Shown one piece after another: positions 1-64,000 of a DNA stretch of 64,000 bases. Source of the stretch: Eledone cirrhosa (lineage: Eukaryota); assembly GCA_964016885.1 (NCBI GenBank), contig OZ024761.1, forward strand, positions 28,210,001 to 28,274,000, given 5' to 3'. The notes below the pieces were generated by a model. That model was given only the letters and a program-made list of their open reading frames with translations, was not told where the DNA came from and ran no database searches. Position numbers and translations under genes: made by a program. Positions within the stretch are counted from its first letter, which is position 1. Every line of letters starts with the position of its first letter.

Positions 1-108
<108 letters not shown>

Positions 109-261
109 TATATATATATATATAAATATATGTATATAAATATATATAAATATATGTATATATATATATATATATAAATATATGTATATAAATATATATA
201 TATAAATATATATATATAAATATATATAAACATATATATAAATATATATATAAATATATAA

Positions 262-292
<31 letters not shown>

Positions 293-315
293 TAAATATA
301 AATATATAAATATAA

Positions 316-384
<69 letters not shown>

Positions 385-957
385 AATATACGCATATCTA
401 TATCTATATATATGTATATATATCCATATTAACATATATTAATTTTGAAAGAAAATCTACGAAAGGAAGGACAAAAAATTTGAAAACAACATCTCGTGTG
501 CTAAAGGCAAGAACTGTTCTCACATTTCTAGATTAAGTGTCAAGTTCTGTACAGTGAAACTAATGGATCTTCATAGAATTGTAGTCACGTTTACACACAG
601 AGATACATATTTATACCTGTAGAGACATGGATGTATGAATTTTCATATATATAGGTATGTATATATATGTATATATATATATGTATATGTATGTATATAT
701 ATATGTATATATATGTATATATGTATATATATGTATATATGTATATATGTGTATGTGTATATGTATGTATGTATATGTATGTATATATGTATATATGTAT
801 ATATATATATGAATATATGTATGTATATATATATGTATATATATGTATATATATATATGAATATATGTATATATACATATGAATATATGTATATATATGT
901 ATATATATATATGTATATATATATATGTATTTATATATATATATATATAAATATATG

Positions 958-1203
<246 letters not shown>

Positions 1204-1442
1204 GTATATATATATATGAATATATGTATATATATATATTATATATATATATATATATACACATATATATTATATATATAATAATTATATACATATATAT
1301 TATATATAATTATATATATATATATATACATATATACATATATATAATATACATGAAAATTCATGCATCCATGTCTCTACAGGTATAAATATGTATCTGT
1401 GCGTGTAAACGTGACTACAATTCTTTCTCTCTCTCTCTCTCT

Positions 1443-1487
<45 letters not shown>

Positions 1488-2261
1488 TGTATGTATGTGT
1501 GTATATATATATATACATAAACCTATAGAATGTCACCAATGGATATATTCCCCGTAAAGTAATCTAAAACACATAAACAGTCATGTGATATCACCAAACT
1601 GCATCTTTATGTAATAAGGCAATTCAATCTAAAGACAAGAGAACGGAGAGAAATGATATTTTCATAGCCGAAGTCCATTACCTTGTGAACTTTATTTCCA
1701 CTCCACAGCTTTGCACTGGTATAGAGGTCATATATATATATAGATATATATATATATATACATATTGTTTCTACGTTAGGCACAAGGCCAGCAATTATCC
1801 AGTGCATTACTGATACTTTATTTTATCGACCCCATAAGGATGAAAGGCAAAGTCAACCTCGGCGGGATTTGAACTCAGATCGTAAAGGGACGTAACTATG
1901 CTGGAAAGCATGGCGTCCGACTCTCTACCGATACTGCCAGTCCACCGCCCTGTATATATACATATTATTAATAGTAGAGTTACGGCCCTATATGGTCTGA
2001 GTTCAAATCCCGCCAAGGTTAACTTTGCCTTTCATCCTGACGGGGTCGATAAAATAAAGTACTAGTAATGTACTGGATAATTGCTGGCCTTGTGCCAAAA
2101 GTAGAAACAATTATCAATAGTAGTAGTACAGATTAAATTTTAAGCAAAGAATCAGTGCTTTCAATCTATTGCCTAATAGGGTGAAAGCAGCGATTCTTTG
2201 CTCCGACTTTAATCTGTACTAATAACAAATATTTGCTCTACAGATTTATATATACTTTTAT

Positions 2262-2299
<38 letters not shown>

Positions 2300-2374
2300 T
2301 ATATTTATATATATATATATATATAGAAAGGATAAAAAGGACGATTGATTATTCCTTCATTGCATTTATTGATA

Positions 2375-2459
2375 GGTGACGCGCGTTTCGCCACTGATCA
2401 GCTCAAGGTTCGATCTATATCGATCCTACCCGACTCAATAATTCGCAGCTCGACGGACC
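2375..2459 (-). ncRNA. Hammerhead-like motif with long stem II; related copy on + strand near 20951-21039
   Basis: Reverse complement ggt-CCGTCGA-gctgc...gtggc-GAAACGCGCGTC-acc; the second copy has CTGACGA and AAAACGCGCGTC. Confidence 0.6.
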
Positions 2460-2490
2460 TTCGACACCTCCTGGATATATATATATATAT

Positions 2491-2914
2491 AAAATATGTA
2501 GTTTAGAAAGCCACAACAATGCAGAGGGAAATCTCGAGGTAGGAAGTGAATGATAGATAGGAGAAATAGGAGAAAGTGAAAATTGAGAGAGACAAAGATG
2601 AAAACAAAACAAAGGTAGAAGGGTTACCGTAGTGGAGATTTAATCCCAATATTTCGGGCTCACGCCCATCAACTTCTGGAACTTACCCCCGTTGATGGTC
2701 GTGAGCCCGAAATATTGGGATTAAATCTCCACTACGGTAACCCTTCTACCTTTGTTTTGTTTTCATCTTTGTCTCTCTCAATTTTCACTTTCTCCTATTT
2801 CTCCTATCTATCATTCACTTCCTACCTCGAGATTTCCCTCTGCATTGTTGTGGCTTTCTAAACTACATATTTTACACATTTCACAATGCTTCAAGCAAAC
2901 TTTAACACCCTCCC
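2491..2914 (+). mobile_element. Fold-back mini-element (Penelope-like terminal fragment) in (TA)n
   Basis: Near-identical 183 bp inverted arms 2491-2673/2691-2873, an unpaired ~40 nt tail, and a degenerate minimal hammerhead (ccc-gttga-tggtcgtgagccc-GAAATATT-ggg) at the centre. Confidence 0.7.
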
Positions 2915-3078
2915 ATATATATATATGCGAGCAAGACAATCACTCTTGCCTCAAGTGGGACTACCCCCGTCCAAACCCATGCAAGCGTGGAACACGGACG
3001 TTAAACGTTGATGATGATGATGATGATGAAATATACACAATCCTTATTGAGCCCTCTTCAGATTTTGGTCTTCAGGAT

Positions 3079-3109
<31 letters not shown>

Positions 3110-3941
3110 ATATATATAACGAAGGAGTTGTGGTAAGGAACCAGATGGACCATAATGCACCAGAGTACTCAATACTTAGGGTAGTAGAGTGGGTAATAGG
3201 AGAAAGTATTACCCCGACGGCAGAACTCAAGCCGTTTCGACAGCTATAAATATATATATATTTATATAATTGTTTCTACTTTAGGCACAAGGCCAGCAAT
3301 TACCCAGTGCCTTACTGGTACTTTATTTTATCGACCCCGTAAGGATGAAAGGCAAAGTCAACCTCGGCGGGATTTGAACTCAGATCGTAAAGGGACGTAA
3401 CTATGCTGGAAAGCATGGCGTCCGGCCCTCTACCGATACTGTCAATCCACCGCTCTTATACACATTATATATTTATATAATGTGTATATGTGTGTGGTTT
3501 AGCAGATCAGCTTTGTTCTTTTTGCAAATAAGCTATGGGGATCAACATGCACATGTGTATACACACATATTTATACAGATAAACGCTTGATATAAATAGT
3601 GATATTTTCTATTTCTAGTGAATAAATAAAAGTCACAGAACTAATTCATACATATTAAATAAGAACACCTGATTATACGAAATTGAAAACAGTTTTATTC
3701 CATTTGGAAGTATCATTGAACCAGGAGAGCAAAGAACCAGAACAAATATCACAGAGACTTATGTTCTACCCCTTAATGACCCTGTCAATTTGCCGCCCTC
3801 CTCTGCCATTTCAGAATCAATAGAAACCCGAATGCTGGGATGTAAACCACCCATGGAAAGAAAATTGTTCTGATAGTGTGTGGAAAGTGATGTTTCAAGA
3901 GCCAATCCAAGCCAAGCCACCTGTCTAAATATTTGTAGAAT

Positions 3942-4102
3942 TGTCGACAATGCCAGAGAAGTGTTGAAAATTTGGTTTTATTCATTCCATCTCTAATAAG
4001 ACAATATCTATGTGTTCATTATGTGAAAAGATATTTGGAAATGGTGCATTGAAGCGTTTGGATATGAAAGACTACTACAAAGTATTAAGATACTGTATGA
4101 AA
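3942..4102 (+). mobile_element. hAT (Charlie/Buster-like) transposase N-terminal relic
   Basis: CRQ..KFGFIHSISNKTISMCSLCEKIFGNGALK resembles the BED-finger region (KFGF..PMCLLCEK.FSN.AMKP) of Buster transposases. Confidence 0.55.
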
Positions 4103-5638
4103 GGTTTGGAATAAGTCCAATCTCACTGCCTTTTCTTAAGTCACCAGCTCATATCTAAGGGGAAAATGAACATTTCTTACAACAAATATGTCCTTTAACA
4201 AACACACACACATATATATATATTTATATATAGTAATAATAATTATAAAGACCAAAATCTGAAGAAGGCTCAATAAGGATTACATATATATAATATAGCA
4301 TAAATGACTAGAGGCTAGTTCGTCAGCAAAGGAGAAGATTTAAAACTATCTATGATCACACGCTAAGAATAAATCAAGAAATAACAACAAAGAGCAAATG
4401 TGGTTTGGATAATTATACATCACCCCGCCGTCAACCTAGTGACGTGAATAGGTTTATCGACAGCTAGAAATAGCAGCCAAGGCCTTTCAACAGAAAAAGC
4501 TCTACTAACAAAATATTTAGGAACAGCAAATATTAACAAAATTAAAGATGCCATGCCTGAGCATATCAGAAACATGCGCTATTACGGGATCTTCTGAAAC
4601 ATATATATAGATAACGATAAACTAATGGAGCCATAGACTCTCGTTATTCCCTGTCAATAATGTGCTCAAAGGAAAAGTAATCCTGAGCTCTTTAAAATAC
4701 AATATGTTGGAAAGGTTGTATGCGGTGCGATACATTGGTTGAACGCCAACTTGGATATACAGTGGATTGAACGCCAACTTGGCACGTTGGATTGAGCGAC
4801 CAAACGTGAGGATTTTGTTGAATGCCAGTTTCTGCGGACCTGGCATGCTTTCAATTTCCTCATATCTGTGCCGGCTGTATATGTGCTATACATTTCTTTA
4901 ACTCGTCGTACTTTCTTTTATTTTGTATTTTAGATTTTAGGTGTGTATCCCAGACCGCCTATGGTGATAAATCCCCTGGGTATAGGTTTTGGAAAAATAG
5001 TGTTATCTCACTTAACGTTTGGAACTGGAACACATCGATGTGGTTCGTAGGGTGTGGATATGATAAGGAGAATTGACCTGTTACGAGGCGATATAATTGG
5101 AGTACACCATCCCTTATATGGACTATCATACATGTAAGGCTACACCACTGCTAACCAACTATTCTTTTCACAGACTCATGCTTGCAAACTCTCTTGATCT
5201 GCCTGTACACCGTTTTTGCACTGCTTGTGCTTTGATGCATCTATGCTTTGCTTTGTCTTATATTTTTGGGGGGTTTCCGGGCTTTTTGTTCTGTATTGTT
5301 TTGTATTTTTATATTTATCTCTTTTCTTATCCCTGTATTTTTGTACTTTTTTTATTATTGTTTTATTATTTTCTTATTGTTTCTGATCATGCTGAGTAAT
5401 ACCCTCACTCATCCCTTGCTACCCTCTCCCAACCTCTTTATCATCTATTGCACCATTTAAGTGATACATTTTTGGTGTAATTTAAAAATTTTTAAGACAT
5501 TTTATGACATTATGTGCATCATGTATTCTGTCTTTTTCCATATAGTGCTGGCCTCGGGACCCCCCTGCTGGTCCTTTAATCTTGTTCTGGTGACGCAGCC
5601 CGATGCAGCATGCAACTACTGATATACTCATGTTTATA

Positions 5639-5685
5639 GGCTCTGATGATTCCTGCCATGGTGTATGGATGAAACACTGTTAGCT
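5639..5685 (+). ncRNA. Type I hammerhead ribozyme-like motif
   Basis: ggct-CTGATGA-ttcc...ggat-GAAAC-act-GTT-agct, followed directly by AATAAA. Confidence 0.6.
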
Positions 5686-5998
5686 AATAAAACAATGTAT
5701 TTCTAAGCACTCTTGGTTATTCCTATAACTATAACGGCTCTGAAGTATACTAGTTATCCTACATTGAGCTAAAACCACACTGCCATACCAAGGGCAATAT
5801 ATCTACATGTCTGGGCATATTGATATATTTGTCAACTACTTTTGTTAACTACTTTCGTTAACTACTTTCGTCAACTACTTTCGTTAACTACTTTTCCCAT
5901 CTTGACGTTATAGTCGCATATATGTTATAGAATGCCGTTAGCTTCTTGCTAAAACAATCTCTATACCTCTCATTTATATATATATATATATACATACA

Positions 5999-6329
5999 GG
6001 AGGCACATGGCTTAGTGGTTAGAGCATTGGCCTTGCAATCGAAAGGTTGTGAGTTCAATTCTCAGACCGGGTGATGTGTTGTTTCCTTGAGCAAGACACT
6101 TTATTTCACATTGCTCCAGTTTACTCAGCTGTAGAAATGAGATGATAGGACTGGGGTCCCTATCATTCCACTTAAAAGAGGTCGTGGAGGCGCCACGGCA
6201 AAAAAGCACCCAGCACTCACTGTAAATGAGGTTGGTGTTAGGAAGGGCATCCAGCTGTAGAAATCAAGCCAGAATCAGTTCCCGTCCCACCCTTGCAAAC
6301 AGGGAAAAGCGGACGTAAAATGATGATGA

Positions 6330-6333
<4 letters not shown>
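5999..6333 (+). mobile_element. tRNA-derived SINE family B (CORE-like centre plus RTE-derived 3' half); copies at 23170-23425(+), 35870-36182(-), 39805-40136(-) and 58490-58829(+)
   Basis: A box TGGCTTAGTGG, B box GAGTTCAATTC, ccttgagcaagacacttt CORE-like block, and a 3' end shared with RTE LINEs in this window. Confidence 0.88.
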
Positions 6334-6376
<43 letters not shown>

Positions 6377-7879
6377 AAAAGTTATGAAACGAAATGAGCT
6401 GTGTGGTTACTAAAAAGAAGGTTTAGAATGGTGGTTAGGACGGAACAGGAGGAAGAACTGGGGGGAAAAGATGAGAGAGGAAGAAGGGGAAAAAATAGGA
6501 AAGGAATAGAAGAAAAAAAGTGAACAGGTTCCATCGTGGGAAGACACAGGTGAAAGAAACATGCAAAAAAAGTAACCGTATATATATGTATATATATATA
6601 TATGTATATACATATATATATATATATATATATTGGGTCATCAAATATGAAATTTGTAGAGATTTCTAGAAAAAAAAAACAAATTGCTACAAATTTCATA
6701 CTTGACATACCAAATATATCACACACACTCATATATACACATATACATACATACGCACACACGTCTTCACCTTCATTTCCCCTTGTAGCAATTTGTAAAA
6801 TTATTGAGTCGACAGCATTTTGTTGAATCGTGCTTCACCTCTGATTAGGTAGGTCTTGCCTGCTGTGTGTGTATGTGTATGTGTGTGCTTGTGTGTATGT
6901 GTGTGTGCGTGTGAATGTATGTGTCAACATGTGTGTGTGCTTGTGTGTATGTGTGTGTACGTGTGAATGTATGTGTACGAACATGTGTGCCTGTGTCTTT
7001 GTGTGTGTGTGTGCGTATGTTTTTGTATGTGTGTGGGTGTGTGTATATATGTGTGCGTGTGTGTAGATGTGTGCGTGTGTGTACATGTGAATGTATATGT
7101 GTGAACAAGTGTGTATCTGTACGTGTGAATGTATGTGTGTGAACATGTGTGTATGTGTATGTGTGCACGTGTGTGTATGGTCTATTACGTGCATGTGTGT
7201 TTGTGTCTGTGTGAGTGAATGTGTGTGTGTACGGGTGTATGAGAGAGAGAGAGAGAGAGAGAGAAATCCATGTGTGAGTACATATGTGCAAATGTGTACA
7301 TGTATATGTATGTGTATATGTGTGTGTATGTGTGTGTGAGAGAGAAGGAGAGAGACTGTAAAGTTAGTGTTTGTGTATATTTGTGTATATTTGAGTACTT
7401 GGATTTGCACTATATATATATGTATGTGTGCGCGCACGCACGCAGTATTGTTTTTGCGTGTATTTGTACACATGTTTGTTTGTGTCTGTGCGTGTTTGTG
7501 TCTGTGCACGTTTGTGTGTGTGTGTGTGTGTGTGTGCTTGTGCATTTTAATTTTCTAAAATATCTTTCACAATGCAATTTCTATGTATGTATGCATGTAT
7601 GTATGTATGTTTTTATGCATGTGTGTGTATGTATGAATGTGTGTATATGTATGTATGAATGAATGTGTGTATATATATATGTGTGTATGCACGTGCGTAT
7701 GAATGTATGTATGTATGAATGTGTGTATATGTATGTATGCATGAATGTGTGTATATGTATGTATGTATGCACGTGTATGAATGTATGTATGTATGAATGT
7801 GGGTATATGTATGTATGCATGTGTGTATGATTGTATGAATGTGTGTATATGTATGTATGCATGTATGTGTTTGTGTATG

Positions 7880-8942
7880 TATGTATTAATATGTGTATGT
7901 ATGGATGTATGTATTAATATGTCTATGTATGTATTAATATGTGTATGTATGGTTGTATGTATTAATATGTGTATGTATGTATTAATGTATGGATGTATGT
8001 ATTAATATGTGTATGTATGGATGTATGTATTAATATGTGTATGTATGTATGGATGTATGTATTAATATGTGTATGTATGGATGTATGTATTAATATGTGT
8101 ATGTATGGATGTATGTATTAATATGTGTATGTATGTATTAATGTATGGATGTATGTATTAATATGTGTATGTATGGATGTATGTATTAATATGTGTATGT
8201 ATGGATGTATGTATTAATATGTGTATGTATGGATGTATGTATTAATATGTGTATGTATGGATGTATGTATTAATATGTGTATGTATGGATGTATGTATTA
8301 ATATGTGTATGTATGGTTGTATGTATTAATATGTGTATGTATGGATGTATGTATTAATATGTGTATGTATGGTTGTATGTATTAATATGTGTATGTATGT
8401 ATTAATGTATGGATGTATGTATTAATATGTGTATGTATGGATGTATGTATTAATATGTGTATGTATGGATGTATGTATTAATATGTGTATGTATGTATGG
8501 ATGTATGTATTAATATGTGTATGTATGGATGTATGTATTAATATGTGTATGTATGTATTAATATGTGTATGTATGGATGTATGTATTAATATGCGTATGT
8601 ATGTATTAATATGTGTATGTATGGATGTATGTATTAATATGCGTATGTATGTATTAATATGTGTATGTATGTATGTATTAATATGTGTATGTATGTATTA
8701 ATATGTGTATGTATGGATGTATGTATTAATATGTGTATGTATGGTTGTATGTATTAATATGTGTATGTATGGATGTATGTATTAATATGTGTATGTATGT
8801 ATTAATATGTGTATGTATGGATGTATGTATTAATATGTGTATGTATGTATTAATATGTGTATGTATGTATTAATATGTGTATGTATGTATGTATTAATAT
8901 GTGTATGTATGTATTAATATGTGTATGTATGGATGTATGTGT
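7880..8942. repeat. Minisatellite, ~24 bp unit (gtattaatatgtgtatgtatggat)
   Basis: Direct tandem repetition with 16/24/28 bp variants. Confidence 0.9.
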
Positions 8943-9087
8943 ATACAGAGCGAGCGCCACTTTGGGGGATGACTTTGGGCGAAGCTTTTCCGATAAAAAG
9001 GAAAGCAAACAAAAAAAAAATCATTTGTATAAACAAACAAACTAAACAAAACAAAATAAAATAAATATAAAAAAAGGGGCAACCTAC

Positions 9088-9384
9088 CTTTGGGTGAGGT
9101 CGCAGGGTGCACGAGAAGAACAAGATGAGGTGGAGGAGGAGGAGGAAGAAGAAGAAGAGGAAGAGGAGGAGGAAGATGCTGACAGGGACCGTTTCTGGGG
9201 CTGGCAAACGACTGGCGGCGATTTGTAAGTGTCCTTCTTTGTTGCTGTAGCATGGTCAGCAGTGCTTTGACCAACAACAGAATCAGTAAGCAGTTTGTTG
9301 ATCTTCTGGGCAGGCCGAGGGGCTCGGACATCTATGCCCTCATCAGCTGATTTGTCAGACGAGTATATTGCAGTCTCTGGCGAA
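9088..9384 (-). CDS. Probable internal coding exon of an unidentified host gene (Ser-rich, low-complexity peptide SPETAIYSSDKSADEGIDV...SSSSTSSCSSRAPCDLTQ)
   Basis: Minus strand reads ttttctttccag| acceptor at 9385/9384 and AAAG|GTAGGT donor at 9088/9087. The 297 bp span is open, has symmetric phase 2-2, and is GC-richer than its flanks. No homologue recognised. Confidence 0.65.
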
Positions 9385-9494
9385 CTGGAAAGAAAATTTA
9401 GAGACAAATAATACATTTATAAAAAAATACAAAATAGAAATAACAACACACACATATATACATACATATTATATATATATATATTATATATATA

Positions 9495-10072
9495 GTTATA
9501 CTTGGGGAGGATCATATTGTTGTAATAATATTGCCAGAATTAATAACAGAACACACTCACTGTTTGGTTGGTTTTCGCTTCTGTATCTTTTATATCAGTT
9601 AATTTATTCGGTTCTCAATTTTTACCATTGACTGACCAACGGTCAAAAATACAGATATAATATAGACACAAACACATATGGTCAATCAATGGTAAACATT
9701 GAGGACCGAATAAATTAACTGATATAAAAGATACAGAAGTGAAAACCAGCCATACAGAGAGTGTGTTCGGTTATTAATTCTGCCAATATTATTACAACAA
9801 TATGGCGGTGGATTGGCAGTATCGGTAGAGGGTCGGACGCCATGCTTTCCAGCATAGTTACGTCCCTTTACGATCTGAGTTCAAATCCCGCCGAGGTTGA
9901 CTTTGCCTTTCATCCTTACGGAGGTCGATAAAATAAAGTACCAGTAATGCACTGGGTAATTGCTGGCCTTGTGCCTAAAGTAGAAACAATTATTACAACA
10001 ATATGACCCTCCCCAAGTATAACAATATTTGTTTCGACACACAATTTCATATCAAAAACCTCGCAAAACAAA
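9495..10072 (+). mobile_element. Fold-back mini-element interrupted by a SINE; same family at 20636-20885
   Basis: Inverted arms 9495-9638 and 9679-10023 (excluding the SINE), a ~48 nt unpaired tail, and (TA)n on both sides. Confidence 0.7.
9805..9988 (+). mobile_element. tRNA-derived SINE family A with 17 bp TSD; other copies at 1764-1949(-), 1977-2112(+) and 3268-3453(-), degenerate copies at 12975-13122, 13305-13455, 19820-19976 and 30005-30240
   Basis: A box TGGCAGTATCGG, B box GAGTTCAAATCC, conserved gcctttcatcc..gtcgataaaataaagtaccag block, and TSD attattacaacaatatg at 9788 and 9989. Confidence 0.88.
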
Positions 10073-10365
10073 TATATATATATATATATATATATAAGTT
10101 ATCCCGGGTTCAATCGGGGGTAACCACAGTAAGTAAGGAACTCAATACAAAGCAGAGTATAAATATTTAATATAGAAAAGCTTCTATATGACTAGAACTG
10201 TTTCATTCATGAGAAATCTAATATTATTTATACTTATATATGAATTATATATAATTATAAATATGAAAGGGTAGTATTAAACACTACCCAATTACCAGTA
10301 AGAGAAAAAGCTCAATGTAAATTATCAGATGTATTACAGAGCAGGGATACAAAATATAAAAATAT

Positions 10366-10410
10366 GCCCTGATGATTGCAGACAGTTGTCTGGAAGAAAC
10401 GATCGTCAGC
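10366..10410 (+). ncRNA. Type I hammerhead ribozyme
   Basis: gcc-CTGATGA-ttgcagac(agtt)gtctggaa-GAAAC-gatc-GTC-agc; palindromic stem III (ACGATCGT); one mismatch in stem I. Confidence 0.75.
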
Positions 10411-11024
10411 AGTTAAATGCATTAAGCATGAATTTGATTGTTTTATATTTTGTATATATATATATATATATATATATTTACACATTTATATGTGATTCCC
10501 GGGCTCAATCAGGGGTAAGTAAGGTACTCAATACATTAGTAGAGTGTATACAATAACATTTAATATAGAAATGGCTTCTACAGGACTACAACTGTTTTAT
10601 TTGAAGGAAATCATCGGGGCTTTCCTGGTGATTTCCTTCGAATGAAATAGTTCTCTGTCTCCCTCTCTGAACTCACCATTTCCTGAAGAAGGACTTATGT
10701 TCTAAACATCAAACCCGCTTCTACTTCCTCATAAGCGCGATGCTAATAAAACATTGTTTTTTTGCATCTTTATGCTTGTCTTGTCATATCTTGAACTATC
10801 TATCTCTCTCTCTCTCTATATATATATATAGTAATAAACGAAAAATATATACTTTATATCATGTCTATTTATTTTATCATATATAGTTCGAAGATGCAAA
10901 GTTTTATGTATAACATAAACCAAAATATGTCCTCTTCAGACAAAATACATATAATATGTATAATATTTTCATGATATGCTGGTAGACAAACACCCTGGAC
11001 AGATCGGTGACCACCAAGCATATA

Positions 11025-11419
11025 TGTGACGGCTGGAGAGAAATGAAGCAAGCATGCTCCGTTGGATGTGCAATGTCAATGTGTGTGAATGACCAAGCAT
11101 AGATGAGTTGAGAGAGAAACTGAGTATAAAAGCGATAAGTTGTAGTGTGCGAGAGAGGAGACTGCGATGGTATGGACATGTGATGCGCATGGAGGAGGAC
11201 CGCAGGGTAAAGAAGTGCCAAGAAATGCCAGTAGAAGGAAGATGCAGTAGAGGAAGACCACGAAAAACATGGGCGGAGGTGGTGAGAGCAGACCTCAGAT
11301 TGCTGAAGCTCACAGAGGAGATGACAAAGGAGCGTGACAAGTGGAGAGACGCTGTGCTGAATAGGACCTGTCTCACCCTTGCAAGCAGGGAACAGCGTAC
11401 GTAAAATGATGATGATGAT
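11025..11419 (+). mobile_element. RTE LINE 3' fragment
   Basis: RRLRWYGHVMRM...GRPRKTW and (GAT)n tail; same family as 43090-44090. Confidence 0.88.
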
Positions 11420-11902
11420 ACATATATATATATATATATGTAGATCCAGTCAACAAAATCTCCATACATTTTAAACATACAGCAAGTCTCCGATTTCTGA
11501 ATGGCTAAATCTCGGCAGAAGGGCTCCAAGGAGTCATGATCTGGATGTGTCTTGGCCCCTAAGAGAGTAAGAAGTTAAGGGCTGAAACACTCAGTTGAGG
11601 AGCAAGGGGGATTTCTCTGAACACCTTCTCCTGTGCAGCTCTCTTGAGAATTTCTTACCATATATGTAATGTTTATATAATTTTACACACATTATATTTT
11701 CACTATAGTTTCCAGCAATTTTCTATTGTTCTGCCTGGTTTTCAATCATAATGGTTGAACAATTCATGAATTTCAAACACTAAATACAACACCATCACCA
11801 CCACCACCAGCAAAAACACTATCACCGCCACACCTACAACTGAAAACAGTTGGTGAGTGTATATGTGAAAGTGTGTATACGACAGTGCGTGGGTGTGTTT
11901 GA

Positions 11903-12017
<115 letters not shown>

Positions 12018-12137
12018 TATATATATATATACACACACACACTCAAACACACCCACACACTGTCGTATACACACTTTCACATATACACCCATACATATAT
12101 ATAAATATACATACACACAGAGTCACATTAATACATA

Positions 12138-12177
<40 letters not shown>

Positions 12178-13465
12178 CATATATATATATATGCGTATGT
12201 ATTAATGTGACTGTGTGTGTGTATGTATATTTATATATATGTATGGGTTTCTATAGCTATATATGTGTATCAATGTGTCTGTGTGTGTGTGTGTGTGTGT
12301 ATAACTATATGTCTATCAATGTGTGTGTGTGTGTGTATGTATATATATATGTGAGTGTATGTGTATATAAATATATATATATGTGTGTGTGTGTGTGTAT
12401 GTATATTTATATATATGTATAGGTGTCTATAGCTATATATGTGTATCAATGTGTCTGTGTGTGTGTATGTGTGTGTGTATAACTATATGTCTATCAATGT
12501 GTGTGTGTGTGTGTATAACTATATGTCTATCAATGTGTGTGTGTGTGTGTGTATGTATATATATATGTGAGTGTATGTATATATATATGTGTGTATGTAT
12601 GTATATACGTATATATATATATGTGTGTGTCCCATTTTGTGAAATGCCAACCAATAATGTTTTTTTTCATTTTTATTTCCTTTGTAACTTTTAATTCTAT
12701 ATAATTTCTGAAAGACAGAAAAAAAAAAAAATGTAAAATATATTTTTTTTCTCTTCTTTTCTTTTTTTTTTTTGTTTCTCTATAGTTTCTTAAAAGAGCT
12801 GCCAGACAGACTAATGGCATCGGATTGTGGGAGGGGCGAGTTATGGGGTGGGGGGTGGAAGGTGGGGTTAAATTATACTTGTTTCTAATTTAGGCAGGGG
12901 GCCAGGAGTTCGAGTGCAGGGCGAGAGGATGAGGGGAGGGGGACAAATTGATAACATGCAACCCACCAATATGTGACTGGTATTTTGTTTTATCCATCTC
13001 GGAAGGATTGAAAGGGCAAGTCGACTTTGGTAGGATATGAACTCTGAACATAAAGAGCCGTCATAAATAATTGCCACGAAGCCTTTTGTTTGACCCTCTA
13101 CCGATTCAGCCAATCTACCACCCTATATTTATTGCTTAATGACATAAGGTGCCCACAAACTCATCCCCACCTCCAGCCTCCAGCATCCCACTACATTCTT
13201 TGAACTTTCTTAAGACGCTGTTGGCTTGTTGCTTAATGATGTAAGGTGCCAACGATCCTGCAAAACTCTCCCCCCCCCTCCCCATCCCATCTTTATCGTC
13301 TTATTTTTGGTATTTTGTTTCATCCCTCTTGGAAGGGTGAAAAGCAAAGTTGACTTTGGCGGAATTTTAACTCAGAATGTAAAGAGCCGTCATAACTAAA
13401 TGCCACAAAACCTTTTTTTTTGTCCGACCCTCAATCGTTTCAGCCAATCCACCATCTTATATTTA

Positions 13466-13900
13466 TTGCTTAATGACATATGGTGCCTAAGACCCTATCC
13501 TCACCTTCAACCTCCAAAATCCCTCTACATTCTCCAAATTTTCTTAAGACGCTGGAGGCCTGTTGCTTCAAGATGTAAGGTGTACTCGATTCTGTCCGCA
13601 CATCCAACCTCCAATATCATCCCCACCTCCAACTACATTCTCCGAGCTTTCGTAAGATGCCGGCAGCCTGTTGTTTAATGACATAAGGGGCCTAAGACCC
13701 TATCCTCACCTTCAACCTCCAAAATCCCACTACATTCTCCAAATTTTCTTAAGACGCTGGAGGCCTGTTGCTTCAACATGTAAGGTGTCCTCGATTCTGT
13801 CCGCACATCCAACCTCCAATATCATCCCCACCTCCAACTACATTCTCCGAACTTTCGTAAGACGCCGGCAGCCTGTTGCTTAATCACATAAGGGGCCTAG
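13466..13900. repeat. 205 bp tandem duplication
   Basis: cctaagaccctatcc at 13486 and 13691, with near-identical units. Confidence 0.85.
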
Positions 13901-14579
13901 TCCATGTGCTCACTTTCAACTTACAACTTCCCACCACATTCTGAGAACTTTGGGAGAAGAGGATAGGTGGGGGTAGATGGGGAAGATTGCGGTAGGTAAA
14001 GAGAAAGTGAGTAGTGGAATGAATATGGGAGGTAGGTGGGGGGGGGGTAGGGGTCGGGAAAGTGGGGGAAAGTGGGGGTGGAGATGAATATAGTATACAT
14101 GTAAGACAGATGAACAGATGTAATTCATGCTTTTGCTGTCCTGTCAAACAAATGTCAATTTGTGTGTGTATGTTCGTGTGTGTATGTGTGTATAGATGTG
14201 TGTGTGTAGATGTGTGTGTATATGTGTAGATGTGTGTGTATATGTGTAGATGTATGTGTGTACAGATGTGTATGTTGATGTGTGTGTGTATGTATGTGTG
14301 TGCATGTGTTTGTAGACGTGTGTAGATGTGTGTTTATGTGTGTGTTGATGTGTGTGTGTATAGATGTGTGGGTGCATGTGTTTGTAAATGTGTGTATATG
14401 TGTGTCTGTAGATGTGTGTGTATGAGTATGCGCATAGATGTATGTGTACGTGTAGACATATGTGTGTGTATGTGTATGAGTGTGTATGTGTAGGAACAAC
14501 TTTTCTTTCATTCACAATGAATAAGTGAAAGATATAAAATATTCAGGCACACACACAGATTTATACACACATATACGTG

Positions 14580-14634
<55 letters not shown>

Positions 14635-14654
14635 ATACATATATATATATATAC

Positions 14655-14965
<311 letters not shown>

Positions 14966-14971
14966 TATACA

Positions 14972-15031
<60 letters not shown>

Positions 15032-15032
15032 C

Positions 15033-15205
<173 letters not shown>

Positions 15206-15210
15206 TATAC

Positions 15211-15243
<33 letters not shown>

Positions 15244-15728
15244 AAATATTAAACAAATAATGAACAAACAATTCCTTATATTAAACAAAAAAAGTTCACT
15301 ATTTAACGATCGTTTCTAGGGCATATATGTGCTATAATTGGTATGCATATTTAACAGATCTATGTACAAAATTATACAAAATTATACAAATTATCAAGAT
15401 TAAATATACATACCTAACTCATATATACGCCGTCTTCAGAAATAATGAAGTATATTTATTGATAATAACAACAATTCAAAATATCAGTTCAAAATTGACC
15501 AATGAAAACACAAAGGGTTAAAAAGCAGTTTGGTGTGTGTATATTTTTTTTGTTTAATATAAGGAATTGTTTGTTCATTATTTGTTTAATATTTTATCTT
15601 GACTCTGTATACCGTTTATCTTTCACCGAAATTGGATTTTCATTACATCTCTTCTTTCCATGATATCCGGAATACATTGAGTTCTTCATACGGATTGGAC
15701 ACTACCGTAAACTCTTGGTAGATTTATC

Positions 15729-15812
<84 letters not shown>

Positions 15813-15857
15813 TATACATATATATACATATATATACATATATATACATATATATAC

Positions 15858-15963
<106 letters not shown>

Positions 15964-16199
15964 GTATATATATATATATGTATACACATATATATATATA
16001 TATGTGTATATATAGTGAGGAAGAGTTGAATATTTATAATTAACACACATATGCACATATTTCCAGCTAAGCATGCACTTGCATACTTATTTAGCTTACA
16101 CAAACACATACACACACATACACACACATGCATTATGCATTGAGACAAACACATACATACACACCACAGCGACATATACATACACTGCAGTGGCACATG

Positions 16200-18800
16200 G
16201 TAGTTAGGAAGGTATAGCTGTAGTGGTAGTTGTGGAGGTAGTAGCGGTGGTGGTAGTTGGGAAGGTAGTAGTGGTGGTGGCAGTTAGGAAGGTAGTAGTG
16301 GTGGTGGCAGTTAGGAAGGTAGTAGTGGTGGTAGTTAGGAAGGTAGTAGTGGTGGTGGTAGTTGTTGAGGTAGTAGAGGAGGTGGTAGTTAGGAAGGTAG
16401 TAGTGGTGGTGGTAGTTGTGGAGGTAGTAGTGTTGGTGGTAGTTAGGAAGGTAGTAGTGGTGGTAGTTGTGGAGGTAGTAGCGGTGGTGGTAGTTGAGAA
16501 GGTAGTAGTGGTGGTGGTAGTTAGGAAGGTAGTAGTGGTGGTAGTTAGGAAGGTAGTAGTGGTGGTGGTAGTTGTTGAGGTAGTAGAGGAGGTGGTAGTT
16601 AGGAAGGTAGTAGTGGTGGTGGTAGTTGTGGAGGTAGTAGTGGTGGTGGTAGTTGGGAAGGTAGTAGTGGTGGTGGTAGTTGTGGAGGTAGTAGTGGAGG
16701 TAGTAGTGGTGGTGGTAGTTGGGAAGGTAGTAGTGGTGGTGGTAGCTGTGGAGGTAGTAGTGCTGGTGGTAGTTGTGGAGGTAGTGGTGGTGGTGGTAGT
16801 TGTGGAGGTAGTAGTGGAGGTAGTAGTGGTGGTGGTAGTTGTGGAGGTAGTAGAGCTGGTGGTAGTTGTGGAGGTAGTAGTGCTGGTGGTAGTTGTGGAG
16901 GTAGTAGCGATGGTGGTAGTTGTGGAGGTAGTAGTGGTGGTAGTTGTGGAGGTAGTAGTGTTGGTGGTAGTTGTGGAGGTAGTAGTTGTGGTGGTAGTTT
17001 GGAAGGTAGTAGCGATGGTGGTAGTTGGGAAGGTAGTAGTGTTGGTGGTAGTTGTGGAGGTAGTAGTTGTGGTGGTAGTTTGGAAGGTAGTAGTGGTGGT
17101 GGTAGTTTGGAAGGTAGTAGTGGTGGTGGTAGTTGTGGAGGTAGTAGTGGTGGTGGTAGTTGGGAAGGTAGTAGTGGTGGTGGTAGTTGGGAAGGTAGTA
17201 GTGGTGGTTGTAGTTGGGAAGGTAGTAGTGGTGGTGGTAGTTGGGAAGGTAGTAGTGGTGGTTGTAGTTGGGAAGGTAGTAGTGGTGGTGGTAGTTGTGG
17301 AGGTATTAGTGGTGAGGGTAGTTGGGAAGGTAGTAGTGGTGGTGGTAGTTGGGAAGGTAGTAGTGGTGGTGGTAGTTGGGAAGGTAGTAGTGGTGGTGGT
17401 AGTTGTAGAGGTAGTCGTGGTGGTGGTAGTTGTTGAGGTAGTAGAGGAGGTGGTAGTTAGGAAGGTAGTAGTGGTGGTGGTAGTTGTTGAGGTAGTAGAG
17501 GAGGTGGTAGTTGGGAAGATAGTAGTGGTGGTGGTAGTTGGGAAGGTAGTAATGGTGGTGGTAGTTGTGGAGGTAGTAGTGGTGGTGGTAGTTGTGGAGG
17601 TGGTAGTGGTGGTATTAGCTGTGGTGGTAGTAGCTGTAGTGGTAGTAGTAGCTGTGGTGATGCGTCAACCAACCAAACATTTCTAGTTGATGCACATGTA
17701 AATGTTACACACATTGCTGAACATGTTCGTTGTGTTGTCTGAATCAAAGACATTGGTGGTGGTGTTGGTGTTTATGGTGGTAGTGGTGGTGGTGGTGTGG
17801 TGATGGTGGTGGTAGAGGTGATAGCAGTATTGGTGGTGGTGTTTATGGTGGTAATAGTGGTATTGCTGGTGGTAGAGGTGGAGTTTATGGTGATGATGGT
17901 TGTGATGGAGATGATGGTGATAGTAGGGATGTGGTGATATTTATAGTGATGATGGTTGTGGTGGTGGTAGAGGTGGAGTTTATGGTGATGATGGTTGTGA
18001 TGGAGATGAGAGTGATAGTAGCGATCTGGTGGTGTTTATGGTGATGATGGTTGTGGTGGACATGATAGTGATGGTGGTGATTTGGTGGTATATATGGTGA
18101 TGATGGTTGTGGCGGTGGTAGAGGTGGAGTTCATGGTGATGATGGTTGTGATGGAGATGATAGTAATAGTAGCGATCTGGTGGTGTTTATGGTGATGATG
18201 GTTGTGATGGAGATGATGGTGATAGTAGTTCATGTGGTAGTGTTTATGGTGATGATGGTTGTGGTGGACATGATAGTGATAGTGGTGATGTGGTGGTATT
18301 TATGATGATGATGGTTGTGGTGGTGGTAGAGGTGGAGTTTATGGTGATAATGGTTGTGATGGTGATGATGCTGATAGTAGTGATGTTGTGGTGTTTATGG
18401 TGATGATGGTTGTGGTGAACATGATAGTGATAGTGGTGATGTGGTGGTATTTATGGTGATGATGGTTGTGGCGGTGGTAGAGGTGGAGTTCATGGTGATG
18501 ATGGTTGTGATGGAGATGATAGTAATAGTAGCGATCTGGTGGTGTTTATGGTGATGATGGTTGTGATGGAGATGATGGTGATAGTAGCGATGTGGTGGTG
18601 TTTATGGTGATGATGGTTGTGGTGGACATGATAATGATAGTGGTGATGTGGTGGTATTTATGGTGATGATGGTTGTGGTGGTGGTAGAGGTGGAGTTGAT
18701 GGTGATGATGGTTATGATGGAGATGATGGTGATGGTGGTGATGGTGGTGATGCGGTGGAGATGGTTATCATGGAGGTGGTGGTTGAGATGGTTGTGGTGA
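16200..18800. repeat. GGT/GTA/GAT triplet-derived minisatellite arrays
   Basis: ~27 bp unit ggtagtagtggtggtggtagttgtgga up to 17660, then higher-order GAT/GGT units. Confidence 0.9.
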
Positions 18801-18954
18801 TAGTGGCGGTCATACACTGCGCTTACACTGAATCTCCCTGAGAATAATACTATGGGCACACACACACACAAACAAACACATATACATATGTTCATGGAAG
18901 AAAATCTCAACAATGTACAGGATAATTTAACAAGTAAAGCCACTGCAATACCAG

Positions 18955-19565
18955 GTTGGACCAGGGGAACAGCAAAAGGACAGATGGCATGATAATCTTC
19001 TCATTCCATGGGGTTAGGCCCTCATCTAGGATGCTACATGCTGTGACACCCTCTCTGGCAGCAACCTAATGCATTCAGCTACTAGGCCAGGCTTTGCTGC
19101 CCACCAATCCAAAGAGGGCAACTGTCCAAGTATCAGCTGCTCTCTGATAGGTTTGTGGTAGTCTGTAACAGTGAAGACTTCCAGCATTCTTGGGCCCCAG
19201 ACCACATTCCCATTCTGTGAAGGTAGGCTCCTCTCATCTGGGATGCTACATACTGTGACACCTTCTTTGGCAGCAACTTGCTGTATTTGTGTGTGTGTGC
19301 CAGCCCAAGCTTCACTGCTTGCCAGGCCAAAGAGGGAAAACTGTCCAAATATCAGCCACACTCTGATAGATTTGTTGCAGAGCCGGCAGCAGTAGAGACA
19401 TCTGGCATTCTTGGCCCCCGGACCACACCCCTGCTCACTGCTATCGGAGCAGAATTGGCTGCCCGCTGACTGGGGTGAGCCCCATGACGTGAAGTGACTG
19501 TAGAAGCATGTCTCCCTGTACCATCCTCTGGGGCAATGTATTCTCCATCCTGTCGGCCAGGTTCA
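18955..19565 (+). mobile_element. Degenerate CRE-like non-LTR retrotransposon 3' end (restriction-like endonuclease region), internally duplicated
   Basis: Conceptual translation gives KRTDG..DATCCDT..KLSKY..DRF..EPAAVETSGILGP..IG, resembling the RPDG/WD..DT/AVET.G motifs. The segment occurs twice (~19005-19206 and 19207-19428). Confidence 0.6.
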
Positions 19566-20405
19566 AGAGGTGGAGCGTAAGATAGTTGAAAGTAGAGGAT
19601 ACTCATTCGGATATCACACACATGCAAACATATATGCAGGAATATCTCTCTTTTATTTCAATCACTATACTTAAATGGTATGGTATGGCCATGTAACTCC
19701 TGATAGAGTCATAGGGACACCGTATAGACGTACAGCGTTTCTTGGACATTTTAAGTCTGGTGGAGTCCATCACTCTCCAGGCCTGAGTACAGCAGATTTC
19801 TTACAGAGAGAGGAAGAATCGACCCCAGTACTAAGCTGGTACTTTTTTTTATCGACCTTGAAATGATGAAATGCAAAGTTGACCTCGGTGGGATTTGAAC
19901 TCAGAGAGCAGAGATCCGGAATGAATACCATAAAACATTCTATCCGACGTTCTAATGACTCAGCCAATTCTCCGCCTATTATATTTAAATAGACAACATC
20001 AAAACCCGACAGAGATCCATTTTATTTTGTGTTATTGTTTTTTTATTCAGATTTGTTTAATGGTCCAGATAAGACATTTTAAATATTTCAACATATATAA
20101 GCAGATGTGTTGAAGCCTAAGTCCAAACCATCCTCCATAAATATTTCTTTGCTAAGCCATGTCATTGTACTGTATTAAATATTAAATAGAGCTTTCACAC
20201 GTTACTTAATTGACACCAGCCTTCTTCATGATAAATCTACATCTCTTATTGAAATGAATTTTAAAGATCAACTTACATGTTCCTCATAGATACAATACGG
20301 GTACAATATATATTAAACCTTAAAAGAATATCATCATCATTTAACGTCCATTTTCCAGGCTAGCATGGGCAGGACATACACAGCATATATATATATATAT
20401 ATATA

Positions 20406-20627
20406 TAGGAAAATGTTCAAGACCCCGGCGGCAGAGGTCAAGCCGTTTCGATGGCTATTTCTGGACTAAATTTCTGGACTGAATTTTGTCCAGAAATAGC
20501 TGTCGAAACGGCTTGAGCCCTGGTGTCGGGGTCTTGAACATTTTCCTATTACCCACTTTACTACCCTAAGTATTGAGTACTCCGTTGCGTTATGGGCCAT
20601 CTGGTTCCTTACCACACTTCCTTCGTT
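20406..20627 (+). mobile_element. Fold-back mini-element; family also at 3119-3247, 36492-36667, 39613-39662 and 57777-57963
   Basis: Arms 20406-20466/20488-20548 and an ~80 nt tail; the family carries a hammerhead 3' half (GAAACGGC..GCCGTC-gggg). Confidence 0.7.
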
Positions 20628-20881
20628 ATATATATATTGTTACACTTGGGGAGGGTCATATTGTTATAATATTGCCCGAAATAATCACAGAACACACTCA
20701 CTGTTTGGTTTGGGTTGGATTTTGCTTCTGTGAGAAAAATCAACCAGCAACGAAAACTAACCCAAACTAAACAGTGAGTGTGTTCTGTTATTATTTCTGG
20801 CAATATTATAACAATATGACCCTCCCCAAGTATAACAATATTTGTTTTGACCCATGATTTCATATCAAAAACCTTGCAAAA

Positions 20882-20940
<59 letters not shown>

Positions 20941-21639
20941 CCATTGAAAGGGGTCTGACGACGAGCTGCAGATTACAGAGTTGGGATAGATCGATACAGA
21001 TCGAATCTTGAGCTGATCAGTGGCAAAACGCGCGTCACCAACCAGTAAACATAATGAAGGAATAACCAATCTTCCTTGTTATATTATTTCACTATATATA
21101 TATATATATATATATATAGTTCAAAATATTAACAAATGAAAAATATTCTCATTATCAAAATATATACTTTATTATATATATTCAGAGGTACTGTGTTGTT
21201 TTTTTAGTACGTCCTCATCAGACAAAATATATGAATTGATATATGACATACCGCTACGTCTTTATTATTCAATTCCAGTATATATATGTTAGGTATTAAT
21301 TTAACAATGAAAATAAAAACAACAAAATCAAGCTATTTTACCTATTCATATCATTGTTTTATGATTATTTTGGAGGGTTGATTATATTGACATATTGTCT
21401 GATCTATAGCAGTTATATAACTGTATACTATCAGACCTCATATATAGGTTCAATCAGGCCGTCTTCTTCGATAACAATATATATATATATGTATGTATGT
21501 GTATGTATATATGTAAATGAGGTTGGTGTTAGGAAGGGCATCCAGCTGTAAAAATCAATCTAGAATCAGTTCCTGTCCCACCCTTGCAAGCAGGGAAAAG
21601 CGGACGTAATATGAAATGATGATGATGATGATGATATAT

Positions 21640-22835
<1,196 letters not shown>

Positions 22836-22838
<3 letters not shown>

Positions 22839-23030
22839 AGTAGTTCCACAACAGTTAATTCACCATTTCCGAGAACAAATTGTTTCACCTTAGAGGGAAG
22901 GGTGAAACAAATTGTTCTCGGAAATGGTGAATTAACTGTTGTGGAACTACTTCTACCAAACTCGTCCCATGTACTGAAAGCTCTACTACTATGGATATAA
23001 CCCTCCAGTGTTCTACTGGATATGCTATCC
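22836..23030 (+). mobile_element. Fold-back mini-element between (GA)n and (TA)n
   Basis: Arms 22836-22889/22901-22954, tail to 23030, and GAAACAAATTGTT next to the loop. Confidence 0.65.
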
Positions 23031-23044
23031 ATATATATATATAT

Positions 23045-23092
<48 letters not shown>

Positions 23093-23930
23093 TATTTCCA
23101 ACTTCACCTCCCTCTCTCTCTCTATACATATATCTTGCTCTATATCTGTCTCTATATATATATATATGTCTTGCTTGTTTCCTTGAGCAAGACACTTTAT
23201 TTCACATTGTTCCAGTTTACTCAGCTGTAGAAATGAGATGATAGGGACTGGGGTCCATATCATTCCACTGCAAAGTGGTCGTGGAGATGCCACGGCAAAA
23301 AAGCACCCAGCACTCACTGTAAATGAGGTTGGTGTTAGGAAGGGCATCCAGCTGTAGAAATCAAGCCAGAATCAGTTCCCGTCCCACCCTTGTGAGCAGG
23401 GTAAAGCGGATGTAAAAATGATGAAAAAAAAAAATATATATATATATATATATCCATATGTGGTTGATGGTCGAGAGAAAAGAGTACCCGATACCAAAGT
23501 ATAAAGTATAAAATAATCATTTTATTAAGACGAAATATTGAGTTTTGTTACTCTGGAGTTTCGCCTATTTAGCAAATGAAACAGTACATATATGAATTAA
23601 ATAAATACATATATACACGCTCACATATATTGGCTCCTGGGTGGCTGGTGGCCATATTCTACCTGAACAAACTACAGCAAAGGTGTAGTAGTTTTGTATA
23701 CTGTAGTACAGTACAGTGTGTATATATATATATATATATATATTATACATTATACAGTATAGTGTGTATTATATATATATATATATTATACATATTTTAT
23801 ACATTATACAGTATAGTGTGTATTATATATATATATATATATTATACATCATATAGTATATTGTGTATTATATATATATATATACATTATACAGTATATT
23901 GTGTATTATATATATATATATACAGTATAT

Positions 23931-24875
23931 ATGACATCAAGCTGTACCTTGAGATAAAAAGGACAGATACTGAACACTATAGATCTTGCTTGCAGTCTGA
24001 CCTGGACACAATGCAACAATGGATCTCAGACTGGCAACTCAAGCTAGCTGTGGACAAGTGCACCACCATGCATTTTGGGAGTAAAAACCCAGCATCCACA
24101 TACTCCCTCCACAACACTAATATCAAGAAGTCTTCTTGTGAACGTGACCTGGGCATTACGGTCAGCAGCGATTTACGTTGGACGAAGCATGTCTCTAAAA
24201 TTGTCAAGAGGGCCGATGGTGTCTTAGCATCACTCAGCAAGACCTTTGTCAGCCGCTCTCCAGCTATCTATTTAAGGCTGTACATGGCTATGGTGCGGCC
24301 CCACTTAGAATTTGCATCACCAGTCTGGAACCCCTATCTTGCTCAGAACATTGACCGCCTGGAAACTATTCAGAGACATGCAACCAAGCGAATACCCTCC
24401 ATCAGGCATCTACCATACTCTGAGCGCCTTGCTTCCCTGGGCATGGATACATTGAAGCTCCGACGCCTGGCAACTGACTTGGTAAACACCCACAAAATTG
24501 TTAACCATTTTGCCAACAACAACCCTGAGTACCATTTTGATTTCCATGTGTCTAACACACGTGGACATGCCCACAAAGTCAGAAAACAGCACAGTTCCCA
24601 TGACTTTCGGAAACATTTTTTCACGCTCAGAGTTGCTGAAGCATGGAACAAACTACCTGCATCAGTTGTTAGCTGTCGAGACATTGCATCCTTTAAGGCC
24701 TCGATGCTTCCCGAGATCCGCCAACATTACAGCTAATGTTCCCCTCCATACACATACACACATGTATACCATGACTCATACACTATTCACTTCCCTGACA
24801 TTTGTGTATTATTCTATGTACTGTACATACACCTTTGACGAGTTGTAGTGCACCTGAGCACTTTACACAATAATT

Positions 24876-24900
<25 letters not shown>
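23931..24900 (+). mobile_element. 5'-truncated CR1-type LINE
   Basis: Open frame DIKLY..LQSDLD..W..DWQL..ERDLG..LY..VRPHLEFASPVWNP..LETIQR..NTRGH..FF..RV..WNKLP to 24736, then a 3' UTR and (ATT)n tail. Confidence 0.9.
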
Positions 24901-24907
<7 letters not shown>

Positions 24908-24908
24908 T

Positions 24909-25175
24909 GAAGGTGCATGGCTTAGTGGTTAAAGCATTGGGCTTGCAATCGAAAGGCTGTGAGTTCAATTCTTGGACCGGGTGATGTGTTGCTTCCTTGA
25001 GCAAGACACTTTATTTCACGTTGTTCCAGTTTACTCACCTGTAGAAATGAGTACTGGCCTGCCCACCCAGCCAGTGGGATGGCGTTATCTTATGGCTAAA
25101 ACAGCACAACGTGCTGTGACAAGCGGCACCGATTGGCGCCCTACAGACTGGTCGGTCAAGGTGATCAAGGTGATA
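24909..25175 (+). mobile_element. SINE with the family-B head and centre but a different 3' tail
   Basis: Matches 5999-6141 up to gtagaaatgag, then diverges completely. Confidence 0.75.
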
Positions 25176-25883
25176 TATATATATTATACATTATACAGTA
25201 TATTGTGTATTATATATATATACTAGTGTCGCCATCAACTGCACTAATTAATTTGTATAATCCATTGGGCTACATCTTATAGCTGCCTATGGTCGTTCAA
25301 TAAGTAAATATAGTCACGTCTCACTAAATGTTTTCTCTTGTATCAATGGCCGCTAGTAGTAACAATGGCATGTGATGGTGGTGGTGGTGGTGGTGGTGGT
25401 GGTGGTGGTAATGGTGGTGTTGTTGTTGGTGGTAGTGGTTGCGTTGTTGTTGGTGGTAGTGGTTGTGGTTATGGTGGTGGTAGTAGTGGTTCTGTTGGTG
25501 GCGGTAGTAGTGGTGTTGTTATTGTTGGTGGTGGTGGTGGTACTGCTGAAGTTGGTAGTGGTGGTGTTGGTGGCAGTAGTAGTGGTATTGTTGTTGGTGG
25601 TGGTAGTGGTATTGCCACCATATAGTTTTGCCGGTGGCTTTTATGATTTGAAGAACCCTGAGGTTCTTTCCACATTTGATGTATTATGTGTGTGTGTGGG
25701 GGGGGGGGGGGGTTCCGGTAGAGTGGTAAGGCTAGTGGTAACTCTAGTGGAGTGTTAAGTCTAGTGGTAACTCTAGTGGAGTGGTAAGTCTAGTGGTAAC
25801 TCTAGTGGAGTGGAAGAGGTTAACAGGAAGAAAAAAAACGCGGCTTAGAACAATTTCCAAGTCTTGTGGGTTTTTGAGGTTTT

Positions 25884-26108
25884 TGTTGTGATTAGACTAT
25901 AGAACAGGGTTGGAATTGCCTAAGACTATGATAGAGTATCAGTAATTTACTGACATTTGTTGTGATTAGACTATAGAACAGGGATGGAATTGCCTAAGTC
26001 TATGATAGAGTATCAGTAATTTACTGACATTTGTTGTGATTAGACTATAGAACAGGGATGGAATTGCCTAAGACTATGATAGAGTATCAGTAATTTACTG
26101 ACATTTGT
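25884..26108. repeat. 72 bp tandem repeat, three copies
   Basis: ttgttgtgattagactatagaacaggg...ttactgacat occurs three times; a 30 bp x3 repeat lies at 25731-25812. Confidence 0.9.
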
Positions 26109-26394
26109 TCAATAGATCAATCAATACCAATGTTTGATCTTCAATTTAAATTCCCAATACAAATCATCAAATTAATTTGAATTGACTTAATCTATGTTCT
26201 GTTCTCCATCACCACCCAGCACACACTCCTGCCTAATTGTGTTTCCTTAACAAATGTTGTTGTTTTTTTGTTGTTGGTTGTTGTTGTTTTTTTTGTTTTG
26301 TTTTGGCCCCATTTGAGATTCAAAATTACACCAAGTTTAACCAACCAGGGATTTCTGTTTGAAGAATTCTACTTCTGTTTCTCCTCTCAATGTG

Positions 26395-28850
26395 AGAGGT
26401 GGGGGCTGCTGGTAAGTTGGGGTTTACGGCAGGTGGGGGCTGGTGGTAAGTGGGGTGGGTGGGCTGACGAGAGGTTGGGGGGACTTGCGGGAGTGGGTGT
26501 GGGTGGAAAGTTGGGACTTGTGGGAGGTGAAGGCTGGTGGTAAGTTGGGGTTTGTGGAGTTGGGGGCTGGTGGTATGTTGGGACTTGTGGGAGTTGGGGG
26601 CTGGTGGTAAGTTGGGACTTGTGGGAGTTGGGGGCTGGTGGTAAGTTGGGGCTTGCTGGAGGTGGGTGTGGGTGGTAAGTAGGGTGGGTGGGCTGAGAGG
26701 TTGGGGGACTTGCGGGAGTGGGTGTGGTTGGTAAGTTGGGGCTTGTGGGAGGTGGGGGCTGGTGGTAAGTTGGGGCTTGTGGGAGGTGGGGGCTGGTGGT
26801 AAGTTGGGACTTGTGGGAGTTGGGGGCTGGTGGTAAGTTGGGGTTTGTGGGAGGTGGGAGCTGGTGGTATGCGGGGAGGGGTTAGATGTGGGTGTGTGGG
26901 TGTGTGTGGGGGGTGGGGGGTGGGGGGTGATTAAAGTGTTCAAACTTGTGTTTATTGAGTTGAAGCAACACTTAAAGTTGTGTCTGCTGGATCAGAGGTG
27001 AAAGGTGATAATGGGGATAACTAGCTGGAGGGAGGTTTGGACTAATCAAATGTTTTGAAATGCCATAAGGTATACAGGAAGTGGTGGAGGTATGTGGCAT
27101 AAGGTATGGAGTATATATCTGTAGTAGGTGTATATAGTATATATATATCTGTAGTAGGTGTATGTAGTATAAGCTGTATATATATAGTATATGGTGTATA
27201 TATATATAGTAGATGTATATAGTATATGATATATATATATAGTAGTTGTATATAGTATATGATATATATAGTAGATGTATATAGTATATGATATATATAT
27301 ATATATAGTAGATGTATATATATATATAGTAGTTGTATATAGTATATGATATATATAGTAGATGTATATAGTATATGATATATATATATATATAGTAGAT
27401 GTATATAGTATATGATATATATATATATATATATAGTAGTTGTATATAGTATATGATATATATATATATAGTAGATATATATAGTATATGATATATATAT
27501 ATATAGATGTATATAGTATATGATATATATATATGTAGTAGATGTATATAGTATAAGATATATATATATAGTAGATGTATATAGTATATGATATATATAT
27601 ATAGTAGATGTATATAGTATATGATATATATATATATAGTAGATATATATAGTAGATGTATATAGTATAAGATATATATATATGTAGTAGGTGATGTCAA
27701 TTAGTTTCAATCACATCCTTAACTATTTCTGATGGTTTTAAGGGGCCAAGTATGCAATACAAGAGACAGCTAGCATAGACCTTGACGGGGGGGGGGGGGG
27801 GGGGGTTAACCAGTTAAATGTGGTGGTGGTGGTGGTTTCGGGACAGAACGACTGGTGGCTGTGGTGGTGTCCGGGACAGGAAAATGATTTGTGGCGATGG
27901 ATGGTGGCAACAGTGGTGGCGTGATGGTAGTGGTGGTGGTGGTGGTGGTGTTAATGGTGATGGTGGTGAAGGTGGTGGTAGTGGTAATGGTGGAGGCAAT
28001 GGTGGTGGTGATGGTGGTGGTGGTGGTGATGGTCGAGGCAATGATGGTGGTGATGGTGGTGGTGGTGGTGGTGTTAATGGTGGTGTTGGGGGTAATGGTG
28101 GAGGCAGTGATGGTGGTGGTGTTAATGGTGGTGGTGGTAATGGTGGTGGTGATGGTGGTGGTGGTGGTAATGGTGGAGGCAATGATGGTGGTGATGATGG
28201 TGGTGGTGATGGTGATGGTGGGGGTAATGGTGGTGTTGGGGGTAATGGTGGTGTTGTGGTGGTAATGGTGGTGTCAGTGATGTTGGTGATGGTGGTAATG
28301 GTGGAGGCAATGATGGTGGTGGTGGTGGTGGTGGTGGTGGCGGTAATGCTGGTGGTTGTGGTTGTGGTGGTAATGGTGGTCGCAGTGATGGTGGTGATGG
28401 AGGTGTTGGTGATGTCGGGTGACCGGAGAATGATTGATGGTGATGATGGTGGTAATGGTGGTGGCGGTGATGGTGGTGGTGGTGGTGTTGGTGACCGGAG
28501 AATGATTGATGGTGATGGTGGTTGTAATGGTGGTGGCGGTGATGGTGGTGGTGGTGGTGTTGGTGACCGGAGAATGATTGATGGTGATGGTGGTGGTAAT
28601 GGTGGTGGCGGTGATGGTGGTGGTGGCGGTGATGGTGACCGGAGAATGATTGGTGGTGATGGTGGTGGTAATGGTGGTGGTGGTGTTGGTGACCGGAGAA
28701 TGATTGGTGGTGATGGTGGTGGTAATGGTGGTGGCGGTGATGGTGGTGGCGGTAATGGTGTTGATGGTAATGGTGATGGTGATAATGGCGGCGGTGGTGA
28801 TGGTTGTGGTGTGACAGGAGCATGAGTGGCTGTGATGGTGATGGTGGTGA
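26395..28850. repeat. G-rich minisatellite (26395-26930), TA/GTA minisatellite (27110-27690) and GGT-rich array (27890-28850)
   Basis: Visible tandem units such as gggggctggtggtaagttggg and ggtgaccggagaatgattg. Confidence 0.85.
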
Positions 28851-30474
28851 TGGAAGTATTGGCTCAGTAGAATCATTAGTATTTGTGTCCAATAAAGCAG
28901 TGAATCCCGTGATGTGTACCTAACTAATGGCTGAAAAATTACAAACCAGTTGAGCTGTTGTTCAAATATTTGCTTGAAACCCTCTGTAAAAGATGGATTT
29001 CCGTTTTTACTAAACACCATCTCGTTTTCACATGGAAGTCTCTGACATTTTAGTATTTAGTCTTCAGCCTGTGTGTGGCGACATTGGACTAGTTTGGAGT
29101 TAAGGAGTTGTTTAGCCCTAGGTCAATAATCAATTGAGAAAGGCCTTTTATTTTTCTCAAAGATATTCCAGCCTTGGAATATGTTTGAGGTAAAGATTTC
29201 AAAATCAAAACTTAAGTTCAATTTAACCCTTTAGCATTTACATTACTCTATATATATACTATTGTATTTTCACAGTTAACACTTTATTTCACATAATTAT
29301 TTAGCAAAATATCAAATCTATGAGATTTTTATATTATTTATTTTGAGAACAATAACTTAACATAAGTATGAGCAGCTGGTTAAGGCCGGTTTGAACAGAA
29401 AGAGGTGAAAAAACGTTTCGTACACTAGTCCATTAGAATATAGAATGAGATAGAGAAGAGAGGGTGTTTGAGAAAGAGAAGAATATAAAACAAAGATAGA
29501 TGAGAGTAAGAAAAGAAAATACACAAGTTAAAACGGTAGATAGGCAAGAAAGAAAGTGTTGTCGAAAGTCAGTGCATACGCACGTGTGTGTGTGTATATG
29601 TGTGTGTATGTGTCTGCATGTGTGTGTATCTATATATATACTTGAGTATGGTGCGATCTCCAATAGGATGTGTCTTTCTCTCCAAGTACAGCCATGGTTA
29701 TTCATACTTTTTCATAAAAAAAGCAACATCAAAATCAATGTAAATTTTAAAACCTGTAAAACTCATCAGACATAGAATCTAAACCACAAACATTAAAACT
29801 GGCATGGTTCCTGAATTTTCTCTTTGTTCTTTCATTGCATATTCTAATGTTGCTCTTGACGACACTAAATTTCTTAAAGGCTGCACAGTTATTGCTCTTT
29901 TCAGCAAATTCTATGGCTTTAAATTTTAACTTCCCACTGTGTAAGCAATATGTCTTTTTTTTTTTTTTTTATACATATCCACGATTTTAAACCATTTTAA
30001 TGGTTTCTAATTTAGGCATATGACCAACAAGTTTGGGGAGGGAGACGGGGGAAATCTGTTATATCAACCCCAGTTTTTATTGGTACTTTGTTTTATCAAC
30101 CCCTGAATGATTAAAGGTAAAGTTTACCTTGGTGAGAGTTGAACTCAGTCATGGATCTTTATTTTCAAATTTCAAATCCTGCTGAGATCAACTTTGACTT
30201 TTATCATTCCAGGGTCGATAAAATAAAGTACCAGTTCAGTCCCTGTGGTCGATTCTTCCTCTATATCTCTTTCTCACATCCTCTCCTCTATCACACACAC
30301 ACACTCTTTCTCTCTTACCCTGGAAGAAATCAGCTGCGTTTAGACCTAGAGAGGAGATGGGCTACGCCAAGTTTAAAAACGCCCCAAACAAGCCACCGGA
30401 TTTCACTATGACTCACCACCCAACCAAAAATAAATACAACATACATACAAATATGTATTCATAGATACATATAT

Positions 30475-31015
30475 ACGGAGTAGGCAGACCCAGAAAAACC
30501 TGGGACGAGCTGATAAATTCCGACCTCACACACTTACACCTCTCCAAGACAATGTCACTGGACCGAGACCTTTGGCGGTACTCAGTAATAGAGAAGACCC
30601 GCCTTACCTAAATACAAAGTAAAACCTACTATAGTCAGTAGGCACCTCTAACAAAAATACACCCCCGTCCCACTACCCCCACCCCATCCACACCACCCCT
30701 TTCAATGTAAAGTTATGTTGGTGCCACAACATCCAGGCTGAAACAAATGAGATCGTGTAGGTGTCACGACAAAAAAACACACAGTCCACACTGTAATATG
30801 TGGCCGTGTAGGCAACACGGTAAAAACCTCCCAGTTCCACACTGTAAATGTGGTTGGTGTTAGGAAGGGCATCCAGCTGTAGAAAACCTGCCAGACAGTC
30901 CTATGCGAGCAATGACAACCACTCTTGCCTCAAGTGGGAAAACTCCCGTCCAAACCCATGCAAGCATGGAAGATGGACGTTAAACGATGATGATGATGAT
31001 GATGATGATGATGAT
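30475..31015 (+). mobile_element. RTE LINE 3' fragment
   Basis: Closely matches the reverse complement of 46945-47455 (end of ORF plus 3' UTR); (GAT)n tail. Confidence 0.85.
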
Positions 31016-31653
31016 ACCTACATACACACATATTCATACATACATAAACACACATACATACATAGACACACACATACGTATATATATTCGTAGATAAATA
31101 GATAAATATATACCTACATATATAGATACACATATACATACATACATGAATACATTCAAACATACATACATTGATAGATACACGCGTACACACACACACA
31201 CACACATAAATACATACATGCACATACACACATTCATACGAACATACATCATAAATATATCATACATACATAGACATACACATACATACAGATATATGTT
31301 TGTAGATAAATATATACCTACATACATACACATATTAATACATGCATACATCATACATACATACATAGATGCATGCATACACGCACACATACATACATTC
31401 ATACATACATACATTCATATATACAATCATACATACATAATAAATACATGCGTACATCATACATACATAGACACACACATACATACAGATATATGTTTGT
31501 AGATAAATATATACCTACATACATATGCATTCATACACACGTCATAAATACATGCATACATAGATACATGCATACACACACGCATACATATATCATAAAT
31601 ACATACATAAATACACACACACACATACATACATATACATATATACATCATAA

Positions 31654-31723
<70 letters not shown>

Positions 31724-31829
31724 GCATATATATATGCATATATATATATATATATATATGATATGCATATATATATATATGCATATATATATGCATATAT
31801 ATATATATATATATATATGCATATATATA

Positions 31830-31895
<66 letters not shown>

Positions 31896-32001
31896 TATAT
31901 ATATATATATATATATATATGCATATATATATATATAAGCATATATATATATATATATGCATATATATATATATATATAAGCATATATATATATATATAT
32001 A

Positions 32002-32160
<159 letters not shown>

Positions 32161-32226
32161 GCATATATATATATATACATATATATATGCATATATATAT
32201 ATATATATATGCATATATATATATAT

Positions 32227-32275
<49 letters not shown>

Positions 32276-32286
32276 TATATATATAT

Positions 32287-32337
<51 letters not shown>

Positions 32338-32879
32338 GTTTTAAATGGCCATAATTACTGAACCAAAATGAAACCTCCTTCATTTAACTTTTAATATTTA
32401 TTTGATATTTCTTGAAAACGTCGGCCTACCACTCTCATTTCAAGTGGCTTCACTTCAGCATAAGATACCTATTATCAATACCATAGTTTATCTTCCCCTT
32501 TTATTTCATATATAATCAGTCGTGTCCTGGAAGCTGGCTAAATCCTGCGGACACAACCTTTCTAATTGTCTGTAGACTTTAATACCTTCGGTAATTCTTG
32601 GCAATTTGTTCAGCCAGCCTCAGCTCCTACTTTCATCTGGTGTTATAAGACTGCTTCCCTAATCAGTTTTATATGTTAAATTACATAGTGTTTTTGGATG
32701 TTTAGCACCTCATTATTGTGAAATATATCTTTGTAAACGTAGTAAATTTGACAGTCAGACATGTCACATACATACATAAATATATATATATATATATATA
32801 TACACAAAGATATACACACACACACACACACACAGTTAAAAATATATATATATTTGTGCGTGTGTGTATATATATATAT

Positions 32880-32944
<65 letters not shown>

Positions 32945-33070
32945 GCATATATACACATATACATATATATACACACATAGACACATTCAGATGCACACAC
33001 ACACGCAAGCAGATCTCTATGTATGTATCTAGCTATATCTATATTGATATATATATATCCATCTCTCTCT

Positions 33071-33132
<62 letters not shown>

Positions 33133-33416
33133 GCATATATCTAAAAGGTAAACAGAAATAACAAAAATAATAAAACAAACGGCACAATACATGGAAGAAA
33201 TGTATTGAAATAGCAGGAAGAATGTCTTAATGTTTCAGACACATCTATCTATATATATATATCCATATATAGTAATAACGAGCCAGGCAATAAGATATCG
33301 CCTATATATATATATATATATATATAATGGAAAAATTTGAACAGGGACAAAACAGAGAGGCAGTACAACGAATGTTTATTAATTTCATGCTCTGGAGAGT
33401 GGGGTGTTGGTGGGGG

Positions 33417-33448
33417 ACGACGTTTCGGGCATAAGCCCTTCCTCAGGT
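33417..33448 (-). ncRNA. Minimal Penelope-type hammerhead ribozyme
   Basis: Reverse complement ac-CTGAGGA-agggc(ttat)gccc-GAAAC-GTC-gt matches the minimal type I hammerhead pattern of metazoan Penelope-like elements. Confidence 0.8.
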
Positions 33449-34547
33449 GAGAAGTGTGTGGGAACAGAGTTCAAAGGGTGTGTAGGGGAGTGGTGGAGAG
33501 ACATATAGCGAAAGGAGGCAATGCGTGGAAGGAAAGACCAAGTGTGGGAAGGTGTGTAAAGTTCGGAGAAAGGTCACGGCGGATTAGATCGGGGTTGAGC
33601 CGGTAGTTAAGTTATGTTCCAAGGAATGGAAGCCGTGTGAGCGTGTATTATATATAATGGAAAAATTTGAACAGGGACACAGACAGATCCACAGAATGAT
33701 TGCGTCTCAAGCTGTCTGCCGGGGAAACAATTGTAAGACACAATAAATTGAGTTCAGATGCATCACTGATTTTTTCGTTTTCTATTCTATATATATATAT
33801 ATATATAGTGTGGAAAGTGGACGTTAAACGAGGATGATGATGATGATATAGAATAGAATAGAAAACGAAAAATCAGTGATGCATCTGAACTCAATTTATT
33901 GTGTGTTACAATTGTTTCCCCGGCGGATAGCTCGAGACGTGATCATTATGTGGATCTGTCTGATTCTGGACCCGCAGGTTCGACGGACACGTCTGATGAT
34001 TTCAGAGCATATTCTCTCATATATATATTCTCCAGTGTTAATTTATGTCATCCATCTCCAACAAATGTCCTTGTAGTATTGCTTTACAACCAGCTTCACT
34101 TTGAGTTCAAATCTGGCCAACTTCAACTTCAACTTTTGTGTAGTTAAAATAAAGACCAATTCAACGACTGGGTATATTTCACTTTCTATAAAACACCCTA
34201 GATATCAACTGGACTGTAATAGAACACTTTAAATGATTTGATTATATATTTATTTACTGTCACCAAATCTACTGTGTATATATATATTTTTATATATATA
34301 TATATGTAAAAGGTAAACAGAAATAACAACACAATCAGTACAGTATATAGAAGGAATATATTAGGTTAACGCTTGAAATAGCAGGAAGAGTGTCATAAAG
34401 TTTCGGACACTAGAATTTGCTGGGGTTACGTTCCGAGAGCCCCTGCAGGGTGAAAAACCTCGAATATTGGATGTGGTCGATAAAAATATGTATAAATGCA
34501 TTTTGCATATACTACACACACACACACACATACATATATACATACAT

Positions 34548-34925
34548 GGTGGCTGCCAACTCGTTTTCGAGTACGGCCACTACTTTATATCCATGTAGGA
34601 GAACCCCTACCGATGCGCTGAACGACTGTGACTTTTTAGTCCAGCCAGCGACTTGAAAACACTACACTTGTGACAATTATTGACACATAGTGCTGGGCCC
34701 ATGGTACCATGTGATGACAAGTGCAGAGAGATCTCCAGATATAAAGCAATGCCTGTGCCGTGAAGCTTTTATAGTGAGAAAAGGCACTGCACAAAGCCAG
34801 TCCCACTCTCTTAACCAAGATGATATTTACCAAAAAGAAGAACAAGTCAACATCATTGGATACCATCAGGGTTGCAGGTGTTATATCAGAGTTTTCCTTC
34901 TCCTAGAATTCTGCCTTGACAAAGG
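34548..34925 (-). mobile_element. Old LINE 3' end with a C2H2-like remnant
   Basis: Minus strand encodes C..FKSLAGLKSHSRSAH* followed by a short UTR ending in a hairpin (gtactcgaaaacgagttg) next to a microsatellite. Confidence 0.45.
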
Positions 34926-35562
34926 CTAAGGGGTCATACATACATACATACATATATGGGCTGAGGGCAATTACATGCAATTTTAAGCCCTACAATGTCA
35001 ACCATAACTTTGCATCTTGAAAATTCTTCTCCTCGTCACTAGCCTGGATAAGGTGTCTTTGTCAAAGACCAGCAATTGGCCATCTACACCTGGCACCCTT
35101 CTCCATGACAATGATATTGTCCAAATGAAAGATAACAGCTGATACACCTTGACATGAGTGTCAACCCAATTCATCACTCCCCTTCCTCCAACTGCTGGGA
35201 ATATAATAACATGAAATAAAATGTCTTTGTCATGGACACAAGGCACCCGCATGCCACTCTGGGCAGTCAACTCACAACTATAAGGTTGTGAGCTGAACAC
35301 TCTAACCACTGGACCATACATAACATTATTGTTAGTAGTAATAATATATATATTGAAGTGGACAATTCACATTCCATAAATCAAAGTCACCTCTCTGATC
35401 TTTGAAGATAATATACAATGATCTTGATAAGAGGATCAGACAGGTGAAACGTGAAATTAGGAAATATAGAGGGACTGCTTCATTAGATATATTACCTTTA
35501 TTATCGAGTTCTCTTTTTTTACTTCTAGTTTAAACCAATATATTTGCACACCCCTCCCCCCA

Positions 35563-35612
<50 letters not shown>

Positions 35613-35837
35613 GTTCCGATTTTCTTATGTCATTGTACCTATATATACATACACGCACGCTTTGAATATATTTTGACACAGCAATATTTACTGATATATT
35701 ATTGTTTTTCTTATATTGAACATTTTTTTAAATTTGAAGTTAGTCGAGCTGGCTTAAGAACCTAACGATGTGCTATTTTTAGCACTCCTGTTGGCCTGTG
35801 CATTTGCAATAAAATCCAATCTCTCTCTATCTCTCTC

Positions 35838-35868
<31 letters not shown>

Positions 35869-36198
35869 TTCATCATTTTTACGTCCACTTTTCCCTGCTT
35901 GCAAGGGTGGGACAGGAACTGATTCTGGCTGGATTTCTACAGCTGGATGCCCTTCCTAACACCAACCTCATTTACAGTGAGTGCTGGGTGCTTTTTTGCC
36001 GTGGCATCTCCACGACCACTTTACAGTGGAATGATAGGGACCCCAGTCCCTATCATCTCATTTCTACAGCTGAGTAAACTGGAGCAATGTGAAATAAAGT
36101 GTCTTGCTCAAGGAAACAACACATCACCCGGTCTGAGAATTGAACTCACAACCTTTTGATTGCAAGGCCAATGCTCTAACCATATATATATATGCTCT

Positions 36199-36260
<62 letters not shown>

Positions 36261-36460
36261 TACATATATATCTATATTAAATATTGTATATACTCTACTA
36301 TGTATTGAGTACCTTACTTACTGTGTTTATCTCCGAGTGAACCTGGACAACACAAAATATAACTACTCCATTACCAAAGGTTTCTGGATCAGAGTCGATA
36401 ATAATATAAGTCTGGATTGGCCGTCAGACATAGATGTTTGCTTTTCCTTTAGAATTACCT

Positions 36461-36493
<33 letters not shown>

Positions 36494-36663
36494 CAAAGAA
36501 CAATGATGCCAGGTGGACCATAACACACCAGAGTACTCAATGTTTAGGGTACTAGTGTGGGTAATAGGAAATGAGTCAGGAGGACTCCGACAGCTGAGCT
36601 CCGGCCGTTCAGATCTAGCTGTCGAAATGGCCAGAGCTCAGCCGTTGGGGTCCTGACTCTTTT

Positions 36664-36723
<60 letters not shown>

Positions 36724-36831
36724 CATATGCATGAATATATGTGTGATTAGAGGCTTGATTAGAGGCATTTAAGCAGGAAACTCCTCACCCTCCAGATATT
36801 AGTACAGTGGCACATTATCAATGTATTATGA

Positions 36832-36932
36832 GTCTGATGAACCTGGGACTTGGAGTATCAAACCGTATTGTTATATAATTATTTTGTAGTAGTGAAGGGT
36901 TTGAACTGAATCATCAGTGAAACACGTGTAAC
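36832..36932 (+). ncRNA. Hammerhead-like motif with long insert in stem II
   Basis: gt-CTGATGA...GAAACACGTGTA-ac; palindromic stem III, but stem II is not clearly paired. Confidence 0.45.
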
Positions 36933-37876
36933 GAAAACCAACATATAATTAACTGATCTCTAACTTAGTAGGTGTGTGAGCGTATGTATACATATACATA
37001 TATATATATAAAATAAGGGTTGACGGACCCACCATATTTATCAATGCCAGTACCGGTTGTATCTCAGCGCACTCAATGGGCAATGTAAGGGTGCCTATAA
37101 GGTTCCCGGGCTTGAGTTTCTGCCGCACTAATGCAGCAGTAAGGTGCACTGCACCATCTGTCTGCATATATTATGCAACAATGCACAATCGGCTTATGCG
37201 GCTTCATTAGCGGGTATCGCCTAATCAATAACCAATCGATCGACAGAATCCAAACACCGGCCCATGCTGGTCATGACTGTTTGTGACACCCGACACGGTA
37301 AAGCGATTAACAGGCAACCGATAGGACTCTATCTCTCAACTAGCCACTGATTTACAAATTTTACATGGGGACGGGAAGCTAAAAAGAATCAATCTTTTAG
37401 TTCCTCTCAGCCAACGTGTCTCACACCCAAATTATCAAGGAGTACAAAGATGGCTATTAGAAATAGCAGTTCACATTGATATAAAATAGAATGGTAGCAT
37501 TCGGTTCATGTCTCCAAGCCCCATGGCTAGAGGAAAGCAATGGTAACAATGGTAGTGCCAAGAACCTTTAACGGACTTTAAATGCGATCATCCATTATAT
37601 AACAATATAGTAGCGAGCTGAAATGTGTCAGCCACGTGCGTAGATAACCAGTCTAATTCACAACTTAAAAGAGTGAGAGACAAAATTAGTAGCAATATAT
37701 ATATAGGTGTGTGTGTGTGTGTGTACATATATATATATACATAATTATATATAAATAATGAGTTTTACTATGAAGTACCTGTATTTTGTAACCGTATTTT
37801 GTTTAATTTCATTGTTTTCACTATTTGTATTATATATATATATATATATATATGAATATATAAATATATATATATA

Positions 37877-38535
37877 TGTAGGAGATGAGTTTTATTGTAG
37901 CACAATAAAGCAATGCAAATATCGGATAAGTAGCACTCTACAGTTTGTAGGACTGGAGTATAAATAATATAAGATCAAAAGATGGTTAAAAGAGTTCCAA
38001 GTATTTTATTATGCGCATTTAAAAAACAAATATCATGGGATGATATCTGCGTTCTCATCAGATAAAATAGGGAGACATGATATGAAGCTTAAAAAACACT
38101 TGTGCATAAAAAACACTTGTGAATAAAAAACACTTATGAATAGTGAAGTTTTAAATCAACATATCATATGTTGATTTAAAACTTCACTATTCACAAGTGT
38201 TTTTTATTCATAAGTGCTTTTTAAGCTTCATATCATGTCTCCCTATTTTATCTATGGATAGTGCAGTTTTAAATCAACATATGTTGATTTAAAACTGCAC
38301 TATCCACAAGTGTTTTTAACCTTCATATCATGTCCTCATATTTTATCTGATGAAAATACAAATGTTATTGCATGATGATATTTGTTTTTGAAATGCACAT
38401 AATAAAATACATGGAACTCATTTAACCATCTTTTGATCTTATATATTATGTATACTCCAGTCCTACAAACTGTAGAGTGCTTCTTATCCGATATCTGCAT
38501 TGCTTTATTGTACTACAATAAAACTCACCTCCTAC

Positions 38536-38536
<1 letters not shown>
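37877..38536. mobile_element. ~660 bp fold-back element with nested palindromes and hammerheads
   Basis: Diverged inverted arms, internal palindromes near 38110-38215 and 38261-38300, and a hammerhead motif in each arm. Confidence 0.7.
38341..38407 (+). ncRNA. Hammerhead ribozyme in the right arm of a fold-back element
   Basis: ttttat-CTGATGA-stem II-GAA-ATGCACAT-A-ataaaa; degenerate mirror copy on the minus strand near 38004-38067. Confidence 0.65.
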
Positions 38537-38566
<30 letters not shown>

Positions 38567-38637
38567 CATATATATATACATACATATATACATATATATA
38601 CATATATATATATATATGAATAAATAGACCAGGATTT

Positions 38638-38697
38638 TTTCATTCTGATGATTGAAAGCAAAATCTTTTGCTTTTAAGAAACCACTGGTAAATGGAA
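38638..38697 (+). ncRNA. Type I hammerhead ribozyme, intact core
   Basis: tttcatt-CTGATGA-ttgaaagcaaa(atct)tttgcttttaa-GAA-ACC(act)GGT-A-aatggaa: 7 bp stem I, 11 bp stem II, 3 bp stem III, GUA cleavage triplet. Confidence 0.85.
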
Positions 38698-38761
38698 TAA
38701 TTGCCTTATGTTGTTTATTACATAACTATATATATATATATAAATATATATATACACACAC

Positions 38762-38824
<63 letters not shown>

Positions 38825-38837
38825 TATATACACACAC

Positions 38838-38908
<71 letters not shown>

Positions 38909-38945
38909 CATACATATATATATATATATATACATATATATACAT

Positions 38946-38985
<40 letters not shown>

Positions 38986-39354
38986 GATAAGTAAAACCAC
39001 TTAAGTAATGAACCACATCATCACCATATCATCCAATCACAATAAGCTGGTGTAAACCTCAAATGAAAATGTCCAATTGTTGATGTATCCAGACATCTTG
39101 AAATTGTCTGAAGACGCTAAAAGACCATTTATTGACTGAAATATGGCGGCTGCGAAAGGTCAGAAGCTTCGTCTTCATACAACATGCCAGAACGGACATT
39201 ATAGCAATATTATTAGACAATTTTTGACAGCACACTTTGGTGACAACAAGCGTAATCAATCAAACTCTTAAAGCTTGTTGTGACCGACCAAACATACTGG
39301 AGGTGTTCATCAGTTAATGTGATTTTGATAAATTTTCACATATGTATATGTGTG

Positions 39355-39415
<61 letters not shown>

Positions 39416-39453
39416 CATATATACATATATATATATACATATATATATACACA

Positions 39454-39487
<34 letters not shown>

Positions 39488-39548
39488 CATATATATATAT
39501 ACATATATATATACATATATATATATATAAATAAATAGACCAGGATTT

Positions 39549-39608
39549 TTTCATTCTGATGATTGAAAGCAAAATCTTTTGCTTTTAAGAAACCACTGGT
39601 AAATGGAA
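39549..39608 (+). ncRNA. Type I hammerhead ribozyme, second copy of 38638-38697
   Basis: Same sequence as 38638-38697, again immediately after a (TA)n tract. Confidence 0.85.
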
Positions 39609-39658
39609 TAATTAGCCGTCGAAACGGCTTGAGCTCAGCCGCCGGGGTCTTACTTGTT

Positions 39659-39729
<71 letters not shown>

Positions 39730-40190
39730 GTACATGCATATATTGTATATGTATAAGTATATGTATATGTATGTATATATGTATATAAATTTCATTTTTT
39801 ATTTCATTTCATTTTACGTCCGCTTTTTCCCTGCTTGCAAGGGTGGGATGGGAACTGATTCTGGCTTGATTTCTACAGCTGGATGCCCTTCCTAACACCA
39901 ACCTCATTTACAGTGAGTGCTGGGTGCTTTTTTGCCGTGGCACCTCCACGACCACTTTGCAGTGGAATGATAGGGACCCCAGTCCCTATCATCTCATTTC
40001 TACAGCTGAGTAATCTGGAGCAATGTAAAATAAAGTGTCTTGCTCAAGGAAACAACACATCACCCAGTTTGAGAATTGAACTCACAACCTTTTGATTGCA
40101 AGGCCAATGCTCTAACCACTAAGCCATGTGTCTCCATATGTATATATATATATGTGTATATGTGTATATATATATATGTATATATGTATA

Positions 40191-40727
40191 CTTTTAAACT
40201 TTATTTTGAAATTTTTTCTTATTTGCTAAACCTTGATTATATATGTTCTGCCTCGTTAATTTATTAACCTGCCATTGAACCACATTGGCATATGGTTGGA
40301 CAATACATGTGTCCCTAGACGCTTTTTGCGTGTAGGGATATATACTTTATTATTATTATTCTCCTCTTAGCCGAGATAAAATTTGGTCGTTCGGTCTGCT
40401 GCTATTTATAGTGGTAGTAGACTGACCTCCCTGCCTCTGCTTCTATCTTTACACACGGCACTGGACAGAATTGCTTCCACATCATTCATTCTCATCTCAG
40501 GAACAATTTTGAATAGCGCCAGTTCGTAATTTGAACTCGGGAATTTTATATTCTCCGAGTGAAATGACCCTTCTGACGAGAGTTTATCTTTTCAATGGAA
40601 GGCCGCAAGGACTGTCCATTTATTTTTGAGACTCGAAACCGATTCGGTAAAGGTAACCATAGTGAGTACAGTGAATCTTTTAAAATTTATTTTGAAACTT
40701 TTTCTTATTTGCTAAACCTTGATTATA
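40191..40727 (+). mobile_element. Terminally redundant, hammerhead-containing non-coding element (retrozyme/Penelope-like)
   Basis: ~50 bp direct repeat at 40191 and 40677 (period 486), intact hammerhead at 40569-40653, and TA-rich flanks. Confidence 0.65.
40569..40653 (+). ncRNA. Type I hammerhead ribozyme with extended stem II
   Basis: cctt-CTGACGA-gagttt...aatgga..ccGCAAgg..tccatt...agactc-GAA-ACCG(att)CGGT-A-aagg; canonical core and GUA triplet. Confidence 0.8.
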
Positions 40728-40765
40728 TATATATATGTATATTTGTATATACATATATATATATG

Positions 40766-42052
40766 CGAGGGGGGATCAAAAAGTTCGCTGAATTTTTCAG
40801 AAAATATTCTATTTTTTAAAAAATATGATTTATCTTCAATTTATTTTTCTACACAGTTGCCATCCAGGTCAATACACTTCACAAGGCAATGCTTCCAGCT
40901 TTGTAAGGCGTCTCTAAAGAAAGTTGAAGGCCTTGTTCGAAGCCATGTGTTGGCAGTGTTTTTAGCTATTCAACACCACTAAAACGGGTTCCCTTTAGCA
41001 TTTCTTTGAGTTTTGGAAAGAGGAAAAAGTCTGATGGGGCTAAATCTGGACTATAAGGCGGGTGAGGAAGCACTTCCCATCGAAATTCTCGAAGAACTTC
41101 TTTTGCAACCCGCGCAGATGCGCTGGTGCATTGTCATGGTCAAACATGATCCCACCATGAAGTTTCCCTTTTCGTTTCTTGACTAATGCCTCTTTCAGCT
41201 TCCTTAAAACATTTGCATAGTAAGCTCTTGTCACAGTTCTTTGACCTTCAAGATAATCTATTAGTATCACCCCATCCGAATCCCAGAAAATGGTGGCCAT
41301 CACCTTTTGATCCAACTTTTGAGATTTGAACTTGATTGGCCCCGATGATCCACATGGAAGCCACTGTTTTGACTGCTGTTTGGATTCAGGATCATACTGG
41401 TAGATCTAGGTTTCATCTCTGGTGATGATTCTGGTCAGGAAATGCTCTTCATCAACTTCAATTTTGTTTAATATCGCCAAAGACAAATCACTTCGAAAAA
41501 ACGCTTTTGGGACACATCGCGCTGAAAGCTTGCTTAATCCCAAATTATCGTGCAGAATTGAATTTTCCGAACCATATGAAATGTCTAGGGACTTAGCTAA
41601 CTGATTAACTGTTATTCTTCGATCTTCTTCAATTAAAGTCTGAGTAGCCTCAACGTTTTGGTCATTTTTTGATGTTCCTAGTCTTCCACTGCGATGGTCG
41701 TTTCAAGGTCGTCTCTCCCTTGTTTGAATCGATGAATCCACTTGTAGACTGCAGTTTTCTTTGGAGCAGTAGTACCGTAAACTTTAATTAAAACCTCCAT
41801 AATCTGTGCCCCTTTCCATTTGAGTTTCACCAGAAACTTGATATTCGATCTTATCTCAAAATAACTATTTTCCATTGTTCCAAAAAGAGGTTTTTTAAAG
41901 AGAGTCAGTACTGTACAATAGTCCGTGCATTGACTGCAAGTGACTAATAGCAAGGTAAACACCCAGTGACAATGTTCTGACATGTTTAATATTGTTTTAA
42001 CCTATTTTTTTCTTACTACGATAAAATTCCGCGAACTTTTTTATCCCCCCTC

Positions 42053-42053
<1 letters not shown>
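40766..42053 (-). mobile_element. Full-length but degenerate mariner (Tc1/mariner, DD34D-type) transposon
   Basis: ~30 bp TIRs (cgaggggggatcaaaaagttcgc / gcgaacttttttatcccccctcg) with a TA flank on the right. Minus-strand transposase motifs include an HTH N-terminus, ITRDET, HDNAPAH and YSPDLAPSDF, broken by frameshifts and stops. Confidence 0.92.
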
Positions 42054-42083
<30 letters not shown>

Positions 42084-42703
42084 CATGCATATATTGTATA
42101 TATATATGTATATGTATATATATTTATGTATATAAATGTATATATATATGTGTATATGTATATATGTATATATAAATATATATATGTATATATATACATA
42201 TATACATATACACATATATATATACATTTATATACATATATACATGCAGGGAAGAGCAGACGTAAAATGATGATGATGATGTATATATGTATATATACTA
42301 TATGCATGTATATGTATGCATATATATATATATATGTACTTTACTTACGATATAAATCTTACTTGTAGTTTTTCTACTTATTTCTGTCAAATGATAAATT
42401 ATTGCATTCGTTGTTTTTTGTCATCCTGTCACACACTCTCTCTCACACACACACCACACACACATATATATATATATATCTATGTATGTATGTATATATA
42501 TAAATCATTGCATTCTTTTTTTTTTTGTAGTGGTATCATATATATAATTATAATATATATATAAATTACTGTATTCATTTTTTGTCATCTTTCCACATAT
42601 ATGCATGTATATATATATGTATATATATATATTTATATATATATATTCATATTTATATACATATACAAATTTATATACACATATATATATAGACACACAC
42701 ACA

Positions 42704-42737
<34 letters not shown>

Positions 42738-42770
42738 TGTGAGAAAAACCACAGTCCCCCATCTCAACTC

Positions 42771-42810
42771 TCCTTTTGAAAAGCAGAAGAACTGCGAAAC
42801 CGGTAAAGGA
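42771..42810 (+). ncRNA. Hammerhead-like motif with divergent core (TTGAAAA); second copy on minus strand near 46415-46455
   Basis: tcctt-TTGAAAA-gcag(aagaa)ctgc-GAAACCGGTA-aagga, then AATAAA; stems intact but core non-canonical. Confidence 0.5.
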
Positions 42811-42945
42811 ACCAAATAAATAAATATATATTTTTTCAAAAAAAGACTCCAGTTGCATTTTTGATTTCATCTTTTTTCCTTATACTTTCACTCGTGTAGG
42901 ACACCTCGGTAATTTTTCATTTTGTAAAAAAACCCTCACTTTCTT

Positions 42946-42997
<52 letters not shown>

Positions 42998-43051
42998 ATA
43001 TATACATATATATATACACACATACATATATACATACACACACACCCACAC

Positions 43052-43083
<32 letters not shown>

Positions 43084-43089
43084 ATACAT

Positions 43090-44090
43090 TCATCATCATC
43101 ATCATTTTACGTCCGCTCTTCCCTGCTTGCAAGCGTGGGACGGGTCTTATTCAGTACAGCATCTCTCCACTTGTCACGGTCTTTCGTCATCTCCACCGTG
43201 AACTTCAGTGATCTGAGATCTGTTCTCACCACCTCCGCCCATGTTTTTCGTGGTCTACCTCTACCACGTCTTCCTTCAACTGGCATTTCCTGGCACTTCT
43301 TCACCCATCGGTCATCCTCCATGCGCATCACATGTCCATACCACCTCAGTCTCCTCTCCCGTACACTACATTCTATCCCTCTCAGACACAGTTTCTCTTT
43401 CAACACATTCATGCTGGGTCGTTCACGCACATTTACACTGCACATCCAACGGAGCATGCTTGCCTCATTTCTCTCCAGCCGTCGCATGTTCTCTGCAGTT
43501 GCTGCCCATGTCTCACCACCAAGCAGCATTGCGCTCCTCACACAGGGCATCATATAACCAGCCTTTCGTATGCAGGGAGAAACCCTTCTTCGTCAGCAGA
43601 GGAAGCAGCTCCCTAAACTTCTTCCAACTCGTCCTTATTCTAGATACTATGGCCTCGGAACACCCCCCCTCCCATGCTAATCTGATCTCCTAGGTACTGG
43701 AAGCTCTCCACCACTTCTATAGCACCCGCCTGCATTTGAAAAATGTGTCTATCAATGCGACTTCTACTGTCTAATTTCCCTGTACATCTACTGCATACGT
43801 ATTTCTCCTTACCTGTTAGTTTGCCTGCTATCCCGCTACATCTCTTGTGTACCCAGTATCTGCATTGTGTGCATTTTATAGAATTTATGCCAGTTCCTTT
43901 TCTGCATATCGAACATGGCCATTTCCCTGACGGAATCAGAGTTTTGTCCTCTTTTCTACTCATCAACACTTTTGTCTTAGCTAGGTTCACTCTCAGTCCT
44001 CTTGCTTCCAACTGCTGTTTCCATAGCCAGAATTTATTCTCTAGCTCCTCTACTGATTCTGCTATAAGAACCAGATCGTCAGCATAGAGA
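43090..44090 (-). mobile_element. 5'-truncated RTE-clade LINE (short-tail family)
   Basis: LYADD...WPCSICRKG...RRLRWYGHV...GRPRKTW, then ggacgtaaaatgatgatg tail. Confidence 0.9.
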
Positions 44091-44152
44091 ATATATATAT
44101 ATATATAGTGACAAAACATAAGTCAATTGCATGAACTCATAATCCTTTATTT

Positions 44153-44208
44153 ACTGCTATATATATTTCGATGATAGCCATTGAGTGGCTATGACCTCAT
44201 CAGGCAGT
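44153..44208 (-). ncRNA. Type I hammerhead ribozyme with palindromic stem III
   Basis: Reverse complement actgc-CTGATGA-ggtcatagcca(ctcaa)tggctatcatc-GAA-ATATATAT-A-gcagt, followed by AATAAA. Confidence 0.8.
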
Positions 44209-44456
44209 TAGTCAGTTCTTAGATATGCCAGCTCTGTGTTTTTGGTGTTGATGGTTTCAGAGCCTTGGGACATAAAATAAAATAAACAAATCAATAGAAT
44301 AAACAATAAAAAGTCAATAAAAAATGAAATAAATAAAATATATATTTTATATGTTATATATATTTTATTTATTTCATTTTTTATTGAATTTTTATTGTTT
44401 ATTCTATTGATTTGTTTATTTTATTTTATTTGTCAGTTTATTTAGAGGGAAGGAGA

Positions 44457-44520
<64 letters not shown>

Positions 44521-45911
44521 CCTGCCTGTCTGTCTGTATGTCTGTCTGCCTGTCAGTTTGTCTGTCTGTCTGTCTGTCTGTCCCCTGATATTTTACAAAT
44601 GAACCATGTAATAATAAATACTGTAATTACTGCAGCTACTGGTGCACATTACATACACATACACACATACACACATGAAATACACATATACACACATACA
44701 TACATAGCATACATATATACACAGACAGACACATAAGCATACACACACACACATATATAAACACACATAAGCATGCACACAAAATACAAATACACACACA
44801 CACTGTGAGGCCCCTCCCCCTGGACCCCTGCCCCAGCCATATGCTGTAAGTAAACACTACCCAGGGACGGCTGCAAACATTAATATGCCTTCAACAAAAG
44901 GTATTTTACCAGGGAGACAATCTGTACAAACTTTGATGACAAGAAAACATATTTATTTAGACACCCAGATATACATATTGACTCACAGAGAGAGAGGGGG
45001 GGTAAGGGAGTAGGAGGGAGAGAGTGGGGAAGAGAGATTCACACACACACACACACACAGATATGCAGAAAGAGAGGGGGGAGGGGGAAGAGGAGGAGGG
45101 GAGAGATGGGGATAGAGAGATTCACACACGCATACACACACACACAGATATGCAGAAAGAGAGGGGGAGGGGGGATGGGGGAGGGGAGAGAGATTCACAC
45201 ACGCATATACACACACACAGAAATGCAGAATGAGAGGGGGGGCAGAGAGGGGGGAAGAGGGGGAGGGGAGAGATGGGAATAGAGAGAGTCACACATATCG
45301 ACACATACACACAGAAAGAGGGGGGGAAGATGTCAAGGAGGAGAAAAATGAGAGAGGAGGGGGAATATGGGGAGAGATGGCGAAAGAGAGATTCACACAC
45401 ATACACACAGAGTTACACAGAAAGAGGGGGAGGGAGAAGGAGAGGTAGGAGGAGAGAGGGGGGACAGAGAGATTCACACATACACACAGACACAGATTGA
45501 GACTCTTACTTACATACATACAGAGAGATTCACACACACACACACAGATTCACACATACAGAGAGAGAGAGAGTGAGATTCACACATACACACAAATTCA
45601 CGCATACACATAGAGACTCACACATACACACATACAGAGAGATTTGCACATCCCCACAGAGAGATCTACACATATATACATACAAAGAGATTCACACACA
45701 CACACAGAGATACTCACACAGACACAGATAATCATACACATTCAGAGAAACACACACAGACACAGATAATCATACACACATGTAAATAGATCTATAGCAG
45801 CATTGAGTTGTGTAACTACCATTTTATAAACATAATTATATATAGATCGAGGTAGATATAGACACTTTTACTTTTAATATATTTGTAGTTACATATGTAC
45901 AAATAATATAC

Positions 45912-45965
<54 letters not shown>

Positions 45966-46003
45966 ATATATATATATAGGGAAAAGCGGACGTAAAATGA
46001 TGA

Positions 46004-46049
<46 letters not shown>

Positions 46050-46237
46050 TTTTTGCCTTTTGCATACATATATATATATGATTTGATGTACTTTTTGTTG
46101 TGTTAACAGTGGTCTGAGGAACAGGCAGACTTGGAGTCTGGTCTGGGATGCCTGCCAGATCATGAGCCGGCTGCTTAAGAACCATTTGTAACTGGGTTGA
46201 GCAATAAATCTCCTTTATAACACCTTCACTCTATTCT

Positions 46238-46287
<50 letters not shown>

Positions 46288-46520
46288 GTGAGGTTTTTTT
46301 TACAAAAGGAAAAGTAACCGAGGTGTCCTACACGAGAGTAAGTATAAAGAAAAAAAGATGAAATCGAAAATGCAACTGGAGTCTTATTTAAAAAAAAATA
46401 TATATATTTATTTGGTTCCTTTACTGGTTTCGCAGTTCTTCTGCTTTTCAAAAGTAGAGTTGAGATGGAGGGTCTGTGGTTTTTCTCACATTTTTCTCAC
46501 ATATATATATATACATATAT

Positions 46521-46927
46521 GGTTTAAACGTTTGTCCAGGTATGGACATAGAATAAAGAATGCAAATGCAAAAGATATTGTTGACAATTAGTCTTTTCCC
46601 TTAGATTTATTTAAATATCCTTAATTTTCGAGATAATATCTCTTCTTCGGAGGGAAGTAAAGCGGTTAAACCAGTGTTCTAAATAGCTTGTTGGCAAACT
46701 ATTTAGAACACTGGTTTAATCACTTTACTTCCCTCCGAAGAAGAGATATTATCTCGAAAATTAAGGATATTTAAATAAATCTAAGGTAAAAGACTAATTG
46801 TCAACAATATCTTTTGTATTTGCATTCTTTATTCTATGTCCATACCTGCATTGTTTTGGCTTTATTATTCATATACAAACGTTTATACCTCATTACACAA
46901 TGCTTTAAGTGAACTATAACTTCCTCC
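46521..46927 (+). mobile_element. Fold-back mini-element
   Basis: 150 bp arms 46537-46686/46699-46848. The ~38 nt tail (cattacacaatgctttaagtgaactataacttcctcc) resembles the tail of the 2491-2914 element. Confidence 0.7.
46732..46766 (+). ncRNA. Minimal hammerhead variant (CCGAAGA core), mirrored on the minus strand
   Basis: cct-CCGAAGA-agagat(att)atctc-GAAAATTA-agg, present in both arms of the 46537-46848 inverted repeat. Confidence 0.6.
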
Positions 46928-46944
46928 ATATATATATATATATA

Positions 46945-49212
46945 TCATCATCATCGTTTAACGTCCATGTTCCACGCTTGCATTGGTTTGGACGGGAGTT
47001 TTCCCACTTGAGGCAAGAGTGGTTGTCATTGCTCGCATAGCACTGTTTTCTACAGCTGGATGACCTTCCTAACACCAACCACATTTACAGTGTGGGGCTG
47101 GGAGGTTTTTACCGTGTTGCCTACATGGCCACATTACAGCGTGGACTGTGTGTTTTTTTGTCGTGACACTTACACGATCTCATTTGGTTCGGCCTGGATG
47201 TTGTGGCACCAACATAACTTTACGTTGAAAGGGTCAGTGTGGATGGGGTGGGGGTGGTGGGACGGGGGTGTATTTTGTTAGAGATGCCTATTGACTGTAG
47301 TAGGTTTTACCTTGTATTTAGGTAAGGCGGGTCTTCTCTATTACTGAGTACCGCCAAAGGTCTCGGTCCAGTGACATTGTCTTGGAGAGGTGTAAGTGTG
47401 TGAGGTCGGAATTTATCAGGTCGTCCCAGGTTTTTCTGGGTGTGCCTACTCCGTGGCTACCGTCTATCTTTATTGCCCTACACTTTGTTATACAGCTGTC
47501 GTCTTTCATGCGCATCATGTGACCATACCAACGTAGCCTTCTCTCGAGTAAACAACATCTGATCCCTCTTATTTCTAATTTTTTCCTTAGTTCGTTTATG
47601 CTTTGCCGCTCACGTATATTACTATTACACATCCAGCGGAGCATGCAAGCTTCGTTCCTCTCTAGTCTGTGTATATCCTCTGCACACAATGCCCAGGTCT
47701 CACTGCCATGCAACATTGCTGTTCGTCTGCAGGCATCATACAACCTGCCTTTCATTTTTAGGGAGAACCCTTTAGCGGCTAATAGTGGTATAAGCTCTGT
47801 GAACTTTTTCCATCCAGTTCTGACTCTAGCTACTGTACTTTCAGAGCACCCTCCCCGACTGCTGATTTTGTCACCCAGGTAATGGAAGCTGTCCACTATT
47901 TCTATAGAACCCTCTGCGCAATTGAAAGAGCTAGTATTTTGTGGGCACTTGCTGCTACTTATTGCACCAGAGCACCAGCCACATGTAAAATCTATGTTCT
48001 TAGTTAGCTTACCTGTGATCCCACTACATCTTTTATGCACCCATACTTTGGATTTGGGACATAAAATGGAGTTTCTACCTACGCCTTTCCTACACACTGA
48101 GCATGGCCATTTCCCGGAAGGGACCGGTGCCTTATTTTCTTTCCTACAAACTAGAACTTTAGTCTTAGCCAGGTTAATTTTAAGGCCTTTTGATTCTAGG
48201 CCGTGCTTCCATGTTTGGAATTTCTTCTCTAGCTCGGCCATTGATTCAGCTATGAGCGTTAGATCATCTGCGTATAGGAGTTCCCATGGGCAGCTGGTTT
48301 TGAACTCCACTGTTATAGCCTGAAGGGCAATAATAAATAGTAGGGGGCTAAGAACCGAGCCCTGACGAACACCAACTTTTACGCTAAACTCTTCACTATA
48401 TTCGTTGTTAATTCTAACCTTGCTGACTGTTTCTTTATACATGGCTTGTATAGCTCTCACAAGCCATTCGTCAACACCTAGTTTTCTAAGAGCCCACCAG
48501 ATAATGGAACAGGGGACTCTGTCGAAGGCTTTCTCCAAGTCGACAAAAGCTAAGTATAGGGATTTACTTTTAGCTAGGTACTTCTCCTGTAGTTGTCGTA
48601 CAATGAAAAGAGCATCTGTGGTACTTTTGCCTGACACAAACCCGGACTGCATTTCATCTAGATCAATTCTCTCTCTGATTAGTTGCGCTATTACTTTTTC
48701 CGTGACCTTCATGACCTGGTCGATTAATTTAATGCCTCTATAGTTACTCCTATCTAGGGCATCTCCTTTACCCTTGTAACGGTTAATGATGATGCTGCTA
48801 CGCCAGTCCTTTTCGGAACAACCCCATTCTGTATGACTTGGTTTACTATCCGGGTGAACATAGTGTGACCCACCGTTCGAGATGCTTTCAGCATTTCGGC
48901 AACTATTTCCAAAGGCCCAGCCGCCTTACCCGTCTTCATATCTTTGATTGCCTTACTTATTATACTACCTTCGACTAACACTGCTGGTCCCTCTATTGGG
49001 TCGATGTGGGGGAGACTGTCTTTCTCCCATTTATTCTCCTCATTTAGTAGCCTTTCGTAGTGACACTTCCAAGCTACCTTCTTATCAGCGTCAGTGATGG
49101 CAAGTACGCCATCATCATTAAGTACTCACTTCTCCCCGACAATATCACGGTTTTCCTTGACTCATTGCCTAGCAATCCTGAACACCTCACGTTTTTGGTC
49201 CTCACGTTGTAG
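46945..49212 (-). mobile_element. 5'-truncated RTE-clade LINE (reverse transcriptase plus 3' UTR)
   Basis: ORF 47318-48712 with FVDLEKAFDRV, GVRQGSVLSP, LLYADD, a PHD-like Cys cluster and RRLRWYGH; frameshifted upstream; (GAT)n tail at 46945. Confidence 0.93.
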
Positions 49213-49391
49213 AAATATATATATATATTATATATATATATTATATATATATATATATGCAAAAGTTCTATTTAAAATTGTTGGGATACAACAAGTAAAT
49301 ATTTTTATAACTGATATAAAGCACTCGACAAGTGTTTGGAGTAGATATATGATATTAATAAATGGAAACTATATTTATAAAACCATATTTA

Positions 49392-49453
49392 TTTCATTAT
49401 ACATATTTCAGGGATAACCAAATTAAATTATGGTATGCCTTCATCAGACAAAA
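49392..49453 (-). ncRNA. Hammerhead ribozyme; inverted copy on + strand at 50316-50371
   Basis: Reverse complement ttttgt-CTGATGA-aggcatacca...tggttatccct-GAAATATGTATA-atgaaa. Related degenerate copies near 10870-10946, 21168-21227 and 61253-61309 (all minus strand). Confidence 0.7.
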
Positions 49454-50654
49454 TACAATATATAACAGTTTTACAAATAAGCTTTGACGTACCCTTTTAA
49501 AATGCAACCATTATTTTTGGAAGCCATCTGGATAGTGAATTGTTTATATTATTTTAATAAGTCTTAGTGTTAAGGACAATTAGAAAAAGACGGAGAGAAA
49601 GAAAAAAGACGGAGAGAGAGAAAAAAGAAAAAGAAAAAAACGTGGAGAAATATCGGAGAGAGAGAAATGCATTGAGAGAAAAGAGAGAGATAAATAAAGA
49701 CAGGAGGAAAGAAAGAAAAAAGAAAAAAGGAAGAAATAAGAAAAACAGAGGAAAGCAACAGAGAGATATCAAGTCATCAGACAGATAGAAAAACTCAAGA
49801 GAGAGAAATAATATATAGAGAGAGGGGGAGATAATGAAAACTTTACATCATGTCATATTAAGTTGAGTTAACAATTTATATGAAATGAATAATAAAAATA
49901 TAAATATTAATATTCATGAATGGGACATAAATATATAATATGAGAAATTAAACATTGTTTAATAATGATTATATGTTTAGTTTAAAACTTGAGATCAATA
50001 TACTAAAATTTGAGAAACCACTATCTTACGGCAAAGATAGACAAATATATATATATATATACACACGTCCTGAAAATAGAAATTATATCTATTCAGGTCT
50101 ACAATATAGACATACAAAACGCAAATGATTTCTCTTAATCACTGCTATACATTCCTTGTGTTATAAAAAGTTCACAGTATATATACATAGATATATACGA
50201 TTAACATTCATGCCTTCATATATACATTCTGTTAAAATTATGCATATCTGCAATCAAAACTGCGTGGGTAGGCATGCACACGCATAACTCTCACCCACAC
50301 ACATACATATACATACTGATGAAGGCATACCATAATTTAATTTGGTTATCCCTGAAATATGTATAATGAAATAAATATGGTTTTATAAATATAGTTTCCA
50401 TTTATTAATATCGTATATATATATATATATATAGTAATAATAAATGTGAAGACAAGGATCGTATATATAATATATATTATAAACCTGTAGACCAAATATT
50501 TATTATAAGAACAGATTAAAGTTTAAGCAAAGAATCGTTGCTTTCACCTTTAACGGTAACTTCTGAAGATATATATATATGTGTGTGTGTGTATATATAT
50601 AGGCAAGGCATGGAATGGTGGTATTCCCTATCAATGATGTGGGTTTGTTTGATC

Positions 50655-50900
50655 AAGAAAACTATGTAAATGAGCCTATTCAAAGCAACAGTTGAGTCCA
50701 TTTTCCTATGTGAGTCATTGACACTAACAAAAACACTCACAAACAGGATTAATGGCACATTCATGTGAATGCTGGGAAAGGTCCAGAACATATCCTGGAG
50801 AACATATGTAGCAAATAAATCATTCTACAAATCACACCTTCACCTTTCTGACATCATAAAGCATAGGAGGTTTGTATTAGCTGGACATGTCAAATATCAC
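50655..50900 (+). mobile_element. Old RTE-like LINE fragment
   Basis: LFKATVESI..LTKTL..ML..QNISW..N..Y..SDIIKHRRFVLAGHV, the post-RT region of RTE elements. Confidence 0.65.
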
Positions 50901-52728
50901 AATACACACACGCACACATATATATATACACACACACACACACGTGTATACTTCTTGATACAGGTCAGTGTAACTCAGTGGAGTGTACTTGAAATTTTTT
51001 CTATTTCTTGACCACAACCAGTAAAGATGCTGAAGGACACTATGTTTGAAAGTGTTTGCTGTTACATCCTTATAATTATTTTCAATGCTACCTGGTAGTT
51101 AATATGGTTGCTCTGTATATGATTCTTTAGATAGGCAGGATCCTCTGTGAGGGCATTTGGATGTGTTTCATTAGTTATGTGTTGATGGTGTAGAGGGAAA
51201 TGTACAGTGATGATTACGGAGTGGAGTGGAGATGGAGGTGGGATGGTAATGGTGTGGTGAATGTACAGTGATGAAGGTCAGAGGGGTGATGGTGTTGGTT
51301 GTGGTGAGGTGGTGACGGCAGTGGAGTGGTGAATGTGGTGGGTGATTAAGGTGGGGTGGTGATGGTGGTGGGGTGGTGATGGCAGTGTAGTGGTGGGTTA
51401 GTGATGGTGGTAGGGTGGTTATGGTGGTGGGGTGGTGGAGTGCTGATGGTGGTGTAGTGGCGAAAGCAGTGTAGTGGTGATGGCAGTGGAGTGGTGATGG
51501 TGGTGGAGTGGCGATGGTGGCGGAGTGATGATGGCAGTGGAGTGGTGACAGTGGTAATGGCGGTGGAGTGGTGATATCGGTGATGGTGGTGATAGTGGTG
51601 AGGGCGGTGGGGTGGTGTAGCGGCGATGGTGGTGGAGTGACAATGGTGGTGGAGTGGTAAAGGCGGTGTGGTGATGGTGTTGGAGTGGTGATGGTGGTGG
51701 GAAGGTATGGTGGTGGGGTGGTGATGAAGGGTTGACATTGTAGCCTTTGATCTGAGAAGCTATTTTGTCCATACATGAATAACTGATCATAATGTTGTGC
51801 AAGTCAAAGTGTATGTATGTGTAGTGTATATATGTGTATATTAGTGTGTATACGTTGTGTGTGTATGCGTATATGTGTGTGCATGTGTCCAACCCTTGCA
51901 AGCAGGGAAAAGCGGACGTAAAATGATGATGATGATGATGATGATGTGTATATGCGTGTATACTTATATGTGGGTGTATATGTGTGAGAATGCATGTGTG
52001 TGTGTGTGTGTGTATTCGTGTGTATGCATGTGTATGTGCGTGTGCATGTGTATATGTGTATGCATACATGAATGTACGTGTGCATGCATGTGTATATCTG
52101 TATGTGTATGTGTGTATGCATGCATCTATGTGTGTATGAGTGCATGCGTTTGTATATGTGTATGTGGTGTATGTGTACATGTATGTATATATGCTTGCGT
52201 ATGTGCATGTGTATGTGCGTATGTGCACGTGTATGTGTGTATACATGTATGCATGCCTATATATATATATATATATACATATATATATACATATACATAT
52301 ATATACATATATATATACAAATACATATATATATATACATATACATATATATATATACATATACATATATATATATACATATACATATATATATACATAT
52401 ACATATATATATATACATATACATATATATATACATATATACATATACATATACATATATATATATACATATACATATATATATATACATATATATATAC
52501 ATATACATATATATATATACATATACATATATATATATATACATACATATACATATATATACATATATATATATATATATACATACATATACATATATAT
52601 ACATATATATATATATATATACATACATATACATATATATACATATATATATATATATATACATACATATACATATATATACATATATATACATATATAT
52701 ATATATACATATATATACATATATATAC

Positions 52729-52777
<49 letters not shown>

Positions 52778-52782
52778 CATAT

Positions 52783-52828
<46 letters not shown>

Positions 52829-53643
52829 GTCTGTATGTAAGTATATGTATGTGTACAAGTGTCTGCAGGGGGGGGGGGGCAGAGGATAGAATGTTCTTAT
52901 TAGTGTTAGGAAGTTCCTGGCTAGTTCCATGGTCACTTCAGTATCTCCACTCATTCAGTTCAAGGATCAGAGAAAATTTCAGAATGAAAGATGTGAGAAT
53001 GAAACAAAGTAAGAAACAAACAAACAAAGCAGGAAAGAAAGAAAGAAAGTAAGAAAGAGAGAAAGTAAGAAAGAGAGAGAGAAAATAAGAAAGAGAGAAA
53101 GTAAGAAAGAGAGAAAATAAGAAAGAGAGAAAGTAAGAAAGAGAGAAAATGAGTGAAAGAGAAAGTGAGAAAGAAAAAGAAAAAGAAAACAAAGCAAGGA
53201 ACGAAAATCAAGAAGTCAAAAAGAAAAGTATGGAAGGTTGGAAGGAACAAAAGACGAAACAAAAAGAATAACAAGAAGAAGGAAAAATCAAAGAAATAAT
53301 TTGAAATTAGAATGAAAAGAGAAAGGAAAGTGATGGAGAGAAAGGAAAGAGAGATAAAGAGAAGGGAAAGAGGTGGAGAGAGAGGAAAGAGAGGTAGATA
53401 GAAAAAAGATGGAGAGAGGGGAGAGAGATGAAGGGAAAGGAAAGAGGTGGAGAGAGGAAAGAGATGGAGAGAAAGGAAAGCGGCAGAGAGAAGAAACAAG
53501 GAGCCGTTGATGTCCCATTTGATCAGGAAAAGAAATCACTACCTCAACATATACAGAGAGAGGGGGAGAGAGAGAGAGAAAGGGGCAAACAAGGAGCGTT
53601 GGTGGGAGTAGAAGAGAAGCTTACTGACAGAGGCACATACGTA

Positions 53644-53707
<64 letters not shown>

Positions 53708-53715
53708 TGTATATA

Positions 53716-53774
<59 letters not shown>

Positions 53775-53784
53775 ATATATATAC

Positions 53785-53821
<37 letters not shown>

Positions 53822-54056
53822 CATTATTAGGTATAGGATTACCCAAGATGTAGTAATGCTGAGGATACAATGGTCGCAGCATTGGATATTTGAGTTCTGC
53901 AAATACTTGTAAATTTGCACATAGCATAACTAGGCTGTAGTACCACCGTGGAAACATTTGTAAGCACACAGAATAAATTACCTTTTTATGATGTCTACCT
54001 GTTATTATTCATTCTTTATATATATATATACATATATATATATGTATATAGATGTG

Positions 54057-54090
<34 letters not shown>

Positions 54091-54217
54091 CATACGTATA
54101 TATATGTATATATATATATATACATACGTATATATATGTATATATATATATACATACGTATATATATATATATATATATATACATACGTATATATATATA
54201 TATATATATATACATAC

Positions 54218-54256
<39 letters not shown>

Positions 54257-54322
54257 TACATATATGTATATATATATATATACATATATATATATACACA
54301 TATATATATATGTATATATATG

Positions 54323-54358
<36 letters not shown>

Positions 54359-54408
54359 TATGTATATATATATATATATACATATATATGTATATATATA
54401 TACATACG

Positions 54409-54502
<94 letters not shown>

Positions 54503-54581
54503 CACCTACATATATATATATATATATATACACATACATACATATATATATATACACATACATACATATATATATATACAC

Positions 54582-54645
<64 letters not shown>

Positions 54646-54652
54646 ACATACA

Positions 54653-54699
<47 letters not shown>

Positions 54700-54738
54700 A
54701 TGTATCTATGTATATATATATGTATGTATGTATATATG

Positions 54739-54774
<36 letters not shown>

Positions 54775-54996
54775 CATACATACATAGAGACACAGACAGA
54801 AACACACACCTGTAAAATACAAAATATAAATAAGTTATAGGTTAAAAAAAAAACCTTTTTATCTTTTAGTCTCTTTAATAGATTGTATGGTGATTATATA
54901 TATATATACATATATATATATATACATATATATGTATATATATACAATATATATATATGTATATATATATACAATATATATATATATGTATATATA

Positions 54997-56759
54997 TACA
55001 AAGGTAAAGGCGATGCACTAGATAGAGGAAGCTATAGAGGTATAAAGCTGATAGACCAGATCATGAAAGTAACAGAAAGAGTTTTAGCACAGTTGATTAG
55101 GGACCAGGTGAAACTAAATGAGATGCAATTTGGGTTTGTACCAGGAAGAGACACCACTGATGCCCTCCTCCTTGTGAGGCAGTTACAGGAAAAGTACCTA
55201 GCTAAAAGTAAGCCACTCTACTTGGCATTTGTCGACCTTGAGAAACCCTTTGACAGAGTTCCACGTGCTATAATCTGGTGGGCTCTTAGAAAACTAGGAG
55301 TAGATGAATGGCTTGTGAAAGCTGTACAAGCCATGTATAGGGGAGCAGTCAGCAAAGTTAGGATTAGCAATGAGTATAGTGGGGAATTTAGCGTACAGGT
55401 TGGGGTCCACCAGGGCTCTGTTCTTAGCCCTCTCCTGTTCATCATAGTCCTGCAGGCAATAACAGAGGAGTTTAAGACCGGATGCCCATGGGAACTCCTG
55501 TATGCTGATGACCTCGCACTTACAGCTGAATCTATGGTAGAACTAGAGAAGAAATTCCAAACTTGGAAGCAGGGACTAGAAAGAAAGGGTCTCAAAGTCA
55601 ACATGACAAAGACTAAGGTCCTTGTAAGTAGACGAGAAAACAGAACCCAGATCCCCTAAGGTAAATGGCCTTGCTCAGTATGTAGGAAAGGTGTAGGTAG
55701 GAACTCCATTCTCTGCCCCAAATGCAAACAATGGGTACACAAGAGATGTTGCGGGATCTCAGAAAGCTTAATTAAGAATGTAGGCTTCACATGCAGCAGC
55801 TGTGCTGGGACAGCAAGCAGCAAACAGCCACAGGAAACAAGTACCACCAATCTCTGGGAGGGCTCTGTAGAAACAGTAGACAGCTTCTGCTACCTAGGTG
55901 ACCGAGGTGGGTGTTCAGAAAGTACAATAACTAGGGTAAGAACGAGATGGAAGAAGTTTAGGGAACTACTACCACTGCTAGCTGCAAAAGGCTTCTCCCT
56001 CAAAATGAAAGGCAGACTGTATGATGCATGTAGCCGAACAGCAATGTTACATGGTAGTGAGACCTGGGCGCTGAAGATGGAAGACTTACGTAGATTAGAA
56101 AGAAACAAAGCCTGCATGCTCCGATGGATGTGTAATAGTAATATACGCGAACAACAAAGCATAAATGAATTGAGAGAGAGACAGAGCATAAGAGGAATCA
56201 AATGCTGTGTGCAGGAGAGATGGTTGCATTGGTATGGACATGTGATGCGTATGAAGGATGACAGCTGCATAAAACGGTGCAGAGCACTAGTAGTCGATGG
56301 AAGCCGTGGAGTGGGGAGACCCAAGATGACTTGGGATGAGGTGATAAAAGCCGACCTTACCCAATTACACCTCTCAAATGCGATGACACACGACCGTGAC
56401 CTCTGGCGTCACACAGTAATACAGAGTACCCGACCTCCCATGGGTACAAGCTGAAGCATATAGACAATATAGACAATATGCCCCCACACCCTCCCACTGC
56501 AAGGTGGTCGTGGAGGTGCCACGGCAAAAAAGCACCCAGCCCACACTGTAAAGTGGACGTGTAGGCGTCACGGATAAAGTACCCAGCACTCACTGTAAAT
56601 GAGGTTGGTGTTAGGAAGGGCATCCAGCTGTAGAAATCAAGCCAAAATCAGTTCCTGTATGAGCAAGGCATGGTCAACCAACCAGATACTGACCACAACA
56701 GGACAACGCGTCTAACCCATGCTAGCATGGAAGAACGGGTGTAAAACGGTGATGATGAT
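54997..56759 (+). mobile_element. 5'-truncated RTE-clade LINE
   Basis: YRGIKL, FVDLEKPFDRV, GVHQGSVLSP and LLYADD; stop at 55657 and later frameshifts; 3' UTR with (GAT)n tail. Confidence 0.93.
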
Positions 56760-56836
56760 AAATATATATATATATATAGAAACGTCTGATTTATTCATCA
56801 GATGAAATATTTAACTATATATACATATATATAAAC

Positions 56837-56921
<85 letters not shown>

Positions 56922-56988
56922 CATATCTATATAACTATCTATCTATATATGTATATATATATATATATACACAGATATATTTACATAT

Positions 56989-57029
<41 letters not shown>

Positions 57030-57053
57030 GGTGTATATGTAAATATATCTGTG

Positions 57054-57086
<33 letters not shown>

Positions 57087-57124
57087 ATATATACACACAC
57101 AGATATATTTACATATACACATAC

Positions 57125-57179
<55 letters not shown>

Positions 57180-57192
57180 CATATACACATAC

Positions 57193-57243
<51 letters not shown>

Positions 57244-58374
57244 CATATACATATACAAGAGTGTGTATATATGAATTTATACACACACACACACACACAC
57301 AACACACACATATATATTAAATGGCTTGCTGTTTGGAAGATATTCAAAACGAAATATTTCTCATTTTGTAACGCTTAACTCCAAAGACAGCAGTGCCAAA
57401 TACTTTCTAAAGAGATGCAAACGACTGCTTGTGTGTGTGAGAGAAGGGGACATGGGGATGGGGAGAAGAGAGGGAGAGAGGGGAGGGGGGGGGAGAAGGA
57501 GTAACAGTCAAGAAAGAGGGAGGAGAGAGAGAGAGATAGAATGGAGGAAAGAGACAGAGTAGAACAGAAAGAGACGGGGAGAGACAGCGAGAGAGAAGGG
57601 AAGAAACAGAGTGACAGAGAGAGTGAAGAGAGAGACAGAGAACAATAGGAGAGAGAGAGAAACAAGGATGGGAAAGAGGGAGGAAGAGAGGGAGAGAGAG
57701 AAAGATAGAGGCAAGAATGAGGGAGACTTTACAGTGTTTCTGTCAAGCAACTATATATATACATATATATATATATAACAAAGGAATTGTGGTAAGGAAC
57801 GAGATGGACCATAACGCACCAGAGTACTCAATACTTAGGGTAGTAGAGTGGGTAATAGGAAAAAGTATGACCCCGACGGCAGAGCTTAAGCCGTTTCGAC
57901 GGCTATTTCAGTCCAGAAATAGCCGTCGAAATGGCTTGAGCTCTGCCGTCGGGGTCATACTTTCTCTCTCTCTATATATATATATATATACAAGGCCAGG
58001 GGGAGAAGATATTTACTGCTGAAAGTACTGATCAAAAGCCTTCCAACCGTGACCACTCCTCTTTATGAAAGTGTTTTCCAGGTAACTGGAACCTAGCTTT
58101 GTAGTCTTCCAGAAAAGTTCCTCCATGAGAAACACATGCCATTTATTATGGAAGTCACAAAGACCGTTTGACAATCTGATAATGCAACAAACAAGAAAGA
58201 CTTTGTAACGTTATGTGATCTGATGTTATCTTACCACAGATATACACACACATTCATACATATACACATATACATCTATCTATACATATATACATATTTA
58301 AGATATACACACACATTCATACATATCCACATATACACACATACATCTATCTATATATATATATATATATATAT

Positions 58375-58878
58375 ATTTAAGATAGAAATGGCTTCTACAG
58401 GACTAGAAATCCCTTTTCTGATAATTTCTTTCGAATGAAACAGTTCTAGTCCTGTAGAAGCCATTTCTATTTTAAATTTTTATACTCATGGAGGCACATG
58501 GCTTAGTGGTTAGAGCATTGGCCTTGCAATCAAAGGGTTGTGAGTTCAATTCTCAGACCGGGTGATGTGTTGTTTCCTTGAGCAAGACACTTTATTTCAC
58601 ATTGCTCCAGTTTACTCAGCTGTAGAAATGAGATGATAGGGACTGGGGTCCCTATCATTCCACTGCAAAGTGGTCATGGAGGTGCCACGGCAGAAAAGCA
58701 CCCACCACTAACTGTAAAATGAGGTTGGTGTTAGGAAGGGCATCCAGCTGTAGAGATCAAGCCAGAATCAGTTCCTGTCCCACCTTTGGAAGCAGGGAAA
58801 AAGCGGACGTAAAATGAAATGATGATGATATGTATTGAGTACCTTACTGTTACCTCTGATTGAACCCAGGATACACAC
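58375..58878 (+). mobile_element. Fold-back mini-element with a SINE inserted in its tail; family also near 10097-10220, 10492-10655 and 36271-36353
   Basis: Arms 58375-58408/58444-58477 around a degenerate hammerhead (CTGATAA..GAAAC); the tail resumes at 58830 after the SINE. Confidence 0.65.
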
Positions 58879-58914
58879 ATATATGTATGTATGTGTGTAT
58901 GTATGTATACATAT

Positions 58915-59397
58915 ATCATCATCATCATCATCACTGTTTTACGTCCGTTCTTCCACGCTAGCATGGGTTAGACGGGTTGTCCTGTTGTGGGCAGTGTCTG
59001 GTCGGCTGACCATGCCTTGCTCATACAGGAACTGATTTGGCTTGATTTCTACAGCTGGATGCCCTTCCTAACACCAACCTCATTTACAGTGAGTGCTGGG
59101 TGCTTTTTTCCGTGGCGCCTACACGTCCACTTTACAGTGTGGGCTGGGGGCTTTTTTACCATGGCACCTCCACGACCACTTTCCAGTGGGAGGGTGTGGG
59201 GGGCATATTGTCTATATGCTTCAGCTTCGGCTTGTACCTGTGGGGGGGGGGGTCTTCTGTATTATTTGCGTGACGCCAGAGGTCACGGTCGTGTGTCATT
59301 ACCTTTGAGAGGTGTAATTGGGTAAGGTCGACCTTTATCACCTCATCCCAGGTCTTCTTGGGTCTCCCCCACTCCGCGATTTCCATCGACTTCTAGT
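58915..59397 (-). mobile_element. RTE LINE 3' fragment
   Basis: GRPKKTWDEVIK...DRDLWR plus 3' UTR, homologous to 56290-56759. Further 3' UTR fragments lie at 59417-59945 and 60223-60385. Confidence 0.85.
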
Positions 59398-59659
59398 ATA
59401 TATATATATATATAATCATCATCATCATTGTTTAACGTCCATCTTCCATGCTAGCATGGGTTTGGATGGGAATCTTCCTACTTGAGGCAAGATTGGTTGT
59501 CTTGCTCATAAAGGACTGTCTGGCGGGTTTTCTATGGCTGGATGCCCTTCCTAACACCAACCACGTTTACAGTGTGGACTGGGAGGTTTTTACCATGTTA
59601 CCTACACGGCCACATTACAGCGTGGACTGTGCGTTTTTTTGTCATGACACCTAATATAC

Positions 59660-59728
<69 letters not shown>

Positions 59729-59741
59729 CATATATATATAC

Positions 59742-59772
<31 letters not shown>

Positions 59773-61502
59773 CACACACTCACACACTTTAGAGTGTGGT
59801 CTGGATGTTTTTGTGATACCATCATAACTTTACAGTGCCAGGATGGTATGGACAGAAGTGGGATGGTGGTGTACAGGCGTGGAGGGGTGCATGGAAAGGT
59901 GTATGGTGGTTAAGTGGTTAAGTGGAGCCTACTGGATGTATGTTTGAGTCCGTGTGCAAGGGAAGCTGTGTCTTCTGTATTACTACATAATGCCATCACT
60001 TATTTACATAAATTTCAAGTTGATGAAAATTGTCAAAATATTGAGCTCGAATATAAACTGGCACCTCTTCTAACATCTAGTTTTTGTCAGATATTTCTCA
60101 GCTTATATTCAAGAAGTAGGCCACCCGTGACCTATTGGGTCACGTTCATTTAAAGATGTTATTAAATAATCAAAACATACACAGACATGTATAAAATGTG
60201 AAATGAAACTGGAAGGCCCATATATCATCATCATCATCATCATCGTTTAACGTCCATGTTCCACGCTTGCATGGGTTTGGACGGGAGTTTTCCCACTTGA
60301 GGCAAGAGTGGTTGTCATTGCTCGCATAGGACTGCCTGGCGGGTTTTCTACAGCTGGATGCCCTTCTTAACACCAACCACATTTATATATATATATATAT
60401 ATATGAAAAATATATATATCAACTAGAAATAGATTGACATATATATATATATAAAATAAACATATGGAACATATGAAAATTAAATTAATATGAAATGCTG
60501 ATATGAAATGTTGATATGAAATGCTCGGATCTATTCAGTGGAATCTTTGAGCTTATTCTACAGTGGTTATGGTGCATGTCTCTCAGACATGACAAACCTT
60601 AATTGTAGAGCCCCTTAATTGTAGAGCTAACTCAGTTGAATGGACTCGGTGGCTATTTCTAGCTGTCGATAATCCTATTCATGCCACTGGGATGACGCTG
60701 TGTGATGCGTGTATTTTTTAAAAATGCAACACGTGGTTCGAGTCATTCACAGATTTGCATTTGCTGTGTAAACGCAGATGGTTATTTCTTCTCTTTTGGT
60801 GACCATCCAGCATTTGACTACTGTGATTTACTGATTAATTGGTGAAATATATTTTTTACTTAAAGAAATATATACAAAGGAGATTAATCATTTTAAAAGG
60901 TATCTATATTTGAAGTTCTAGTTAAACTTTAATTGGTTACCTACCTAGCTATGTGTGCTTACATTCTTTACAAATTATTCCCTGTGATTGTTCCATATGT
61001 TTATTTTATTTATATATATGTCAATCTATTTCTAGTTGATATGAAATGCTCGGATCTATTCATTGGAATCTTTGAGCTTAACCTACAGTGGATATGGCGC
61101 ATGTCTCTCAGACATGACAACCCTTAATTTAATTTTGCTAGCATGGAAGAACGGACGTAAAACGGTGATGATGATGATGATATATATATATATTTATATA
61201 TATATATCAATGATATTAATAAATGGAAACTATATTTATAAAACAATATTTATTCTATTATATATATTTCAAGGGTACCAAGACTTTGGTACGCTCTCAT
61301 CAAATAAAATACAAAATGTGTTTTATAAATAGTGACATATCCAGGAATCAGACATTAACAGTTCAGGTTCCGTTTGGATATTGATAGGATAGAGGAAAAA
61401 AGAAAAAAGAGGAAGAAAGGAAAAAAACAAATATTTCAAATTATTTTGATGAATATGCAAATGAAGTTGGGGAATTACCAACAAATTAAATATCTCTCTG
61501 CT

Positions 61503-61565
<63 letters not shown>

Positions 61566-61722
61566 ATGTATATGTGTATACATATATCTTTTACTCTTTT
61601 ATTTTACCTGTTTCAGCCATCCGACTGAGGCCATGCTGGGGCACCGCCCTTGATATATATATATATGTATGTGTGTGTATATATATATGTGGGTGTCTGT
61701 GATCTATATACACTGGTCATAG

Positions 61723-61753
<31 letters not shown>

Positions 61754-61765
61754 CACATACACACT

Positions 61766-61801
<36 letters not shown>

Positions 61802-62369
61802 ACAACACCACCAGCTCTCTCTCTCTCTCTCTCACTTCCATTCTCCTTCTCTGTCTCCTCTCCCTCTATGTCTCTCTTTCAATCTACCCTCTCACAACCA
61901 CTATCTCTTTCTCTCTATCCTTCTCTCTCTCTATTTATCTCTCTCTATTTATGAAGATACCTCTATTTATCTCGGCAACCTGTGCTCCGATTTACGCGAA
62001 ACTTGTTTTACTCCATTTGTATTCCCATTTCAGGGTCAACTTCCTTTCAAAGTATTTTCCCATTATGCTCCCTTTTGGCTGTATTACATTACAGACAAGC
62101 AAGCAAGCAATCACAGAGCATTGATATTATATAGATATACGGTAAGCGGCAGAAGGAAAATAAGCAAAACATTTTGAAAATTCAGCATCTAACCAATTCT
62201 TTATGGAAGATCCTTGTTTTGTAGGAAACAATTTCACAGAATGAAGAATGACAGATGAAAGAAAGTCTTGACAGTTTAGTTGTATATAATGTCTGTAGTT
62301 TAATGCAGGTGGTTTTGTTTCTGAATTAGAAGAGACCAGATTTGGAAGGGAGGGCGGAGGGAGATTATG

Positions 62370-62990
62370 TATGTGAGAGTGATAGAGAGATGGAGAGAGT
62401 GTGTGTAGGAGAGAGAGACACACAAGGAGAGTGTGTAAGAGAGAGAGAGAAAGACAAGGAGAACGTGAGTAAGAAAGAGAGAGAGAGAGAGTGTGTGAGA
62501 GCGATAGAGAGATGGAGAGAGTGTGTGTAGGAGAGAGAGAGAGACACAAGGAGAGTGTGTAAGAGAGAGAGAGAGAAAGACAAGGAGAACGTGAGTAAGA
62601 AAGAGAGAGAGAGAGTATGTGTGAGAGTGATAGAGAGATGGAGAGAGTGTGTGTAGGAGAGAGAGAGACACAAGGAGAGTGTGTAAGAGAGAGAGAGAGA
62701 GAAAGACAAGGAGAACGTGAGTAAGAAAAAGGGAGAGAGAGTATGTGTGTGAGAGAGATGGAGAGAGTGTGTGTAGGAGAGAGAGAGAGAGAGACAAGGA
62801 GAGTGTGTAAGAGAGAGGGAAAGACAAGGAGAATGTGAGTAAGAGAGAGAGAAAGAGTATGTGTGTGAAAGATATGGAGAGAGTGTGTGTAGGGGAGAGA
62901 GAGAGAAGGAGAGTGTGTAAGAGAGAGAGACAAGGAGAATGTGAGTAAGAGAGAAAGAGAGAGTGTGTGTGTGTCAGAGAGAAAGAGAAA
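62370..62990. repeat. GA-rich ~120 bp tandem repeat
   Basis: gatggagagagtgtgtgtaggaga...caaggagaacgtgagtaag occurs about five times. Confidence 0.85.
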
Positions 62991-63020
62991 CATAGATATA
63001 TATATGTGTATACATATATA

Positions 63021-63903
63021 CGAGGTGTGTGAGAAAAGTTCCAGGACTGATGTCACAAAAGATTTATTTTAAACCCAAACTTCACACTAAGAGTTTTCTC
63101 CTTCAAAGTAATCCCCCTGGAGTATGTAACTGTAATCTTAGCTCTCTGCAGCGATCAAACTTTTTTCTTCATAATTTTATATACATGTCCTCTATTTCAG
63201 GTTGTCAAGCAATGAGCACAGAGTAACGAACAAACTTGAAGTTTCTTGTACGGTTGGGGAAAACTCTGTCAGAAGCACTGGGATTGCTGCAGCAAGTGTA
63301 TGGAGATAAGATGTCACGCTCACGTGTTTTTGAGTGGTGCAAGATGACCCCAGGAGCGGAAGGCCCTCAACAACCAGGACTGAGGTCAACATTGAGCGCG
63401 TCAGGCAGATGGTGCATAGCGATTGTCGGCTGACTGTTCGATTGATGGCAAATGAGCTGGGCATGAATCGAGACAGCGTCTGGAATATTCTCACTGAAGA
63501 TTTGGACATGCGGAAAGTCTGTGCGAAGATGGTGCCAAAACTGCTGAACGATGACCAGAAGGGTCGACACATGAAAGTGTGCCAGGACATCCTCCAGTGT
63601 CTTGAAACCAAACCAGACTTGGAAGGGACAGTCATCACCGGTGATGAGTCATGGATCTTCGAGTACGACCCGGAGGGGATGCGTTTTGAAGACGTGGGCG
63701 ACATCAAAAAAGCCGTGACGACGGAACTGCGGAGGATCCCGGAAGAATCCTTCCAGGAGTGCATGCAAGCGTAGCCGAAAAGGATGGAAAAGTGCATTAG
63801 ACTCCAGAGGGATTACTTTGAAGGAGAAAAATCTTAGTGTGAAGTTTGGGTTTGAAATAAATCTTTTGTGACATCAGTCCTGGAACTTTTCTGACACACC
63901 TCG
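63021..63903 (+). mobile_element. Internally deleted mariner derivative with ~100 bp TIRs
   Basis: TA flanks on both sides, inverted ends 63021-63123/63801-63903, and transposase remnants DDPRSGRP, MVPKLL and ITGDESWIFEYDPE fused directly to the C-terminal segment. Confidence 0.9.
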
Positions 63904-64000
63904 TATACACACAAGCACGTATATATTCCCTTTTCTCGTTAACAAGCCTACTACTCGACCACATGGATATATATATAAATACAATCACGTCTCTGTGCAT

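Follow-up and report, generated by a model that had tools for sequence, protein, structure and literature searches.

A non-coding hammerhead repeat of Eledone cirrhosa with the genomic footprint of two-site priming, likely mobilised in trans by a Penelope-like element

In a 64,000-nucleotide stretch of Eledone cirrhosa DNA (the window; positions 28,210,001 to 28,274,000 of contig OZ024761.1, assembly GCA_964016885.1) we identified a copy of RZ1, a high-copy and young family (95-97% identity) of 486-nt non-coding units with a hammerhead ribozyme motif. With good though not full confidence, we propose that RZ1 is mobilised in trans by the reverse transcriptase (RT)/GIY-YIG enzyme of a Hydra-type Penelope-like element (PLE), probably from circular RNA. 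Its insertions show a clear genomic footprint of PLE-type two-site priming, behind which we infer a PLE partner, a protein dimer, an RNA circle and an active ribozyme. The window copy itself is an ordinary, decayed and 5'-truncated member of the family.

The window copy spans 537 nt and is flanked on either side by TA-rich microsatellites. Unit coordinates (q1-q486) are given for the whole family as window position minus 40190. The sequences at 40191-40241 and 40677-40727 are identical at 49 of 51 positions with a period of 486 (BLAST E 1e-18 to 1e-20), and the terminally redundant 486-bp monomer described in the initial annotation is therefore real. The features of the copy are as follows.

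40127..40190, no strand: left (TA)n-rich microsatellite, the insertion target (from sequence)
40191..40676, plus strand: single full 486-nt unit, subfamily alleles 1C-6A-127A-202C-378C
40191..40241, plus strand: redundancy copy 1 (51 nt), whose left edge, q1, is a random 5' truncation point (5' ends of other copies are scattered across the unit)
40240..40353, plus strand: 'tail' bounded by the short (q~50-54) and long (q~163) 3' ends, a strongly structured RNA (from end mapping and fold)
40245..40280, plus strand: bulged hairpin 1 (GUUC..UU GAAC), 5 nt beyond the short end; a private change at q61 weakens its upper stem
40307..40343, plus strand: long hairpin inside the tail
40360..40376, plus strand: site corresponding to bulged hairpin 2, 6 nt beyond the long end; the hairpin is disrupted here
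40569..40653, plus strand: type I hammerhead ribozyme motif, predicted cut after 40649 (from sequence and constrained fold)
40594..40620, plus strand: GCAA-capped sub-stem inserted in helix II (from constrained fold)
40677..40727, plus strand: redundancy copy 2, stopping at the RZ1 short 3' end (the presumed reverse-transcription start) and abutting (TA)n
40728..40765, no strand: right (TA)n-rich microsatellite (from sequence)

The copy holds no credible open reading frame, as had been claimed at the outset: the only two ATG frames encode 35 and 74 aa, and both extend into the flanking microsatellite. The GC content of the region (40001-42000) is 0.37. A redundancy of about 50 nt is present in the window copy but is not a fixed property of RZ1: among other copies longer than one unit, the overlap varies between a few and more than 600 nt. 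The window copy is an arm of 537 nt with the short end, and the 51 nt of its redundancy represent a single random outcome. Having a single hammerhead, the window copy cannot by itself release a monomer, and with its damaged hairpins it is likely a dead end.

Other repeats lie around it. At 39850-40125 lies a repeat of very high copy number, probably a tRNA-derived SINE, whose minus strand gave a tRNA-like match (40065-40128, 30.3 bits in the Rfam scan), and 37900-38530 holds an element with long terminal and internal inverted repeats, resembling a fold-back MITE. On the other side, the minus strand of 40766-41500 resembles what we take to be a decayed mariner/Tc1 transposon.

The canonical hammerhead with a GCAA-capped sub-stem noticed in the initial annotation lies just before the second redundancy copy. 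Stem I pairs CCUU (40569-72) with AAGG (40650-53), the core consists of CUGACGA (40573-79) and GAAA (40635-38) with every core base canonical, stem II pairs GAGUUU with AGACUC around the sub-stem, and stem III is a near-palindromic helix of 4 bp (ACCG-AUU-CGGU); the predicted cut site follows GUA 40647-49. With helix I of just 4 bp in this copy and a branched insert of ~43 nt in helix II, the helices depart from the textbook form. An Rfam search over 38000-43000 returned no hammerhead at E<=5; apart from the tRNA-like match, the remainder of the scan gave miRNA matches driven by microsatellites. The hammerhead is also not the lowest-energy fold, either in the linear sequence (z 0.74 for 40550-40680; -19.9 kcal/mol when forced vs -21.0 unforced for 40560-40665) or in the circular RZ1 monomer. 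Core positions are 95-100% invariant across 116 RZ1 loci, and within RZ1 the conservation of the hammerhead is no higher than that of the rest of the young unit. The best sign that selection may have preserved it comes from the sister family RZ2, which has an intact core with different stem sequences. According to the accessible text of PMC4209133, PLE hammerheads have a short helix I and a longer helix II and may act as dimers, and according to that of Li, Clavereau and Pollet 2026 (10.64898/2026.07.22.740005) cleavage was absent from 8 of the 9 Xenopus retrozyme dimers assayed.

The genome was searched over 3.0 Gb in 1796 contigs. An exact RZ1 24-mer matched 309 times, compared with 0 for the control, and a genome search gave 2615 candidates, of which 40 were scored, the best full-length matches being 93-97% identical. 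The locus is thus not single-copy but has hundreds of relatives, including dimers and one trimer (G000:C4:28721048-28722559) with a 486-nt period, the multimers that the initial annotation had suggested looking for. An integrated copy of a ~486-nt unit, as first proposed, is supported by this family, with the refinement that its DNA ends are not, in our reading, set by the ribozyme. In three sequencing runs, whose contigs are of one sample, the repeat was high-copy and polymorphic.

RZ1 comprises several subfamilies. Subfamily alleles agreed within the same arm in 111 of 120 comparisons (60 expected) and were common to both arms of an insertion in 95 of 114 (57 expected). Such sharing between arms is as expected if both derive from one RNA or one subfamily, and it does not separate a circle from a homogeneous multimer. 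Private variants common to the repeats of one arm, considered as a sign of a single circular template, were likewise uninformative (4 shared vs 92 unshared), being swamped by change after insertion.

The ends of RZ1 insertions carry the footprint. For end mapping we used the first 100 listed of the 309 24-mer matches (contig C1 and part of C2), which correspond to 81 loci; a segmental duplicate was dropped, a locus of overlapping insertions set aside and an insertion seen twice counted once, leaving 80 insertions. Because this sample requires q460-483, very short arms are under-counted in it. The 3' ends fell at two sites ~110 nt apart, one short (q~50-54) and one long (q~163, range 154-170), and mostly abutted (TA)n, while the 5' ends were scattered over the whole unit. 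Among the 41 insertions in a single orientation, 31 had the short end, 6 the long end and 4 ended elsewhere. The other 39 of the 80 were head-to-head insertions. Both outer ends could be classified in 34 of these (in 5, one end was unclassifiable), and all 34 paired a short with a long end (P 6e-11 if independent at 0.5). RZ1 therefore has the fixed 3' ends, the optional one-sided tail, the variable 5' truncation and the inverted 5' arm of a non-autonomous PLE. The short 3' end is separated from the upstream hammerhead cut site by ~80 nt and seems to mark a PLE-type start of reverse transcription.

Both ends are followed by structured RNA. The fold of 40240-40360 had a z of -4.89, with 0 of 200 shuffles as good. 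A bulged hairpin, described as a YUC/GAR stem with a U-led bulge of 1-2 nt on the 3' side and an upper stem, was present 3-6 nt past the mapped end at 11 of 11 ends in six families (both ends of RZ1, RZ2, A, B and F, and the short end of D), where 2-5% would be expected by chance per 9-nt window. The idea arose from the first eight sites and the descriptor was fixed after D and F had been seen, so that the 11 of 11 do not amount to a blind test; the match at the long end of F, moreover, requires an 85-nt span with a one-pair upper stem. A blind test on RZ3 gave no descriptor match at the mapped end, although a CUC/GAG stem is found there. In the window copy, hairpin 2 is disrupted by differences from the RZ1 majority at q179 and q181, and its motif is present in the unit of locus L031. 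The hairpin is a candidate start signal of reverse transcription.

Candidate partners exist in the same genome. PLE A is a young autonomous element with an intact frame of 714 aa, and PLE B a very young one with a frame of 832 aa and within-locus repeats that are often 99.6-100% identical. Both proteins carry RWR, DKT, CxCX5C, CxxC and CxH. The Hydra clade, in the accessible text of PMC8557442, is marked by RWK, DKT, CxCX5C, CxxC and CxH, (TA)n targeting and hammerheads; with RWR replacing RWK, PLE A and PLE B agree with this description, an assignment made by motifs. In Pfam, PLE A matched no family and PLE B none above cut-off, and one homolog had a GIY-YIG match. The pairing of one short with one long end recurred in 14 of 15 cases in PLE A, 8 of 10 in PLE D, 9 of 9 in hammerhead family F and 5 of 5 in RZ2. 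The tails of the autonomous elements measure ~90 nt in A and ~165 nt in B.

Published descriptions point in the same direction as far as their accessible texts go. PLE insertions consist of partial tandems that are truncated at the 5' side and carry an inverted arm, and the tail is often confined to one of the two ends (PMC8557442 and its preprint); the optional tail on one inverted repeat is also reported in PMC3846280. In vitro, a PLE begins reverse transcription at two internal sites that bound the tail, cleavage is unnecessary for insertion, and the protein is predicted to be a dimer (PMC11167929).

The hammerhead-like motifs of the two candidate partners differ from the hammerhead of RZ1. 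In PLE A (L031 4674-6818, minus strand; L064-L093), CAGAAGA replaces CUGANGA in every copy matched by a pattern that allows either. PLE B (L159-L164, L166) has a hammerhead-like motif with the core CCGUAGA in the copy examined.

Of the four PLE families whose terminal regions were compared with RZ1, only PLE A and PLE B showed similarity, which was weak and AT-rich, with scores of 58 (shuffle maximum 48) and 57 (47). We also considered chimeric arms as a pointer to the partner. At locus L033 (338-4800), an RZ1 short-end arm and a 5'-truncated PLE B arm, the latter apparently carrying the long end, meet head to head with no TA between them, which represents either a co-insertion or a nested insertion; at L031, among the top matches, RZ1 is joined head to head to RZ3. 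This pointer was abandoned, as there is one such case each, nesting is possible, and 0 of the 41 single-orientation insertions of the end-mapping sample were joined at their 5' junction to an arm of a known family.

Other repeat families accompany RZ1 in this genome. RZ2 (L095, L129-L158; G000:C3:255006713-255028667) is a sister retrozyme of 553-556 nt. Its homology to RZ1 reaches from the hammerhead as far as the long end (score 87; shuffle maximum 46); its core is intact, its helix III palindromic, and its helix II extended in a similar way with a different sequence. At the last of the loci named its matches extend over ~22 kb, the first 10 kb holding 18 hammerhead cores in tandem. The repeats of L095 had been tried as the terminal repeat of PLE family C, a reading rejected once they proved to be RZ2. 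RZ3 (L031 7029-8032, minus strand; L310-L339) is a non-coding unit of 731 nt in tandem, for which a single 3' end was mapped, in (TA)n. It lacks a canonical hammerhead core, having a hammerhead-like 3' half, and in 30 loci no adjacent inverted arm was seen. The window also holds, at 38619-38728 and 39530-39661, two short 5'-truncated copies of hammerhead family F. Their cores, at 38645 and 39556, go with a palindromic helix III; the family has 2070 candidates genome-wide, and some of its copies run on into an RT ORF.

We envisage the following cycle for RZ1. By analogy with known retrozymes, a locus with at least two hammerheads would be transcribed, and the transcript would cleave itself to the 486-nt monomer, which would be ligated to a circle. 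A PLE protein would then nick (TA)n DNA and begin reverse transcription at an internal position of the RNA, a few nt upstream of either bulged hairpin; in this step the fixed ends are observed and the part played by the hairpins is proposed. Copying would run backwards, past the hammerhead site and around the unit, and stop wherever the enzyme happens to fall off, leaving the read-through and random 5' ends that the insertions display. Often both target strands would be primed, one per start, and the two cDNAs would join head to head; the rule of one short and one long end is observed here, and a dimer seated on one RNA would be a way to produce it. The window copy would have begun at the short site and run for 537 nt.

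The form of the template is the point on which the main alternative differs. Each of 108 arms (one counted twice) was measured: the median was 349 nt, 24 exceeded 486 nt and 2 exceeded 972 nt, and 99 crossed the cut site at least once. From the two starts a cleaved linear monomer could yield only ~80 or 190 nt, so that the template was either circular or a multimer left uncleaved. The second of these would be a linear transcript of dimer or trimer loci, or of arrays that escaped detection, copied by the same PLE enzyme, with a slow or silent hammerhead and without any circle; in our estimate it is the less likely of the two, although it deserves serious weight. It would explain why 5' ends show no clear excess at the cut site in either the 108 arms (8 stops at q454-464 vs 4.7 expected) or the 309 copies (homology lost there in 5), and it agrees with the unfavoured hammerhead fold, with unprocessed RNA being the main substrate of the anole PLE in vitro (PMC11167929, accessible text) and with the long array of the sister family RZ2, which does appear in the assembly. 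Each insertion, however, loses the RNA just downstream of the start, so that a linear route should shorten the multimers at every round, with the unit that bears the start hairpin lost, unless an array feeds it; yet several subfamilies have given arms of 2-3 units. With a trimer query, no other locus matched beyond ~1,220 nt and no RZ1 array exceeded 3.1 units among the 40 scored of 2763 candidates. By inference only, read-through, arms longer than a unit and the lack of a long array among the scored loci favour a circular template.

Alternatively, an autonomous PLE might be the source, the unit being no more than its terminal repeat (pLTR plus 5' UTR) in detached form and the copies being truncated fragments of that PLE. 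The autonomous PLEs here do share its order of hammerhead, short end, hairpin, long end and hairpin, and short 5'-truncated PLE fragments are abundant in the genome. Full RZ1 units, however, join head to tail with a 486-nt period and without an ORF, and the RT ORFs near copies are separate neighbours, set off by TA runs or head to head and never continuous with the unit on its strand, which makes this reading improbable; a descent of RZ1 from a pLTR is plausible, with the unit now moving on its own. A local or target-site duplication with a chance hammerhead-like motif might seem to suit the AT-rich flanks, the Rfam result and the 20 places in the window that fit a loose CUGANGA..GAAA pattern. 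It is, however, refuted as a duplication by the hundreds of dispersed copies and by the redundancy, which is internal to the element and recurs at every unit junction, and chance hardly accounts for a motif in which all three helices pair and whose core and helices are retained with other sequences in the diverged RZ2; we give this explanation practically no weight. Mobilisation in trans, probably of a circle, thus remains our preferred account of RZ1.

A bolder version of this account, which we advance tentatively and rate at somewhat under even, is that RZ1 is a minimal parasite that mimics PLE RNA. It would consist of a circle-making hammerhead and two hairpins, each seating one subunit of a dimeric telomerase-like RT, with both (TA)n strands primed at once from one circle and the portable hairpin common to Hydra PLEs and retrozymes. 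If so, the hairpin would suffice for the integration of any small circular RNA at (TA)n. The accessible texts of PMC7229834 and 10.64898/2026.07.22.740005 base their proposal that PLEs mobilise animal retrozymes on co-occurrence and on similar terminal repeats, and leave the mechanism open, which in the latter (2026) includes the copying of these RNAs into DNA; that of PMC11167929 leaves the later steps of PLE insertion unvalidated. RZ1 offers a countable footprint in this respect: each arm uses one of two fixed starts, the cut site is read through, and no source array appears among the scored loci. A small candidate RNA signal and intact candidate enzymes in the same genome make the trans-mobilisation of ribozyme circles directly testable in vitro.

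In terms of class, RZ1 is a new family of a known kind, the animal non-LTR retrozymes, every testable feature of which it shows: a type I core with helices I-III, a non-coding unit of low GC, a dispersed multicopy family co-existing with autonomous PLEs, and tandem units each with a hammerhead. Under the definition in the accessible text of preprint 10.64898/2026.07.22.740005, the window copy alone, with its one hammerhead, is a 'monomer'. RZ1 does not belong to the plant-type LTR retrozymes, which have a type III hammerhead in two fixed LTRs; its motif is type I, and its terminal redundancy is of variable length and holds no hammerhead. A literature search covering mainly openly accessible main texts listed nothing on cephalopod retrozymes, hairpins at PLE start sites or retrozyme ends of this kind.

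As far as the accessible texts of PMC7229834 (Cervera and de la Pena 2020) and the preprint describe them, animal non-LTR retrozymes share with RZ1 a non-coding unit with a type I hammerhead, low GC and no LTR, an arrangement from monomers to short tandems, and PLEs alongside. The 486 nt of RZ1 fall within the 51-972 bp range of the preprint and exceed the circles of 170-400 nt in PMC7229834, from which RZ1 also differs in its branched helix II insert. Two fixed 3' ends, head-to-head arms and start hairpins are absent from the retrozyme descriptions in these two texts. The Hydra clade of C-terminal EN+ PLEs (Craig et al. 2021, PMC8557442, accessible text) shares with RZ1 (TA)n targets, 5' truncation, partial tandems, an inverted 5'-truncated arm, a one-sided tail and a hammerhead near the 3' end, whereas RZ1 lacks an ORF and has a tail of ~110 nt rather than 30-40 bp. 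The Poseidon PLE of Anolis (Frangieh et al. 2024), in the accessible text of PMC11167929, likewise has two internal RT starts that bound a tail, AT-rich targets and an upstream hammerhead. Its starts, however, lie in an AC-rich stem-loop inside the ORF, while those of RZ1 lie in U/A-rich linkers of a non-coding RNA, just before a bulged hairpin of the CUC..U(U/C)-GAG type.
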